From IMG/VR virus record IMGVR_UViG_3300010167_000013: DNA of 64,000 nt, one strand, 5' to 3'. Under the pieces are notes generated by a model that was not told the DNA's origin, made no database searches, and worked only from the letters and a program-made list of their open reading frames with translations. Numbering within the stretch: the stretch's first letter is position 1; each line of letters opens with the position of its first letter. Source of the stretch: a virus. Its lineage: Duplodnaviria; Caudoviricetes. Shown in pieces: positions 1 through 64,000 of the stretch. The position numbers and the translations under genes were made by a program.

Positions 1-6
1 GCTGGC

Positions 7-1722
7 ATGTTGAAACAATCCACAAGAAGAGTACAAGCAAGGATAAATGATACTAATCTTGTTGCGAATGTGTGGAAGAAAATGACTTTCACGTTTATTA
101 ATGGTGAAGTTGGGATGCTGCAGGGAGATAGATTTGTAGCCCCTGTTACCGGGCTGTATGTTTTCAGTGCGTCATCTCCTGCAGCGTCATCTACCGCCGA
201 TACCTCATCTCGTGTGACATATAATTTGGATGATGTTAGTATTCCGGCAACTACTTACAGTTATATGAGAAATTCTAGTTCAAGCAATATGCCCAGTAAT
301 GTGCTATGCCGATGGATGGAGCAAGGGGATTACCTCGCATATCATTTATTGGCAAGTTCTGCACAGTCCAGCGTACATGCAGCTGGCTCATTTCCATCAA
401 TTGAATTTGCTCTCCTATACTCTGGTAATTTAACAGCTAATGACCTCTTCATAGGAGCTGTTGACAATGGTTTTGTAGGTGACTATGAGGATTGGAGTAA
501 ATCAGTTATCAGTAATTACGGGATGATTGTCAATATTGAGTATGCAAGTAATGACGACAACACAGCCACTGATGGTGCATCAAGTGCAACTGTAAATCGA
601 GAAAACGGAAGCTTGGGGATGAGAGCAACTCTTAGCAATTGGGTTATGAAATACTTGGATTGGCCTACACCAGTTAATCCGTTAACTGACATTATTGAGT
701 TACAATATTCAAATGACAGAGTTGCTTGGAGTATAGTTTCAGATTTATTTTACTTACCCCCTTCTACAGGTTCGCGTTTAATAGGAACAGGAACTACTTC
801 TTATGGGTTTGGTGTGTATGGCTATCATGCTGTAAATTTCGGTAGGTATCTTTATGCCACAACCAACTGGTCTACAATTACTGCCAACTGGTACTGGCGT
901 GTAGTGAAGAAAACATTTGCTAAAATCACCACCGAGGAATACGATATTCTAAAAAATCAAATATCATTGGGTAAAATGGCTATTGAGGGAGTACTACAAT
1001 CAGCATATTATGTAAATGGGGATACTGGAGTAGATGATTCGAAACATTATGGAATGACTGCAGATAAACCATGGAAGACAATACAATACGCAGTAGACAG
1101 AATTGCAGAAAAAGCTGCTCCGAATGGAACTAATACCTTGTATCTTGCCGATGGGATATATGAAGGTGGATGCGTGATAGATGGACTCAATCTGAATATT
1201 ACTGGAAATGAAATAAACCCATCTGCGGTTGTGATTACAAGTACTGACGATGGTGCACTACAATATATATCCAGTGCATTTGGGCGTGTTGCTGGAATAA
1301 GATTTGAAACCAATAATCCATCTGCAAGGACCCTACACTTTAGTCGCAATAGTGGAGGGTATATCGATTGGTGCTATTTCTATTCCCAAGATGCTAACAT
1401 GGACATCTGTGTCAATCAGTCAAATGTAGCTGTAAACACTGTTACCTTTGATGGACCAAAACGAAGTAGTTGCATTGGCGTTCTGGTTGGCGGAACATGT
1501 ATGGTAGGAGCAGAGCTATCATGGGCTAGTAATATGACAGTTTCGCAAATATTATATTCATATCGTGGCGGATTTATTACTGCTAACTATGACAACCCTA
1601 CAACTAAAACAATCACTGGTAAGAAATATGCTGTTCAGACTATGGGTAGAATACAAGGAGTAGCCAACTTACCAAATACAACAGCTGCAGGTACAACAGC
1701 TACAGGTGGTACAGTGGTTTAG
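7..1722 (+). CDS. Tail fibre / receptor-binding protein, probably 5'-truncated by the window edge
   Basis: The frame is open back to base 1. It has a C1q-like strand motif FVAPVTGLYVFSAS, then YYVNGDTGVDD...KPWKTIQYAVD followed by a pectin-lyase-like beta-helix region. XkdW/XkdX-like genes follow. Confidence 0.7.
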   Translation: MLKQSTRRVQARINDTNLVANVWKKMTFTFINGEVGMLQGDRFVAPVTGLYVFSASSPAASSTADTSSRVTYNLDDVSIPATTYSYMRNSSSSNMPSNVLCRWMEQGDYLAYHLLASSAQSSVHAAGSFPSIEFALLYSGNLTANDLFIGAVDNGFVGDYEDWSKSVISNYGMIVNIEYASNDDNTATDGASSATVNRENGSLGMRATLSNWVMKYLDWPTPVNPLTDIIELQYSNDRVAWSIVSDLFYLPPSTGSRLIGTGTTSYGFGVYGYHAVNFGRYLYATTNWSTITANWYWRVVKKTFAKITTEEYDILKNQISLGKMAIEGVLQSAYYVNGDTGVDDSKHYGMTADKPWKTIQYAVDRIAEKAAPNGTNTLYLADGIYEGGCVIDGLNLNITGNEINPSAVVITSTDDGALQYISSAFGRVAGIRFETNNPSARTLHFSRNSGGYIDWCYFYSQDANMDICVNQSNVAVNTVTFDGPKRSSCIGVLVGGTCMVGAELSWASNMTVSQILYSYRGGFITANYDNPTTKTITGKKYAVQTMGRIQGVANLPNTTAAGTTATGGTVV

Positions 1723-1742
1723 CGAATGGAGATGAATGATGA

Positions 1743-2015
1743 ATGATATTGCAGATAGATGGTGTAGTATACGATGATGTGCAATTCAACAAGGCACTTT
1801 TGATCCCAACAGAGAATGGATTCGATATTGAATTACTCAATGATGGGGAATCAGTACTGAAGTATCACGACATACCTGAATACGACATCACAAAATATGA
1901 AGTAATCGGTGGAGAGTTCTCTGCATATGAATCGGAAGAACAACAGATGAAACAAATCAGAGCTGATATAGATTACATTGCAATGATGGGAGGAGTGGAT
2001 CTAGATGTTCGATAA
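1743..2015 (+). CDS. Tail fibre assembly/chaperone-like protein (XkdW-like position)
   Basis: C-terminus QIRADIDYIAMMGGVDL is typical of small proteins lying between a fibre gene and xkdX. Confidence 0.55.
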   Translation: MILQIDGVVYDDVQFNKALLIPTENGFDIELLNDGESVLKYHDIPEYDITKYEVIGGEFSAYESEEQQMKQIRADIDYIAMMGGVDLDVR

Positions 2016-2154
2016 GGTCAAAGAATACTACGAGACAGGGTTATGGGGTCTGGGTAGAGTGAAGAACGCTGTAGCAAAAAAAGTACTTAGTCCTGAGGAA
2101 TACAAAAAAATCACAGGGTTGGAGTATTCCGCTGAGGAGGATACGAATGAATAA
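2005..2154 (+). CDS. xkdX: XkdX family protein (49 aa, absent from the ORF track)
   Basis: Hand translation MFDKVKEYYETGLWGLGRVKNAVAKKVLSPEEYKKITGLEYSAEEDTNE* fits the XkdX pattern (K.YY..GLW....V..AV....I..EEY..ITG..Y). RBS GGAG upstream. Confidence 0.8.
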   Translation: MFDKVKEYYETGLWGLGRVKNAVAKKVLSPEEYKKITGLEYSAEEDTNE

Positions 2155-3094
2155 AAAGATTAGGATCAAAGAGAGAATTAGAGCTAGTGACAATTGTCAT
2201 GGGTTCAGAGGAGAAATAATCTTCGGTAAGAACAAGAAAGTTGTTCCATACATAGATCCATTCGGAAATCAGTCGTACCGAACTGAATTCGAAGAGGTGT
2301 TGTATCGAGGAGAAAACATTGTTCCAATAGGCGCCTACCAATTCGTGTTCAATAAATTATTCAATATCGGACTTGATCAAGAGTCTACTCTCAGGGTTGG
2401 AGATCTGAATGATGAATCTCCAATGATGAAGATCGGAGTTCAGAGACCAGAATATCAATCGATTCACTACAACGCAGAAACTAGTATTAGTAATCCTTCA
2501 TCCATCATCAACCCAGGAATCAACATATCGGCACTAAATTATGTGTTTGGATTCATGATGGGAGATGGTGGTGCTAGAGAAGATAATACAACTGCAATTG
2601 CTCCTGACTACAAGAGGAGAACCCTATTCAGAGCTGTTCCATTCAGAATGAGTAATGATGGAACAACCCTACTTGGTGGACAGTACTTCGGCAAGGTTAC
2701 CACGTTTGCTGGATCTGCTGGAATGGACCCAATCACATCATACTTCGTGAAAAAGTTCGATTCTCCTCCTCCAAGGATAATACACGTTTGGGTTACCGAT
2801 AACCCAGGTGAAATGGCAATAGTGGACGATAGCGCATTCTCTTCAACATCAAGCATACCAATAGAGTCATATGTTGAGATGAACCTCTCAGTGAACCATG
2901 AAGATGGTAGGGGATTCTTCACATCTACTAATTCCACTCCTAGGATAAATGAATTTGGGTTGGTGAGTGGATGGTACAACTCAGCCAAGAACGACTATGA
3001 GTCATTGAGATTATTCACTCATTTCACTAGACCAAGTATATCTCTCTCAGAGGGAGATAGCATAGAGTCAGTATATCGTCTGTATAGTCGCTAA
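2147..3094 (+). CDS. Putative virion baseplate/tail-associated structural protein
   Basis: Coupled to the fibre operon. C-terminal pattern RINEFGLV...RLFTHF...IESVYRLY resembles tail-collar/baseplate proteins. Confidence 0.45.
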   Translation: MNKKIRIKERIRASDNCHGFRGEIIFGKNKKVVPYIDPFGNQSYRTEFEEVLYRGENIVPIGAYQFVFNKLFNIGLDQESTLRVGDLNDESPMMKIGVQRPEYQSIHYNAETSISNPSSIINPGINISALNYVFGFMMGDGGAREDNTTAIAPDYKRRTLFRAVPFRMSNDGTTLLGGQYFGKVTTFAGSAGMDPITSYFVKKFDSPPPRIIHVWVTDNPGEMAIVDDSAFSSTSSIPIESYVEMNLSVNHEDGRGFFTSTNSTPRINEFGLVSGWYNSAKNDYESLRLFTHFTRPSISLSEGDSIESVYRLYSR

Positions 3095-3097
3095 TAC

Positions 3098-3127
3098 ATA
3101 GAGGGTGGGCTATAGCCCACCCTCTAT
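3098..3127. terminator. Perfect palindrome, likely intrinsic terminator
   Basis: ATAGAGGGTGGGC-TATA-GCCCACCCTCTAT immediately after a stop codon. Confidence 0.7.
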
Positions 3128-3146
3128 AAACTTCTTTATAACCATC

Positions 3147-3158
3147 AACGTTCTAATA
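3147..3158 (+). promoter_or_regulatory. Putative late (AR9-type) promoter
   Basis: AACG-TTCTAA-TA, 25 nt before the ATG at 3184. The same spacing recurs before other structural genes. Confidence 0.45.
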
Positions 3159-3183
3159 TAATAGAGAAGGAGGAGAGGTTCTA

Positions 3184-3855
3184 ATGGATTTCAAGCGAGG
3201 AATAATCTCAAATGTGATGGATATACTATTACCACTAGCAGCAATCATCACCCTCATATTTTTGATAACAATCATCAGAATAAATATAGAAGCAGAACAG
3301 AAGATCGTTCAGCAGAGCTTCTATCAAATCACCGAATCTATTATAGAAAAGACGTGTGATAGTGATTGCTTCCAGAGCAGCACCATTCCAATATTGACAT
3401 CAATAAATAAGATAGATGCAATTGATATCTATGTGTATGACGAAGACATGAATATGATATCTCCAGCATCAGATGTTCAACTTGATATGGTACTGGATAT
3501 GAGCATAGGCAGTGAGTTGTATGACTTGGTTCTAAATTCGGTCGATGGAGATTTGATTGAGATCCACTACAAAGATGGGTATGATGTCTGGTTCCACTGG
3601 ATATACGTCCCAGTAATGGACAAAGAGTATCTATTTATTTACGGTCTTGATATGAGTAAGTTGGATTATACGTTCCCTCATGTACTCACGTATCTGGCAA
3701 CTTTCATAATTCTCGCTTATGCACTCAAGACAAACTTTGTTGACAAGATGATTTACATGAAGATTATGCAAGGTAGCCAGAAGAGATTGATCGACAATTT
3801 CTCTTACAGGAAATATGACGACATATACTCTAGTAAGCGAGAAGGAGGGAAATGA
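3184..3855 (+). CDS. Membrane protein with two TM helices flanking an extracytoplasmic domain
   Basis: Hydrophobic segments ILLPLAAIITLIFLITII and VLTYLATFIILAYAL. Strong RBS. Confidence 0.6.
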   Translation: MDFKRGIISNVMDILLPLAAIITLIFLITIIRINIEAEQKIVQQSFYQITESIIEKTCDSDCFQSSTIPILTSINKIDAIDIYVYDEDMNMISPASDVQLDMVLDMSIGSELYDLVLNSVDGDLIEIHYKDGYDVWFHWIYVPVMDKEYLFIYGLDMSKLDYTFPHVLTYLATFIILAYALKTNFVDKMIYMKIMQGSQKRLIDNFSYRKYDDIYSSKREGGK

Positions 3856-4271
3856 CGATGGATCCTACTATTGCAACTGTTCTAATCACAGTTATTACCG
3901 GTGTATTCTCAGTAATAACGGTAAAGATTCAGAAGAACCAATCCCAATTAATCAAAAAGATTGATGAACAAACAATATTCATTGACAAGGAAAAAGCACT
4001 ACGGCAAAAGTTAGTTCAAGCGGAAAAGAAAAGAGACAGCATCATCGAACAGATGACAATACTGTCGATGAGAATAAACATTCACTTGGTAAATGCTCTA
4101 CATGAAGTAGATGAAAGAATAGTACGTGATCTGAAACAAACATCAGTTGAACTGGAAAGCTCCTACAAGGAAGCCTCTGATACCATCAAAGATATTTCCA
4201 AGGAATATGATTTGTTGATCAACATGTCAAATGAGTTTCAAAAAGGATTTGACAAGGCAGATAAAAAATGA
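3852..4271 (+). CDS. Single-TM coiled-coil protein (holin-like)
   Basis: N-terminal TM IATVLITVITGVFSVITV followed by a coiled coil. ATGA overlap with the upstream gene. Confidence 0.45.
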   Translation: MTMDPTIATVLITVITGVFSVITVKIQKNQSQLIKKIDEQTIFIDKEKALRQKLVQAEKKRDSIIEQMTILSMRINIHLVNALHEVDERIVRDLKQTSVELESSYKEASDTIKDISKEYDLLINMSNEFQKGFDKADKK

Positions 4272-4310
4272 AAATATGAAGTACCGGGAATTCCCGGTAC
4301 TTCATATTTT
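4271..4310. terminator. Perfect 40-bp palindrome / terminator
   Basis: AAAATATGAAGTACCGGGAATTCCCGGTACTTCATATTTT. Confidence 0.7.
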
Positions 4311-4317
4311 TTCATTT

Positions 4318-4326
4318 ATATATTAT
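4318..4326 (+). promoter_or_regulatory. Putative early promoter ATATATTAT
   Basis: The same 9-mer precedes several accessory operons and resembles the phiKZ early motif TATATTAC. Confidence 0.55.
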
Positions 4327-4334
4327 TACTGTAC

Positions 4335-4420
4335 GGGGTTGGGATTATTCCAAACTATGGGTAAATGCCGTATTAAAAAGTTCTACGGTACAGACTCATA
4401 GATTAAAGTTATTCCAACTC
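4335..4420 (+). promoter_or_regulatory. Structured 5' leader (nested three-stem rod)
   Basis: GGGTTGGGA/TTCCAACTC, CTATGGGT/ACTCATAG and TGCCGTA/TACGGTA are nested. The G-U pairs work only on the + strand. Confidence 0.45.
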
Positions 4421-4447
4421 AAATATATTTAGAAGGAGTAGTGTGCT

Positions 4448-5011
4448 ATGAAGTCTGTCAAAGAAGTTTTGACAAAGGCAAAAGGTGCTGGTAATGAAGG
4501 CAAAACTGTTACCGGCAAAGGTTCTTTCTCTAAGGCTGGATTCGCAGAGAGAACCAATGCGTATGTGAACGACACTACGCACAAGGTTAAGGTGATGGGG
4601 AAAGATGGAAAAGAAACTTCCGTCAATCTCAGTGAGTTAATTCGTGCTGATCTGAAGAAGACAGTGGCGAATGCCAAGTATCCTCAAAAGTCAGAATTGG
4701 CTGTTCTGGATACTTGTGAAATATCCACTGCAGGTATGGCAGAAGCTATCCCTTACCTCGTCAGAGAAGAAATGAGAATTGGCAAGAAGTTCGATATTCC
4801 TGCCACTGGAGAAATGGGTGGTTCTATTTACTTGGCTCCTGTCAAGGGAAAGACCAAGACCGTTCAGGTTAGGGATATCAAAAGCAAGGAAGAACTTGGA
4901 ACCACCACTATTACCACCAAGGATTCTGTTCAGATCAGAGCTAAGAGTCCTGTCCCGAAACATCTTCAGACGAAAGTCAGAAAAGATAAGAACGGGAACG
5001 TTGTAAAATAA
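4448..5011 (+). CDS. Basic protein, possible HU/IHF-like DNA-binding protein
   Basis: Lys-rich. The C-terminal half (GKKFDIP...GSIYL...RDIKSKEELG...IRAKSP) loosely resembles the HU beta-arm. Confidence 0.4.
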   Translation: MKSVKEVLTKAKGAGNEGKTVTGKGSFSKAGFAERTNAYVNDTTHKVKVMGKDGKETSVNLSELIRADLKKTVANAKYPQKSELAVLDTCEISTAGMAEAIPYLVREEMRIGKKFDIPATGEMGGSIYLAPVKGKTKTVQVRDIKSKEELGTTTITTKDSVQIRAKSPVPKHLQTKVRKDKNGNVVK

Positions 5012-5051
5012 TCATTTGACGACATCCTAGTAAAGAAGGATGTGATGTCTA

Positions 5052-5363
5052 ATGGTCACCAATGACGAACTCTATACGTTATTCCCTCTTCCATCAACAA
5101 GTATTTCTACAGCAGGAATGCAGGATGGAATAATCTTGAAGTTCAAAACATTCTACCTGAAGATATATGACAGCGTGGAGGTTACATATAGGATTCAGGG
5201 ATTCAGATATCATGAACAGATCCCGGTATTTGAGAAGAATGTAAAAGTGCATCAGATGAGGGAATTTGCCAATCAATTCACAAAAGAGAACTACCTGCTT
5301 GAGTTCCAAGAACCATGCGATGATCCTTATTGTGTGATGATTGGGAACAGTGCTTTATGTTGA
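5052..5363 (+). CDS. Hypothetical protein
   Basis: ORF with RBS AAGGA, followed by a hairpin. Confidence 0.6.
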   Translation: MVTNDELYTLFPLPSTSISTAGMQDGIILKFKTFYLKIYDSVEVTYRIQGFRYHEQIPVFEKNVKVHQMREFANQFTKENYLLEFQEPCDDPYCVMIGNSALC

Positions 5364-5366
5364 TAA

Positions 5367-5399
5367 TAGGTGGGAGGGATACGACTTCCCTCCCACCTA
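5367..5399. terminator. Inverted repeat / terminator
   Basis: TAGGTGGGAGGGA...TCCCTCCCACCTA. Confidence 0.65.
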
Positions 5400-5420
5400 A
5401 TATTTTTAGAGGAGGACGTT

Positions 5421-6092
5421 ATGGGTAAAACTAAGAATATTGAGAGGAACGGGAATGGCACTTGTACCCTAGTATTCAAGGATGATGCTACCGGAGTAGA
5501 TGGAGTATTTGATCCTGGAGCGAATCAAATTTCATTGAAGATAGATGGAATGGGTATGGCCTCAATGTTACTTAGTAAACATTTCTTTGAGTTGTTGGAA
5601 GAGAATGATGTAGCAACTCATTACCAAGGATGTGATGTAGAACAAGGAAAAATGTTTGTAAATGAGCTGAAGATGTTCCCGATCGAATTCGTCTGGAGAG
5701 GAAGAGCATGGGGAAGCTTCTGCAAAACGTATGGGGTTAAACAAGGGAGCGATCTTGGACCAGGTGGAATTGTAGAAACCATGCTGAAGAGTGATGATCT
5801 TGGAGATCCTAGAATTCTCAGGGATTCTGCAATAGGTCTGAACCTAATATCAGGACACGATTATGACGATTGTATCAAACTTACATACGAGATAGCTAGA
5901 ATTCTCTCCATCGAGCTGAAGATGTATGGGTATGAGCTAATCGACTTCAAGGTTGAATTCGGTGTTGGAAACAATGGATGGATTGAATTAGGAGATGAAA
6001 TATCTGGTGGAATATGGAGAATCCTTAGTCACGATAACCCAGTAGATCCTATTGAGTCAGCCAAGGTTATATGTTCAGAATTTTATCGATAG
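5421..6092 (+). CDS. purC: SAICAR synthetase (PurC)-like protein
   Basis: Motifs GKTK, FKDDATG, PIEFVWRGRAWGS, KSDDLGDP, LIDFKVEFG, GDEIS. Start moved to ATG 5421 behind RBS GAGGAGG. Confidence 0.85.
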   Translation: MGKTKNIERNGNGTCTLVFKDDATGVDGVFDPGANQISLKIDGMGMASMLLSKHFFELLEENDVATHYQGCDVEQGKMFVNELKMFPIEFVWRGRAWGSFCKTYGVKQGSDLGPGGIVETMLKSDDLGDPRILRDSAIGLNLISGHDYDDCIKLTYEIARILSIELKMYGYELIDFKVEFGVGNNGWIELGDEISGGIWRILSHDNPVDPIESAKVICSEFYR

Positions 6093-6102
6093 GAGGATTC
6101 CA

Positions 6103-6558
6103 ATGGTAAATACCAGAGTATTCAGCTGTTTTCCTGGAACTGGAAAATCCTGGGTATATGAACACCGAGCTAAGTTCTATCTAAACATCCTAGACTCTGA
6201 CAGTAGTACATTCTCATGGATATCTCCGGGAGTTAGAAATCCCGAGTTTCCTAATAACTATATGAAGCACATCAAAGGCAACATCGGTTACGCTGATATA
6301 ATCCTGGTCAGTTCTCACGAGGTCGTAAGGAAAGCTCTAAAAGAGAATGATCTGAGATATGATATCGTGTATCCTCATATCTGTTCCAAAGAACTCTACA
6401 TGGAAAGATATTTGGATAGAGGTAACGATGAAGAGTTCATAAAACTACTCTGGCTCAATTGGAATACTTGGATACAATCGATTCAAATAGATGAATATCC
6501 AATCCAGCATGTGTTGCCAGGTGATTTATACCTAAGCGATCTATTACTAAGGCTTTGA
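6103..6558 (+). CDS. P-loop NTPase / putative nucleotide kinase
   Basis: N-terminal Walker A CFPGTGKS and later ERYLDRGN. Start at 6103 behind AGGAGG. Confidence 0.65.
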   Translation: MVNTRVFSCFPGTGKSWVYEHRAKFYLNILDSDSSTFSWISPGVRNPEFPNNYMKHIKGNIGYADIILVSSHEVVRKALKENDLRYDIVYPHICSKELYMERYLDRGNDEEFIKLLWLNWNTWIQSIQIDEYPIQHVLPGDLYLSDLLLRL

Positions 6559-6562
6559 AGGA

Positions 6563-6994
6563 GTGAAACGTGTGATAAGACGTAAAAGAAGACCTCATGA
6601 CATTCCAGAGACAATCATAGGAAAGAACGTTACGATTGACGCTGCATGTCTCAAGGGACCTAACACATCGGAAGGGTCAATTCGTATCGATGGATCTTTT
6701 CGCGGAAACATCGATATTAAAAATACTCTTGTAATTGGACCAAGTGGAGAAGTGATTGGAGATATTATCGCAGGACTAGTTATAGTTGCAGGATCCGTAG
6801 AAGGTAACATAATATCCGACTCAGCAATTCGCCTTACGTCTACATCAAGAATAGTAGGTAACATTGATACCATAACATTGATGGCAGATGAGAATTGTCA
6901 GATAACAGGTAGATGCAGAGTTGGATCATCATCAATATCAAACCAAAAGAGAGATGAGGAGATGGGAAGTGTAACTAATTATGAGGAATCGTGA
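6563..6994 (+). CDS. Bactofilin (polymer-forming cytoskeletal protein, CcmA-like)
   Basis: ETIIGKNVTI...IRIDGSFRGNI...LVIGPSGEVIGDI.AGLVIVAGSVEGNI...LTSTSRIVGNI...ITGRC is the bactofilin beta-solenoid repeat pattern. Confidence 0.85.
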   Translation: MKRVIRRKRRPHDIPETIIGKNVTIDAACLKGPNTSEGSIRIDGSFRGNIDIKNTLVIGPSGEVIGDIIAGLVIVAGSVEGNIISDSAIRLTSTSRIVGNIDTITLMADENCQITGRCRVGSSSISNQKRDEEMGSVTNYEES

Positions 6995-7118
6995 CACAAG
7001 TTTTACTTGCACACAAGATGAGAATGGGAAACTAACAACATTGGATGAATGTCACTACTGTGAAAGACGTAATAAATGCGACGTGTTCGCCATGATGCTG
7101 AATGATTTACAGGAGTGA
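6981..7118 (+). CDS. Small Cys-containing (possible Zn-binding) protein, 45 aa, absent from the ORF track
   Basis: MRNRDTSFTCTQDENGKLTTLDECHYCERRNKCDVFAMMLNDLQE* fills the gap in the operon. Confidence 0.5.
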   Translation: MRNRDTSFTCTQDENGKLTTLDECHYCERRNKCDVFAMMLNDLQE

Positions 7119-7147
7119 TCTCATTGGAGTTTCCAGGAGGGTAATGT

Positions 7148-7546
7148 ATGAAACGAACTGCAATACAAGCTACACTGTACGACCCCAAGATTCAACACTT
7201 CTTTGAGAATTGGGTTATCGAATCAAACCTGAAGATAAAGTTCAACGTTGCCACATACTACATTGAATCAAAAAAGAGGAATAAATTTATCCTACTATTG
7301 AAGATGATTGGATTCAAAAAGATTGTGGACGAAAGAAGAATTCTTCGGGTTCTGACAAATCAGCCCGGGTATCTTCATGGAAAAGATGGAGCGTTGTTCA
7401 ACAGATATCGTACCATATTTACTGACAAGAAACACGTTCGAGATATTGACGATGTTGTTGTGATTGAAGTCAAAGATCAAGAACGTATACTCAAGGGAGT
7501 AAAGCGAAAGATAAACGATATGAACATGGAGTTCCAAATTAAATAA
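7148..7546 (+). CDS. KH-domain-like RNA-binding protein
   Basis: VLTNQPGYLHGKDGALF resembles the type II KH signature of ribosomal protein S3 (I.T.RPG..IGK.G). Confidence 0.5.
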   Translation: MKRTAIQATLYDPKIQHFFENWVIESNLKIKFNVATYYIESKKRNKFILLLKMIGFKKIVDERRILRVLTNQPGYLHGKDGALFNRYRTIFTDKKHVRDIDDVVVIEVKDQERILKGVKRKINDMNMEFQIK

Positions 7547-7583
7547 AAAAATAAACCGTGGTAATCCCACGGTTTATTTTTTT
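7545..7583. terminator. Bidirectional terminator between convergent genes
   Basis: AAAAAATAAACCGTGG-TAATC-CCACGGTTTATTTTTT. Confidence 0.75.
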
Positions 7584-7584
7584 C

Positions 7585-7980
7585 TCAATAGTCTTCTTCC
7601 TCGTCGTCGTACAACTCATCTTCGAATTCTTTGATGAATTTTTCTTCGAGTCTGGCTTTCTTCTTTTTCTTCATTGAAGAGTTTACCATCAATGCTGTAG
7701 CAACGGTACCCAGCCCAATAAGGAATCTATTACGATTTCTTATTCTGTTCCGATGTACCCTTGTCAGAATAACGTCGATAGTTGCACGTTCCTCTTCTGG
7801 TACAACATCATCCAAGATGATGGCTTCTTGTCCTCTCCTGGAATCATTTAGATCAGGATTCCTCAGCTTCCTAATCACTTGATGGAAGTACCTCTCAGGT
7901 GGTGGAAGAAATCCTTGAGTGACATAATCGACTATGTCATTCGTCTTCTCAAATACAACCTTCTTTGGATTGACTAACAT
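7585..7980 (-). CDS. Hypothetical membrane-anchored protein
   Basis: One TM segment FLIGLGTVATALMV, then a Lys run and an acidic tail. Confidence 0.6.
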   Translation of the reverse strand: MLVNPKKVVFEKTNDIVDYVTQGFLPPPERYFHQVIRKLRNPDLNDSRRGQEAIILDDVVPEEERATIDVILTRVHRNRIRNRNRFLIGLGTVATALMVNSSMKKKKKARLEEKFIKEFEDELYDDEEEDY

Positions 7981-8020
7981 CCCACATTCACATCCTTTTC
8001 ATGAAATTTTATAAACTATG

Positions 8021-8200
8021 TATCACACACAAATAGAATATGGCATCCCTCTCAGGTTCCTGTGGTTAGACAGGCTATATTTCCGATATGCCCTATCGTA
8101 CTATTGTGCTTCTAATTTATTACTCCTAGTTCATTATTAAATATATTTTTATCCTATTAATCGTAATCCTTCTTTGAGAATATTTTTAGCAGCATTGTAG
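8021..8200 (-). ncRNA. TnpB omegaRNA (reRNA) with 3' guide TATTCTATTTGTGTGTGATA
   Basis: Downstream of tnpB: GTACGATAGGGCATATCGGAAATATAGCCTGT...CAGGAACCTGAGAGGGATGCCA fits the usual IS605 right-end scaffold pattern. The 5' boundary is approximate. Confidence 0.6.
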
Positions 8201-9279
8201 TCTCTATGGTGTTGGATACCACAGCTATCACAGGTCCAATGTTTCAGCCTCAACCCAACATCACCACGATTACCACAATTATTACAGGTCGTACTGGATG
8301 GGTAATACCTATCAACTTTCTGTAGTGTTCTCCCATACCACTCGCACTTGTATTCCAGCTGTCTTACTAGTTCACCTAGGGCTGTGTCATATATCGACTT
8401 ATTGATATCCTTGTACTTGGTTTTCATGCTTTGGATATCTAAATCTTCAATACAGATAATGTCATTGGTGTTAACTAGTGAACTAGTAACTTTGTGTAAT
8501 GTGTCATATCTCTGGTTAGTGATCTTCTCATATATTTTAGCTACCTTGATCCTAGCCTTGTTCCAGTTCTTACTACCTTTTACTTTCCTAGACAGTACTC
8601 TCTGAGCATTAGCTAGCTTGAGTTCATACTGCTTCAGATGCCTGTGGTTTTTGTATGTCTTTCCATTTGATGTAGTAATCAGCTTATTGATACCCAAATC
8701 TAACCCAATGGAGTTACCTGTGATAGGTAGAACCTTTGGTTCTACATCAGTACAACAGATAGAACAGTAGTACTTTCCACTAGGTACCTGTGATATAGTA
8801 GCATTCAGAATCCTACCAGAGATGTCACACCTTCCTCTAAACTTTACACTACCAAGTTTTGGTAGCTTGACAAAGTTACTCACTATCTGAATGTTATTAC
8901 CAGCAACATATTTAGTAGTATAGGACATACTCCTGTTCTTCTTACTCTTGAACCTAGGATAGCCCAGAGTGTCACCTAACTTTACTTTCCTGAAGAAGTT
9001 CTGAAAGGCCATATCTAGATTCTGCAGCGATGCCTGCAGTGCATGGGCATCCGGTTCTTGTAACCATTCCAATTCCTTCTTCAGCTTAGTTAACTCCCTA
9101 CTACAGCTATTGTATGTCATATAGCTCTTCTTCTCTTCATAGGTCTTATTCTCTTCATAGGTCTTATTCCTAAGGCATAAGAAATGGTTCCAAATGTACC
9201 TGCAACAACCAAATGTTTTCTGTATCTGTATTTGCTGTGAGTCATTTGGGTATATCCTAAACTTGTACGATCTATTCAT
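8149..9279 (-). CDS. tnpB: RNA-guided endonuclease TnpB
   Basis: N-terminal SYKFRIYP...KTFGCCRYIWN, RuvC-I GLDLG, RuvC-II IEDL, zinc finger CNNC...CDSC, RuvC-III RDYNAAKNI. Start ATG 9279 behind GGAGGTG. Contains an in-frame 18-bp duplication (NKTYEE x2, 9131-9166). Confidence 0.95.
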   Translation of the reverse strand: MNRSYKFRIYPNDSQQIQIQKTFGCCRYIWNHFLCLRNKTYEENKTYEEKKSYMTYNSCSRELTKLKKELEWLQEPDAHALQASLQNLDMAFQNFFRKVKLGDTLGYPRFKSKKNRSMSYTTKYVAGNNIQIVSNFVKLPKLGSVKFRGRCDISGRILNATISQVPSGKYYCSICCTDVEPKVLPITGNSIGLDLGINKLITTSNGKTYKNHRHLKQYELKLANAQRVLSRKVKGSKNWNKARIKVAKIYEKITNQRYDTLHKVTSSLVNTNDIICIEDLDIQSMKTKYKDINKSIYDTALGELVRQLEYKCEWYGRTLQKVDRYYPSSTTCNNCGNRGDVGLRLKHWTCDSCGIQHHRDYNAAKNILKEGLRLIG

Positions 9280-9301
9280 TATATTCTCACCTCCTACGTA
9301 T

Positions 9302-9310
9302 ATAATATAT
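9302..9310 (-). promoter_or_regulatory. Putative early promoter ATATATTAT driving tnpB
   Basis: Motif about 20 nt upstream of the tnpB start. A second variant (ATATATTCT) lies at 9333-9341. Confidence 0.55.
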
Positions 9311-9422
9311 AATCGAGAAATATGCATATCTAAGAATATATAATTACGTTTTACACTTCATTAGAAGTCTCCAGAACGAAGACATAAGTAATGACATCCC
9401 AATACCCAAGGAGGTTTCTATC

Positions 9423-10895
9423 ATGCCAAACAATAGATTGAGTGATAATCTACTCAGAGACTTATTTGTCTTTGATGATGAAAATAATCCGAAGAGTAGT
9501 CAGATAAGTAGAATATATCCACCAACAATACTGGATCAGGTATTCGACCATCTACATCCAACTCAAAAAAATCTGAGAGAAATACTTGCTGATCTTCGGT
9601 ATGAGATAATAACAGGTGGACTAGGCAATATCGAATTTCCAGTAACTACAGTGAATGGCAAGAGTGGGGATGTTACAGTAACGTCAAACGATGTTGGTCT
9701 TGGTAGAGTAGACAACACCTCTGATATAGATAAACCATTGTCAGTTCCACAGAGAAGCGCTGTGATGGATATATTGTCAGTCTACAACTTCAATATCAAC
9801 TTGGATCCATTGTATGAACACTTGAAGGATACCACTAACCCGCACAGTGTTTCTGTAGACGATTTGAATCTAAATGACAAATTAGTCAAATTTGCAGATG
9901 CTAGGGTTGGACTTCACAATCTTTCTACCAGTAGTAACACACATCCGGATATCAGGAGATTGCTATCCACATTGTGGGATAGGGTAGATGAGATTGATTT
10001 TGGCAGTTCTTCTGGTGGAAGTAGTGGAGGTAGTGGATCTGTAGCGAGTGATTTAGATGGTCATATCAAGGACAAGATGGCCCATTTCGATTTATTTGAG
10101 GGAAGAGAAAATACCAACAACAAGGCTATGATCTTTACTGCCACAATCGACAACAACCACACGATGTATCCAACTACTAGAGCAGTATCGGATTTTATTA
10201 CAGATAGACTTGTTGCGTTCAAGGATACATTACCAAAGATCAATGAATGGATATCAAATATTCAGGTTATCGATAATCAATCAGAACTTCCTGTTGCGAG
10301 CAGTGACAATTACAGACATGCATATATCATAACCAGAGGTCCAGACCCATTCGAGATCGAGAGTGCAATCGCAGTGTGTAGAAGAGATCCATCCGACATT
10401 TACTTCTGGGATATCAAAGGTACAGAAAATGTATCAATATTTGATCCGAAGTATTTCAAGAAAACGGTGAATGGATTATCGTTGGACATTCCAGCCATCC
10501 TAGATACTGACCCTGATGACGGAGAAGAAACAGTTTCCTTCTACGATGTGTTTCTGCGGTCAGTTCAAATACTTCCAGGAACAATGGACGGTCATATCAG
10601 ATATTCGGTCAACAATGATCCTAGTACAATGTCGGATGATGTAAAGATCCCAGGTCTCAATAGTCTTGCATACAGAGAGTGGATTACAGAGAATGAAATA
10701 AAAGAACTTGCTGTGCATGAAAAACATATTCTGAATAAAGCAGTTACTACTCGTACGATTGACGATAGAGCTGTTATAGCTCCAAAGATTTCATGTGCTA
10801 AGGGGAAGATAATAGGAAACCTTGTGAATAGTACAAGTACAGCTCATGAGATAACACTTGAAGAACTAGCGGACGCACTACGTTCACTAATATAA
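9423..10895 (+). CDS. Virion fibre/baseplate-attached structural protein (paralog of 24256-27261 and 35041-39078)
   Basis: Motifs VTTVNGKSGDV, VGLGRVDNTSDIDKPLS, HLKDTTNPHSV and N-terminal YPPT..D.V are shared with the two larger fibre proteins. Confidence 0.65.
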   Translation: MPNNRLSDNLLRDLFVFDDENNPKSSQISRIYPPTILDQVFDHLHPTQKNLREILADLRYEIITGGLGNIEFPVTTVNGKSGDVTVTSNDVGLGRVDNTSDIDKPLSVPQRSAVMDILSVYNFNINLDPLYEHLKDTTNPHSVSVDDLNLNDKLVKFADARVGLHNLSTSSNTHPDIRRLLSTLWDRVDEIDFGSSSGGSSGGSGSVASDLDGHIKDKMAHFDLFEGRENTNNKAMIFTATIDNNHTMYPTTRAVSDFITDRLVAFKDTLPKINEWISNIQVIDNQSELPVASSDNYRHAYIITRGPDPFEIESAIAVCRRDPSDIYFWDIKGTENVSIFDPKYFKKTVNGLSLDIPAILDTDPDDGEETVSFYDVFLRSVQILPGTMDGHIRYSVNNDPSTMSDDVKIPGLNSLAYREWITENEIKELAVHEKHILNKAVTTRTIDDRAVIAPKISCAKGKIIGNLVNSTSTAHEITLEELADALRSLI

Positions 10896-10919
10896 GTTTT
10901 TGAGGAGAGGCCGTGACAA

Positions 10920-13900
10920 ATGATGATGTACAAGTTGGAGAAAGACATATCCCTCTACAAAAATCAATTCGAAGATCTCGTTCTAAATATCTTCCAACGA
11001 CATCTCATGGAAAGACTGTCTATGGATCTTGATGGGTTGTTATTCAGAATAAAATACATGGTGAAGAACGATAAAGATCTAACGAAGCTTCCAGAAATGA
11101 AAAATCAATTCATTTCAAAGGCGCTAGAACTGAGAAGCATCTTCGGAGAAATCATGTACAATTTTCTGGTTGAACTAGTGGGATTCGGAGATAACTTCTC
11201 GAAAGACGATATCGAAGATCTCATGGCTCAAGATGTGAAAATGGATAATGTTCATGTGAGATTCAAAATGCTACTGTTGTCAGAGAATAAGAATTACCTG
11301 GATTATGTTGATGCCAGTATCGAAGATGGAAAAGTGTTCAATATGTTTCCAGATAAGTTCTTCAGGTACTATGTTGACTCATACAATGATGGGATAGCAA
11401 AAGCATATCCAGAATTATTTGAATCTAGACAACAAGACAGCATTGGTACAGGACATGATTCTGAAGTGTTCGTTCATTCTATGACCCTACAAACAACTGA
11501 GGATTGTAATCTCAACTGCTTTCCAGCTGGGACTAAGATCCTTATGGAAGATTTTTCTCACAAGAATATAGAAGATATAGAATTGGGAGACACAGTATTG
11601 GGGTTTGAAGAATTTAATGAATTCCAGCACCAAAGAAGTTTAATATCTACCATAGTTACCCAGTTATTTCACCATGATGAAAGCTGCTACAAGATTAGTC
11701 ATCCATCTTTTAAAGAGGATTTATATGTTACCCCGGAACATCCAATGCTTACAGCCCGCGGAGATTGGATACATGTCCGAGATCTTCGACCATCTGATGG
11801 GTTGCTAATGACAACATTTGACCCTGATGATTATTATCATACTAATGTTGATCATATCAACTATGTGAAAGGATACTTTATAGCTGGATGGCTCGGAGAT
11901 GGTTGTGTTATGAAACGTACCCAAAAAGATGGATATCGGCGATATTTCATGCGTTTTGTGGTCAAAGATATAGACATGACTGAACGAATGAAACGCTTCT
12001 CTGAAACTCTTGGGTTTAATTTCACAACGAATACTTTCAAGATGTCGCACAAAGATGGCTGTTATCGAGATACTTTATATTCAGGCAAGAGAGATGAGTA
12101 CGAAAGATGGGTCAAGCTATGTGAAGAGACATTTTCGGACAAACAAGCACTGAAGGATCCTGATTTTCTAATGGGATTCATGGCTGGATTTTATGATGCT
12201 GAAGGTGGTATCTGGGGTGCATGTATTAGGATTCACAACTCAGATAATAAACTCCTCCGCATTGTGGAGGCTGGTCTTAATTTTCTGAAAATAAAATGGG
12301 ACTATGATAAACCTCACCAGCCAGCTAATAAAATTGTATACACTCTTCGAATATTAGGCGGGTCACCAGATGTCCTAAAGTTTCTGAAATCCACCAGACC
12401 TGCGATTAAGAGGAAAGGTTCAGTCAATTTAGTTGGTAAGAGTTTATTCCAACGTATTGATGGATACACCATCGAGTATGCAAAATATGCAAAAACAGTG
12501 TATAATTTTGAGACGACGGAGCATACTTATATTGCTAACAGACTCCTGGTACACAACTGTAGCTACTGTTATATGTTCAACAAGAGTGATATGAGAATGA
12601 CCTTCGATATAGCCAAGAAATTCATTGATGAGTTATTGGCAGATAGATATGGTTACATCAATCGGTACAACTCTCCAGCGCTGATATTGGAGTTCATAGG
12701 TGGAGAGCCTCTGCTAGAAATTACATTGACAAGAAAAATCTACGAATACTTTCTGGACAGAACGTATGAATTGGAGCATCCATGGTTTAATCTTCACAGA
12801 CTCTCAATATGCTCCAATGGGCTACAATACTTTGATGAAGAAGTTCAATCGTTCTTCAGGGATTATGCCGGTAGTATATCATTCAATATATCCATAGACG
12901 GAAACAAGGAGTTGCATGACTCCTGTAGAATCCAGCCAAGTGGAGAAGGGAGTTATGATATCGACATGATTGCACTTAATCACTTCAACAGACACCATAC
13001 TCCAGAAAGAAATTCTAAAATGACTTTGGCTCCAGACAACATGAGATACTTATTTGATTCAGTAAAAAGCTTCATCGAAAATGGAATGATGACCATCAAC
13101 CTGAATTGTATTTTCGAGGAGGGATGGAACCAAGAAACAGCTCTTCTGGAATACAATGAATTGAAAAAGGTTGCCGATTACATTCTGGAAAATGATCTGG
13201 AGAATTTGTACATTGCTATCTTCAACGAGAGACAAGAAGATACATCAGAAAAGTCATATGACGGGAATTTCTGTTTCAAGGATGGTACTCAGGTGTTAGC
13301 TATCGATGGCCATCGTAACATAGAAGACCTGAATATCAATACTCTCTTGTACACTGCATCTGGTAGCATTCATAAAATTGTCAACATCAGTCAAAGGAAG
13401 TCTAGGAGTAATATGAAGATACATACTTCTGGAACATTTCCTATTGAATGCACTCGTGATCACAAGATATTTGCAAGAAAGATGATCCAAGAAAAAGGAG
13501 AAACATACTACGAAAAACCAGAATTTTATGAAGCTTCAGAACTTGTCGAAGGAGACTCAATCGCTCTTCCAATTCTAGATCTGTCACAGAATAAAAAGAA
13601 TTGGATAAACAACAACATCGCATATGCTCTTGGGGTATACTTACTATGTGGAACGATTAGTATGAATCGCATTGTGGTACCAGTCGATCCAGATAACAAG
13701 GTAGATGTTCGTGAGCATTTTCAGAGAGCCGGACTAAACATAACGACCGACAGACCTGACAGAGTAGAAATATATCGCCAAAAGTCAGAGCTGAACGATA
13801 ACTTCTTCAAACTATGTCTGAGGGCTGGAATTAGACCGAATGTCAAATCAGTTCCACAGATATTATTTGAATCCAAGAAGGATATAATTCAGGCCATGAT

Positions 13901-15866
13901 CAATGGATACTTCCAGGCAGGCGGATTTCAAGTAGCAGAAGGGAAAAACCATGAAGGGTTATTGAAAATAAGCATCATATCGAGACATCTGGCAAATGAT
14001 TTACTAATCCTCCTGAGATCTGTCAATCAATATCCAATATGCACCATGAGTCAAAAACCAATCACAATTGATGTAGATGGATCTAAGATGTCGTTCGATG
14101 AATCATATGGGATATCATATAACCCAATCAACTCATACCTGAAAGATCATTATGAGATAGATCAAGATCACTATGTCGCATGGGTTGGTATCAGATCAAT
14201 TGCATTTGTAAATGACGAATGGGAAGTTTTCTGTCCTACCGTAATGCCGATAAATGAAGGTGAAAAAGAAGAGCACACTATCATTGCAAACAATGCTGCA
14301 GTGAACCAATGTTTTCGTGGTGACATGCAAGTGTTGACGATCAATGGGAGCAAGAATATCAGAGACCTTCATGTTGGAGAACTATTGTATACTGCATCAG
14401 GTAGTATTCACAAAGTAACAAGAATGACAAAACGGTTCAATGAAAGTAATAGGAAGGTAACAGCAGCTGGAATTTTTCCAATTCATTGCACTGATGATCA
14501 CAAGGTATTTGCTAAAAAATTTCTATATATGGGATGGAAAGGTGTTCTTCACTATTCAGACCCAGGGTTCTACCCTATTTCGGAATTGAAGAAAGGTGAT
14601 AGAATGGCACTACCTATACTTCAATTACCAGAAAAACAAGTAGAAAAATGGTTGACTGAAGAACTAGCATATGCATTTGGAGTATATCTTGCAGATGGTC
14701 ATGGTTACACAGATAGTATAGTTATTACTCCAGGATATGATGACGACAAGAGTTACATGAATATGCTCAGAGGGTCTGGACTAACAATAAGTGTGAGTGA
14801 AATGCGTACCAGCATGAGGTATGATATTCACAAAAATTCATCTGAAGCAAATAGAAAGTTTATCGAACTATGTCTGATGTCTGGTGTTACATCCTGGACC
14901 AAACATATCCCAGAAACTATTTTCAACTCACCAAAGAATATTGTCCAGAAAGTTCTTGATGGATACCTGGAAACTGATGGATGGCAAGTTCCAGAAGATA
15001 AACATATTGCAGGAATGATCAAAGTCAATACGGTCTCTCAACATCTTGCTAGTGATATTCTAGTTCTTCTACGAGCTGTCGGAGAGTACCCTACTTGTTA
15101 CCTAAATAACAGGGCTGGTACTATGATCATTGAGGGTAGAACTGTAAATGTGCGAGATCGATATGAAATATATTATAACCCGACTAGGCCCAATGGGAAT
15201 AATATGTTTAAGAATGATGATCAATATAGTCTGATGTGGACAGGGATCAGAGATATTCAAAATGATGAAAACTATGATGTATATTGTCCTACAGTATCCC
15301 CTCTCACAAACGACCTAAAAGAAGAGCATTCCATAATTGTTAATGGTCTCGGTGCCCAGAACTGCGGCGGGACTGGAGCAATGTTATCATTAAGACCAAA
15401 TGGACAGTTCTATCCATGTATCAGATACATGCCATCTTCTGTTGGAGATAATGTAGATGATCTTTGCATTGGGACTGTGCAAGATGGAATGGTAGGAAGG
15501 GAAGAAAACTCTGAGGTTCTAAAATTATTAGACAGTGTAACACGTAGATCTCAATCTAATGATATATGTTATAAGTGTCCTATTGGAAATGACTGTGCTC
15601 ATTGCTCAGCGATGTCGCAGACAGTTTATGGAACTCCTAACAAAAAAGGATCTTTCATTTGTATTCAGATGATAGCAGAAGCACTAGCAAATGTTTATTA
15701 TTGGAATAGATTGTTGATTCATAAACCTCATTACGATCTTCCAGTTCGCAAGAATAATGTTCCTGACGAATGGTCGTTACTAGTGGTAGATGAAGTAGAA
15801 TTAGAAAACTTAAAGCTTCTTGAATGTATGGCGATGATCAAAAAAATAGAATACAGTGGGACTTAA
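10920..15866 (+). CDS. Radical SAM/SPASM peptide maturase, CXXX-repeat-target type (TIGR04115-like), with three inteins; about 604 aa after splicing
   Basis: Spliced sequence gives TLQTTEDCNLN|CSYCY, EFIGGEPLLE, HPWFNLHRLSICSNG, ISIDGNKELHDSCR, NF|CGGTGAML...FYPCIRY and CYKCPIGNDCAHCSA...FICIQ. Confidence 0.85.
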   Translation: MMMYKLEKDISLYKNQFEDLVLNIFQRHLMERLSMDLDGLLFRIKYMVKNDKDLTKLPEMKNQFISKALELRSIFGEIMYNFLVELVGFGDNFSKDDIEDLMAQDVKMDNVHVRFKMLLLSENKNYLDYVDASIEDGKVFNMFPDKFFRYYVDSYNDGIAKAYPELFESRQQDSIGTGHDSEVFVHSMTLQTTEDCNLNCFPAGTKILMEDFSHKNIEDIELGDTVLGFEEFNEFQHQRSLISTIVTQLFHHDESCYKISHPSFKEDLYVTPEHPMLTARGDWIHVRDLRPSDGLLMTTFDPDDYYHTNVDHINYVKGYFIAGWLGDGCVMKRTQKDGYRRYFMRFVVKDIDMTERMKRFSETLGFNFTTNTFKMSHKDGCYRDTLYSGKRDEYERWVKLCEETFSDKQALKDPDFLMGFMAGFYDAEGGIWGACIRIHNSDNKLLRIVEAGLNFLKIKWDYDKPHQPANKIVYTLRILGGSPDVLKFLKSTRPAIKRKGSVNLVGKSLFQRIDGYTIEYAKYAKTVYNFETTEHTYIANRLLVHNCSYCYMFNKSDMRMTFDIAKKFIDELLADRYGYINRYNSPALILEFIGGEPLLEITLTRKIYEYFLDRTYELEHPWFNLHRLSICSNGLQYFDEEVQSFFRDYAGSISFNISIDGNKELHDSCRIQPSGEGSYDIDMIALNHFNRHHTPERNSKMTLAPDNMRYLFDSVKSFIENGMMTINLNCIFEEGWNQETALLEYNELKKVADYILENDLENLYIAIFNERQEDTSEKSYDGNFCFKDGTQVLAIDGHRNIEDLNINTLLYTASGSIHKIVNISQRKSRSNMKIHTSGTFPIECTRDHKIFARKMIQEKGETYYEKPEFYEASELVEGDSIALPILDLSQNKKNWINNNIAYALGVYLLCGTISMNRIVVPVDPDNKVDVREHFQRAGLNITTDRPDRVEIYRQKSELNDNFFKLCLRAGIRPNVKSVPQILFESKKDIIQAMINGYFQAGGFQVAEGKNHEGLLKISIISRHLANDLLILLRSVNQYPICTMSQKPITIDVDGSKMSFDESYGISYNPINSYLKDHYEIDQDHYVAWVGIRSIAFVNDEWEVFCPTVMPINEGEKEEHTIIANNAAVNQCFRGDMQVLTINGSKNIRDLHVGELLYTASGSIHKVTRMTKRFNESNRKVTAAGIFPIHCTDDHKVFAKKFLYMGWKGVLHYSDPGFYPISELKKGDRMALPILQLPEKQVEKWLTEELAYAFGVYLADGHGYTDSIVITPGYDDDKSYMNMLRGSGLTISVSEMRTSMRYDIHKNSSEANRKFIELCLMSGVTSWTKHIPETIFNSPKNIVQKVLDGYLETDGWQVPEDKHIAGMIKVNTVSQHLASDILVLLRAVGEYPTCYLNNRAGTMIIEGRTVNVRDRYEIYYNPTRPNGNNMFKNDDQYSLMWTGIRDIQNDENYDVYCPTVSPLTNDLKEEHSIIVNGLGAQNCGGTGAMLSLRPNGQFYPCIRYMPSSVGDNVDDLCIGTVQDGMVGREENSEVLKLLDSVTRRSQSNDICYKCPIGNDCAHCSAMSQTVYGTPNKKGSFICIQMIAEALANVYYWNRLLIHKPHYDLPVRKNNVPDEWSLLVVDEVELENLKLLECMAMIKKIEYSGT
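11517..12557 (+). mobile_element. Intein 1 (347 aa) with LAGLIDADG homing endonuclease, inside the CxxxCxxC motif
   Basis: Starts CFPAGT, block B TPEHP, endonuclease motifs IAGWLGDG and MAGFYDAEG, ends LLVHN before Cys. Confidence 0.92.
13272..14309 (+). mobile_element. Intein 2 (346 aa), ends in Gln, degenerate endonuclease
   Basis: Starts CFKDGT, block B TRDHK, ends AAVNQ. The LAGLIDADG positions read GVYLLCG and NGYFQAGG (acidic residues lost). Confidence 0.85.
14310..15362 (+). mobile_element. Intein 3 (351 aa), directly abutting intein 2
   Basis: Starts CFRGDM, block B TDDHK, endonuclease motifs GVYLADG and DGYLETDG, ends GAQN before CGGTG. Confidence 0.88.
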
Positions 15867-15879
15867 TAGTCCCACTGTA
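15852..15879. terminator. Bidirectional terminator
   Basis: TACAGTGGGACT-TAAT-AGTCCCACTGTA between convergent genes. Confidence 0.65.
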
Positions 15880-15883
15880 GATT

Positions 15884-16399
15884 TTATATATTTTCTATCA
15901 ACTCATTTGGGTCATCATCCATAAGCTGTTTCAGACTCCATGGTGAGTCTATAGGAATCTTCCTGATATAGTCCACATTGATTCTATACTCTTTAGGATT
16001 CTTCTCTAAGATTCTTTTGAATTCGTTCCTAGCACGTATGTAAGCTAAGGGAGCATCAGTATGTTTTACAATGTTAAGATCTCGATCTTCTGCGTCCCAT
16101 TTCGTTATAATAGTAATCTGTTTACGGGCTTCTTCAATCTCATCAAGTAAGTTACTGTGACCATAGATATTATCACCATATTTCAATTTGAATAAATGCA
16201 CAATGATAACAGTCACATATGATGTAGCTCTATTTCCGTCACTTCTAACGGAAGCTTCAGAATATAATTCTTCATCATATGCTTCATTGAATGGAATACC
16301 TTGTTGAACTGCCTCAAGTGCTCTCTTGATACGACCCAACTCATCAGTAGTTCTATTGAGTCTATCCAATGCTTCTAGTAGCATTTCCTTTTCATTCAT
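15884..16399 (-). CDS. DUF29-like protein
   Basis: IIVHLFKLKY...IP.DSPWSLKQLM. Clear paralog of 45039-45554. Confidence 0.6.
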   Translation of the reverse strand: MNEKEMLLEALDRLNRTTDELGRIKRALEAVQQGIPFNEAYDEELYSEASVRSDGNRATSYVTVIIVHLFKLKYGDNIYGHSNLLDEIEEARKQITIITKWDAEDRDLNIVKHTDAPLAYIRARNEFKRILEKNPKEYRINVDYIRKIPIDSPWSLKQLMDDDPNELIENI

Positions 16400-16423
16400 T
16401 TAACAACCCTCCTACTATATTTA

Positions 16424-16858
16424 TCATTTGATCGATGGCAATTGTTTTACCCAGGTGGATAACAAACTCAGCATAGTGAAATATTCAGTATCGCCCATAT
16501 GTCTAATGTATCTACCTTTAGAGCCATCCTTCACATAAAACATAGGAGGAATGTTCCTGGTAAGTTCTTCATACGGTTCCCTAAAGAGAATATACATTTC
16601 GCCCACAGTAGTCCATGAATGAGATGAACAGCATCCAATAGTTTTATACCCCTTGCGGTTGAGAGTAAATACGATGTCAATCATATTCTCGTCTATCCTA
16701 ATGATACTTCCACTACAAGACATGGTAGGACAGAATTCCTCATGTTCTTCTATAAAGTCCCCAATTTCTTTGTTGTATGGAACTAATAACGTTTTTGCTC
16801 TAGGAAATTGTGTATGAACATTGTAGATCGTATTACATACTAAACATACCGGTATCAT
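16424..16858 (-). CDS. Hypothetical Cys-containing protein
   Basis: CLVC, CPTMSC, LNRKGYKTIGCCSSH. RBS GGAGG. Confidence 0.65.
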   Translation of the reverse strand: MIPVCLVCNTIYNVHTQFPRAKTLLVPYNKEIGDFIEEHEEFCPTMSCSGSIIRIDENMIDIVFTLNRKGYKTIGCCSSHSWTTVGEMYILFREPYEELTRNIPPMFYVKDGSKGRYIRHMGDTEYFTMLSLLSTWVKQLPSIK

Positions 16859-16883
16859 TTATTCTACCTCCTTCTCTATGTAT

Positions 16884-16892
16884 ATAATATAT
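16884..16892 (-). promoter_or_regulatory. Putative early promoter ATATATTAT
   Basis: About 25 nt upstream of the ATG at 16858. Confidence 0.55.
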
Positions 16893-16956
16893 AATTGAAT
16901 GAAGGATGATACGAAACCGAGATTATAAAGGAACATGTCATAATGGAGGTGATTGC

Positions 16957-19900
16957 GTGAATAGGGATTTATACTCGAATACAGAGTTTACCAAATTGAA
17001 GGAAGACTTGAATAAAGAAATAAAAAGACGGGCCACATTCAAGTGGTGGGACCCACTAGCTACTCCAAAGGTAGGACAGGATAGATCATCCCCATTATCG
17101 TTACCTGATATCGGAAAAAGAATGTTGGTAACAGATGAAACTTACACCATCAACAATTCTTCTGAGGGATCTATTGAATGTACTAGAAACATACACTATC
17201 CTGCTCATGGGGAGAATCCTTCTGGAGAGATACCAAATACCCCCTTGAATAACAAAGAAGGACAACTCAAGACTTCCGCTGCCAGATTAGATGCCGATGA
17301 GATAAAAAACTATCTGGTTGGATTGTCGAAGATAATGGACATAAATCTTTTCTATGGAAGAGATGAAGTTCCTGGCACTGCATTTCGTGATCCTATTGGA
17401 ATAGAGAATGCATTGAAAGCTGCTCAGAATAGCAAGCTGAATGCTCCACTTCATCAATCTGATATTGAACCAGCAAGAATAGATCCTAGCAAGGAAGATC
17501 TAACTGTTGTAACATATCATATTGATGGTGGGATATATGTAATGCCATCTGGAGAATACGATGGGGAGGAACTATTGAAGAAGATGGGTCCTGATGAAAC
17601 CAACTTCTTTGATGATCACGGAGCTAAGGTATATGATACCGGGAAGAAAACTCCTGATGGACAACCTATTTTGGTAAGTGATTCTAACTACAAGCCAATG
17701 AATCCGTTTGTATCTCCTCTTGTTAATAGAAACTGGAATGATCAACAGAATAGTCGTGAAGATCTTCCAACCAAAAGAGAAGAGGGTGGAGTTCCATCTA
17801 CTAGGTTTGGCCCTAATCCTAGAAATCCTCAGCAGGGAAATCAGTACAGACCTAGACCTGTATTCGGCGGAGTTCTTGGAGCATGTAATTCATCGTGCAC
17901 AGGATTATGTTTTAAGACATGTGATAATGAATGCAGTGAGAATTGCACTACAACGTGCTGGTCTAGATGTGGCAACGCTTGCACGTCAAGCTGCGGGAAT
18001 GTCTGTACCGGGTGCAACTCGATGTGCTATACCTCCTGTAAAACTAAATGCGAAAATAGCACGGGATATTCATGCCTGAATGTTGGAGCCAAGACAGTAA
18101 ACATAGTTCCTGTTGGTAGTGCTCACGGATCATCTGGTGCACCGGGATCAGCTACCTGGCCAAAAAACACAATATCATATACTACCTACAAATGTAATGG
18201 TTGCGCATATACATGTCAATTCTACCCGAATAAACGTACCACATGTTGGGATGCAGGTTGTCAGGAGTTATGTTTCACGTCATGCAGAACAGCATGTTCC
18301 ACAACATGCTTTGGAGGATGTATAGATAACGCTGCTCAGGATACTGGGAAGTACGGAACTGGAAAAGGCCGTGGATGTTCTAGTGGATGTACTGTCAACT
18401 GTGTAGGAGCTTGTCAAGGAGTATGCATAGGCGAATGCGTTCACACATGCTTCCATGCATGCAAGGCGTTATGCTACGATAACTGTTCGTGGAAATGTCA
18501 TACCAGCTGTGGATCCGGTTGTGCCAATGGATGTAAAAACGGATGTACTGGATGTCACTCAACATGCGCTGGTAGTTGTATTGGAGAAAACAATGCATCC
18601 ATATGTATTGGATGTGGAAAATCTGGTGGATGTACATCTACATGCCAACATGATTGCAATAAGAATTGTATCGGCTGGGGATGTAGATCAATATGTGGAA
18701 CAGAATCGGCTGGATCTTGTGAATCTAATTGTCGTCTGAGTTGTATGTCATCTTCATGCACTTCAATGTGTGGAAATGCTTGTGCGTCTCAATGTACAAC
18801 ATGTGTGAATAACTGTGGAGCTCAATGCGGGTGTTGTTCATCGATGTGTAGCACTGGATGTGAAGCTGCATGTAATATTACATGCACTGAAGAATGTCAG
18901 AATGCATGTACTACATATTGTTACATGTCATGCACTGAATCCTGTGGAAGTTGTTTCAAAGCAGGTACATTAATAGAAACTGAACTTGGACTTGTCCCCA
19001 TCGAGGAGGTTAAAGTAGGGGATATGGTTTTAACACAAAGCGGAAAATATCATAGAGTTTATAAAAATTTTGTAAGAGAAGCTAATGATATTATCTCTAT
19101 TAGAGCAGTAGGAACTCCAATAATTCATACCACAGAAGAACATCCGTTCTGGGTTAAGAAATATATTGGCTTAGGAAAAAAAGAAGGGAAACTTCAACAG
19201 TTGTATTCAGATCCAGAATGGGTGGAAGCTAGAGATCTTAAATCTCGTGATAAATTATCATTGTATACACCTCCAATTGGAAATATTGAAGTTGATCCTG
19301 GTATAGCTTATATGGTCGGAAGGTGGCTTGGAGACGGATGGAGAAGCGATGAAAAAAGCCATAATGGACAATATTATCCAAGGTTTAGTATTTGCTGTGG
19401 AAAACATGAAATAGATGATTTCGAACTTAAATTATATCAATCTAATATTGAATATACTAAATCTACTAAAGAGACATCAGATAATTATAGGATACCATCT
19501 ATGATTACCAGGGATAGGTATTGGTGTAATAATGATGAACTTATTTCAATCCTAAAAGAATGCGGAAAATATTCTTATGGTAAAAAAATAAGTAAAGAAA
19601 TTTACAATTGGAATATAAATTCATTGATGCATTTACTTCAAGGGTATTCTGATGCAGATGGACATTTCGATGAAGATCATTCATCAATTGTAATCTCAAC
19701 TGTAAGTAAAGAGCTTGCTCTTGGAGTATCAACTATTATGAGAATGATTGGAAGAAATCCATCATGCCATGTGAAAGAATATCCTACCGGCAAAATGTAT
19801 ATTGAAGGCCGTGAAGTTAACGTAAGAACTGTATACACTTTAAAAATGTTTACGGGAGAATATACCAGAAATTATTCTGAATATGATTATGATAATAATA

Positions 19901-20784
19901 CGACATGGTCTAGTGTTAGATTAGTAAATATTCCGGATGATTCATATACTGTATATAATTTATCAGTAGAAGACAATCCAACATTCTATGCTGATGGAGT
20001 TTTGGTTCATAATTGCTCGGATATGTGCTATTCATGTGTTGGAATGTGCATCGGTATTTGTTCGGTGAAATGTGAGAACGGATGTTCATCGTGTGATACC
20101 AACTGTGGATGGTGGTGCGACTCTACATGCAACAGACAATGTTTCAATAATTGTAGCGACAGATGCATCAGCACATGCAGTGGATCATGTAGTACTTACC
20201 TTGAAGCTAATACAACCACACCACTCTCTGGTCCAGAGAAACCACCAACATCAGAAGGATATCAAACACCAAATCCATCAGATAGAGAAGAAGAAAGAGA
20301 ATCATTCAAATTAATCTCCTCTGATGTAAAACCAAAACCACCAGTAACACCACCTGGTGAAAAAGATTACTTGGTCCATGTATTCGCTGATAAAGATAAC
20401 AACTTCCAAGTTGTATCTCCGTATGATGTGATAAAATGGATGATTCACTCAACAGTTTGCATCGGTGGAGTGTGGAGCATATACGAGGATACTGGAGAAG
20501 TATTTGCTGTAAGTGCTGCACTATCTGCAACACTGGTCCAAATGTATCCGAACATCGATGGTGGTAGAGGAATTATATTGATAACTCTGTTTGATAATCC
20601 TGAGTTCCCAATTAACCCATTCAAGGATATCTATGTTGAACTTCCAAGAAATCTTGAATACAAGATAATTCCAAACGTAGAAGGAGACATCATAATTCTA
20701 ATCCAGAGAGAATCCTTTGGACCATTCGAAACTGTCATTGACGAATACGGAAAGATGAGATTTATTCAAGGAATCAGGGAGTGA
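16957..20784 (+). CDS. Large Cys-rich CxxxC-repeat protein, putative radical SAM modification target, with one intein
   Basis: About 89 Cys (hand count), mostly in CxxxC/CxxC register. Probable GTG start at 16957 behind GGAGGT. Lies about 1 kb downstream of the maturase. Confidence 0.8.
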   Translation: MNRDLYSNTEFTKLKEDLNKEIKRRATFKWWDPLATPKVGQDRSSPLSLPDIGKRMLVTDETYTINNSSEGSIECTRNIHYPAHGENPSGEIPNTPLNNKEGQLKTSAARLDADEIKNYLVGLSKIMDINLFYGRDEVPGTAFRDPIGIENALKAAQNSKLNAPLHQSDIEPARIDPSKEDLTVVTYHIDGGIYVMPSGEYDGEELLKKMGPDETNFFDDHGAKVYDTGKKTPDGQPILVSDSNYKPMNPFVSPLVNRNWNDQQNSREDLPTKREEGGVPSTRFGPNPRNPQQGNQYRPRPVFGGVLGACNSSCTGLCFKTCDNECSENCTTTCWSRCGNACTSSCGNVCTGCNSMCYTSCKTKCENSTGYSCLNVGAKTVNIVPVGSAHGSSGAPGSATWPKNTISYTTYKCNGCAYTCQFYPNKRTTCWDAGCQELCFTSCRTACSTTCFGGCIDNAAQDTGKYGTGKGRGCSSGCTVNCVGACQGVCIGECVHTCFHACKALCYDNCSWKCHTSCGSGCANGCKNGCTGCHSTCAGSCIGENNASICIGCGKSGGCTSTCQHDCNKNCIGWGCRSICGTESAGSCESNCRLSCMSSSCTSMCGNACASQCTTCVNNCGAQCGCCSSMCSTGCEAACNITCTEECQNACTTYCYMSCTESCGSCFKAGTLIETELGLVPIEEVKVGDMVLTQSGKYHRVYKNFVREANDIISIRAVGTPIIHTTEEHPFWVKKYIGLGKKEGKLQQLYSDPEWVEARDLKSRDKLSLYTPPIGNIEVDPGIAYMVGRWLGDGWRSDEKSHNGQYYPRFSICCGKHEIDDFELKLYQSNIEYTKSTKETSDNYRIPSMITRDRYWCNNDELISILKECGKYSYGKKISKEIYNWNINSLMHLLQGYSDADGHFDEDHSSIVISTVSKELALGVSTIMRMIGRNPSCHVKEYPTGKMYIEGREVNVRTVYTLKMFTGEYTRNYSEYDYDNNTTWSSVRLVNIPDDSYTVYNLSVEDNPTFYADGVLVHNCSDMCYSCVGMCIGICSVKCENGCSSCDTNCGWWCDSTCNRQCFNNCSDRCISTCSGSCSTYLEANTTTPLSGPEKPPTSEGYQTPNPSDREEERESFKLISSDVKPKPPVTPPGEKDYLVHVFADKDNNFQVVSPYDVIKWMIHSTVCIGGVWSIYEDTGEVFAVSAALSATLVQMYPNIDGGRGIILITLFDNPEFPINPFKDIYVELPRNLEYKIIPNVEGDIIILIQRESFGPFETVIDEYGKMRFIQGIRE
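17884..20190 (+). repeat. CxxxC amino-acid repeat array, interrupted by an intein
   Basis: For example CNSSCTGLCFKTCDNECSENCTTTCWSRCGNAC and CSDMCYSCVGMCIGICSVKC. Confidence 0.9.
18952..20013 (+). mobile_element. Intein 4 (354 aa) with LAGLIDADG endonuclease
   Basis: Starts CFKAGT, block B TEEHPF, motifs VGRWLGDG and LQGYSDADG, ends VLVHN before Cys. Confidence 0.92.
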
Positions 20785-20788
20785 AACC

Positions 20789-21070
20789 ATGGGGAAAATA
20801 ACAAGTGTCTACTATCAGGAAATTGATCCAAAAATAGTAGACATTCAAACAGCTGGAGAATTTTATTACAATCACAATCTTCTAGATGTTCATGAGATGT
20901 TCCATGATGATTATGAGAGATCTGAAATAGAACAACTAAATCTACGCAACATACTTCTAGGAGAAGCCATCAAATGCGAGGATATACAAGGAAATGTCAA
21001 AGTTGACAGCAGTATACTTGCAATATCTTCACTGAAAAATAAAGTTGTATTAGTTGCTGAATTACGATAA
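20789..21070 (+). CDS. Hypothetical protein coupled to the Cys-rich gene
   Basis: Starts 4 nt after the upstream stop and is followed by a terminator. Confidence 0.6.
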   Translation: MGKITSVYYQEIDPKIVDIQTAGEFYYNHNLLDVHEMFHDDYERSEIEQLNLRNILLGEAIKCEDIQGNVKVDSSILAISSLKNKVVLVAELR

Positions 21071-21074
21071 AAAA

Positions 21075-21102
21075 GAAGAGGTGGGACATGTCCCACCTCT
21101 TC
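21075..21102. terminator. Perfect palindrome / terminator
   Basis: GAAGAGGTGGGACATGTCCCACCTCTTC. Confidence 0.65.
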
Positions 21103-21110
21103 ATCTATTA

Positions 21111-21391
21111 TCATATTGCTCGCATCATATTAAATTGAGACTGCCTCACCGTGTCTAGTGTACTGTTCATAAGTGCGAATATTTTACTGGCTATCGATCC
21201 TCATCGATACCATCCTTGAGAGCCTGCAGGATGTCCCAAGCTTCATGATCATACTCGTCTGCCAATCCTCCCCAGCACAATATCTCTAGAGGATCCCAAA
21301 TATCAATAATTTCTTTTACTTTTCTAAACATCGCTCTATCTCGTTCACTTGAGTTAGTCAACATTTCTTTCAATTTAGACATATTTTTCAC
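21111..21391 (-). pseudogene. DUF1871-like gene, probably frameshifted
   Basis: WDPL...DEYDHE motif. The ORF stops at 21191, but a one-base shift continues as IASKIFALMNSTLDTVRQSQFNMMRAI*. Early promoter motif at 21416-21424. Confidence 0.45.
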
Positions 21392-21446
21392 CTCACTGGA
21401 GCTTCAATCTAGTATATAATATATAATTACATTTATGAACTATACG

Positions 21447-21480
21447 TTACACAGTGGGAGCACGTGCTCCCACTGTGTAA
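21447..21480. terminator. Perfect palindrome / terminator
   Basis: TTACACAGTGGGAGCACGTGCTCCCACTGTGTAA. Confidence 0.7.
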
Positions 21481-21485
21481 TATTT

Positions 21486-21803
21486 CTATACCTCTTCTAT
21501 TATTTCAACTTTGTTCTTGTCTACTTCCCAGGAGTTGTAGTTCCAGACATACCTTCTGGAATTATATTTGGCTGGTACAAATTCTTTGGTGATCTTGAGC
21601 TTGATGGCTTCTATTTTTGATGTTATCGGAATGAGGCTACTTTCAGCCTGTTCATATTTCTCTGGATCATTTATTAGCTGTAATAATAGCCTTTCTCGAA
21701 TAACTTGCTTGGTTAGCAGCTCTGAAAGTTCTTGAGCTAACTCTTCAGGTATTTCAAAATAGTCGATTACCGTAGCAACTTTTTCTTTCATAAAATAATT
21801 CAC
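21486..21803 (-). CDS. Small helical protein, possible CXXX-repeat modification system accessory protein (TIGR04116-like)
   Basis: About 100 aa with the pattern IPEE...EL..L...EKYEQ...TSK...WEVD...V.II, near the Cys-rich gene. The resemblance is from memory only. Confidence 0.4.
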   Translation of the reverse strand: MNYFMKEKVATVIDYFEIPEELAQELSELLTKQVIRERLLLQLINDPEKYEQAESSLIPITSKIEAIKLKITKEFVPAKYNSRRYVWNYNSWEVDKNKVEIIEEV

Positions 21804-21811
21804 TCCTCAAT

Positions 21812-22768
21812 TTAGATTAACTTTATGAGTTCCTCATTTAGGAGTTTAATATTTTTTGTCTCGGTTGCTATGTCTGCTGCATTAATAGAGACCAGGTTAG
21901 TTCCCCTGAGTAAAGTGAATACCATGAATATCAAATATTCAACATTATCGATTGCTAGTATTGATATCGGAAAGTAGTAATTAATCCAACTGGACAAGAA
22001 AGTAGCCAGTGTCAACGAGTTCATTCTAGCTGAACCTGTCTTTACCAATTCCAACAGTCCTGTTACACTACTTGGATCTTTTTCATTGTACAATCTTTTT
22101 ACATCGTCTAATTTCATTTCATCTAATGATTTGACGTTGTCAGACGATAACTTGTCAATGTTATCTGGACTATCCTTGGATCCAAATATATTGAGTAGGA
22201 AGAATTTATTCACCCAGAATTGAATGGTGTCGAATGAAGTCTTGTCAGCAGCAAACTGGTACTCTTTATTCAGCACTCGAATAACAAACTTGGTATAGAC
22301 AGTCATCAATATCTTCTGAAGATATTGACTAGAAAGCAACGCCTCATAGTTTGTTTTCAGTTTGTTGGCTACAAGAGCTCCTACCAGTAGATCATGGAGA
22401 ACTGTGTATTGGATATTCAATACACCATCCTTGGTTAATCTCACATGATTATCGACAAATACATATGTTACCGTTTTACCCTGAGTTTGAAATGTAATGA
22501 ATGGAAGAGCAACAGATACACTGTTGGATTTAATCTGATTGTAGACCAGCGCTACCTGTCCTTCTTCGAAAGCTTTTACAGCAGCCCTGGATAGAGAATT
22601 TGGATACTGTCTGATCTGAATATATGCTCCTTCGATATCATCTACCGATAGGTGTTTTGCTGTTTTGATCAGGTTGATAGCTTTCTCTATTTGGTTACTT
22701 CCAGACATCTCATTCAAACCATTGAATACTTCACTCGTGGCAAGTGTTGATTCTGTTACAATTGCCAT
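21812..22768 (-). CDS. Hypothetical phage protein
   Basis: 318-aa ORF in an operon; no recognised motif. Confidence 0.7.
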   Translation of the reverse strand: MAIVTESTLATSEVFNGLNEMSGSNQIEKAINLIKTAKHLSVDDIEGAYIQIRQYPNSLSRAAVKAFEEGQVALVYNQIKSNSVSVALPFITFQTQGKTVTYVFVDNHVRLTKDGVLNIQYTVLHDLLVGALVANKLKTNYEALLSSQYLQKILMTVYTKFVIRVLNKEYQFAADKTSFDTIQFWVNKFFLLNIFGSKDSPDNIDKLSSDNVKSLDEMKLDDVKRLYNEKDPSSVTGLLELVKTGSARMNSLTLATFLSSWINYYFPISILAIDNVEYLIFMVFTLLRGTNLVSINAADIATETKNIKLLNEELIKLI

Positions 22769-22772
22769 GGGA

Positions 22773-23006
22773 TCACCCCTCTATTTCTTCCTCTTCTTCC
22801 TCCTCTATTTCTTCCTCTTCTTTGGAGGCATAAACGAGGGTAGCTCCTCTGTGATGCTGATTCCTTTTTTCTTTGTTGGGCACTATGGTGTATCTGCCGC
22901 CAACAACTGTTTTCTCTTCACCATTCTCGTCGACCCAATCACTTATTCCCTCAGCTAATGTAGCAAAACGTCCAAACTTCTTTTCTCCAACAACAGCTTT
23001 TCCCAT
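22773..23006 (-). CDS. Small protein with acidic tail
   Basis: RBS GGAG. A GACC-N6-TA motif lies at 23038-23049. Confidence 0.55.
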   Translation of the reverse strand: MGKAVVGEKKFGRFATLAEGISDWVDENGEEKTVVGGRYTIVPNKEKRNQHHRGATLVYASKEEEEIEEEEEEEIEG

Positions 23007-23064
23007 TGATTGTCACTCCTTAAAAGTATTTTTTGATTATTCTTTGGTCAATACTGGTAGGAGC

Positions 23065-23247
23065 CTATTTTCTATTTTGAGAATAGATAACCATTACAGT
23101 ATCAACATCTTTCTCTTTGATATGATACCATTTGATGTCAACTATCTGGAATGAATAATCGTGATGAATTCCAAGACTTTGCAGCCATTGGTTCACATCT
23201 CGTTCAATCAGTGTAGCTTCATTCCTCAGGATCTTTATTTGTACCAT
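23065..23247 (-). CDS. Small hypothetical protein
   Basis: RBS GGAGG. IERDVNQWL...IVDIKW pattern. Confidence 0.55.
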   Translation of the reverse strand: MVQIKILRNEATLIERDVNQWLQSLGIHHDYSFQIVDIKWYHIKEKDVDTVMVIYSQNRK

Positions 23248-23258
23248 TGGGGTTCCTC

Positions 23259-24155
23259 CTATGCAACCAATGGTGGTTTATCGAGAAGCAGTGAGTATTT
23301 CATCACATTGTACAAAGAGTGAAGTTCTAGTTCTTCAAGTAGGTCATATAACTCCTTCACGTACCTACCGGTGTTCTCAATCATTGATGAGCTGAACTCA
23401 ATCTTGGTATAGTCAGTAACGATAGTAACCAACTCTCTTGTGAGATTTAGATTATCATATCCAGTTTTGAGACATTCTCTCAACGATGGTTTGATTGAAT
23501 TGAGATGACTGTAGATGTTTTCGATTGAGTTGTACTCATGAAGAAGCTTCAATGCTGTAGCTTCTCCGACTCCGTTTACACCAGGGATGTTATCCGATCT
23601 ATCCCCCTGTAGAACTTTTAATTCTATCCACTGAGATGGCGTAAGATTATACCTGTCATGTAACCATCCACGATCGATAAGTTCTTTTCCTCTTGGGGAG
23701 AATATGTAAACATTGTCGTCGATTAGTTGATATAAATCTTTGTCGGACGATGCTATTATCATATCCATATCATTCTCTTGAGTATACCTTGATATCATTC
23801 CAAGTATATCATCCGCCTCGTATAGTTCATTATTAATAAACGGATAGCCGAGCAACGCGGCTATCTGAGAGGCGTATCTAAGCTGGGTTATCACATCTGG
23901 ATCAGCAGGTTTTCGTTGTGCCTTGTAGGGTTTGTATAGTTTCCTACGAAATGTTTTATCTCTACCTATATCATTCGCCATGATAATATAATCAGGTTCC
24001 AGTGAATCTTTTAGTGATTTTAGCTTGAAGAAGAACTGACGTATTGCATTTACATTTATTCCATTTGAGTTCACTAATTTATCTCCGTAATATGAGTTGA
24101 ATAGGATATTATTAAAATCAATACCAAGAACTAGTTTCCTCAACAATATATCCAC
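23259..24155 (-). CDS. 5'-3' exonuclease / flap endonuclease (T4 RNase H or PolA N-terminal family)
   Basis: Motifs IDFNN, FRRKLYKPYKAQR, YEADDILG, SSDKDLYQL, GDRSDNIPGVNGVGEATA. Confidence 0.92.
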   Translation of the reverse strand: MDILLRKLVLGIDFNNILFNSYYGDKLVNSNGINVNAIRQFFFKLKSLKDSLEPDYIIMANDIGRDKTFRRKLYKPYKAQRKPADPDVITQLRYASQIAALLGYPFINNELYEADDILGMISRYTQENDMDMIIASSDKDLYQLIDDNVYIFSPRGKELIDRGWLHDRYNLTPSQWIELKVLQGDRSDNIPGVNGVGEATALKLLHEYNSIENIYSHLNSIKPSLRECLKTGYDNLNLTRELVTIVTDYTKIEFSSSMIENTGRYVKELYDLLEELELHSLYNVMKYSLLLDKPPLVA

Positions 24156-24217
24156 TTCCTCTAGAATGTTATTTTTAAATATACATAACTTATTGTAGCA
24201 CGATTTAGGATATATAA

Positions 24218-24244
24218 TTGGGTGAGGATATTATCCTCACCCAA
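24218..24244. terminator. Inverted repeat / terminator
   Basis: TTGGGTGAGGATA-T-TATCCTCACCCAA. Confidence 0.65.
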
Positions 24245-24255
24245 CATAAATTCGC

Positions 24256-27200
24256 TTAGCTGAGAGAGTCTTTCCACATTACCACTTTATTTGGATCTGG
24301 TGCAATTCCTTTATCGAACGATACCATAGTAGATACATCGATATCTCCAGGAGTACCAGGAGTCCATCCTCCACCTTCTCCAGGAGTCATATACTCTGCT
24401 ATCATTTGCATGATAGTTTCTCTGACCCATTTGGTATCTGGAATCTGCCTATTGTCTGCCATTGGACTAGGTCTTACACTGACAGTTGGAGTTCCATGCA
24501 AGTTAAGATTATGAACCAACTTCTCAGAAGTTATCGTGTCATTGGCAATGAAGTCTCCAGTGACCATCAGATACTCTGGGGGAGCATTTGGTTTAGTGGC
24601 ACCTAGTACTCGATATGAATAGTTACTCCTGAACAGTTTATCCTTGGTGACTGCAAGATCTTCTATCATATCAGTTGTAACCTGCAGCCAATCTGGATCA
24701 ACATCCAACACTGATGTTACAGCCAATACTCTGTTTGGCACCGTAGATGTGAATAACTCTGTGCCGCCAACAGCTCTTGGGGCAATATTATTTGACCTAA
24801 TAGTCCAGTCCATTATGTGGTTATGATGAACCGTCTTATCCTGCAAATGTTCGGCCCATACAGATCCTTCTTTGAGCTGAAGTCTATCTATAGTTCTGGT
24901 CTGTATCATTTCTCCAGTTACTTGCAACCATGCTGGATCTGTTCCAAACAATGGATTTACAGCAAGCACCCTATATGGGAATGAAGAAGTAAACATGTTA
25001 GTCCCATTTACCGCTCTACTGGCTATCATACTACTAGTGACCTGAGTCCAAGTAGGATCAGTATTGGATCCAACAACAGCCATTACCCTATTTGCTGTAG
25101 ATGAACTTTGTAATTTATTTGCTGGGATGGAACGATTTTCAATATGATTTCCAGCAATGATATTATCTAGAAGCATTTGTTTATTGATCCTGGTGTAGAT
25201 CGGATTACCATCATCTTCTACGGCAGCAAGAACTCTATTTCCATCCTTTGACTTCCACATCTTAGCAGAAGTAACTGCATCATTTACTATGTTATTTGTT
25301 TGAACGATGTTATTCGTGAGGTGTCTAGATAGAATAGCTCCATCTGATATCTTGTCTGCAGTAACACTCAAATCCGTCAGATGGGGTGTGTTTACAGAAT
25401 TAAGACCCATCATCGAAGTGTTTACTGTACCCCAAGCAGGATCACCATTTGCAGTGTAGACGCCAAGTATTCTGTTTGGAGTAGGTGATGTGAATAGAGC
25501 TTTCCCATCTACAGACCTTGGAGCAATATTCTCTGCGCTTATCTCAATAGCATCAAGCTGATCTTTCACCCACTTAGTATCGGGTATTTGGTTATTGCTA
25601 GAGACGGATGCAGGCCTGATACCTATCTTGGGGGTTCCTGGCAGAAGTATATCATCTTCAATTTTCACACTTGTTACACTCTTCGTTGCCAGCTTATCTG
25701 CGCTAATAGCTAACGGGGCTATCTTAATCCCAGTAACAGACAGATCGTTCATCTTATCGGTTGTCACAGATAGATCTTCTAGTTTCCCAGTTGTCACATT
25801 GAGATCCATGATATTATTAGTTCTCACAGCACCATGTGAAATCATGTCACTATTGACTTGCATCCAGATGGGATCTGATCCTACTGCATTTACTCCAAGC
25901 ACTCTATTCGCAACAGAAGATGAGAATAACTTTTTCCCAGTAACTGCTCTGTCGGCTAGCTTAGTGGTAGTTACAGATAGCCCTTCTAGCTTCTCAGTAG
26001 TAATACTATCGTCTGCCAATTTAATTGTAGTGATAGATAGATCTTTGATCTTGGTTGTGGTAACAGAATTAGTAGCAAGTATTCGTTCAATAACTGCACC
26101 GCTAGAAATAAGATCTTCCGTGATACTTCCAGAATTAATTGTGGCACTGATGATCTGCTCTCCAGTGATTTGATCCCCGTCTACCACAAGAGTGATATTT
26201 GTTTCCACACTACCCAAGTATCTGATGAATAAATCCTTCAGATCAACTCTCTGGTCACTACCGCTGAGTTTAGTCAATACAAACTCTTTGGTCATACTAT
26301 CATAGTGAGCGTCATATATTAATCCATTGATTGGAATGAATAACGTGATAATACTTCCATCCTTCAAGTCAAGTGTTAGATTACCAGACGTTTGATTGTA
26401 GGATGCACCAACAACAAAATTAGTGTCACCTAGATCAGTACTAATGTTGTTGATAATCGAATTGACTATATCTAACGCTGCTTGAGTTTTATCTGATATT
26501 GGCTTGTCTAAATCGGATGTGTTGTCAACATTACCTAATCCAACCTGAACCTTCGACACTTGATGAGGGTTATCATAATTATCTGTGTGAAATTCAAATG
26601 CATCACTACTGACACCATTCAGCTGTGATAGAGTTACTGCATGTGGATTATCAAAATTACTGAGATGATTGCCAAGTTTTGTTGATGTGATAATCAGGTC
26701 ACCTTGGACATCACTTTCTAAATTATCTATTCTATCCGTGATGATATCGATAGCCTCTGTAGTAGCTTTCTGTGTCATGAAACCATCATCATTCAGTCCA
26801 AGATCCTGATAAGTCTCTGGACGTCCGACAATATCTACCCATCTTATCTTCATTCCAGAATCCGGATCGATGCTTCCATCCTCGTCTATTATCCCAAGCT
26901 TGACTAGTAATTCTCCAATAGCTTTTTCAGTTGGAATTTTGGAATGACTTTGAGATGAAGGATCGGATGGAATACTTTTACTGATCTGGATAGCCCCAAC
27001 AGCACCTGGGCTTCCGGCAAATGTCATCAGATAGTTAGCAGGTTTTGCTGCAAATATCGGTTGTTTTATTTCTAACTCTTTGTGGATATGATCAAGGATT
27101 TCTTCCAGAGTTATAGAGTCTTCCTTGTTCATTTCAGCTCTAACCGCTTTGAACACAGTAATAGGAAATGTTTCCTTGAAGTTTAGATTTGGAGGAGGTG

Positions 27201-27261
27201 GAGCTTTTGGATCGTCCCAAGTCCTACTCTGAATAATTTCTCTGCCTATCAGTGCACCCAT
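24256..27261 (-). CDS. Long tail fibre-like protein with D.SVT..K(I/L) repeats
   Basis: NPH.V and GLGNVDNTSDLDKPIS motifs, many DLSVTTDK-type 10-aa repeats and repeated NRVL.V.....DP.W modules. Late-type motif AACC-N6-TA at 27295-27306. Confidence 0.7.
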   Translation of the reverse strand: MGALIGREIIQSRTWDDPKAPPPPNLNFKETFPITVFKAVRAEMNKEDSITLEEILDHIHKELEIKQPIFAAKPANYLMTFAGSPGAVGAIQISKSIPSDPSSQSHSKIPTEKAIGELLVKLGIIDEDGSIDPDSGMKIRWVDIVGRPETYQDLGLNDDGFMTQKATTEAIDIITDRIDNLESDVQGDLIITSTKLGNHLSNFDNPHAVTLSQLNGVSSDAFEFHTDNYDNPHQVSKVQVGLGNVDNTSDLDKPISDKTQAALDIVNSIINNISTDLGDTNFVVGASYNQTSGNLTLDLKDGSIITLFIPINGLIYDAHYDSMTKEFVLTKLSGSDQRVDLKDLFIRYLGSVETNITLVVDGDQITGEQIISATINSGSITEDLISSGAVIERILATNSVTTTKIKDLSITTIKLADDSITTEKLEGLSVTTTKLADRAVTGKKLFSSSVANRVLGVNAVGSDPIWMQVNSDMISHGAVRTNNIMDLNVTTGKLEDLSVTTDKMNDLSVTGIKIAPLAISADKLATKSVTSVKIEDDILLPGTPKIGIRPASVSSNNQIPDTKWVKDQLDAIEISAENIAPRSVDGKALFTSPTPNRILGVYTANGDPAWGTVNTSMMGLNSVNTPHLTDLSVTADKISDGAILSRHLTNNIVQTNNIVNDAVTSAKMWKSKDGNRVLAAVEDDGNPIYTRINKQMLLDNIIAGNHIENRSIPANKLQSSSTANRVMAVVGSNTDPTWTQVTSSMIASRAVNGTNMFTSSFPYRVLAVNPLFGTDPAWLQVTGEMIQTRTIDRLQLKEGSVWAEHLQDKTVHHNHIMDWTIRSNNIAPRAVGGTELFTSTVPNRVLAVTSVLDVDPDWLQVTTDMIEDLAVTKDKLFRSNYSYRVLGATKPNAPPEYLMVTGDFIANDTITSEKLVHNLNLHGTPTVSVRPSPMADNRQIPDTKWVRETIMQMIAEYMTPGEGGGWTPGTPGDIDVSTMVSFDKGIAPDPNKVVMWKDSLS

Positions 27262-27307
27262 TTATATTTCACCCCTTGGTAATCAATATTGATTTAAGAA
27301 GAGGTTC

Positions 27308-27335
27308 GGTAGTAGGGGAAAGCTCCCCTACTACC
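27308..27335. terminator. Inverted repeat / terminator
   Basis: GGTAGTAGGGGA-AAGC-TCCCCTACTACC. Confidence 0.65.
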
Positions 27336-27342
27336 AGTATGA

Positions 27343-27498
27343 TTACTCAGATTCCCCTTCACGTATTTCAACTTTGGTGTCTTTGAGTTTGGCTGCTACA
27401 TCCGACTTGAGATCTTCTGGCACATCCTCGATCGTCTTGACCTTTCGTTTGATCAACTTGGCAAATAGATTGCTGAGCGCGTTATCTGTACTCTTCAT
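27343..27498 (-). CDS. CD1375-like small fibre-associated protein (51 aa, absent from the ORF track)
   Basis: MKSTDNALSNLFAKLIKRKVKTIEDVPEDLKSDVAAKLKD...; LI....KTIEDVP..L...V is the family signature. RBS GGAG. Confidence 0.7.
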   Translation of the reverse strand: MKSTDNALSNLFAKLIKRKVKTIEDVPEDLKSDVAAKLKDTKVEIREGESE

Positions 27499-27529
27499 TC
27501 TTATTCATCTCCATTCTTATTGTGCATTA

Positions 27530-27541
27530 TACCTTAGTGTT
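27530..27541 (-). promoter_or_regulatory. Putative late promoter AACA-N6-TA
   Basis: AACA-CTAAGG-TA is an exact match to the AR9 late consensus. Confidence 0.5.
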
Positions 27542-27546
27542 TCAAA

Positions 27547-28113
27547 TCAAGGAAGAATTGGATTGACGAATAATTTATTATAAAAACCTATGTGTTTTGA
27601 GGATACAACAAGTTTTTGGTTATCACATTTATAAATATAAGGTCTGATGTTGAATACCCAACATCTCTTCATGAATGCTAGTAGTAAATCATCAGTGGTA
27701 TCCTCAGATATGTTGATGTGGATTGTACTCATTGCTCTGTGGAGCATTCTCACATATGCCAATGAGTTCAATTCGATATATGGTATCCAATGATTATGAT
27801 GCTCCATGTATCTATCATTTGTATCTGGATTGTACAAGATATTTACATTTGTGTCAGCGACCAGTTCTCGAATCTTACTTCCAGGATAATGTCTCAAGAT
27901 ATGCATATCGATGTAGAGATCGACACATACATCTGGACAATGTATACTACTCATCGATATCAGTTCAATTGCATCAAGTGCAGCACGTTGATTCAACTCG
28001 ATTAGTGATATCTCTAGTGTGTATTTCCCCTTAGTGTGTTTTGTTCTATATCTATACCCAAATAGGTTCTGAAGTTGATTCTTGTAGGAATCCTGATGTA
28101 AAGTTAGCATCAT
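27547..28113 (-). CDS. Hypothetical protein in the radical SAM operon
   Basis: ATGA-coupled to the upstream gene. Confidence 0.6.
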   Translation of the reverse strand: MMLTLHQDSYKNQLQNLFGYRYRTKHTKGKYTLEISLIELNQRAALDAIELISMSSIHCPDVCVDLYIDMHILRHYPGSKIRELVADTNVNILYNPDTNDRYMEHHNHWIPYIELNSLAYVRMLHRAMSTIHINISEDTTDDLLLAFMKRCWVFNIRPYIYKCDNQKLVVSSKHIGFYNKLFVNPILP

Positions 28114-28457
28114 CTATCCTCCCCATACATAAATATACTAATCACTAAGTTGTCGTCCAGTATGTGTGGTTCTGGAGGAAGGTTATTGTGTGTCTTAGAT
28201 CTACCGAACTTGTTGTGGTGGTACAACCTCACACAATTTCTGATGATATCATTTCCATACTTTGTGTCATTGATATATGCTAATTCATTGATGGTGAGTA
28301 AGGTTTCTCCGTCATAACTATTGAGGTCCTTCATCGTGACAATGTAATCAATAACAGTGGCTAGGACTTCTTCAGTGGTTCCGAATTCTCTGAATTGATT
28401 TACCAGATCTAGTGAGAGTTTCTTATCCAGTGTAGATTGATTTACTGACATTCGCAA
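28110..28457 (-). CDS. Hypothetical protein in the radical SAM operon
   Basis: Overlaps the end of the radical SAM gene. Confidence 0.6.
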   Translation of the reverse strand: MRMSVNQSTLDKKLSLDLVNQFREFGTTEEVLATVIDYIVTMKDLNSYDGETLLTINELAYINDTKYGNDIIRNCVRLYHHNKFGRSKTHNNLPPEPHILDDNLVISIFMYGEDR

Positions 28458-29773
28458 CCAACCTCCCCTAGATCCAAATATGCATTTATCAAATAATCAC
28501 GGTAGGTATCTCCCTTATTTTTGATTAGTGCATCAAGTATTCCTAGTTCATCATAGTACTCATACAAGAATTTGAACTTGGATTGATATAATTTGCATAC
28601 TGATTCCACTGGCATGAATACTTCCTTGTTGGTCTCATAGTTGGAACCTAGGCAACCTTTTGTACAGAACGATTTGATTGGACATGAATAGCACTTCAGC
28701 TGAAATGCTGCTGGAAGAGATTTGATCGATAGATACTGTGTCACAAATTCCCCTTCGATATCAATAATCTTTTCTTGGTTTTCATCCAAGATAAACCTAC
28801 CAGCTATGAATTCTGGATACATCAATCGGTGACATGGAACTACAGTTAGGTCTGCCATTCTGACAGCTATTGATTTCTGAATGCTGCATGATATTGCATC
28901 GTCGTATCTTTTATTGGCATTTCTAAGAATCAATGCAGTAATGTCTTCTGGTCCATTCACTAAGTTATCAACATATCTCTTAGCATCGTAGTCAAAATAT
29001 TCCATCTTTTTGTCTATCATATGTTTCAGAAAGTTGATATAGTGAGCGATGGATTCCTCTGTCCATCCATCGTTCCTTACTTCCAACATATTTAGTTTGA
29101 ATTTCTCCCCATGATCACCGAGCATTTCGATGAACCAATCCCAGTTGTCAGGCCATTCCTCAATATTGTTATGATGCACCATCGCATGAAAGCTATAATT
29201 ATACTTCCTTGCAAATGCCATGAGTTTCTCGTAGTACTCATCGCCTCTGGACTGATTCTTACTCTTGTATGGTCTATTACATTCCATGAACTTCCCGTCA
29301 TCAGAGATAGATAGATATACTCGTTTACTGGTATCAATGAACTTCTCAACGATATCTTCGACTCTTCTTGTCTTCTCATCATCCAGGATAAAAGAATAGT
29401 TTGTTGGAATATCAACATACTGGAACAGAGTTGGGCACTCTATCATTTTCTGGTGAACTAGATCTAGTACCTGGAATCCTATTTCTTGAGAAAATATTTC
29501 TCCAGAGAAAAGGGACAACCTACCTTGGTACTCATTCTCTATCAAGAAGTCTAAAAATATTTCAGTATTCCTCAGAATGCTTTCACCGTTCTCAAATACA
29601 GATGATGGATACAGTTGATGCCCATATCTATGCATGTAACAGTAGGTGCATGCCTGATCACATTCTGGTGATAGTATGAGTTCAATGGATGGGATTGAAT
29701 TATTAGCCCCACTGAGACCTCTCATCAGATAACTCTTCAAGAGCAAATCATTTTCCTTCTGATATGATATCAT
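28442..29773 (-). CDS. Radical SAM protein with SPASM domain
   Basis: CDQACTYC, LFSGE, ISDDG. SPASM cysteines SCSIQ...VPCHR...CYSCPIKSFCTKGCLG...VCK. Confidence 0.88.
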   Translation of the reverse strand: MISYQKENDLLLKSYLMRGLSGANNSIPSIELILSPECDQACTYCYMHRYGHQLYPSSVFENGESILRNTEIFLDFLIENEYQGRLSLFSGEIFSQEIGFQVLDLVHQKMIECPTLFQYVDIPTNYSFILDDEKTRRVEDIVEKFIDTSKRVYLSISDDGKFMECNRPYKSKNQSRGDEYYEKLMAFARKYNYSFHAMVHHNNIEEWPDNWDWFIEMLGDHGEKFKLNMLEVRNDGWTEESIAHYINFLKHMIDKKMEYFDYDAKRYVDNLVNGPEDITALILRNANKRYDDAISCSIQKSIAVRMADLTVVPCHRLMYPEFIAGRFILDENQEKIIDIEGEFVTQYLSIKSLPAAFQLKCYSCPIKSFCTKGCLGSNYETNKEVFMPVESVCKLYQSKFKFLYEYYDELGILDALIKNKGDTYRDYLINAYLDLGEVGCECQ

Positions 29774-31236
29774 GCGAACATCTCCTTCTTACTATCTCTG
29801 AGGTGTCTTTCGTACAGTAATTCAAATGTTCCATTCAACAATAACTTAGCCATTGACGTATCGGGAACAAGGAAATGATTTGTTATCTGCAAATTATGAA
29901 TTATGCATTCATTGATCCTCTTGAGGAATATAACAGCTCTATTCCTCATCTTCTTGCTATTCTTGAACATTGGACTTATTTGACCAGCCTGTGCTAATTC
30001 ATAGACTAGTGCCGAGATAGCTGAGAATGTTATTAATGCTCCTGCTCTGGTGGCATATGCCTCCATATTTTTTACCTTGGCAACATTCTCTGGAGAGGTA
30101 TCATTGATATTTAGCGATAGTAGATTTGAATTTCTTTCAAACATATATTTTGAATTGCGTTGCTTCGGAACTACCTTTCGATCAAAGATTGTACCTTCTA
30201 TCTTGCTATTCACAAGTGAATCTTCGTAGAACTTTGTGCTCAACATCCCAGTAGTCTTTGAACATACCCCATATGTTTTCCCATCGGGATGGAGTCCAAT
30301 GGTACTATACCCTCCGGAGCAACAACTATATCCAACATTATCAATGGTGGTATTCGGGTTTTCCATTTGATCGTATATTGTAGGGAATTCTTGGTCTAAC
30401 CATAGCATGGTATCATACAATGGTAAGAACAGCTGATCCCTATTTCTATCACTAATATCAAGTACCATCTTGACGAACTCAGCTAACTTCTTACCATCTT
30501 CTTGAGTGTATTCCCCAGGAGCAACAAAGTTTGGGATAGACATCATTTGAATATCTAAATTATTGGATGTTGGTATGTTATTCAATCCAACATGTAGATC
30601 CTCAAAGAACTTGTAGTATTTTATCACGGATTCTTCATCTACTAAAACATTTGTTATTGTGTCCATACATAGTGTAGATTTCGCGATTATTGATACACCA
30701 ACATTTCCTGGAACACTTGAGTCCAATAGATATACAAGAGGTTTGAGATTATTGACCACGGTCTCAGTTACCCCTGATTTCTGATTTGATATGAACAGTC
30801 TATGACGATCTGTTACCTCGGATGGTCCGTCAAGTGACACCTGAATATGGACATGAAACTCTCTGTTCATATCCTTGTATCTGTAGTTCTTCATTATGTC
30901 AACAAATCTACCTAATTCAGTAATATTGGTGGTGAGGTTAGTGAGAAGGGTAAAGTGATACAGATTCGGAAACTCATCCAAGTAGGTATCTAATTTGTCA
31001 TTGAGTAGGGACAGATTAAGGAGTAATTCTCCTCCAGTAATATATAGCTGGGTGAGGTGATGTCTGTTCTCTCCATAAATCTTCTTCAATGATTCAAGGA
31101 GGATATTCTCCTTCAGAGCTTTCCTGACTACTTTGTCGTAGTCAAAGATTGCTTTGTTTTTGTGAATGTAGCAATAATCGCACTTCAAGTTACATTTAGT
31201 GCTCAACGCAATGTGAACTACATTTGGTTCAATCAT
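29770..31236 (-). CDS. Radical SAM protein with reduced (twitch-like) auxiliary Cys domain
   Basis: CNLKCDYCY, ITGGE, LLTN, QVSLDGP...DRHR and CCSGG...GVC...EC. Likely start 31236 (ORF open to 31293). Confidence 0.85.
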   Translation of the reverse strand: MIEPNVVHIALSTKCNLKCDYCYIHKNKAIFDYDKVVRKALKENILLESLKKIYGENRHHLTQLYITGGELLLNLSLLNDKLDTYLDEFPNLYHFTLLTNLTTNITELGRFVDIMKNYRYKDMNREFHVHIQVSLDGPSEVTDRHRLFISNQKSGVTETVVNNLKPLVYLLDSSVPGNVGVSIIAKSTLCMDTITNVLVDEESVIKYYKFFEDLHVGLNNIPTSNNLDIQMMSIPNFVAPGEYTQEDGKKLAEFVKMVLDISDRNRDQLFLPLYDTMLWLDQEFPTIYDQMENPNTTIDNVGYSCCSGGYSTIGLHPDGKTYGVCSKTTGMLSTKFYEDSLVNSKIEGTIFDRKVVPKQRNSKYMFERNSNLLSLNINDTSPENVAKVKNMEAYATRAGALITFSAISALVYELAQAGQISPMFKNSKKMRNRAVIFLKRINECIIHNLQITNHFLVPDTSMAKLLLNGTFELLYERHLRDSKKEMFA

Positions 31237-31391
31237 TAGAATGCCTCTTTTCTTTTCTACCATCCGATTACTAGTAATTAATGACATACTCACAGTATTT
31301 TCCTGATGGTTGAAATTTTATATCATTGGTCTACCATCACGAGGAATTTATACTGATACATAATATTCAACCTAATGAGGGAGTGATAATA

Positions 31392-31913
31392 ATGGATCTC
31401 ACCACCAGTTACTACAGCGCTAGCTACCATGTGTTCAGAGCCGGATTCGTATCATTGATAAATGATCGAGAAGCTTTCATGCAACATTACCATGAGAACT
31501 CAGCTCACATGCATAGAACCATGAGAGAAGATTTGGCAAAGATGCTTTGCTACAGTAAGATCTTTGTTAACAAGAGTGATGAGGAATTACCGTTGCTGAA
31601 GGAGTACCTGGATGTAATTCTAGACCATCCAGGTAGATCAAAGTATTACTATGACAAGTTTATTTTCGACAGGAAGTTTGGTAGCAGGTCTATATCTGAG
31701 AACATAGCTGAGATCGAGAAGCTGATCGAAGAAACCAGTAAACTTGATGAACCTCTGTACGATATATTTCTTCATGAAATATTGATGGGTTTATTGTTGG
31801 AAAGTGGAGACACCGAGAAGATCAGGAAAAACAAAGACAAGAAAAAAGAGTTTAGATCCAATGTTCAGAAAAGATCATTCGACAGAAGATACGTACCGAC
31901 ATCAAAAAAATAG
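31392..31913 (+). CDS. Helical hypothetical protein (one copy of a domain duplicated in the next gene)
   Basis: SLINDREAFMQHYHEN...LLKEYLDVIL aligns with both halves of 31928-32992. Confidence 0.65.
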   Translation: MDLTTSYYSASYHVFRAGFVSLINDREAFMQHYHENSAHMHRTMREDLAKMLCYSKIFVNKSDEELPLLKEYLDVILDHPGRSKYYYDKFIFDRKFGSRSISENIAEIEKLIEETSKLDEPLYDIFLHEILMGLLLESGDTEKIRKNKDKKKEFRSNVQKRSFDRRYVPTSKK

Positions 31914-31927
31914 GAGGTTGATTACTA

Positions 31928-32992
31928 ATGTTATCTGATGTAGAAAGCAAACAAATGATCAATAGCCTGATATTATTGTTTGACAATGAGACAGAGTTCA
32001 TCAACCTATACAATACCAACAAACACACGTTTGATGATTCTTTCAGGAAGAAACTTCTGATCGCCATGAGACGTAATTTCAGATTCAATCATGACTCATA
32101 TAACGAAGATGGTATTTCGTTATTCCGTACATATATCTACACGATAATCGAAGATGAAGTAGATGCAAACTTCGAGTTCAAGATGTACATTGAATACGAG
32201 AAGAGTCGCTGTTTGACAATGGATGTGAGGTATCCAAAGGTTCTTGAGTTCCTGAATGAGACTGATAAGCTAGAGCACAAGATACTGATCAACATTAGGC
32301 TGTTGCAGTATCAGCTGTTCTTGTTCAACATTGACAAGATCAAAGAGCATCAGAACACAGTGAAGGGATTATTAGCTCAGAGAGATCCTAGTGTTAGGAC
32401 TGACCATGACGAATACCTCGAGCAATTATTTGTCACATTAGCAGACTTTGTCGTGTTGATAATGGATGAGGAAGAGTTCAAATCTTACTACAACACAAAC
32501 AAGCATGTGTTGGATGAATACATGAAATACAAACTGTTGAATATCATAGTCACTAGATTTAGGCATGATCCTGCATTCAACGATGACATCCTCAAGGAAT
32601 ATATTGCATTGATTCTTGGAGAAGAAGCTGTAGAGTTCACGTATGCTGTTTATTTAGAAAAAAATGTATTCAGGTCTCAAGCTTCTCACAAGATAGATGA
32701 AAGAATAGCAAAGTTCGAAGCTCTGTTGGATGGAGAAGAGAATCATGACAGACTCAGGAGACTTCATCTTGAGCTGATGGATCTCAATCAGATAGCTGGA
32801 AACATCGACAAGGTTACGGATCATGCACTTCAATTCAATCAACTGATGATGGAAAGAGAGCAATATGGTTCCATGTTCAGCTATGAAAATGTCTATGGAA
32901 TAAACAATGACGACAATGATAGTACATGGAAAGAACATCTCTACAGCCTGGGAAATAACCAGATAGTTAGCGATGCGTACAATTTAGCATAA
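31928..32992 (+). CDS. Helical protein with an internal duplication
   Basis: DNETEFINLYNTNKHTFDDSFRKKLL versus DEEEFKSYYNTNKHVLDEYMKYKLL. Confidence 0.7.
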   Translation: MLSDVESKQMINSLILLFDNETEFINLYNTNKHTFDDSFRKKLLIAMRRNFRFNHDSYNEDGISLFRTYIYTIIEDEVDANFEFKMYIEYEKSRCLTMDVRYPKVLEFLNETDKLEHKILINIRLLQYQLFLFNIDKIKEHQNTVKGLLAQRDPSVRTDHDEYLEQLFVTLADFVVLIMDEEEFKSYYNTNKHVLDEYMKYKLLNIIVTRFRHDPAFNDDILKEYIALILGEEAVEFTYAVYLEKNVFRSQASHKIDERIAKFEALLDGEENHDRLRRLHLELMDLNQIAGNIDKVTDHALQFNQLMMEREQYGSMFSYENVYGINNDDNDSTWKEHLYSLGNNQIVSDAYNLA

Positions 32993-33000
32993 AACCAATT

Positions 33001-33034
33001 TAATATAGCAGTGCCGATCGGCACTGCTATATTA
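33001..33034. terminator. Perfect palindrome, bidirectional terminator
   Basis: TAATATAGCAGTGCCGATCGGCACTGCTATATTA. Confidence 0.7.
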
Positions 33035-33046
33035 CTATTTTTTACA

Positions 33047-33523
33047 TTATTTGCCCGGAGTATATGAACCGCCATTGTACGAAGATTGTACACTAGATTG
33101 CACAGGACTATTGTTAGCTGGACATGAATCGTAAGATGAATCATGAGAGTTACAAGTAGCGTAATTACTACCGCCATAATAGCTAGAAGTATTTACAGGG
33201 CTATTGTGTGCACATGGTACAGTCTCTTTAGAGTTTAACCAAGTTTCCATAGTTGCAAGGCGAGATGCCTGAATGAGAGTGCTGTTTGCTGTAACATTCC
33301 CACCAGCATTTGCTACAGCCCCAAGAGCACTTATAGTACCAAGAGTATTATACCCAGCTATGACACTATTCATTTCAGCTGCACTAACTGGGTTAGAATT
33401 CATAGATGCAAATGTATAATTTGATAGCTGGTGTTTTGTTCGTAGATTATTTATTGCAGTTCGAATATTAGTTAGTTGAGCAGATTGAACTACCGAGTTG
33501 CTAGTTGTTAGTGAGAGTGCCAT
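33047..33523 (-). CDS. Small fibre-like protein with a Ser/Asn/Tyr/Cys repeat tail; candidate radical SAM substrate
   Basis: N-terminal helices SAQLTNIRTAIN, VSAAEMNSVIAG and IQASRLATMETWL. Tail CAHNSPVNTSSYYGGSNYATCNSHDSSYDSCPANNSPVQSSVQSSYNGGSY. Confidence 0.55.
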   Translation of the reverse strand: MALSLTTSNSVVQSAQLTNIRTAINNLRTKHQLSNYTFASMNSNPVSAAEMNSVIAGYNTLGTISALGAVANAGGNVTANSTLIQASRLATMETWLNSKETVPCAHNSPVNTSSYYGGSNYATCNSHDSSYDSCPANNSPVQSSVQSSYNGGSYTPGK

Positions 33524-33563
33524 TCATTTATACCTCCTTCTCGAGGATTTCATAATGCATATA

Positions 33564-33905
33564 TCATGAAGCGATCTCTTTGTAAAAGTCTATCAAGTCA
33601 GGATCATTAATCCAGAATACCATTTCTTCAATGGTTTCATCGTTTACGTATTCAATCCTAGATGGCCCATAGCAATATACATGAGGATCATCTCGTACCT
33701 TGATTTTTATATAAGATATGTCAGGACTATTCGGGTCTAACAATCTTCCAAAACGTTTTCTGACACGAGTAGAGAAATTTCCAGCCACACTTCGTATTGA
33801 AAAATATGGATTAGTTTCTTCTTCGTGGATATCTATGATGAATCCTTGTTCAAAGCCAAAGCTACTTTGATCATTCAATATTACAGATATTGACTCAGAT
33901 ATCAT
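33564..33905 (-). CDS. Hypothetical protein
   Basis: ORF with RBS GGAGG. Confidence 0.6.
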   Translation of the reverse strand: MISESISVILNDQSSFGFEQGFIIDIHEEETNPYFSIRSVAGNFSTRVRKRFGRLLDPNSPDISYIKIKVRDDPHVYCYGPSRIEYVNDETIEEMVFWINDPDLIDFYKEIAS

Positions 33906-33930
33906 GCTCTCATAACCTCCCTCTTATGCA

Positions 33931-33965
33931 AATAAAAGGAGATTCTCAGAGAATCTCCTTTTATT
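33931..33965. terminator. Inverted repeat / terminator
   Basis: AATAAAAGGAGATTCTC-A-GAGAATCTCCTTTTATT. Confidence 0.6.
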
Positions 33966-33978
33966 CAATATTATCATA

Positions 33979-34299
33979 TCAAGAGTAAGTAATAGCACTA
34001 CGATCCTGAGCAATGAAGCTTATGATTTCTTGATCATCACTAGAATTGTAGGTGTACTCACACGTTCCCAGAGATACTTTGCTTCCACCCATTTCAAAAG
34101 AAACGTCAAACTTTATATCATCACCATTTATTTTACTGAAGAGATCGTTGAGTTTCTTCTTCATGGCAAACTTATCTTCACCTAACGAGGATATCGTGAG
34201 ATATGAAGTGAGCTTACTTTCATACAATCTCATGTCGAACCCTGTGAGATCATAATCAAACTTTTTCTTATTCACTTGAACTGTCAATTTCTTATTCAT
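33979..34299 (-). CDS. Hypothetical protein
   Basis: ORF with RBS GGAGGAG. Confidence 0.6.
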   Translation of the reverse strand: MNKKLTVQVNKKKFDYDLTGFDMRLYESKLTSYLTISSLGEDKFAMKKKLNDLFSKINGDDIKFDVSFEMGGSKVSLGTCEYTYNSSDDQEIISFIAQDRSAITYS

Positions 34300-34356
34300 G
34301 CGATCACTGCTCCTCCGTTCTTTTTTATTAGATAAAGTGAACGTCCAATCGTGTTT

Positions 34357-34965
34357 TTATATATTGCAGATCAGCATGGATATTCTCTCTACAGAGTCTC
34401 CGAAATGATCTTCAAGAGCTTTGCCTATCACAGTACCGGGAGTTCTAAATTCCGATTTAGCTGCAACTCCAGGAATGTTTGATATCGACAACAGATCCCC
34501 TTTTTGAATATTTCCAGTAGCTTTGACGCTGACCCTACCAGCTATACCTACTGGCACATAGTTTTTCACTGTTTCAGGATCATCTTCATCTGCCCCCAGA
34601 ATAAATCCATACGTATCAGAGTACACTCCAACAATGAGGGTTTTGACCTCCTGGATATATTTGGTTATTCCATTTTCTCCCCAGAACACAACATCACCTG
34701 GTGTGATTATTTCTCTGGGGTCATCCTTTATCATCCACTCAGCAAGGTCGTTGTACACAGCCTGTTGTACTCTGCTGGCTGTGTTTATTATTGTCGTTGC
34801 TCCATGAATGAGAGTTCTAGTAGCCCCTATTGTCAGATTTCCACCACTAACTGTAAGATTAGCATTCATAGTAAGAGCACCAGTCATGGTGTCTCCGCTT
34901 CTATTTACTTTGTTTTCCCAGCTAGTACGGTCAGCTAGATCAATATGATGATTTTTGTTAGCCAT
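34357..34965 (-). CDS. Short tail fibre with a C-terminal autocleaving intramolecular chaperone (peptidase G2-like)
   Basis: KVNRSGDTMTGAL fibre repeat, then YNDLAE...PGDVV...VGVYSD...VPVGIAGRVSVK..G.I..GDLL...PG.A...IGKALE. Confidence 0.75.
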   Translation of the reverse strand: MANKNHHIDLADRTSWENKVNRSGDTMTGALTMNANLTVSGGNLTIGATRTLIHGATTIINTASRVQQAVYNDLAEWMIKDDPREIITPGDVVFWGENGITKYIQEVKTLIVGVYSDTYGFILGADEDDPETVKNYVPVGIAGRVSVKATGNIQKGDLLSISNIPGVAAKSEFRTPGTVIGKALEDHFGDSVERISMLICNI

Positions 34966-35040
34966 TGTTCTTTACTCCTTCCTCTAGGGATGGTCATTAT
35001 ATTTTTGTGACTATCTTATTATGTAATGTAGCCCCATGGT

Positions 35041-38000
35041 TTATAATGGGGCTACATTTATCTCAGATGCCGAGGTAGCATATACCAGATGACATGGAGA
35101 GTTAGCTGGATACAAGCTCTGCATCGTAAACATATAAACTGCATGTGCGTCTGATACGTCTAACAAGGTGGGAGATACCAAATCAATCAAAGTGTTATCG
35201 CCCATCAATGCCTTGAAGTCACCTGTTACAGAAATAGTCGGAGTAGTAGTTGGTTTGATATCTTTGAATGGTATTCCGAATACAACACGATTTACTTCAC
35301 CGTTGGCATTAGATGTATTATTTCTGGTTGTAGTGAAACCAACAAATTCAGAAATAACATCATTTCCTCCTCCGGTGAATGTTTCATACCCAGTTCTATC
35401 TTTAACATTGATAGCTGTTGGGGTAACCGTAATGGTAGACTCAATGGAATCGTACACAAGATACCCAATGTTATTCATTGGATGTGCAGGACAGTCGAAT
35501 CTAATTACAGCATGACTGCATGTAGTAACTACAACGCTTGGAGAAGTCAATGCTTTTGTTGTACCATCTCCCATGAGAGCGTTGAAGCTTCCATTGACAG
35601 AAACAGTTGGTAGTACACTCTTGATATCCTTGAATGGTACTGTGAAGAACATTCTTGTTACATCACCATTTATATCAGCAGTGTTATCTCTTGCAAGAGT
35701 GATACCCTTGAAGTCAGACACATCTCCAGCTCCAGCTGCAAATACTTCTAAGTCATCCGGCCAGATAATTCTCTGGTCTGGTCCTATTGAAGATATGGTG
35801 ATACTGGATGCTGGATCTAGCACCAAGATACATGGACTACTGTGAGCAAACGATGTCGCAAGGGTGAAAGATATCATGGCATTGAATCTAGTCACAGATA
35901 CTATTTCAGGACTACTCAATACCACAGATGTATCGTCTCCAAGTAAAGCTTTGAAAGTACCAGCTAGCACAACACTTGGAGCTGAACCTCTCTGCCTGCA
36001 GAATGAAACATTGAACACAACCTTGGTTACTTCACCATTTGCATCACTTGTGTTATAGGCACTCGTGAATCCAACAAATCCGGTTATTCCATCTCCTGCA
36101 AATTCATGAATTTCATCGTCATCCATCCATCTGACATTCTTGTAGATTTCTGGATTCAACAACCTCCAGTTTACTCCATCGAATGAGAATGCATGGGTAC
36201 ACGCACTGCCAATCATGTAGTTCTCAAGAGGAAGTCCACCATACAATATTGGAGCTGGTCCGGTATTCTGAACATCTAACATGGTGGTTGCTGCACTATC
36301 ATCTTCATTGTCAAATGTAATACAAACCATACTTCCAATTTGCCTGATGAATGTAGGATCTATCATATGACTAGATCTCAGTGTTGCAACTTTTATCGAT
36401 ATATCTCCTGCAGTTGTACATTCTCCATGCATTGCTCCTGAGCCATTCTGACGCACCCATGCTGTAGTAGCTATTTGATCATCACTACTATCATCGGCAG
36501 GAGTCGGAGCTTTTGGAATACCAATAAACTCTGGAGAATCTATTGGGGCTCTTGTGATATCATTGGGATGTCTGTGATCTGCTCTAGCATAGAATCCATC
36601 ATCGGTTCCTATGAATACAGTACCATCCATTTCAGGTTCAGTCTCAGCAGATCTGGTATGACCAAATACACCACTGGTAGCTCTACCAAACGTGGATCCA
36701 GAAGGAGAAGTGTGAACCCTAGGAGCTTTTGTTGTATCCAAATATCTACCCATGTTGGCAGATAAACCAGCTACTGCAGAAGTGGACTCGAGATGATCTA
36801 TTACAGTGAATCCCTCGAGATCCAGTATCAAATTAATTACATCGTCAATGTCGGCTTTTCTGTCATTCAATATCCTACCCATGTTAGCCGACAATGGACG
36901 TTCCGCTTCGTACGAGATTAGGTTATTGATTACTTGAGTCTTGACGTATTCCGTAGTAGCTATTCTGTTTGATTTGTCACTAACTGGTTGAGTAGTTGTA
37001 GTGGGAGACTGCTTCAAGTGAATCGATGGCACCAGTTCGGTATCTCCAATTGAAGACGGAATGATGTTGGCCTTGATTATATTATCATCCTCTACTATCA
37101 CTTGGATATGTGTACCGATGCTACCATAATACAACTGTATCAATGCATTTATGTTGATTCTATTCTCGGTTCCATTTGGTAGTACTATTACCAATTCCTT
37201 GGTAGTGGAATCGAAATAGATGTTGTTGAATATGTCGGCAATAGGTATCGGAATATTCAATACGCTATCGTCGTTGAATGTGAATGTCAATGTCCCAGAT
37301 GTATTGTTCCAAGCAACATTCACAACGCAGGTTACTCCTGCCCCACCAAGCAAGATAATTTTATCGTTCAATTCGTCAAGAGCTAACTGAACAGCAGTGG
37401 ATATCGGTTTATTTACGTCTGTGGTATTATCTACATTACCCAATCCTATTTGTGATTTAGTAACACTGTGAGGATTAGCAAAATCATTCAGGTGATTATT
37501 AAATGAAGAAACTGGTACTGCTCCTATCAGAGAAGCACTAACCTTGTGTGGATTTGTGAAATCATTGATATGCTCGTATATATCTTGACGAATACCATCT
37601 AATCCACCAGGTCCATCAAGGAGAGCCTGAATATCACCTATGATAATATCTCTGATATCGAATTCCTTGCTGACAGCCTTCTGAGTAATAAACCCATCGT
37701 CATTCGGACCAAGAGTTTTATACCATTCTGGACGGCCATTGATCTTGTCCCACTTCACCAGTCCATCTGGAAGTTCCCAGCCAGATAATGTCAGATCGTC
37801 AAATAAGTCAGGTAACGATTTCCAGGTGGTATCATAGTTTTCATTTGAGAGTTTGACCAGAAGGTCTGTAATCTCACCACCGACTGCTACACCTTTTCCA
37901 TCAACACCATCTACATAGTCAACACCTTTGATGGGGGTATATCCATCATCACCCTTGATCTTGAAAGATGAAGGAGCTGTAGTTTCATCTGAGAGATCCC

Positions 38001-39078
38001 AGGATATAATTCCCTCACTGTCTATTGAAGGTTTCCATACATTGCCATTCAGTCCATCTCCACCCAATGAATCCTCACCGGCGTTGTTGGATAATACTCT
38101 CAAGAATCTACCCTGTACCCAAACAAACATTGCAGTATCTGGATATCGGATTATCATATCACCCGGGTTCATGTTTGCAAATCCAACTTCTTGCCACATT
38201 AATCCAGGACGTTTAATATAAATAATAACATCTTGAGTTTCGTTGATGAGATAATCTGTCACTGGTTTCAGTGCAAAATAAGTCAAGCTTGGATTAGGTA
38301 CATCGGGAAGTGAATCATTGAAGCCAAGTATGTAGTTGGGATTCCAGTTAGCTGGATGATACTTCACTAACTCGGCCTGATTCGTTCTGTCATCCCACAT
38401 TATATTGAGATAATTGAAGAACGATTCACGTAATGCCTCGAATAAATCATCCACTTCTCTACGAGTGTAGGTACCTGCTTGATGAGCTGTTACGTTGTGA
38501 GGATTATTGGTATCGTAAATGTGTTGATCTACTTCAGTCTGATCTGCTTTTCCATTCCAACGTACTCTCTCATCATTACCAATATGCATATTGGTATTCC
38601 CAATATGAGCTTGTAATGAACTCAGTGGAGCCATAGAGTTCCAACGAGTACGCTCAATATCAGTTGTATGAATCGAGTTATCGTTGATATGAGAGTTCAA
38701 GGCCGACATTGGAGCCCTGGTGTCAATCGAATCACCGATGGCTTTCTCGGTGGGGATCTTTTGATGTGACCTCAGGGATGGATCTCCATTGATACTCTTT
38801 ATTACCTCTAATGCTCCTATCTGCCCCTTGACACCAGACCAGGTCATTATGTTTCCCGGAAGTCCAGCCTGAATGATATCCTGTTTATCAGCAATCAGTC
38901 GATATATGCTCTCAAGTTCATCAGTCAGATTTGAAGAGTTATCATCCATGTTTCTCTTGACAGCATCGAAGACTGTTATTGGATATACAAAATCAAAATC
39001 AAACGGTGGAATTGGGAGTTGATCCGGGTCTAGCCAGTTTCTGCTTTGGACGATTTTCTTGTCTCTTAATTCTCCCAT
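35041..39078 (-). CDS. Long tail fibre-like protein with three C-terminal tandem domains
   Basis: HI...ER..WN, NPH.V, GLGNVDNTTDVNKPIS, ARADH.HP and SPEF.G.PKAPT motifs, then three ~115-aa repeats (F.G.T...NT...NG.V....F..F). Start ATG 39078; AACC-N6-TA at 39119-39130. Confidence 0.75.
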   Translation of the reverse strand: MGELRDKKIVQSRNWLDPDQLPIPPFDFDFVYPITVFDAVKRNMDDNSSNLTDELESIYRLIADKQDIIQAGLPGNIMTWSGVKGQIGALEVIKSINGDPSLRSHQKIPTEKAIGDSIDTRAPMSALNSHINDNSIHTTDIERTRWNSMAPLSSLQAHIGNTNMHIGNDERVRWNGKADQTEVDQHIYDTNNPHNVTAHQAGTYTRREVDDLFEALRESFFNYLNIMWDDRTNQAELVKYHPANWNPNYILGFNDSLPDVPNPSLTYFALKPVTDYLINETQDVIIYIKRPGLMWQEVGFANMNPGDMIIRYPDTAMFVWVQGRFLRVLSNNAGEDSLGGDGLNGNVWKPSIDSEGIISWDLSDETTAPSSFKIKGDDGYTPIKGVDYVDGVDGKGVAVGGEITDLLVKLSNENYDTTWKSLPDLFDDLTLSGWELPDGLVKWDKINGRPEWYKTLGPNDDGFITQKAVSKEFDIRDIIIGDIQALLDGPGGLDGIRQDIYEHINDFTNPHKVSASLIGAVPVSSFNNHLNDFANPHSVTKSQIGLGNVDNTTDVNKPISTAVQLALDELNDKIILLGGAGVTCVVNVAWNNTSGTLTFTFNDDSVLNIPIPIADIFNNIYFDSTTKELVIVLPNGTENRININALIQLYYGSIGTHIQVIVEDDNIIKANIIPSSIGDTELVPSIHLKQSPTTTTQPVSDKSNRIATTEYVKTQVINNLISYEAERPLSANMGRILNDRKADIDDVINLILDLEGFTVIDHLESTSAVAGLSANMGRYLDTTKAPRVHTSPSGSTFGRATSGVFGHTRSAETEPEMDGTVFIGTDDGFYARADHRHPNDITRAPIDSPEFIGIPKAPTPADDSSDDQIATTAWVRQNGSGAMHGECTTAGDISIKVATLRSSHMIDPTFIRQIGSMVCITFDNEDDSAATTMLDVQNTGPAPILYGGLPLENYMIGSACTHAFSFDGVNWRLLNPEIYKNVRWMDDDEIHEFAGDGITGFVGFTSAYNTSDANGEVTKVVFNVSFCRQRGSAPSVVLAGTFKALLGDDTSVVLSSPEIVSVTRFNAMISFTLATSFAHSSPCILVLDPASSITISSIGPDQRIIWPDDLEVFAAGAGDVSDFKGITLARDNTADINGDVTRMFFTVPFKDIKSVLPTVSVNGSFNALMGDGTTKALTSPSVVVTTCSHAVIRFDCPAHPMNNIGYLVYDSIESTITVTPTAINVKDRTGYETFTGGGNDVISEFVGFTTTRNNTSNANGEVNRVVFGIPFKDIKPTTTPTISVTGDFKALMGDNTLIDLVSPTLLDVSDAHAVYMFTMQSLYPANSPCHLVYATSASEINVAPL

Positions 39079-39210
39079 ACATCTATTCTCTCCTTTACTT
39101 AGAATTAACTTTAACATTTAAAAGGAGGTTGGAGTGTGCTCTAACTATTCCTGTGTCATAAATATATCATATCTGAGCAAGCAGAACTTGGCTCATGTAA
39201 GGAGGCTAAT

Positions 39211-39729
39211 ATGAACATCAATGTTGGTGATCGAGTACAAGTTATAAATGGATCTATTGACGTCAGTAATGGAAATATTGCTAGAACTGGACAATGGTAT
39301 GTGACAGGTAGTTCTATGTGGGCTACTGTTGAACTAATAGATGATCAATGGAAAACTGGGAATAGATGGGAGTTACCATCCACAGTAACTAGAATAAAAT
39401 GTGTGAATAGTGCAGGTACTGTTGTTTGGCAAGTACAACCACATCACATATCACCACAGATAATAAAAACATCGGATAGTGATATTGTTCAGAGAGTTCC
39501 ATTCAAACTCCCACCAATACTAGCACCAACAGAACAAGGAGCATTGGACTTTGGGGTAGCTGGACTAGAATCTACTCCCCTTGAAGAGATTGTGGTCTCT
39601 CCTGTACTTGGTAATGCTCAATTTGCGGAAGAGGGTCCAATGATGAAAACGTCAGGAGCTGTTGGAATAGAAACACATGTTATATCAGGAACTACAATAG
39701 GACAAGGAGAACGTGTGATATATAAATGA
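39211..39729 (+). CDS. Hypothetical protein with an SH3-like N-terminus
   Basis: INVGDRVQV start. RBS GGAGG. Confidence 0.55.
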   Translation: MNINVGDRVQVINGSIDVSNGNIARTGQWYVTGSSMWATVELIDDQWKTGNRWELPSTVTRIKCVNSAGTVVWQVQPHHISPQIIKTSDSDIVQRVPFKLPPILAPTEQGALDFGVAGLESTPLEEIVVSPVLGNAQFAEEGPMMKTSGAVGIETHVISGTTIGQGERVIYK

Positions 39730-39744
39730 AGGGAGTTGAGATAG

Positions 39745-41319
39745 ATGGATGAACAGCTGGACATACTAACAGATGCAGAAAGAAGAAACATCGGAACTCC
39801 TGCTTGGTTGACACGTGATCGTAGTATTCGTGGTCAGGAAGTTATACCAATGACAGCAGACGGTCAGAAAGTACGAGAGTTGTTGAACGAAATCCCTCAG
39901 GATAGACAAAACTCATATGAGTTTCCAGCATATAGAGCAGGTCCTCGGAGAGGTACAGATAGTAATGCCCTAGAGGAAGCTGGTGAACTTGCTCCACATC
40001 GTGGACTAAGAGTTGCTCAATATGATTACCGAATCGATGTTGGAGATGACAGATACCCTCTGACAGGACCAAGTTTGGAAGATAAACTGATGAATGTTCG
40101 TGCATCGGTTGGGCTTCCTGTTCACGGTAGGAATGATATTGCCAAGGCAATGAAGTACTACATGTACAATAGGTTCAAAAGCCCAGATACTAACCTTGCT
40201 CACAATAAGTCATTCACACATGTGTTTTTCACAAGGCCTGATTTAAATTTGCTCAATTATGAATCCACGGCAAATGAACAAGTTAGAAGCTTTGGGGAAA
40301 CTAATATATTGTGGCAAAGAAATCCAGAACTATTCAAACTATTGACAGAAGGTAGCCGTTGCAAGGATAACAATAATTTCAATCTATTGTTGTCAAATCA
40401 GATAACATCATTTGATATCCAAGATGAAATGCTATCCACTCAAGAGGCTGGTAAATCATGGGCTGGATATGAGATGATTTATGGTGATCAATATAATGGA
40501 AGAACTGCTGGAGAATTCAGTTGCGGGTTCACAGAAACTCAAGATTATTCTATCATAAATCTGATCAAGTTGTGGATTACATACATCGACAATGTGGCAA
40601 AGGGAGCTTGGAAGCCATCATATAATCTCAAAGGGGATGGAAGAGCAAAATCGGTATACAGCATGGAAGAATTCAATCTGAGTCATGTCTTCAGCAAGAC
40701 TCTTGATTATGCATCGTCATGCTACGTATTCAAATGTGGACCGGATGGAGAAGAAGTTCTGTATTGGTCAAAGTATTACGGGGTATTCCCAATTAACACA
40801 GGAGCTCAAGCGCTGAGCTGGGAATTGGCTCAGAATATTGGGGATGCTCCAAAATTAAATATTCGATTCAAATATTCGTTCAAGAGAGATTTATCCCCTG
40901 TATCTTTGATTGAGTTCAATGACAATGCCGGTAACCCATCAACATTTGTTCCCAAACATGGTCAGATCACCAATCCAGTGACTTCAAGTGTACACACAGA
41001 TTATTCAAATACAGTGAGGCCATATGTTGGATGTCCCTTTCTCACCATGGAATTTCGTGATCCAGTAACAGTTCCAGTTCGCAACGGAGCTGGTATTGGT
41101 CCTAGTGCTTCTTCTTCGAAGATTAGATTAAAATTTAGAAATGCAGAAGAGTCTGATACCAGGTTATCTGACAGAAACTTATATCGAGCTACGCTTGCAG
41201 GTTCAAACCATGCAGGGTCAACAGCATACCTTCAATCAGCATACAGAGTGAATGAAGATATTCATAGTAGGACGTACGAAGATGGAAGAGTAGAGGAATT
41301 GAGGAGGTATCTGATATGA
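39745..41319 (+). CDS. Virion structural protein (tail tube/baseplate hub-like)
   Basis: HVFFTRPDLNL...LLSN...GEFS..F.E...W..YI...LDYASSCY.F...YWSKYYGVFP pattern of jumbo-phage tube-like proteins. Coupled to the wedge gene. Confidence 0.55.
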   Translation: MDEQLDILTDAERRNIGTPAWLTRDRSIRGQEVIPMTADGQKVRELLNEIPQDRQNSYEFPAYRAGPRRGTDSNALEEAGELAPHRGLRVAQYDYRIDVGDDRYPLTGPSLEDKLMNVRASVGLPVHGRNDIAKAMKYYMYNRFKSPDTNLAHNKSFTHVFFTRPDLNLLNYESTANEQVRSFGETNILWQRNPELFKLLTEGSRCKDNNNFNLLLSNQITSFDIQDEMLSTQEAGKSWAGYEMIYGDQYNGRTAGEFSCGFTETQDYSIINLIKLWITYIDNVAKGAWKPSYNLKGDGRAKSVYSMEEFNLSHVFSKTLDYASSCYVFKCGPDGEEVLYWSKYYGVFPINTGAQALSWELAQNIGDAPKLNIRFKYSFKRDLSPVSLIEFNDNAGNPSTFVPKHGQITNPVTSSVHTDYSNTVRPYVGCPFLTMEFRDPVTVPVRNGAGIGPSASSSKIRLKFRNAEESDTRLSDRNLYRATLAGSNHAGSTAYLQSAYRVNEDIHSRTYEDGRVEELRRYLI

Positions 41320-44063
41320 TTGAGAGAGTTGGAAACAGAGACGTCTTAGTCAGAAATTACACCAGTAATTTCGACGTAAAGGAATTCATACAGAGCGTCC
41401 TCATACCAAAAGCATTCCCCAATGTTCCAATGAATAAACTCAATCTTGGATTCACAGGAGTGACATCCGAATACATATCCCAGGCTATTGAGGACTCATA
41501 TGCAACTGCTGCACTCATGCTAAACGAGTCATTCATCACCAGAGCTGTGCTACCTAACTCGATATATTCCGAGGCTTCATTGTTTGATCTTGGATATACG
41601 TTTGCTACTCCGTCCAAATGTAGCTTTGCTGTTCAGATATGGATGGAGGATATAATCAAACATTCTACCAGAGTAAGGAATACACCGACCAGTAGGTACA
41701 AGCTGGATAAAAATACAAAGTTACTACTTGGGAATAATTCATATCGTTTTGACTATGACATCTTCATTGATCATCAGTTCATTGATGGACGTAGAGCATT
41801 CAACGTATATTACGACATCACCGAGAATAATTCAATTGCTATCGTCACCAACAGATATGTCAGACACCAGGTGACCTCAATAGGATGGTTAGTATTATTC
41901 GTTGATCTACAAGAGTTTGATCGGAAGATAGAAGAGAATACAATCGCAGACAATCTGATTACTACTAATAGTGATATCATATTGAAATGGAGCAGACAGA
42001 TTGCTGGTATGGATCTAGTCTACATCACCCCTCGTGGTGAAAGACTTCCGATGAAAAAAAAGATTCAACATACTAGACCTGATCAAGATCCATTTTCATG
42101 GTATTCTTTCATCAATGATAACACGCTTCGATTGATATTCTCAGACAGAAGAGGGTTCTTCCAACCTGCATTCAATAGTAAAATTGAATCAACCATCTAC
42201 ACGTGCAGAGGAGCAATTTCCAACTTTGATGAGTATGACAATAAGTCGGCTGTTCCTGTACAGAGAACTGGAGAGGTGTTTGAATATAATGCTAATACCA
42301 GAATGGTTGCATTGTGTTACGGAGGATCCAAGGGAGGAACAGATAGAGGAAACATCGAACTACTGAGGGACGATGTAATTACAGCATATAACACCGTAAA
42401 GGTGTTGTCCACGGATCATGATTTGGATCTTTGGTTCAACAACTTTGCCAAACGTCATAACACAAAGGCTTGTTTCTTCAAGAGGAGGGATGATCCAACT
42501 GGGAAGCTCTTCTCCCAGTTTGTTGTGATAAACGACAACAGCTATGTGTATCCGACAAATACTCTCAGTATTGATGTTCAGCACGATCAATTTGATTTTG
42601 TGAACAGTGATGATTTAGGGAACAACAGGGAGTTCATCATCAAACCTGGTCATCTCTGGGAATATGTAGATGACAGTAGAGACACTGTGAGGATGGTTGA
42701 AGGAACAGAAGGATTGGCATTTGTGAGTGATGAAGCGTTACCTCCAATAACTACAGATAGACCATTCATGTTTGTCAACCCATTCTACATCAAGGTTCAT
42801 AGACAACCAACCCTGTCTGCTAATTATAATTACTTGATAGATCATACATCATGGCCTGATGACATTCCGATAGACACAGATGTATTCTATCAGTTCCAAT
42901 TGGCAACTTTGTCAATTGAAAGATCGTTGTCAAGAAAGCTGAATAACAAATACAGAATTCAGGTAATATGTGTTCCAGTAATAAGTCAGGATGGGAATAG
43001 CAAATACATTGAGGGAATCGGCAATGAGTTCCCAGTAGAAGGTAATGATCTACGCTTGATTCTAGTGACAAGATCAAGGTTGGATGGAGAAACAGGATAC
43101 ATCGAAATGAAACCTATTGAGCTCAGACCAGGTGGAGCTATCTTCTACGAAACGACAATATCAGTTCATGACAATCTGAGATCGGATATGATGCTAGAAG
43201 TTGACATTGATGAAACTCCAGGAATAACATCACTGATTGCAAATGGTCCTAGAGAAGGTGGAGTTTACATCGATTCTGCAGAAACCAGTTTTCATTTCCT
43301 GATAATGATGAGGGATCCAAAAAATACATCAACCACGAATTTGTACGGAAATGATACATTCCAAGGATATGCAATGGCAAACAGATTCGCCAATCAACAC
43401 AGAGATCTGATATTGTACAAGCCAATGACAATGATGAGATCTGTTGTTACATTTGCCGGTTACAACAACAACTTCAGTCTCAGAGGTACATTGACACCGT
43501 TATTGAAGTACGACGTACCACTTGATGAGGAGAAGATGTCGTATTTCATCAGAGCATTCACCGATCAGTATTCTGCTGTAGAACCAGTGTTGAAAAGACT
43601 GGATGGTAATTCATTCCTGGACTTCAAGTTATTCAACACATATGGTAGGTCCAATAACTACTACATAGGACCTGCAGATGATTCAGACGTACTGTGGGAT
43701 TCCAACATCTTACTGGACAATGTTCATGTGAAGATCAAATTCCGCATGGCAGTGCATGATAGATCGGCTTATGTTCAAACTGTGGATGCTGTGATCAACG
43801 AGATAAAACTATTTTTCGAATCCTTGGATAGTGGGGAGCTTAGGGATATTCATGTATCAGACTTGATTCATATCATCAAGGAGAGGCATCCAAACGTAAA
43901 CTACATTCGTTTTGTGGGATTCAATGATTACGATGCAAATAAGCAATCGATATTCGTAAAATACGATGACATTTCGGAATTACCAGCAAGTAGCATTCAA
44001 TGCCATGTTCCAGAGCTAGTAAGAGTCTCCAGAGAAAGCATAGAAATAATCGAAGAAGTATAA
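41316..44063 (+). CDS. Baseplate wedge subunit (T4 gp6-like)
   Basis: NESFITRAVLPNSIYSEA...GY.FATPS and GGTDRGNIELLR match gp6-type motifs. Confidence 0.7.
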   Translation: MIERVGNRDVLVRNYTSNFDVKEFIQSVLIPKAFPNVPMNKLNLGFTGVTSEYISQAIEDSYATAALMLNESFITRAVLPNSIYSEASLFDLGYTFATPSKCSFAVQIWMEDIIKHSTRVRNTPTSRYKLDKNTKLLLGNNSYRFDYDIFIDHQFIDGRRAFNVYYDITENNSIAIVTNRYVRHQVTSIGWLVLFVDLQEFDRKIEENTIADNLITTNSDIILKWSRQIAGMDLVYITPRGERLPMKKKIQHTRPDQDPFSWYSFINDNTLRLIFSDRRGFFQPAFNSKIESTIYTCRGAISNFDEYDNKSAVPVQRTGEVFEYNANTRMVALCYGGSKGGTDRGNIELLRDDVITAYNTVKVLSTDHDLDLWFNNFAKRHNTKACFFKRRDDPTGKLFSQFVVINDNSYVYPTNTLSIDVQHDQFDFVNSDDLGNNREFIIKPGHLWEYVDDSRDTVRMVEGTEGLAFVSDEALPPITTDRPFMFVNPFYIKVHRQPTLSANYNYLIDHTSWPDDIPIDTDVFYQFQLATLSIERSLSRKLNNKYRIQVICVPVISQDGNSKYIEGIGNEFPVEGNDLRLILVTRSRLDGETGYIEMKPIELRPGGAIFYETTISVHDNLRSDMMLEVDIDETPGITSLIANGPREGGVYIDSAETSFHFLIMMRDPKNTSTTNLYGNDTFQGYAMANRFANQHRDLILYKPMTMMRSVVTFAGYNNNFSLRGTLTPLLKYDVPLDEEKMSYFIRAFTDQYSAVEPVLKRLDGNSFLDFKLFNTYGRSNNYYIGPADDSDVLWDSNILLDNVHVKIKFRMAVHDRSAYVQTVDAVINEIKLFFESLDSGELRDIHVSDLIHIIKERHPNVNYIRFVGFNDYDANKQSIFVKYDDISELPASSIQCHVPELVRVSRESIEIIEEV

Positions 44064-44100
44064 AAAATAGACTCCGGGAATGTCCCCGGAGTCTATTTTT
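44063..44100. terminator. Bidirectional terminator
   Basis: AAAAATAGACTCCGGG...CCCGGAGTCTATTTTT. Confidence 0.7.
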
Positions 44101-44121
44101 ATCACACTTTGAAAAGGATGT

Positions 44122-44487
44122 TTAGGAGGTTTCTCCATATTTCGCTTCTCTGAAATTCTCCCCCATCTCAGTTACAATAGCAGATGCCAGTTGGCCACGA
44201 TAACTATATCCATCTCCATCCTCCGACTCATCTAATTCAGTCTCCTGAACTTCTATTTGGACAAGTTTGTGATACAAATCATTGTACATTTTTTCCGATA
44301 TAGAATCTATATCAGATATACCAAACTCAGCTTTCAAGAAGCGGGCAGCTAGTTCATCAAATATATATCTATATTCTTCTGCCGATAATGAGGGAGAATG
44401 GAGATTCTCCGAGAGGAACTGGACACCCTGCTCAATTGACCATACTTCAGTTTCCATCAGATTTGACTTTAGCATAGTTTCACCCAT
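44122..44487 (-). CDS. Acidic hypothetical protein (possible immunity protein)
   Basis: Directly downstream of the toxin-like gene. Confidence 0.55.
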   Translation of the reverse strand: MGETMLKSNLMETEVWSIEQGVQFLSENLHSPSLSAEEYRYIFDELAARFLKAEFGISDIDSISEKMYNDLYHKLVQIEVQETELDESEDGDGYSYRGQLASAIVTEMGENFREAKYGETS

Positions 44488-44490
44488 TCC

Positions 44491-45030
44491 TTATTGAGTT
44501 AATGTCATCAACTTTCCAGTTTGATGGCTAACTATCACCCGCATGTTTCCTTTACAATAAGCCATACCTTCTGTGGCAGCAACAGGTGTTGAGGTTTTTA
44601 ATGCTTCGATTACATCGTTAAGGTTAAACAAACGCTCCAGCATTCTTTCATATGGATGTTGACCATTGATGCTTTTTATTGTTATTCCATCGGATGTTAC
44701 TATTCCAATTATTGAGTTACGGAAATTGCTTAAACCTTTTCGGTACTCGTCCTCTGTTAGTGTTAGTACTACCTCCCTAGTTCCAAATCGATATATTTCA
44801 ATATTGCCATCTGCATTCTTTGTTTTTGGACTCTCTATGAGATATTCATTTTCATCCAAATTCTCCAGGCTTGATTCATGAAACATCATATGGAACAGAT
44901 TATCAGCAAATAGTATTTCGTACTCTGGTTCCATCCATGGGAATGAGGTTACCCTGGATACGATTCCACATTTCCCAATTTGAGATCCTTTTATAATTTT
45001 AACTTCAGTTCCAATTGCGTATTTATTCAT
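44491..45030 (-). CDS. KOW/SH3-like domain fused to a putative RNase toxin-like domain (DUF4258/MuF-toxin-like)
   Basis: N-terminal IGTEVKIIKG...GKCGIV; C-terminal HPYERMLER...DVIEALK...Y.KG..RVIVS..TGKLMT. Confidence 0.45.
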   Translation of the reverse strand: MNKYAIGTEVKIIKGSQIGKCGIVSRVTSFPWMEPEYEILFADNLFHMMFHESSLENLDENEYLIESPKTKNADGNIEIYRFGTREVVLTLTEDEYRKGLSNFRNSIIGIVTSDGITIKSINGQHPYERMLERLFNLNDVIEALKTSTPVAATEGMAYCKGNMRVIVSHQTGKLMTLTQ

Positions 45031-45038
45031 CTCATTAT

Positions 45039-45554
45039 TTATAAATAAGGAAGATGTCTCAGTAATACATCAATTTCCATGTCCATTATTTCGTCGAATG
45101 TCCACGGACATTCTTTCGGCATACTGTTCATTGAACTAACATGATACGATTTAGGATCAGCATCTAGTATTCTTTCAAATTCGTTGAATGCCCGCCGATA
45201 TGCTAGAGAGATATTTTTCTCCACCAGACAAAGAACATTTACATCAGGATCTTCAGTATCTCTGTCAGTTATATTGTCTATTTCTTCTCTGAACAACTTT
45301 ATCTCTTCAGATAATTTCCTTCGAGTCAAGGTGTCATTTCCATACTTGAGCTTGAAAATGTGAATAATAATCTGCTTCATGAATTTGTTGGCTGGCTTGG
45401 CATCTCTCTTAGTTCCTTCTAAGTAGAGTTCTTCGTCAAAGGCCTCTGTGAATGTTTTACCTTGCGACATTGCAATTAGCGCTCTCTTTATCCTAGCGAG
45501 CTCTTCAGTATGTCGATTGACTCTCTCCATCATCATTGTAAGTTCTTGATCCAT
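45039..45554 (-). CDS. DUF29-like protein
   Basis: IIIHIFKLKYG...MPKECPWTFDEIM. Confidence 0.6.
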   Translation of the reverse strand: MDQELTMMMERVNRHTEELARIKRALIAMSQGKTFTEAFDEELYLEGTKRDAKPANKFMKQIIIHIFKLKYGNDTLTRRKLSEEIKLFREEIDNITDRDTEDPDVNVLCLVEKNISLAYRRAFNEFERILDADPKSYHVSSMNSMPKECPWTFDEIMDMEIDVLLRHLPYL

Positions 45555-45565
45555 AGGTATCCTCC

Positions 45566-46111
45566 TCAGGCTTTCCCACGCAGGCCATTGAGTAATTGTT
45601 TTATTAATTCTTCAACATTATTAGTCATCAGCTCTTTTAGAGACCAAGGACATTTCTCGGGAATTAATCTAACCCCATCTTTCAGATCAGGATACATTTG
45701 AGAACTATTTTGGTAGAACGTTACACCAATACTATATGCGCTATTGATAGATTTCTCAGCGTATCTAATCAGTGATGTATATCCAGGGTTCTCCATCCAT
45801 TCTAGTAGCAATATCAATTCATTCCTAGAACTGCGAAAGTGATTCATCCATTGACGCCTATTACTCCGAAGTGTTAGCTCGCTATCACAATATGCCAATT
45901 TTAACAGGTGCTCTACCATTCTAGCGATGTGTTTCTTTGTTTCTCTTTGCTCACTTTTTGACTCAATGAATATTTCATCGTAGGCATCTCTAACAGATTC
46001 ATCCGATTGTAATCCATTTTTCATTGCTTCTATTGCTACCAACATCCTCTGGCAATATTCCAACATTCTCTGGATCATTTCATTTCTTTCTTCCTCAGTA
46101 GTATTTTTCAT
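45566..46111 (-). CDS. DUF29-like protein
   Basis: MVEHLLKLAY...RRQW...R...IPEKCPWSLKELM. Start ATG 46111 behind AGGAG; early promoter motif at 46139-46147. Confidence 0.65.
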   Translation of the reverse strand: MKNTTEEERNEMIQRMLEYCQRMLVAIEAMKNGLQSDESVRDAYDEIFIESKSEQRETKKHIARMVEHLLKLAYCDSELTLRSNRRQWMNHFRSSRNELILLLEWMENPGYTSLIRYAEKSINSAYSIGVTFYQNSSQMYPDLKDGVRLIPEKCPWSLKELMTNNVEELIKQLLNGLRGKA

Positions 46112-46154
46112 ATTATATTCTCTCCTTTGATATATCATATAATATATAATTATC

Positions 46155-46190
46155 TGATGTAGTAACCTCCAGAGGGAGGTTACTACATCA
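46155..46190. terminator. 16-bp perfect inverted repeat / terminator
   Basis: TGATGTAGTAACCTCC-AGAG-GGAGGTTACTACATCA. Confidence 0.7.
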
Positions 46191-46214
46191 TTCATGAATA
46201 TAAAAATATTTATT

Positions 46215-46535
46215 CTGTACCATCGGAGTGGACTGGCCTATCCGGAATAAGCCAGCCCATGCTCAATAGTTTTTCAACCGATGGGTGTTACTATTTGTTA
46301 CTGGCCCGGGGATTGGTGGGCCTGCTCTTCCTTTATCAGATATCAGATATCTTAAGGAACCCCACTATGACTACCAGGGTTCGTACCGGCTTACGCTTCC
46401 TACGGTTACGAACCCTGGTTCGTTGACACTTACTATGCGTCCATATTCGTGCCAACTTATGCGAAGGAGAATAGACCTGGTACCGTAACAGTCGGAACTC
46501 TGCCGCTGCCATATGGTTTAACTATCCTCTCTCGT
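46215..46535 (-). ncRNA. Candidate structured non-coding RNA (~320 nt), family not recognised
   Basis: GC-richer intergenic block with at least five stems whose G-U pairs favour the minus strand. Bounded by an ATATATTCT motif (46545-46553) and a terminator (46155-46190). Confidence 0.55.
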
Positions 46536-46587
46536 CACAAAAATAGAATATATAATTTTGTGAAAGGGATATACGATTTATTTATAT

Positions 46588-46893
46588 TTATGATATGACC
46601 CCAGCAACAATTAATTTAGCCTCGAAGTCTGACAGTTGGTGAGCTATCTGTTCGTTGGTTATTGTTGGAAGGGGCTGACATTGCGGAGTTTGTTCAGGAA
46701 AATAAAATGTATCTGTTTCTTCATTATATCTCATCCATGGCACTATCTCGGCGTTTTGAGGGTGCTTGGAAATATCAAAAATGTGGACTGTATCATTATC
46801 GGTAGGCCACATGCCTAATGATTCGTCTCCGATAAGGTTAACGAAACCGTCGGATTTAAGGATTTGAACATATTTACGTTCGAAATCTGCCAT
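46588..46893 (-). CDS. Tail fibre assembly-like protein
   Basis: Follows the Gly-rich fibre. Pattern YVQI...G.V...W.YNEETDTF..P. Confidence 0.55.
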   Translation of the reverse strand: MADFERKYVQILKSDGFVNLIGDESLGMWPTDNDTVHIFDISKHPQNAEIVPWMRYNEETDTFYFPEQTPQCQPLPTITNEQIAHQLSDFEAKLIVAGVIS

Positions 46894-46908
46894 TTATTTA
46901 TCCCCCTA

Positions 46909-48354
46909 TTACCATTCGAAAAATACGATTCCGTTACCGCCTGCGCCGCCCAGTCCGCCTGTTCCACCCGTTGTCTGGGTTCCAGCTCCGCCTCCCCCGC
47001 CGCCTGCACCGTAACCACCACCGCCGCCTCCGCCTCCGCCAGTAGAGTTTGTATAATTACCGCCCCCATTCCCGCCTTTTGAAATCGCGCCCCCACCGCC
47101 TCCGCCGCCTGGTGCCATACTAACGGTGCTCGCCATACCAGAGCCCAAAGACCCGCCCAATGAACCAGCAGTACCATTCGTACTCGAGCCACCAAAACGA
47201 GTTCCACTGCCACCCTTGCCTCCGCCAGAATAGCCTATGCCTCCTGTTGTAATTAAATTTGTGGTTTGATTACCTCCGCTACCTCCGCCTCCGCCCCCAC
47301 CGCCTCCGCCGCCTCTTCCAGTGCCCCCATCTCCGCCATTACCACCGCTATATCCCGAAATTATATCGCCGCCAGCACCGCCTCCTCCTCCTCCACCGCC
47401 GAAGCCCCCAATGCCGCCGCCACCTCCATTACGGGCTGGAGTGGCTTGACCCTGCAACCCATTCAAGCCATTCGTAGCGTAGATTGAGGGTATAGAAATA
47501 TTCCCTTTGATTAATGTTATTGTACCAAGCCCAGCACCGCTCAACACAGTATTTCCCGCACCTACCGTAATAGATATATTTGCTCCTGCTGTAACGGTAT
47601 AAACACGGTCAACGCTTTCTCCAGCTTTACCGCCAACGCCAGCGATTTTATCCGTTGTAGGATTACCTCCATCTCCACCCGACGCAAAAGCTAATATCTT
47701 AATAGCAGTAACTCCTGTCGGCACGGTAAACGTCCCGTTCGCGGTAAACACGGCTTTTCTCGCGCCTGTTCCACCAGAACTACTACTTGACGAATTCAAT
47801 ATTGCATTTAGTTTCGCCATTGCAGTACCCGCCGACGCAGTACCGCCCGTATCACCTGTAACACCTAAATTACTTTGCGCGGCTCTAGTACTAATAGCTG
47901 CATCTAAATTCCCAGCTCTAGCATCTGTCCAAGTATTTACAAATTTATTTGCTATCCATTTGATTATGCTGAACACACTACTGCCATTATTAGCAGCAGT
48001 ATCTTCAGAATTCCCAATTGATTCACTAATGTCATCTATGTCTTGCTGCATATTAGAAAAATTAACAGAAACTAATATCTCACCCTCCAAATCGGGTAAT
48101 ATATTCAAGTCAATAACAAATGTCTTGACAGTCTCAACTTCTTCAGGTTCAATGGTTACTGTAGTCACCATACCACTAGCCTTGTTCCCAATGTAAATCT
48201 CAAACTGGTATTCAATTGGGTTCTCATCGTCATTCGGAGGAATAACAATTGCACAGCTGTACTTCTTGTCACCTATTGGTACTAGTGGATAAAATGCATC
48301 TAGATCCAGTGAATACACTTTCACTTCTGGTATCAATGTAACAACTTTAGCCAT
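46909..48354 (-). CDS. Glycine-rich tail fibre/receptor-binding protein
   Basis: AGNLDAAISTRA and VFTANGTFTVPTGVTAIKILAFASGGDGG...GG.GGNGIVFFEW (glycine-rich fibre domain). Confidence 0.75.
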   Translation of the reverse strand: MAKVVTLIPEVKVYSLDLDAFYPLVPIGDKKYSCAIVIPPNDDENPIEYQFEIYIGNKASGMVTTVTIEPEEVETVKTFVIDLNILPDLEGEILVSVNFSNMQQDIDDISESIGNSEDTAANNGSSVFSIIKWIANKFVNTWTDARAGNLDAAISTRAAQSNLGVTGDTGGTASAGTAMAKLNAILNSSSSSSGGTGARKAVFTANGTFTVPTGVTAIKILAFASGGDGGNPTTDKIAGVGGKAGESVDRVYTVTAGANISITVGAGNTVLSGAGLGTITLIKGNISIPSIYATNGLNGLQGQATPARNGGGGGIGGFGGGGGGGGAGGDIISGYSGGNGGDGGTGRGGGGGGGGGGGSGGNQTTNLITTGGIGYSGGGKGGSGTRFGGSSTNGTAGSLGGSLGSGMASTVSMAPGGGGGGGAISKGGNGGGNYTNSTGGGGGGGGGYGAGGGGGGAGTQTTGGTGGLGGAGGNGIVFFEW

Positions 48355-48432
48355 AATATCACATCCCCTATGATGATTTTAAGATTAACTTAGGGTGGAT
48401 GGTTAATATAATGACAAAAAAAGAACTGAGAC

Positions 48433-48876
48433 TCAGTTCTTTTCTTTTTCTAGGTATGTGAATAAATCTAATGTTTGAATGTTCCCATACCAATGCTGAA
48501 GCATTATTTGATGATGTTTCGAAATGTAATTGAACATTTCAGTTTTTTTCTTTCCCTTCAATTCCCTTTCGACTTTGACAAGCTGTGTTCCTTTCAAAAG
48601 AATTCTTGGATTCTCTTCGATACTTACTGATATCATATTTCCATCGGGCATCAAAACCTTCACGCGAGGTATGCTATGAGTATTAGTTCTGGTTTTCCCA
48701 AGATCATCAAACCATAACCCGTAAGGTAGCCCAGAGCTTTTTGCCGGCCAATTTGCCATCTCAAATATTCCATCTTTGTACATGGCAATATTTTCCAACA
48801 CTTGTAACTGAAATGCTTTCATTTCAACAGTTGCTACTTCTTTCCCGAGTTTTTCCAAATCGTTCATTTGGTACAC
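48433..48876 (-). CDS. DUF4160-like protein
   Basis: EMAN....SGLPYGLWFD.......HSIPRVKV...SVSI...P...HW pattern. Confidence 0.5.
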   Translation of the reverse strand: MYQMNDLEKLGKEVATVEMKAFQLQVLENIAMYKDGIFEMANWPAKSSGLPYGLWFDDLGKTRTNTHSIPRVKVLMPDGNMISVSIEENPRILLKGTQLVKVERELKGKKKTEMFNYISKHHQIMLQHWYGNIQTLDLFTYLEKEKN

Positions 48877-48910
48877 CTCCTAATTATATTTTTATTTTAT
48901 CTCATATTCA

Positions 48911-48957
48911 TAATATATAATTCTAAGTATAATATATAATTCTAAGTATAATATATA
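48911..48957 (-). repeat. 19-bp tandem repeat (about 2.4 copies), each copy carrying the early promoter motif
   Basis: TAATATATAATTCTAAGTA x2 plus TAATATATA. Confidence 0.8.
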
Positions 48958-49024
48958 CGTTTAATCCGTTAACCAACCTAATAAAGGTGAACAAGTAATA
49001 TTATATAAAGAAGAGGTGTGAAAG

Positions 49025-50194
49025 ATGGATAAAAGCCTTACTCAATTTTATGATGAACTCAAGTCTGAGATCAATCAGAAACCCAAGGTGGAAACTCCCC
49101 TCATGAATGTTAGTTCGTTCAATGGAAATCAGAATTCTCCTGGTGCAATAAACTGGAGAAACCAAGCCGCAAAAGAATGTGATAACCTGAAAGATGGATG
49201 TTACAAGAGACTTCTGCTCGACATCTATTGCAAGGTACTTCCGTTGGATTCTGACTTCGTTGCTGGCAACCAAGGAATGATAAAGTCTGATATCAATGAC
49301 TTCCTTGGTAACAAGGGGTTGACCGCAACTCAGTATCTCACTTCTGGATATGAAAAAACAAATGCTCCACTATTGGAATTCATACTTCGTTCATGTGGTA
49401 ACATTGGGAAAGAATTCATGAGAGAAGCCAGTGAGAAATTGAAAGATGCTCAGGAGAATAAAATAGATATTCCCCCTCCTGAGGCTGATCCTGACAACAA
49501 GGAAATAGGAGATCAGTTAGTCGATATTCAGAAAGATACTGAGTATGAAAACTTCATTGACAAGCTCAAGCAGAAAACTGTCAGCAAGATAGTGTCTGAT
49601 GTATCCAAGATAATAAGTGATAAAAAAGAAGAAAAGAATATGACGTTTGATCCAAATCCTGTTGGTGATGTACCATCACTGGAATCGGCTGAAAATGTAG
49701 AAGGTCCATTCAATATGCTTTCCAAGGCCAGAGAACAGGAAATCGTTGCCAGGAAGACATATGGGAAGGATAGCGATGAGTACAAGAAGGCGCAGAAGAC
49801 CGTGAGAACTTCTGAGGGAATATACAGTAAGGCTGTGAGTGAGTACAAGAAGTCATTCAAGAAAGATGCAGAACCTCTTGTCGAGCCTGCTACAGAAACT
49901 CCTGCTCTTGTCAGTCCTGCCATTACTCAAGGAATGCCATTGAATCAGAATGAGTCTGTTGTATGTCTCATCATTGATCATATCCACAAGAATCTGTGGA
50001 AAGAGAATGTGGAACTTACTCCAGAATTGAATGAAGAAATAATAGGATTAGCCATCAGAGAAGCTACTCTGAATATGATAGATCTCTCATTCAAATATCC
50101 TGATTCTGAATTCAGACCGTTCAGCAGTAGGATAAGATTCAACAAGGGAGTATTGGTAACAGAAAAAACAATCAAAGATCTAATTGAAAAATAA
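49025..50194 (+). CDS. Hypothetical (probable virion/head-associated) protein
   Basis: 389-aa ORF with RBS GAGG, followed by a terminator. Confidence 0.6.
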   Translation: MDKSLTQFYDELKSEINQKPKVETPLMNVSSFNGNQNSPGAINWRNQAAKECDNLKDGCYKRLLLDIYCKVLPLDSDFVAGNQGMIKSDINDFLGNKGLTATQYLTSGYEKTNAPLLEFILRSCGNIGKEFMREASEKLKDAQENKIDIPPPEADPDNKEIGDQLVDIQKDTEYENFIDKLKQKTVSKIVSDVSKIISDKKEEKNMTFDPNPVGDVPSLESAENVEGPFNMLSKAREQEIVARKTYGKDSDEYKKAQKTVRTSEGIYSKAVSEYKKSFKKDAEPLVEPATETPALVSPAITQGMPLNQNESVVCLIIDHIHKNLWKENVELTPELNEEIIGLAIREATLNMIDLSFKYPDSEFRPFSSRIRFNKGVLVTEKTIKDLIEK

Positions 50195-50197
50195 TAA

Positions 50198-50233
50198 AAT
50201 ATCAAGGGGTGGTATCTACCACCCCTTGATATT
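50198..50233. terminator. Bidirectional terminator
   Basis: AATATCAAGGGGTGGTA-TC-TACCACCCCTTGATATT. Confidence 0.7.
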
Positions 50234-51044
50234 ATTTCATTAGTTTGGAGAAGTCATAGGAATCCATAGATGCCCAATCGTAGTCTAGTTTTGGAGGAGT
50301 TACCACTCGGTAATCTAAGACAGTATTGGGGTCCCTGTAGAGTTGAGTGAATTTTAGATTGTTTCTGTCACCGATGTACAGAAACCGCTTATCGTAGTAA
50401 GCAACAGGCATAACGTCTGTTGCAGTATACATGGATAGCAATACAGGTTTGTCATTGTAATTTTCTAGTATCCATTCCACGTATGTTTCCACAGTTTTAG
50501 AAACGTACACTACGTCGGGGCTTCCAAAGTCGAAGAAATAGTACCAGTCTCCGTCAAGAACATAGTTCCATACATGCCCATTTGCATCTGACGTAGTATA
50601 CCACATGTACCCAACCTCATCGTAGTCATCTTTCAGGATGTAATTAACCCAGTTGGCTACGTCAGAACACAGACCGAAATTAGTTCTAACACTATGATAT
50701 CCAGGTTTATACTTATCCCATCTCATCTGACCTTCAAGGAAATAACTAGGTCTGGACTCATTCACTGAGTATGGTACTATAGAGAACTTGCTCTCTTGGA
50801 ATAATTTCTTCGCATCCCACAGTGTACGAATAGCCTTTTGTTTCTCTTCAGGCGTCTTGTCCAACATCGCTCTTATTTCGTCATAGGTGTAATCGCTGTC
50901 ACCCAGTGCGCCAATACTAACACGATAGAAGTCATCGAACCCGGGATACTTCTTTGCCAACTTAAGATCCACTTCTGCAGCTACTACAGATGTCAGTGAG
51001 AACACCATCAACAATACCAACATGATTCCAGTTACTTTTTTCAT
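50232..51044 (-). CDS. Secreted transglutaminase/papain-like protein
   Basis: Sec signal peptide MKKVTGIMLVLLMVFSLTSVVAA. Triad-like GLCSDVA...GHVWNY...YYFFDF. Confidence 0.65.
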   Translation of the reverse strand: MKKVTGIMLVLLMVFSLTSVVAAEVDLKLAKKYPGFDDFYRVSIGALGDSDYTYDEIRAMLDKTPEEKQKAIRTLWDAKKLFQESKFSIVPYSVNESRPSYFLEGQMRWDKYKPGYHSVRTNFGLCSDVANWVNYILKDDYDEVGYMWYTTSDANGHVWNYVLDGDWYYFFDFGSPDVVYVSKTVETYVEWILENYNDKPVLLSMYTATDVMPVAYYDKRFLYIGDRNNLKFTQLYRDPNTVLDYRVVTPPKLDYDWASMDSYDFSKLMK

Positions 51045-51091
51045 TCTAATACCTCCTAAAATATATTATATTTTTTATTCTATCTAACGTA

Positions 51092-51103
51092 ATAATATAT
51101 TAT
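51092..51103. promoter_or_regulatory. Palindromic, bidirectional early promoter motif
   Basis: AATAATATATTATT contains ATATATTAT on both strands, between divergent genes. Confidence 0.5.
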
Positions 51104-51136
51104 TACCTCAGAGGGATATACGATTGGAGGTTTGTC

Positions 51137-52264
51137 ATGAGAATACTGGTATTGGGTGATATTCACATTGGAAGTATCAAAGATACCAATTATGTGTACA
51201 ATGTGATCACAGACATATTTGAGAAGGAGTTGATATTCAACAAGATCGACGCTGTGATATTTCTGGGGGACTTATTCCACAGACTAATGAAGGTAAATGA
51301 GGAGTACACGTCGTTGGCAATAAACATCATGTCATATCTGGTGAGAATATGTAGGGGGAAAGAAATAAAGATTAGACTTCTCTACGGTACTGAATCACAC
51401 GAAATGGGACAGTATCGTTTATTCAATTACCATCTCACCAACACCATTGATATGAAACTAATTGATACTGTCAGTGAAGAAGAACTATTCCCTGGAGTGA
51501 ATGTTTTGTATTTTCCAGAAGAATATGTCGAGTCCAAGGAACATCACTACTCTAAATACTTCCAGAAGAAATATGACTATGTCCTAGGTCATGGAATTAT
51601 ATCAGAAGGAATGCCTATGATGGCATATGATACTGGGGCTAAGTCGAATGAGAAGAAGGTACCGCATTTCAAGTCAAAAGAACTATCTTCAATATGTAAG
51701 CTGTGTATCTTCTCGCACTACCACATTCATACTAGAATAGAAAAGAATGTTTACTATCTAGGATCTCTCTTCAGAGATTCATTTGGAGAAGAAGAGGACA
51801 AGGGCTACGGAATAATCGAAGATGGAAAATTCACATTTGTCAAAAATGAACAAGCACACATCTACAGAACGTATACGTTTGAAGAAGACTCTAATGTGTA
51901 CATTGATACCGAAAACCTAATATCCGAGATCAAGACAATCAAAGAAGATAATAAAGAAATATTTGAAGGTGAACGCTACGGACGAATCAGATTAATTTTC
52001 AAACTTCCTCAAGGAATAGATCAAACATTCAAGGAGACTTTGAGGTCATTGTTGTTCAATGACAAGTATATCTCACCATTGATAAAGGAGCAATCGGAAG
52101 TAATCCAAGAGGTACAAGAGACAATAGACGATGAGTACAATTTTATTCTGGATAACTCACTAGCTGTCACTGATAAGATTCATCGGTACATCAATAAACA
52201 ATATGAATCGGATATGAGTCTAGAAGAGCTAACCAAGTACATCAATGAAGAGTTCAAGGTATAA
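51137..52264 (+). CDS. SbcD/Mre11-like metallophosphoesterase nuclease
   Basis: GDIHIG, LGDLFH, GTESHE, GHG, SHYHI, YYLGSL.R.SFGEEEDKG. Confidence 0.85.
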   Translation: MRILVLGDIHIGSIKDTNYVYNVITDIFEKELIFNKIDAVIFLGDLFHRLMKVNEEYTSLAINIMSYLVRICRGKEIKIRLLYGTESHEMGQYRLFNYHLTNTIDMKLIDTVSEEELFPGVNVLYFPEEYVESKEHHYSKYFQKKYDYVLGHGIISEGMPMMAYDTGAKSNEKKVPHFKSKELSSICKLCIFSHYHIHTRIEKNVYYLGSLFRDSFGEEEDKGYGIIEDGKFTFVKNEQAHIYRTYTFEEDSNVYIDTENLISEIKTIKEDNKEIFEGERYGRIRLIFKLPQGIDQTFKETLRSLLFNDKYISPLIKEQSEVIQEVQETIDDEYNFILDNSLAVTDKIHRYINKQYESDMSLEELTKYINEEFKV

Positions 52265-52267
52265 GGT

Positions 52268-52306
52268 GATAACTAGGTGGGTGTATGATACACCCACCTA
52301 GTTATC
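52268..52306. terminator. Bidirectional terminator
   Basis: GATAACTAGGTGGGTGTAT-G-ATACACCCACCTAGTTATC. Confidence 0.7.
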
Positions 52307-52329
52307 CATCATCATCATTTTCAATTGCC

Positions 52330-52887
52330 TCATATATTCAGATCTATTGATACCAGTCTAACTACATCAATCGTGGTGAATTGGCTGTAAATTATGACAT
52401 GATGTGCAAGACCACCTTCGTACTGATCAGCTAATCCAAACTCAAGTCCTCGCTTCGTCAGTACCATTGGAACATTGAAGTGAATTAAGGGAACATTCTG
52501 AAGTATGTTGTACTGCTCTGGAAAGTACCCCTCATATGCTTCTCTCAATCTCCTGAGAGATTCCATTGCAGTTCTGTGTAGCTCCGTGTCGTGTTCAGTT
52601 GTGAGAGAATACGTCCAATGATCAATTTGATCCCAACTAGATATCTCTTCGTCGAATATCTGTTGGATCCGTTCAATCAAGATCGCAATGGATATGAAAT
52701 CCCTCTCTGAACATTTGAACGTGTTGTCAACATACCGTGTTGTAGTTACGCCTCTGTTTGTCAGTATTAGGTCATCGTCACTACTCATAGTCTGGGTCCC
52801 TCCTAGTCCCTGGTAGTTTTTGTTCGGTTCCAATGTTCTCTTTTGATTTCTCATAAGACCTGTAATATCCAACTTCTGAACCTCCAA
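52330..52887 (-). CDS. Hypothetical protein
   Basis: 185-aa ORF; start uncertain. Confidence 0.55.
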   Translation of the reverse strand: MEVQKLDITGLMRNQKRTLEPNKNYQGLGGTQTMSSDDDLILTNRGVTTTRYVDNTFKCSERDFISIAILIERIQQIFDEEISSWDQIDHWTYSLTTEHDTELHRTAMESLRRLREAYEGYFPEQYNILQNVPLIHFNVPMVLTKRGLEFGLADQYEGGLAHHVIIYSQFTTIDVVRLVSIDLNI

Positions 52888-53053
52888 TTGTCAGTATTAC
52901 TAGTGTTATCACTAGCCATGGGATAAAACCAAATACTGCTTGTGTCGTCAGTAAGAGTATTCCGCCAGTCCTACAAGATTTGTTACATATCAGTGTAACG
53001 ACCAGTATGACAAGCCAGAAATTCTCCGTGACAAATGATAATAATTCATCCAT
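52781..53053 (-). CDS. Small membrane protein
   Basis: Two hydrophobic segments. RBS GGAGG. Confidence 0.5.
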   Translation of the reverse strand: MDELLSFVTENFWLVILVVTLICNKSCRTGGILLLTTQAVFGFIPWLVITLVILTIGGSEVGYYRSYEKSKENIGTEQKLPGTRRDPDYE

Positions 53054-53069
53054 GAATACATACCTCCTA

Positions 53070-53981
53070 TCAGAATGGATCCGGGCTAGGATGCTTTATC
53101 CTAACATTTTCTGTGTAGGTGTGATCTCTGTTGCCAATAGTAGATCCCTGGGTGAAATCATCCCACACGATTGATGGGTTATCGTTGTTGAATAGATGAT
53201 CGTATCCTCTCTGTATCCAATCATGGTAGTATATCATGGCCCACTTTGTATCAACAGATGCAGTGTACACCAGTTGGAGTAAATTCAGAAGAGAATGTTT
53301 TTCTCCTATCCACTGTAGCTCTGGGAACCGATTTGAATACTTCTTGACCTGTTCTATTTTGTCCTTGAGATCATATATTTCTACCCACGGTGATCCATAT
53401 TCAGTATTGAATGAATTTACATCGGTATACATCTTCTCCTGGATTACCCTAATCTTCTCAATATCTTTCCCTAATTCAACACCAAGCTCGATGATAGGAG
53501 TTGCATAATTAGAAGCTGACAATGGATGTTCCCTCTCGTACACCATTTCTGCTTCCATGTGTGGATGATGATCATGCCTATCCCCAAGATATCCTCTCTC
53601 TTCTACTGGATAGGTAAGCTGATCGGATACGTGAAAAAAATGTGACGGAGCTGTGTGACCAGGATCGGGATAATTATAATTAGTAGGAGGAGGATCATTC
53701 CTACCTGTCAATAGAATATCTTCATTGTAGAGTTCTGGATTACTCCCCTTGTGAAATATGAACTCTTCACCTTTCCAAGTTCCCTCCCTACGGTGATTAG
53801 CCTCAGCATCCGTGCTCTCCCCAATCACTGTATGAACATGGTCTATCGTATTTATTCGGTATCCTGATTCCATCGACAACAATGATATCTGTTTGGCTGT
53901 AGTATCCTTGATGCCATTGATGATATTATTTATTCTAATTAGATCGCTGCCCATCATTGTACATCTCTCCTGACAATTCAT
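53070..53981 (-). CDS. Hypothetical protein
   Basis: 303-aa ORF, His/Pro-rich in the middle. Confidence 0.6.
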   Translation of the reverse strand: MNCQERCTMMGSDLIRINNIINGIKDTTAKQISLLSMESGYRINTIDHVHTVIGESTDAEANHRREGTWKGEEFIFHKGSNPELYNEDILLTGRNDPPPTNYNYPDPGHTAPSHFFHVSDQLTYPVEERGYLGDRHDHHPHMEAEMVYEREHPLSASNYATPIIELGVELGKDIEKIRVIQEKMYTDVNSFNTEYGSPWVEIYDLKDKIEQVKKYSNRFPELQWIGEKHSLLNLLQLVYTASVDTKWAMIYYHDWIQRGYDHLFNNDNPSIVWDDFTQGSTIGNRDHTYTENVRIKHPSPDPF

Positions 53982-54009
53982 TAATCATGATATTTAATAA
54001 AGGAGTTGT

Positions 54010-54360
54010 ATGTATATGCCTAAAATAGTAACACTGATTCCGGAAATAAAAGTATATTCTTACTACAACACAACGTTTTATGAAGCAACAGAAGTATCAG
54101 ACAAGAAGTACACATGCACCATAACCCTGCCAGCAAATCTAGGAGAAGAGAACATTGAGTACAAGTTCGAGGCATATGCGAATGATGTTGCTACTGGGCT
54201 ATTTGCATTTGTGACAGTTGAATGTGAAACTATCTACAATTATGAGACAATCAAATCATTTACTATTGATCCTGATACATTGTCTCACGAGGGTGGGCAA
54301 GTGACAATTACCATTGACTTCAATGAACCTGAAGAAGAGGAAGAAGATCCTGAACCGTAA
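54010..54360 (+). CDS. Stand-alone copy of the N-terminal domain of the Gly-rich fibre (46909-48354)
   Basis: KIVTLIPEIKVYS...DKKYTCTITLPAN..E.NIEYKFE.Y versus KVVTLIPEVKVYS...DKKYSCAIVIPPN..ENPIEYQFE.Y. GACA-N6-TA motif at 53972-53983. Confidence 0.75.
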   Translation: MYMPKIVTLIPEIKVYSYYNTTFYEATEVSDKKYTCTITLPANLGEENIEYKFEAYANDVATGLFAFVTVECETIYNYETIKSFTIDPDTLSHEGGQVTITIDFNEPEEEEEDPEP

Positions 54361-54365
54361 ATCAT

Positions 54366-54402
54366 AAATAATAGAGAGGGTGTTCAACCCTCTCTATTAT
54401 TT
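54366..54402. terminator. Bidirectional terminator
   Basis: AAATAATAGAGAGGGT...ACCCTCTCTATTATTT. Confidence 0.7.
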
Positions 54403-54993
54403 TTAATATTCTGGAAACCTCTCCATATATAGCAATTCTACTTCACATCGAGGTTTAGCTGAATAAAATAATTCCTGCGTCGATTTTATTACTAAACAGT
54501 CATCCTTTAGCATACCATGTTGAATAGCATCAGATACCCCCTTGGCATAGTTGTCGAAATCACCCGTTCTTTTCCATGGAAGTATCAGACCTAGTTCTGC
54601 TAGCACCTTATTCTTTATGCTGAACGAAGAAGGTGTCTTCTCGTATACTTTCATATTCAATATACATGGAGTATCGATGAACGGGAGATTGTTTTCCTTG
54701 GCAAATTCCTGAAACCAATTAGCTTCCTCTTTTGCTCTTGGGACATACATATGAATATATCCCTTGGTACTATTTGCTCTTGGTCTAGCAGATGCTTTCA
54801 CTATCTTCCACATAGTAAATGTAATCTTCTTGTATTTTATCTTCTTGATCTTCTTGGCCTCTTCAGCTATCTTGTTGTTGAATTTGTCATTGGTAGCGTT
54901 CTTCCCAAGTATGTAAGCAATCCTCCCCAACTGATCATTGGGAATGTTACCAAATTCTTGCTCATATAATTTATCTTCTCTTCGCATAGTCAT
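54403..54993 (-). CDS. RusA-like Holliday junction resolvase
   Basis: ARPR...MYVP...GDFDNYAKGVSDAI...KDDCLV...YSAKPRCEV. Start moved to 54993 (RBS GGAG) to avoid overlap with the chaperonin gene. Confidence 0.8.
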   Translation of the reverse strand: MTMRREDKLYEQEFGNIPNDQLGRIAYILGKNATNDKFNNKIAEEAKKIKKIKYKKITFTMWKIVKASARPRANSTKGYIHMYVPRAKEEANWFQEFAKENNLPFIDTPCILNMKVYEKTPSSFSIKNKVLAELGLILPWKRTGDFDNYAKGVSDAIQHGMLKDDCLVIKSTQELFYSAKPRCEVELLYMERFPEY

Positions 54994-55063
54994 CAACTCC
55001 TTATTATAATATTGAAGCTCATCAAACGTTATTATATAATTAGAATAGAAGGGATTTGATAAC

Positions 55064-56962
55064 ATGTCAGAGAAGAAACATTTTCTGGAGTACTCCAACA
55101 GAACCAATAGCAATATTATTCCCAAGGATAGTTTCGATGATTTGGTCCAGGAGGTATTCGGAATAATATCAACAAATATCGCAAAGTCACTAGGTCCTCT
55201 TGGATCTTCAACTGTGATATTAGACGGCATGTTGACTAGTACTACCAAGGATGGTCATGCCATATTCAAAAGTTTTAGATTCCATAACCGATACAAGAAT
55301 ATGATATATAATTTGATAAAAGCCCCCTGTACACGCCTCAACAATACCGTGGGTGATGGTACCACAACTGCCATTGTACTAACGAACTACCTATTCCAGT
55401 ACTACCAGAAAATGAAATATGGGTTAGATTGTTACTACAGGCTTCCAAGAACATTTGTACAAACCTGGGATCATCTGATAGAAGAAATAGTAGAAAAGAT
55501 CAAAGGATATGCTACCCCATTGAACCCAGATGATTATGATCTTATTTACAGCCTGTCATATATCGCATCAAACGGTAATAGCGAGATCTGCAAAAATATT
55601 GCCGATACGTACAAAGATGCTAAGTCCCCTGTGATCAAATTGAAAAACTCTCCAACTAACAAGAGCTACATTACTCCGATCATAGGATTTGAGTTCCCTG
55701 CCAATCTCATTGATCAAGCCTATGTTAGAAACGAAGACCTCAGTACTGAAGAGAAGGATATCTGCGTGATGATATTCGACTACAAGATTGAAGCAGATAT
55801 ATGTTTGGATTTCATTATTCCTATGAACGAAGTACTGAAGGCTCAAGGAAAGAAACTTCTGGTATTAGCTCCATACTATGATGCTCATTTGTCAAATACT
55901 ACACTGAAGAGTTACATGAATCAAGAATATCAGAAGTATAAAAGCCTCAATCTCATACTTGCACAATATGCTATTGGGAAGCTGGATGATTATCAACTCC
56001 TAGATCTTTCTACCGTACTGAGGGCTATTGTCATCAACCAGGATATAGGACGAGAATTATTAGATGGATCTGGTAAGAATAAATTTTCTGGAATGACCGA
56101 TGGAGAAAAATATGAATTCGTTGAGGAAATCAAGGATACATCTCATCGGTATCATGGGCTAATTGGTACAGCAGCAACTGCTCTATTGTCATGCACAAAT
56201 GGATCTATCTTCAGGGTAAACGATATTGAGACTGATGAAAGATACATGGATATGTTGAGATCTGCTGAAAAAGAACTTCAGTCGATAATCGGACGTACTG
56301 ACAATGAGAAACAAGGATATGCATTTGAGATATCTAAAGCTCAGGCTAGGATATCACAGCTGAAGATGGAAAACTATCTATACTATATCGGATCGGATTC
56401 TGCTCTTCAGACTAATATCATATGGGACTCGGTGGAAGATGTAGTAAAATGTATTCGTTCGGCTATAAAATCAGGAACTGTTCCAGGATGCCAGTTATCA
56501 ATAGTGAGAGCCTGCATGGAACTGACAAAGGAAATCGGATCTGATATCACAGACATGAAAGAACTTACTGATTCGCAGAAGTTAGAGATAGGTATACTAC
56601 AGATGATACAAGATGCTGTCATCAATGTGTACAGATCGGTACTTCATGGTCCAGAAGGAAGAGGAATGATCAAGCTCGTTCCGATGTGGCAACATATCAG
56701 AGAAGAAGGAGCAGATGATCTAATCAAGGAAGCAAATAGCAAATGTGATAGTATCATTGAAGAATCCGTGATACGGAATGAAGTATTTGATCTGGAGACA
56801 CTAAAACACAATCCGAAGATAATAACATCAGCTGAGACAGATACCATGATATTGATCGCCTGCAGTGAACTGATAAAACTGTTGATATCAGGAAATCAAT
56901 GTGTATTCTTGGATGCTGAGATCAACAATGCACATGATGAAGAAGCAGAAGCATACGTATAA
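55064..56962 (+). CDS. GroEL-like phage chaperonin
   Basis: SLGPLG, TKDG, VGDGTTTA, ASNG, G.VPG. Late-type motif AACG-N6-TA at 55025-55036. Confidence 0.88.
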   Translation: MSEKKHFLEYSNRTNSNIIPKDSFDDLVQEVFGIISTNIAKSLGPLGSSTVILDGMLTSTTKDGHAIFKSFRFHNRYKNMIYNLIKAPCTRLNNTVGDGTTTAIVLTNYLFQYYQKMKYGLDCYYRLPRTFVQTWDHLIEEIVEKIKGYATPLNPDDYDLIYSLSYIASNGNSEICKNIADTYKDAKSPVIKLKNSPTNKSYITPIIGFEFPANLIDQAYVRNEDLSTEEKDICVMIFDYKIEADICLDFIIPMNEVLKAQGKKLLVLAPYYDAHLSNTTLKSYMNQEYQKYKSLNLILAQYAIGKLDDYQLLDLSTVLRAIVINQDIGRELLDGSGKNKFSGMTDGEKYEFVEEIKDTSHRYHGLIGTAATALLSCTNGSIFRVNDIETDERYMDMLRSAEKELQSIIGRTDNEKQGYAFEISKAQARISQLKMENYLYYIGSDSALQTNIIWDSVEDVVKCIRSAIKSGTVPGCQLSIVRACMELTKEIGSDITDMKELTDSQKLEIGILQMIQDAVINVYRSVLHGPEGRGMIKLVPMWQHIREEGADDLIKEANSKCDSIIEESVIRNEVFDLETLKHNPKIITSAETDTMILIACSELIKLLISGNQCVFLDAEINNAHDEEAEAYV

Positions 56963-56966
56963 AAAG

Positions 56967-56997
56967 AAGTACAGGGGGATTAAATCCCCCTGTACTT
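56967..56997. terminator. Bidirectional terminator
   Basis: AAGTACAGGGGGATT-A-AATCCCCCTGTACTT. Confidence 0.7.
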
Positions 56998-57003
56998 TAA
57001 TTA

Positions 57004-57483
57004 TTACGGTTCGGGATCTTCCTCTTCGTCGTCTCCGTCATCCTCGGTGCCAAATACTTCTTCAAGGATGCCGAGAATATCGCCATTGGTGATTGGTTCA
57101 AGTTCATCCTTGGACCAATAGTTATCAAGGTCTATTTCGCTGGTACCAAGGTTGATCCACGATTCTCCAACATATACCCATTGAACATAGACATTGGATT
57201 CTCCATCTTCAGGGTCAGCCTTAATCAAATAAATGATACCGGGTTCGCCTTCACCAGGAAGATCTTCTACTACCTCGAAATCAACGCCACTGATCTTGGA
57301 GAGAGACTCTTGAAGCAAGTCATAGACAGCTTGTGCAGAAGGGATTTCGTCGTTCGTACTCTCTTCATCGATCAAAGTAACCATGCGAGAGTTGATCTTG
57401 AGATCCATCTTGCCAACGAGTTGAGCTGCTAAGAACTTTAAGCCATCAGCATCCAGAAAGTATCTTGTACTCGCCATTCTCAT
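57004..57483 (-). CDS. Virion appendage/fibre-associated protein
   Basis: YFLDADGL, FEVVEDLP..GEPGIIYLI...YVQWVYV...W..LG...IDL.NY, PITNGDI motifs. Confidence 0.55.
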   Translation of the reverse strand: MRMASTRYFLDADGLKFLAAQLVGKMDLKINSRMVTLIDEESTNDEIPSAQAVYDLLQESLSKISGVDFEVVEDLPGEGEPGIIYLIKADPEDGESNVYVQWVYVGESWINLGTSEIDLDNYWSKDELEPITNGDILGILEEVFGTEDDGDDEEEDPEP

Positions 57484-57520
57484 TCATTCCTTTCTTATTT
57501 TATTTTTTATACTTTTGTAC

Positions 57521-58006
57521 TCAGTCAGCAAGTACTTCGAGTATAAATTCCTCAGAGATTGGTTGAATGTCTAGTGATTCAAGTCCCTCAACTATTAATT
57601 TGAAATCATCCATGAGTTTCTCTAGAGCTGTTACTCTAATGGCTAATTGAGACAACGCTGTGCTGTCTTCTAGAGCTTTGATGCGATTCGAGAGAGCGGT
57701 TATGTCTCCAGTGATATTGTAGATGTTCGTGGTATGTTGAGATGTAAGAGTATTTAGGGTTGATACATTAGTAGCTAGAGTTGTCAAGTTAGGAAACCCA
57801 GCCAAGGTTGTTTCTATGGTACTAATCTTCAACGATAGTGAACTAAGTATAGCTTGAAGTTCTGGATTACCTAGATCAATTTCTCCCAGTTCCCCATCTA
57901 ATTTACCAAGCCATTCGATTATTCTTCTAGTCTGTCCTCCATCGAAGAACATCTTGTAGACAGGTCTGGTTGGTAATCTTGTCTTACTTGGTGCCATTTC
58001 AACCAT
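57521..58006 (-). CDS. Coiled-coil protein
   Basis: Heptad repeats; C-terminal PISEEFILEVL. Confidence 0.6.
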   Translation of the reverse strand: MVEMAPSKTRLPTRPVYKMFFDGGQTRRIIEWLGKLDGELGEIDLGNPELQAILSSLSLKISTIETTLAGFPNLTTLATNVSTLNTLTSQHTTNIYNITGDITALSNRIKALEDSTALSQLAIRVTALEKLMDDFKLIVEGLESLDIQPISEEFILEVLAD

Positions 58007-58014
58007 TCCCTTCT

Positions 58015-58380
58015 CTACGGTTTACCCTTACCAGATTTCATTTTGATCCCTAACTCCTTGAGAAGATCTTTGATCTGTTCTATTGACAGTGAGCTTATGT
58101 CATCGCATCCACAGCCTCCGAGCATCTCTTGTAGTGCTTCCAACTGTTCTGCAAATCCTTTCAGCAGTGCTTCTAGTTCAGGATTATTAAGATCAAGATC
58201 GCCGATATTACCAGACATCCCCTTGAGGATTTCTAATATCTTTAGACGGATTAGTTGATCGTAGTATAGTTGGAATGAGGACTTCCCAGATGACGATGTA
58301 CCGAGACCAGCCATGATCGGATCTTCAGAAAACCCACCTGGCCTAGGTGGTAAGTTGGGACCGTAAATAGCAACTCCCAT
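58015..58380 (-). CDS. Hypothetical protein, paralogous to 57521-58006
   Basis: GNIGDLDLNNPELEALL versus GELGEIDLGNPELQAIL. Confidence 0.6.
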   Translation of the reverse strand: MGVAIYGPNLPPRPGGFSEDPIMAGLGTSSSGKSSFQLYYDQLIRLKILEILKGMSGNIGDLDLNNPELEALLKGFAEQLEALQEMLGGCGCDDISSLSIEQIKDLLKELGIKMKSGKGKP

Positions 58381-58398
58381 GGTTTAACCTCCTTCTAT

Positions 58399-59829
58399 TT
58401 ATATAATTCCTATGTCAGATAATATATCGAGAATTTGACCTTCGGATAGAGGATTGATGTCATCACACCCACAACCACAGGAATTAGTTTCATCTTCCTC
58501 CTCATCCCCACAATCACAGTTCGGATAGTCCTCACAGCAAGGCTCGTCTTCAGGTGGGTCGTCTGGATCATCTGGATCTTCCTTGTGTTTCCCCTTCCCT
58601 CTGAGAGCTTTCATAGATTCTATCAGCTTCATTACCTTGTCATATGGAATCTTCTGGGAATCCTTTTTATCCAAAAGCAAACGAATGAGAGTATCGATAT
58701 CGATGTTCACAGAATGTTTGTGCCTTGGTTTGTAGGTATGATCAAGGAACTGTGCCCCAAGGGCTTGAGCTACACGTTGGGTATTGTTGACAGCAGTTAC
58801 ATCATTCTTCCAAATTGATATTTTGAATACTATTCTATGACCTGGATTGATCATGAACATTCTATTCACATGAGCCGTTCCACACGGAATTAGATATATC
58901 CGATTCTTCGGATCATTGAGTTCTTGATGATGGAGAATGATATCCTTGGCTTGATTATCAAATCGATAGAATCTGTTGAACATTATCCAACTAGGAGGAT
59001 GCATGAAATTGGCTTTATCACTACCATAAAAATCATCACAATTACATACCCCAGGAATACCAATAGCATGTTTATTCTGGTATTTCTGATGATGGTAGTA
59101 GGGATGAATATCATCATCAAAGTCATCTATGTCGGATAACCACATGGCTGAATTACCGGCTGACTGTCTAGGACCTTCCCTTCTCATACACTCATAGAAC
59201 ATTTGAATAGAAGTTATTCTGATGAGCATCCTATCCGTTCCATGTGTAAATTGATTCACACTAGAAACAATGGAATCCATGAAATTCACAATGATTGCAT
59301 TATCATTGATATCTCTTGGGTTGATGTCGACGAAATAGTTTCTATCTCGTATTCTCAGGTCTTCGCTGGTGGAACGTATGACGTGTTTAGTCCTCTGATT
59401 CTCCAGTCGATAGTTCACTCTAACTATGATGCCACGCCTGATCACATCAAGTCGATGGTTCAACCTGTCGGAATGCCGTGTTATCATCTTCAGCAGTCCA
59501 ATATTCTTCGTGTTATTCCCAACTATATTCGGTAGTCCATCAGATGCTCTTTTGCCGATATCATCTATGCTAATATCGACTATTGCTCTCATGGACTCTT
59601 TTTCATCAACAAACAGATGACTTTTAATCAGAGAGCGATCTATTTGATGGAACTGCCTCCTATCCAAGTACTCTCCTAGTAAATACGGAAACCGATTCAG
59701 ATCTAGAAAAGCATTGGTGTAACCAGGAGATTTATCAGGGATATGATGGTGATGATGGTCTTTCTTGAATACCTGGATATCTTCATCTACCCTGATGGGT
59801 GGACGTTTTCTACCATGTGTTCTGCGCAT
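58399..59829 (-). CDS. Hypothetical protein with a Cys/acidic C-terminus
   Basis: Ends PCCEDYPNCDCG...SCGCGCDDINPLSEGQILDIL. Confidence 0.65.
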   Translation of the reverse strand: MRRTHGRKRPPIRVDEDIQVFKKDHHHHHIPDKSPGYTNAFLDLNRFPYLLGEYLDRRQFHQIDRSLIKSHLFVDEKESMRAIVDISIDDIGKRASDGLPNIVGNNTKNIGLLKMITRHSDRLNHRLDVIRRGIIVRVNYRLENQRTKHVIRSTSEDLRIRDRNYFVDINPRDINDNAIIVNFMDSIVSSVNQFTHGTDRMLIRITSIQMFYECMRREGPRQSAGNSAMWLSDIDDFDDDIHPYYHHQKYQNKHAIGIPGVCNCDDFYGSDKANFMHPPSWIMFNRFYRFDNQAKDIILHHQELNDPKNRIYLIPCGTAHVNRMFMINPGHRIVFKISIWKNDVTAVNNTQRVAQALGAQFLDHTYKPRHKHSVNIDIDTLIRLLLDKKDSQKIPYDKVMKLIESMKALRGKGKHKEDPDDPDDPPEDEPCCEDYPNCDCGDEEEDETNSCGCGCDDINPLSEGQILDILSDIGII

Positions 59830-59869
59830 CTTAAAACTCCTTTCATGAACTTAGTTTGCTTCTAACACT

Positions 59870-59881
59870 TACATAGCTGTT
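59870..59881 (-). promoter_or_regulatory. Putative late promoter AACA-N6-TA
   Basis: AACA-GCTATG-TA, about 40 nt upstream of the ATG at 59829. Confidence 0.5.
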
Positions 59882-59885
59882 CCAG

Positions 59886-61112
59886 CTAGTTCATCCTCAG
59901 AATCTTTCGTATGATATAGATCACCAATGGGGTGTACAAGAATACATCAATATTCCGATATGATGAAATCAAAGAATCGGCTGTGTACAGTGAGACATCA
60001 TTAATCGACAATGAGTGTCCATTGTTGATGAACTTCCATATTAGTTTTTCGAACTCAGATGTTGGTAGTAATCCACCATCCTCAAATGCTCTGAATTGAG
60101 TATCGTCGAAATACGATAGCTCTCTATTGTTCATTCCGACCTGATTCAATGCCAGCGGTTGGATTATCTGGATATCCCCATCCGACCACCTGTAGAATGA
60201 CGAGTCGGGATAATCTTCAGAGTACATCATGGAGAAATGGAATTTCTGTAACATTCGTTTTGGTGCTCCAAGTTCAATCCAATTATACACAGAATTGTTG
60301 TAGTATAGCTCTTTCCTACTGTCTCTAATTTTATCATGTAGAATAATTACATTGGAAGTATTTTCTGAGTTCATGATGCTATGTTTGGCCATAAACTCAT
60401 TACCACAGAGATCGAACCATCTAGCCCCATGATCCTGGTTGTGAAATAAAAAACAATTATGTCTATCATTGTAAAACATTGAACGGTATGACCGGATCAT
60501 CTGGTTCACCATCTGTTGAATCTGACTTCTACGAATGAAATCATCCGCTTGAATAATAGGATTGATGTTTGACCCTACAGAATCTAAATCGGTATGATAT
60601 GTTTCAACACTTTGTTTATCCAAGTTTTCAAGTATTTCAATTGATGTGCTGTGAAGACGGTATCGTATCTTGTAATACCCTTCAATCTTCATACTATCAT
60701 ATTGAACATCTACCACTTGAAATATCGCATTCATCTTCAAATGATTTAGTCTGAAAAAATCGTTTGGGTTCGGAACTATTGTGGATGGAAGTATCTGGCA
60801 TTCTCCCTCCACGTTGATATCTTCTATCCCCAACTCATCAGTATTCGTTGGGTTCGCTTGACCAAAACCGTACAATGGGAAGTTCTCAATCTTATTGAAC
60901 CGCAGTGGAGATTTGAATCCGAACAACTGTTCAATATCTCTGATGCCTCTATCTACTGTAGTTGCATTTTCCTTGATGTTGTAGTAAGTGGTAAGTATCG
61001 CACCAGCCTCAACGAATCTATTGGTCATACTTTTTAGGCGCGATTCAAAACGGAAAATGTTATTGGTGATCAATGACTCCTCATTAAAAATTAATCCACC
61101 CATTTGTTTCAC
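59886..61112 (-). CDS. Jumbo-phage virion structural protein (neck/head-completion-like)
   Basis: TYY.I...TT.D...G..SPLRFNKIENFPLYG...EGECQILPSTIVPNPNDFF pattern. GACC-N6-TA motif at 61130-61141. Confidence 0.5.
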   Translation of the reverse strand: MKQMGGLIFNEESLITNNIFRFESRLKSMTNRFVEAGAILTTYYNIKENATTVDRGIRDIEQLFGFKSPLRFNKIENFPLYGFGQANPTNTDELGIEDINVEGECQILPSTIVPNPNDFFRLNHLKMNAIFQVVDVQYDSMKIEGYYKIRYRLHSTSIEILENLDKQSVETYHTDLDSVGSNINPIIQADDFIRRSQIQQMVNQMIRSYRSMFYNDRHNCFLFHNQDHGARWFDLCGNEFMAKHSIMNSENTSNVIILHDKIRDSRKELYYNNSVYNWIELGAPKRMLQKFHFSMMYSEDYPDSSFYRWSDGDIQIIQPLALNQVGMNNRELSYFDDTQFRAFEDGGLLPTSEFEKLIWKFINNGHSLSINDVSLYTADSLISSYRNIDVFLYTPLVIYIIRKILRMN

Positions 61113-61154
61113 CTCTCTTGTTGGATAATTAAACTTTGGTCAAAGAAGTAGGAA

Positions 61155-61182
61155 TGTGAGGAGGGATTAATCCCTCCTCACA
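61155..61182. terminator. Perfect palindrome / terminator
   Basis: TGTGAGGAGGGATTAATCCCTCCTCACA. Confidence 0.65.
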
Positions 61183-61187
61183 CATTC

Positions 61188-62189
61188 TCATTCTGCTGTT
61201 GGAAGTTTACCTAGAAATCGATCTTCGAGTGTGAGAATATGATTTAGCATTTTCTCTCGTATCTCAGGTTTGAGGGTGTTCCTGACGAACCTATCCAGCC
61301 CTAATACCATGGCGACTGCCTTGATAGTATCAAAATCTTTTCTATCATAAGTGGTACTATACATTAGTAGGTTCATGAAATATAACAGGAGAATATTACT
61401 TTGGTGATGATACCTCTCGGGAAGAAACCGTTTTTCAAACTGAGATATCTCCAATATGAATTTCGTTGAGATATTTAATTGGGTTAACTTCTCTCGGCTC
61501 TTGTTTATCCAATACTCAATTTTCGATTGATCAGAGAAGGCCTGAATGATACGATTCGATGTTTTACTATCCATGGGATCTGATAGGAACTCAAGATGTT
61601 TTTGGTAGTAATACATCTCAAGGCCTTTCTCACCACTAGCTTTTTTGACAGGATCTTCTTCTTTGTCAACAGCCTCCTGTAGTATTCTTATTTTCTCATC
61701 TTCCTTGGTTTCCATCAGTTCCATGTATGCATCGTTTACTTGTCGATATTCTTTGAGGGAACTCATCCAATGAAAGAAATCCTGCACGATGGATTTAACT
61801 CTGTCAATCGTGACAGTATGTTGTACCCCTATTATCGGATGACCATCTCCAAATATTTCCAATACTTTTTCTTCAGGGATAGTGTCTAATCCATTGAATG
61901 GATCGTATTTTCCCGATGAGATGTCATCATCGGTAGTTCCTTCTGGAGGAGGAATTCTATTTTCTTCGTTGTACTGATGGAGAAGCTTCATATGTGAATC
62001 TGTTATTCCAAATTCTCGTTTGGAACTTTCCCACTGAGCTTCCAACATACTAACTATTTCTCGTATTTGTTTGATCAGTTGAGTGAGCTGAGCTTCTGTT
62101 GTATCATTCAATGGATCCTTCTCATCTAAGACCGGAGGACCTTCATCAGGTGGTCTTTCCGGAAATAGTTCAATAACTTTGTCGTTCAT
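61188..62189 (-). CDS. Hypothetical helical protein
   Basis: 333-aa ORF in the RNA polymerase operon. Confidence 0.65.
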   Translation of the reverse strand: MNDKVIELFPERPPDEGPPVLDEKDPLNDTTEAQLTQLIKQIREIVSMLEAQWESSKREFGITDSHMKLLHQYNEENRIPPPEGTTDDDISSGKYDPFNGLDTIPEEKVLEIFGDGHPIIGVQHTVTIDRVKSIVQDFFHWMSSLKEYRQVNDAYMELMETKEDEKIRILQEAVDKEEDPVKKASGEKGLEMYYYQKHLEFLSDPMDSKTSNRIIQAFSDQSKIEYWINKSREKLTQLNISTKFILEISQFEKRFLPERYHHQSNILLLYFMNLLMYSTTYDRKDFDTIKAVAMVLGLDRFVRNTLKPEIREKMLNHILTLEDRFLGKLPTAE

Positions 62190-62190
62190 A

Positions 62191-62670
62191 TTATATCTCC
62201 TCGTGTTCTTCTATGTCTTTTTCCCACATCTGTTTTATCAATGCTGCCGAGGTTTCTGCGATGTATTTCTCGTAATATTCTTGAGTAAAGAAAGTATCTT
62301 CAAATGAGAAGATATTCCCATTCAGTGATCGATGGGCAGTCTCAGCTACATCTCTAACCAGTGATTCCAGAATGGTTTTATTTATCTTGGTCATATCATG
62401 ATTGTCTTGAAATGTTCGATATTTCAGAATGGCTATCTGAGCAAGCATGTTCCGAATCATTTCAAGTATGCTATTCGAATACTCGGCTGTCCTATTTCTG
62501 TTTTCTTCCTCCAGTTCCTTGTATTCTATCTCCTTTGACAATCGAATCTGTTTGAGTTCAGTATACTTGAGCAGAGATCTAACCATGAAGATGGCAACTA
62601 TTATCATGGCAATGAGAACACCTGTCAGTATGATGTACATTAGCTCTTGGGTAGTTCCGATGATATCCAT
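62191..62670 (-). CDS. Membrane-anchored hypothetical protein
   Basis: N-terminal TM segment IILTGVLIAMIIVAIF. Confidence 0.65.
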   Translation of the reverse strand: MDIIGTTQELMYIILTGVLIAMIIVAIFMVRSLLKYTELKQIRLSKEIEYKELEEENRNRTAEYSNSILEMIRNMLAQIAILKYRTFQDNHDMTKINKTILESLVRDVAETAHRSLNGNIFSFEDTFFTQEYYEKYIAETSAALIKQMWEKDIEEHEEI

Positions 62671-62681
62671 ATTATCCTCCC

Positions 62682-63170
62682 TTAGTTACAAAATGATTCT
62701 AAATTATCGTTGAATAAATTAATGATATTGTCAGTGAGATATTTCTTTTTGAATGGTAAATTCTTCATGATGTACTCCCACACCTCATTCATATCATCAA
62801 TGGTATTCAAACGATCTTTCGAATACATCTTGTACAGTTTGGATAGTTTGGTCAAGTAATACATTTCATTCGGAGTACAGAAGATTACTCTATTGCGTAT
62901 GTTATATCCTACAGTATCGATATCATGTTCTGGTTCCCCAATAAATTCACTTTCATCAATGATTGTTTCCATTCTGACACCCAGTGACTTCAAATATACT
63001 TGCAGTATCTCCGCTGATCTAGAGGTGAATTTTTCTGGTAAATCATATTCGCCATCCTCAGATAGTATGGCCTCGTACATAAATCTTCTACCATCTATAG
63101 ATGATCTGTATAATGCTGTCACCAGGGCGAAATCGTTTGGATCTGTCACGATTAAAAAGTTCGGTGTTTC
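62682..63170 (-). CDS. Multisubunit RNA polymerase beta-type subunit, last exon
   Basis: After splicing it reads RFGEY|ETPNFL...RSSIDGRR...LQVYLKSLG, matching the RpoB C-terminal RFGEME...KSDD..GR...ELQSLG. Confidence 0.85.
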   Translation of the reverse strand, partial: ETPNFLIVTDPNDFALVTALYRSSIDGRRFMYEAILSEDGEYDLPEKFTSRSAEILQVYLKSLGVRMETIIDESEFIGEPEHDIDTVGYNIRNRVIFCTPNEMYYLTKLSKLYKMYSKDRLNTIDDMNEVWEYIMKNLPFKKKYLTDNIINLFNDNLESFCN

Positions 63171-63579
63171 CACTACCTTCACATGGTTCGCAAGTCCATG
63201 CAGTACATTTAAGTACTTCTTATGCTCTCGCATAACGACATCAGAATCTCACTGATGAAGTGGCATTATGCCAGTTGAGACTATATCTTTAACTACACGA
63301 TGTGTAGCAGAGCTAAGCTTTTCCATTTAAGGGATTCTCACCCGCCAGCATCAGCTTCTGGCCGTACTCCTGTTGGCATTTCAGCCCAAGGGATAGTCGT
63401 TGAACCTTCCACCTACGTTGTAGGTAGCTTGGCTGCGTATGATTATCTCTATCAACTACGTTTTTACAATACCCAGATCGTTATACCTGGTGCTACACCA
63501 TCTATCACTAGTGGCTGCTGTAGTAGTTGCCTAACGAGATGTTCCCGCAATTAACATAGTTTAACGAGTACAAAATTTC
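63171..63579 (-). mobile_element. Group I intron (409 nt, no ORF)
   Basis: P AATTGCGGGAA, Q AATCATACGCAGC, R GTTCAACGACTA, S AAGATATAGTC. P1 GAGTAU/GUACUC has a U-G pair at the 5' splice site, P10 is UUUU/GAAA, and the terminal G is at 63171. Removal restores the reading frame. Confidence 0.92.
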
Positions 63580-64000
63580 ATACTCTCCAAACCTTATGGG
63601 AGTCTCAGAAAAGGGCGCCTTAGAGATCTTTGACTCGTGAGACTTTTCTGGTAGAGATTCATCAGAAATAGCTCCAGCCGATCTTACCGAAAATCCCCTT
63701 TCCCCACTCTGCTTCAGTAGCAGAATATATTGATACCCAACATAGTCTTTCCCAATGTAGATATCCCTTCCCCAATTTGGTTTTGGAACAAATATGTTGT
63801 ACGGTTTTATTACATCGCCATACTTCTCATATATTTCAATGATAGCATCACGTAGATTAATTTCCTTGCTGAATGCCTCCCATCTAATGTATATTCCTTG
63901 ATTAGTCATGATGAGTCCATTGCTGTCTAGAGAGATTGAGGATTCTACAAACTTTCTCTTCTCTCTATCTGACAATGTCTTGTACAGTGCTCGTAGATCT
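63580..64000 (-). CDS. Multisubunit RNA polymerase beta-type subunit, upstream exon (runs off the window)
   Basis: YILLLKQ...FSVRSAG...LPEK...PIRFGEY. The frame is open to the window edge. Confidence 0.85.

What the first reader, a model, noticed from the sequence alone, without database searches (positions are those of the whole stretch)
46155..46563. Unrecognised ~320-nt structured RNA with its own promoter and terminator
Seen on the minus strand: stems GGCAGCGG/CCGACTGTT, GTTGGCAC/GTGTCAAC, a perfect 13-bp ACCAGGGTTCGTA/TACGAACCCTGGT, GTGGG..TTCCTT/AAGGAA..CCCAC, and CCATCGG/CCGATGG enclosing TGGGCTGGCTTAT/ATAGGCCAGTCCA. CCATAT near the 5' end could pair with the loop sequence ATATGG as a pseudoknot. 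The promoter motif sits inside an inverted repeat (TCACAAAA/TTTTGTGA) and is the site matched by the TnpB guide. I see no tRNA, tmRNA, SRP or RNase P hallmarks. A 58-codon ORF (46336-46512) is an alternative reading. Inference: a novel phage ncRNA (decoy, antitoxin or ribozyme).
Basis: partly seen in the sequence, partly recalled or inferred. Interest (0 to 1): 0.7.

Follow-up and report, generated by a model that had tools for sequence, protein, structure and literature searches.

The report
Orphan folded early RNA, jumbo phage
An uncultured giant phage related to Bacillus phage AR9 carries a self-contained, probably untranslated gene for a tightly folded RNA of about 385 bases behind one of its early promoters, but no related phage has it, so its reality as a functional RNA and its job remain unproven.

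Summary
On the minus strand, 46558-46155 reads as one unit. It has a copy of the phage's AR9-type early promoter motif, about 345 nt of GC-enriched sequence and a 16-bp perfect hairpin of this phage's terminator type. The stretch is the strongest folding outlier in the 64-kb window, and it folds better on the minus strand. Three hairpins are far above chance.

It matches no Rfam family. It is not a tRNA, a tmRNA or a group I intron; Rfam does find this phage's own intron, which serves as a positive control. The 58-codon ORF has a poor ribosome-binding site, atypical codon usage and no homologues.

No homologue was found anywhere, so covariation cannot be tested. Searches covered 12 related IMG/VR phage records (five complete), five known AR9-like phages, 150 Clostridia genomes and pattern scans. 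Expression could not be checked.

One new lead: collinear fragments resemble the 3' half of a tRNA-Met that a relative expresses from the same promoter type. This suggests descent from a tRNA cassette.

Verdict: a plausible lineage-specific phage ncRNA, of moderate interest. This scan has noted comparable early-promoter RNA cassettes in other jumbo phages.

The parts
46545..46558 (-). Early (virion-RNA-polymerase type) promoter motif AAATTATATATTCT. The predicted start is G at 46538, 6 nt after the motif.
   Evidence: Ten copies of ATTATATAT[TC]NT lie in the window. All are on the minus strand and most sit in front of genes. The AR9 early consensus is AAATATATATTAT-(6N)-G (PMC5312081). The same 12-mer is the most over-represented one in relative G007. 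The start site is inferred, not shown.
46535..46563 (.). Inverted repeat TCACAAAA(A)TA / TA(A)TTTTGTGA enclosing the promoter motif
   Evidence: pair I5: 11 nt, 91% complementary. Only its last four bases would be transcribed from the predicted start, so it is a DNA-level feature, or a hairpin in read-through RNA from upstream.
46459..46538 (-). Domain 1: a basal helix (GAGAGGAUAG / CUAUUCUCC) closing the GGCAGCGG/CCGACUGUU hairpin
   Evidence: z -2.1, modest. It contains the start codon and the weak Shine-Dalgarno sequence of the 58-codon ORF within paired regions.
46422..46456 (-). Domain 2: an 8-bp stem, an internal loop GAA / AGUAA (loop-E-like by eye), a 4-bp stem and a GACG loop
   Evidence: -14.9 kcal/mol, z -4.75, 0 of 200 shuffles reach it.
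46373..46419 (-). Domain 3: a perfect 13-bp stem with an apical GUAA tetraloop. Its outer part reads as a T-arm (CCAGGG-UUCG...GAA-CCCUGG) with about 26 nt inserted in the loop.
   Evidence: I3; z -5.45. The 10-mer CCAGGGTTCG is identical to the T-arm of the tRNA-Met of relative G007.
46290..46366 (-). Domain 4: a UUCCUU/AAGGAA hairpin with GAUAUCU repeats, followed by GGCCC-ACCAAUCCCC-GGGCC (46303-46322)
   Evidence: z -0.4, not above chance. AGGCCCACCA at 46314-46323 equals the acceptor 3' strand plus ACCA of the G007 tRNA-Met.
46219..46286 (-). Domain 5: a 7-bp outer stem, an 18-nt internal loop and a 14-bp apical stem with G.U pairs
   Evidence: I12; z -4.2.
46155..46190 (-). A 16-bp perfect hairpin with a 4-nt loop and no U-tract: the terminator of the unit
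   Evidence: I2; z -8.1. The same kind of perfect hairpin closes other gene blocks in this phage. Twice it is directly followed by an early motif, at 21447-21480 and 24218-24244. The generic terminator scan finds nothing because there is no T-run.
46139..46152 (-). A second early promoter motif, TAATTATATATTAT. It serves the DUF29 operon, whose ATG is at 46111.
   Evidence: It shows that the downstream operon does not depend on the RNA's promoter.
46336..46512 (-). The 58-codon ORF; rejected as a gene
   Evidence: The GAGG lies 13 nt before the ATG, against 7-10 nt in neighbouring genes. The codon score is -0.19, against +0.10 to +0.27 for real small genes, and 8 of 10 Arg codons are CGN. Only low-complexity hits came from 1.84 billion proteins. 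No gene was called here in the second contig.
46203..46216 (+). Inverted near-copy of the promoter motif (AAAATATTTATTCT, 2 mismatches) on the far side of the folded core
   Evidence: Its meaning is unknown: a weak antisense promoter, the terminal inverted repeat of an old insertion, or chance in AT-rich DNA.

Best explanation
The stretch is a self-contained early gene for a non-coding RNA of an uncultured AR9/PBS1-like jumbo phage, probably from the gut or rumen.

Shown by the sequence:
- A copy of the phage's repeated early promoter motif at 46558-46545.
- About 345 nt of GC-enriched sequence (46-49% GC against about 37% around it).
- This sequence folds on the minus strand into a row of hairpins, three of them far more stable than chance.
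- A 16-bp perfect hairpin of the phage's terminator type, directly followed by the next early promoter.

Inferred:
- The virion RNA polymerase starts at G46538 within minutes of infection and stops at the hairpin.
- The product is an untranslated RNA of roughly 385 nt.
- It is optional cargo in a variable spot beside the fibre genes, not part of the family's core.
- Short collinear matches to a relative's tRNA-Met cover the variable loop, the T-arm, the acceptor 3' strand and ACCA. They suggest the unit descends from a tRNA cassette of the kind relatives express from the same promoter, and has been rebuilt by hairpin insertions.

Most likely mode of action (inference, weakest step): a stable folded RNA acting in trans early in infection by binding proteins. 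Candidate partners are host tRNA- or RNA-handling factors. Self-cleavage and long antisense pairing look less likely.
For: Promoter:
- The motif census puts ten copies in the window, all on the minus strand.
- The motif matches the AR9 early consensus (PMC5312081).
- The same 12-mer is the top over-represented word in relative G007.

Terminator:
- The hairpin belongs to the class seen at other gene-block ends, and twice that class is followed directly by an early motif.

Folding:
- z -9.2 for the whole stretch.
- z -5.5 on the minus strand against -1.9 on the plus strand for the core.
- 12 G.U pairs.
- Top outlier of 1700 window-strands.
- Per-hairpin z scores of -4.2 to -5.5.

Not coding:
-.

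Independent unit:
- The DUF29 operon has its own promoter copy.

Accessory nature:
- Relatives with 60-79% identity in the adjacent 915-aa protein carry different genes at this spot.

tRNA ancestry lead:
- In G007 the only ORF-free, GC-rich, structured early unit is a tRNA-Met.
- A collinear 10-mer pair is reached by 6 of 3000 shuffles.
- In a gapped chain alignment, 1 of 500 shuffles reaches the tRNA-Met score, and 4 of 500 do when the best of all ten tRNAs is taken.
Against: - No homologue was found, so there is no covariation and no evidence of purifying selection.
- The architecture is a row of separate hairpins without a closing multi-helix junction. That is weaker evidence for a compact functional fold.
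- Two stems are perfect palindromes that could be young DNA-level inverted duplications.
- The promoter copy carries C instead of A at the penultimate position. The AR9 polymerase is reported to be sensitive to single deviations.
- The tRNA similarity is modest. Several unrelated stretches of the window (nine other window-strands in about four places) score as high or higher in the chain test. A covariance model built from ten... seven tRNAs of related phages finds nothing (best 5 bits).
Confidence: 0.5

Rival explanations
1. A transcribed relic. The unit is a decaying tRNA cassette (tRNA-Met-like and perhaps a second tRNA) broken up by palindromic insertions. It keeps its promoter and terminator but has no present function.
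For: - Collinear tRNA-Met fragments.
- Two hairpins read as T-arms with insertions in the loop.
- tRNA clusters are patchy accessory cargo in this phage family: 2 of 8 records carry them.
- The unit is absent from all relatives.
- No tRNA fold is left.
Against: - Decay should erode pairing. Here the stems are longer and better than in a tRNA, and G.U pairs favour the transcribed strand.
- The stretch is the most structured place in the window.
- The tRNA similarity itself is only modestly significant.
Confidence: 0.2
2. A cis-acting element rather than a gene. It would be a long structured leader or attenuator of the DUF29 operon, or a 3'-UTR or insulator that stops read-through from the upstream fibre operon.
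For: - It is co-oriented with the DUF29 operon and lies immediately upstream of it.
- No strong hairpin separates the 101-aa gene (ends 46588) from the unit, so late transcripts may run into it.
- The terminal hairpin lacks a U-tract.
Against: - The operon has its own consensus early promoter between the hairpin and its start codon.
- The hairpin-then-promoter arrangement recurs elsewhere as plain punctuation.
- No upstream segment can pair with the terminator arm in place of its partner; no matching 11-mer was found.
- Rfam gives no riboswitch or T-box hit.
Confidence: 0.1
3. The remnant of a small mobile element: a MITE- or PATE-like insertion, possibly related to the IS200/IS605 element elsewhere in the genome.
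For: - Inverted near-copies of the AT-rich motif flank the core, at 46545-46558(-) and 46203-46216(+).
- The GC content differs from the surroundings.
- The element is absent from relatives.
- A TnpB element sits in a paralogous promoter ending in the same ...ATTCT.
Against: - It is single-copy in the window by covariance model and by BLAST.
- It shows no similarity to the ends of the TnpB element.
- Nothing similar was found in the phage records, IMG/VR or the metagenome collection by the pattern scans and BLAST that were run.
Confidence: 0.07
4. A gene for a 58-aa, very basic small protein, with the RNA structure being incidental.
For: An ATG-initiated ORF lies within the unit, and early promoters in this phage often drive small genes.
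Against: - Poor Shine-Dalgarno spacing (13 nt), and the start codon lies inside a stem.
- The codon-usage score is negative and in the lowest 2% of ORFs of similar size, and the Arg codons are CGN-dominated.
- An exhaustive HMMER search gives only repetitive low-complexity hits.
- Gene callers did not call it.
- About 180 nt of strong structure lie beyond its stop codon.
Confidence: 0.04
5. A DNA-level site, such as a replication origin, a packaging site or a protein-binding array made of palindromes and short direct repeats.
For: - Several perfect palindromes, and short direct repeats (GATATCT x2.5, AGTAACA x2) in an intergenic region.
Against: - The folding asymmetry between strands and the 12 G.U pairs.
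- The stretch is bracketed by a promoter and a terminator in one orientation.
Confidence: 0.05

Closest known systems
Early (virion RNA polymerase) transcription units of Bacillus phage AR9/PBS1 (Lavysh et al. 2017, PMC5312081)
   Same: They share a near-identical AT-rich promoter motif followed by 6 nt and a G start, hairpin terminators, and promoter copies dispersed in front of early genes.
   Different: AR9 early units encode proteins, and one tRNA gene is known. This unit has no credible ORF. The phage shares only 22-24% identity with AR9 in a conserved structural protein.
Phage tRNA genes and tRNA clusters, here the tRNA-Met(CAT) of relative IMG/VR record G007
   Same: Both are ORF-free, GC-enriched, structured units behind the same early motif. 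They share collinear fragments: CAGGT, CCAGGGTTCG and GCAGGCCCACCA.
   Different: There is no cloverleaf. ARAGORN, Rfam RF00005 and a covariance model of seven tRNAs of related phages all fail. The 5' acceptor strand is missing, and about 130 nt of extra hairpins interrupt the matches.
Stable non-tRNA RNAs of phage tRNA regions (T4 species 1 and 2, also called RNA C and D) and phi29 packaging RNA. This comparison rests on my own knowledge and was not tested here.
   Same: They are phage-encoded, promoter-driven, stable folded RNAs of 120-175 nt. Their function is unknown (T4) or is to bind protein (phi29).
   Different: There is no sequence or model match; the phi29 pRNA family is in Rfam and did not hit. 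This RNA is larger, and there is no phi29-type packaging system here.
Large ornate phage RNAs ROOL and GOLLD (Rfam)
   Same: They are phage-borne, GC-enriched, ORF-free structured RNAs of unknown role.
   Different: There is no Rfam match. This RNA is about half their size and is a row of hairpins rather than a multi-junction fold.
Group I introns of the same phage
   Same: Both are structured RNAs of 300-400 nt in the same genome.
   Different: Rfam RF00028 finds the intron at 63260-63606(-) at 44.6 bits but finds nothing in this stretch at E<=10. This unit interrupts no gene and has its own promoter.
Other early-promoter RNA cassettes of jumbo phages noted earlier by this scan (e1-5656752, e1-5496703). 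These are AI notes and unchecked.
   Same: They share the same layout: an early promoter, a folded ORF-free RNA and a terminator. They are optional and vary between relatives.
   Different: There is no sequence similarity to them. Those notes report RNA-seq support or relatives, and this case has neither.

Membership tests
tRNA | Cloverleaf with acceptor, D, anticodon and T arms, recognised by tRNA models | tested here: not met
   ARAGORN at default settings finds none in the window. At an 80% threshold it gives only a poor pseudo-tRNA with mismatched acceptor and T stems. Rfam RF00005 gives no hit at E<=10. Model R3, built from seven tRNAs of related phages, scores at best 5 bits, E 0.33.
tRNA-derived sequence (ancestry, not membership) | Collinear sequence similarity to a tRNA gene beyond chance | tested here: inconclusive
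   A pair of collinear 10-mers to the G007 tRNA-Met is reached by 6 of 3000 shuffles. The gapped chain score is 32.4 against 18.1 +/- 3.4; 4 of 500 shuffles reach it when the best of all ten tRNAs is taken. However, the region ranks only about 10th of 1482 real window-strands.
tmRNA (standard or two-piece) | tRNA-like domain plus a tag reading frame that ends in a hydrophobic or alanine-rich tail | tested here: not met
   ARAGORN finds none at default or at a 70% threshold, permuted forms included. No Rfam tmRNA family hits. The frames after GGGCC give no tag-like peptide (read).
Group I intron | Match to the catalytic core model, and interruption of a gene | tested here: not met
   There is no RF00028 hit here, while the phage's own intron is found. 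The flanking ORFs are complete and unrelated.
Any Rfam 15 family (riboswitches, ribozymes, SRP, RNase P, 6S, pRNA, ROOL, GOLLD, HEARO and others) | Score at or above the family's gathering threshold | tested here: not met
   There are no gathering-level hits in the window. Within the core the best hits are noise: DUF2693 RNA at 13 bits against a threshold of 81.
TnpB omega RNA / IS200-IS605 end | Lies at the 3' end of tnpB, or resembles the element's ends; a guide follows the right end | tested here: not met
   tnpB is at 8149-9327(-), 37 kb away. There is no similarity to its flanks beyond the promoter motif. After ...TTCT, the guide-like flank matches only 8 of 16 positions (read).
Type III antitoxin RNA (ToxI-like) | Tandem direct repeats upstream of an endoribonuclease toxin gene | tested here: not met
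   There are no repeat units beyond GAUAUCU x2.5. The downstream proteins hit no PADLOC model, and in Pfam only DUF29.
AR9-type early transcription unit | Early promoter consensus followed by 6 nt and a purine start, with a hairpin terminator | tested here: met
   The motif differs from this phage's own consensus at one position. G follows at +7, and a terminator-class hairpin closes the unit. Actual transcription was not tested.

The most novel reading that the evidence does not exclude
The RNA is a re-purposed tRNA descendant. It is made in the first minutes of infection and displays T-arm-like and ...ACCA-like modules on a scaffold of stable hairpins. In this reading it acts as a decoy or sponge for host factors that recognise tRNA shape, such as tRNA-cleaving defence nucleases or tRNA-processing enzymes. 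It would be one instance of a wider habit of AR9-like jumbo phages of keeping interchangeable early RNA cassettes.
Probability: 0.1. Interest if true: 0.7.

Novelty: new member of a known kind. Interest (0 to 1): 0.35.

Why it matters
If the RNA is real, it adds to a growing picture. Jumbo phages with their own RNA polymerases appear to express not only proteins and tRNAs but also lineage-specific folded RNAs from their very first promoters. A tRNA-derived origin would show one way such RNAs arise. As it stands, this is a single-lineage candidate without covariation or expression data. Its main value is as a precisely bounded target (promoter, predicted start, terminator) for metatranscriptome mapping, and as one more example for a comparative survey of early RNA cassettes.

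Tried and rejected
- **Rfam:** gathering thresholds over the whole window, and E-value mode on 1 kb and on 216 nt, gave only noise.
- **tRNA and tmRNA finders:** default and relaxed ARAGORN gave nothing usable.
- **BLAST against 50,697 phage records:** no match.
- **Exact-pattern scans of IMG/VR and JGI metagenome contigs:** four patterns taken from the hairpins gave no match.
- **Covariance models of the two halves (R1, R2):**
  - no paralogue in the window;
  - none in JD-Fnp1, JD-Fnp7, AR9, LY01 or LPJP1;
  - none in three Logan relatives at the syntenic place;
  - none in 12 IMG/VR relatives, five of them complete;
  - none in 5 plus 150 Clostridia genomes;
  - none in the tRNA islands of G007 and G010 with filters off.
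- **Neighbour proteins as anchors:** the DUF29 protein has only itself in 5.8 billion proteins. The 101-aa protein has one 57% relative on a 775-bp contig, with a gene rather than an RNA downstream.
- **Template/variable repeat or internal duplicate:** no similarity to the fibre genes or to anything else in the window.
- **Antisense targets in the window:** only chance-level 11-13-mers.
- **The TnpB-guide idea:** reduced to promoter paralogy.

Full report
**Context**

The window belongs to a 178.8-kb contig. It is a distant member of the AR9/PBS1 group of jumbo phages.
- The adjacent 915-aa structural protein is 22-24% identical to proteins of AR9, PBS1, Staphylococcus S6-like phages and Fusobacterium JD-Fnp phages.
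- The same protein is 60-79% identical to 270-odd proteins from uncultured phages in metagenomes, on contigs of up to 300 kb. One of these carries a Ruminococcus label.
- The window contains a TnpB gene, whose nearest relatives are in Clostridia.
- It also contains a group I intron at 63260-63606(-), which Rfam detects at 44.6 bits.

**The observation**

Folding of the whole region:
- The 409-nt stretch folds at -154 kcal/mol, z -9.2.
- The core without the terminal hairpin (46215-46538) has z -5.5 on the minus strand and only -1.9 on the plus strand.
- 12 of its 108 predicted pairs are G.U and would be A.C on the other strand.
- I scanned the whole window in 300-nt steps on both strands and corrected for GC content. 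46126-46425(-) is the most extreme of 1700 window-strands. Most other outliers are terminator hairpins.

Folding by domain:

| Part | Description | z |
|---|---|---|
| Domain 2 | 8-bp stem with inner stem | -4.75 |
| Domain 3 | perfect 13 bp | -5.45 |
| Domain 5 | 7 + 14 bp | -4.2 |
| Terminal hairpin | 16 bp, perfect | -8.1 |
| Domain 1 | basal helix plus hairpin | -2.1 |

Domain 4 is therefore not above chance. The proposed pseudoknot cannot be tested without homologues.

**A separate transcription unit**

- The motif ATTATATAT[TC]NT occurs ten times in the window, always on the minus strand and mostly in front of genes.
- It is nearly the AR9 early consensus AAATATATATTAT-(6N)-G, which is read by the virion RNA polymerase (PMC5312081).
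- Its core is the most over-represented 12-mer in a 292-kb relative, G007.
- The copy at 46558-46545 is followed after 6 nt by G46538, the predicted start.
- This phage ends its gene blocks with long perfect hairpins that lack U-tracts. Two of them, at 21447-21480 and 24218-24244, are directly followed by an early motif.
- The 16-bp hairpin at 46190-46155 shows the same arrangement with the motif at 46152-46139, which serves the DUF29 operon (ATG at 46111).

So the folded stretch has its own promoter and terminator, and the downstream operon does not depend on it. No comparable hairpin separates the unit from the 101-aa gene upstream. Late read-through from the fibre operon into the unit is therefore possible.

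**Not coding**

- The only ORF of note has 58 codons.
- Its GAGG lies 13 nt from the ATG, against 7-10 nt in neighbouring genes. Both elements sit in predicted stems.
- Its codon-usage score is -0.19, against +0.10 to +0.27 for eight real small genes of the phage.
- Eight of its ten Arg codons are CGN, whereas the phage prefers AGA and AGG.
- An exhaustive HMMER search of 1.84 billion proteins returned only repetitive Arg-rich proteins.
- No gene was called in this gap on the second contig that carries the locus.

**Not a known RNA**

- There is no Rfam hit at gathering level in the window, and only noise in E-value mode. The phage's own group I intron serves as a positive control.
- ARAGORN finds no tRNA or tmRNA. 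With thresholds lowered to 80% it gives only a poor pseudo-tRNA.

**No homologues**

- BLAST against phage records found nothing.
- Four exact-pattern scans of IMG/VR and of metagenome contigs found nothing.
- Two covariance models covering the RNA also found nothing. They were run against the window, five known AR9-like phages, three Logan relatives, twelve IMG/VR relatives (five complete) and 155 Clostridia genomes.
- Relatives carry other genes directly downstream of the conserved 915/919-aa gene. The RNA, the DUF29 cassette and the fibre module therefore lie in a variable spot.
- The DUF29 neighbour has no relative in 5.8 billion proteins.

Expression could not be examined either.

**A lead on origin**

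- In G007, only one early motif is followed by ORF-free, GC-rich, structured sequence, and that sequence is a tRNA-Met(CAT) gene.
- tRNA clusters are patchy in the family: 2 of 8 records carry them.
- The RNA here contains, in the same order as that tRNA, CAGGT (variable loop), CCAGGGTTCG (T-arm) and GCAGGCCCACCA (acceptor 3' strand plus ACCA). Inserted hairpins separate these pieces.
- Domain 3 reads as the naturally palindromic T-arm CCAGGG-UUCG..GAA-CCCUGG with about 26 nt inserted in its loop. This explains much of its perfect stem.
- The hairpin GGCCC-ACCAAUCCCC-GGGCC looks like the junction of two tandem tRNA genes.

Statistics for the lead:
- The pair of collinear 10-mers is reached by 6 of 3000 shuffles.
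- The gapped chain score is reached by 1 of 500 shuffles against tRNA-Met, and by 4 of 500 when the best of all ten tRNAs is taken.
- Against real sequence from the same window, the region ranks only about tenth of 1482.
- A covariance model of the relatives' tRNAs finds nothing.

I take descent from a tRNA cassette as a reasonable but unproven lead. The stretch is not a tRNA.

**The TnpB remark**

- The sequence after the right end of the tnpB element (ATATTCTATTTGTGTG...) resembles the RNA's promoter and start (ATATTCTATTTTTGTG...).
- The reason is that the element sits inside another copy of the same ...ATTCT promoter variant. The left flank at 9346-9333 carries the motif.
- Beyond the motif, only 8 of 16 positions agree.
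- An earlier follow-up note of this scan reached the same reading.

**Reading**

- **Best supported (0.5):** a stand-alone early gene for a non-coding RNA of about 385 nt. It is lineage-specific cargo, possibly tRNA-derived, acting in trans as a folded, protein-binding RNA. That last step is inference.
- **Main rival (0.2):** the same unit is a transcribed relic with no function.
- **Lesser rivals:** a cis-acting leader or insulator, a mobile-element remnant, a small basic protein, or a DNA-level site.
- Nothing supports a ribozyme or an antitoxin.

The scan has noted similar early-promoter RNA cassettes in other jumbo phages. These have no sequence similarity to this one, and they are unchecked leads, not evidence.

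Noticed in passing
window 48910-48961 (-): Three early-promoter motif copies lie in tandem at a 19-nt spacing (ACGTATATATTAT, then ATTATATATTAT twice) in front of the 147-aa gene. Several other promoter copies carry a CGTAT box about 19 nt upstream, at 46575, 21446 and 16913, which looks like half of an upstream motif copy.
   Followed up: partly
window 8015-8036 and 9333-9346 (-): The tnpB element (8149-9327) splits an early promoter of the ...ATTCT variant. It also has its own consensus early motif at 9313-9302, just before its start codon, so it is probably expressed early.
   Followed up: partly
window 63260-63606 (-): A group I intron is detected by Rfam RF00028 at 44.6 bits, just under the gathering score of 50 (E 9e-10). 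I used it here as a positive control.
   Followed up: partly
L103 7163-7310 (-), which is G007 47163-47310: In a 292-kb relative, an early promoter motif drives a tRNA-Met(CAT) gene. Three more tRNAs (Asn, Gln, Lys) follow within 2 kb. Long ORF-free spacers between them contain tRNA-like pieces that ARAGORN does not call.
   Followed up: partly
L116 1233-1251 (-), which is G007 44954-44972: The 19-mer CGGCAGAGTCCAGACTGTT matches domain 1 of the RNA at 17 of 19 positions. It lies about 250 nt downstream of tRNA-Lys in the relative's tRNA island. The helix it forms in the window RNA is not conserved there.
   Followed up: partly
window 44063-48900, compared with L086-L088, L126 and L127: The place directly downstream of the conserved 915/919-aa structural gene holds different cassettes in every relative examined: fibre genes of different lengths, small ORFs, and here the DUF29 operon plus the RNA. 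It looks like a recombination hot spot beside the fibre genes.
   Followed up: partly
window 31104-31114: An 11-nt stretch of the RNA (UAUUCUCCUUC, anti-Shine-Dalgarno-like) is exactly complementary to the minus-strand sequence GAAGGAGAAUA. That sequence may be the true ribosome-binding site of the radical-SAM gene. It is probably a generic SD/anti-SD match.
   Followed up: no
window 44491-45030 (-): The 179-aa protein of the DUF29 operon gives weak matches to Photorhabdus beta-propeller lectin repeats (E 4e-5).
   Followed up: partly
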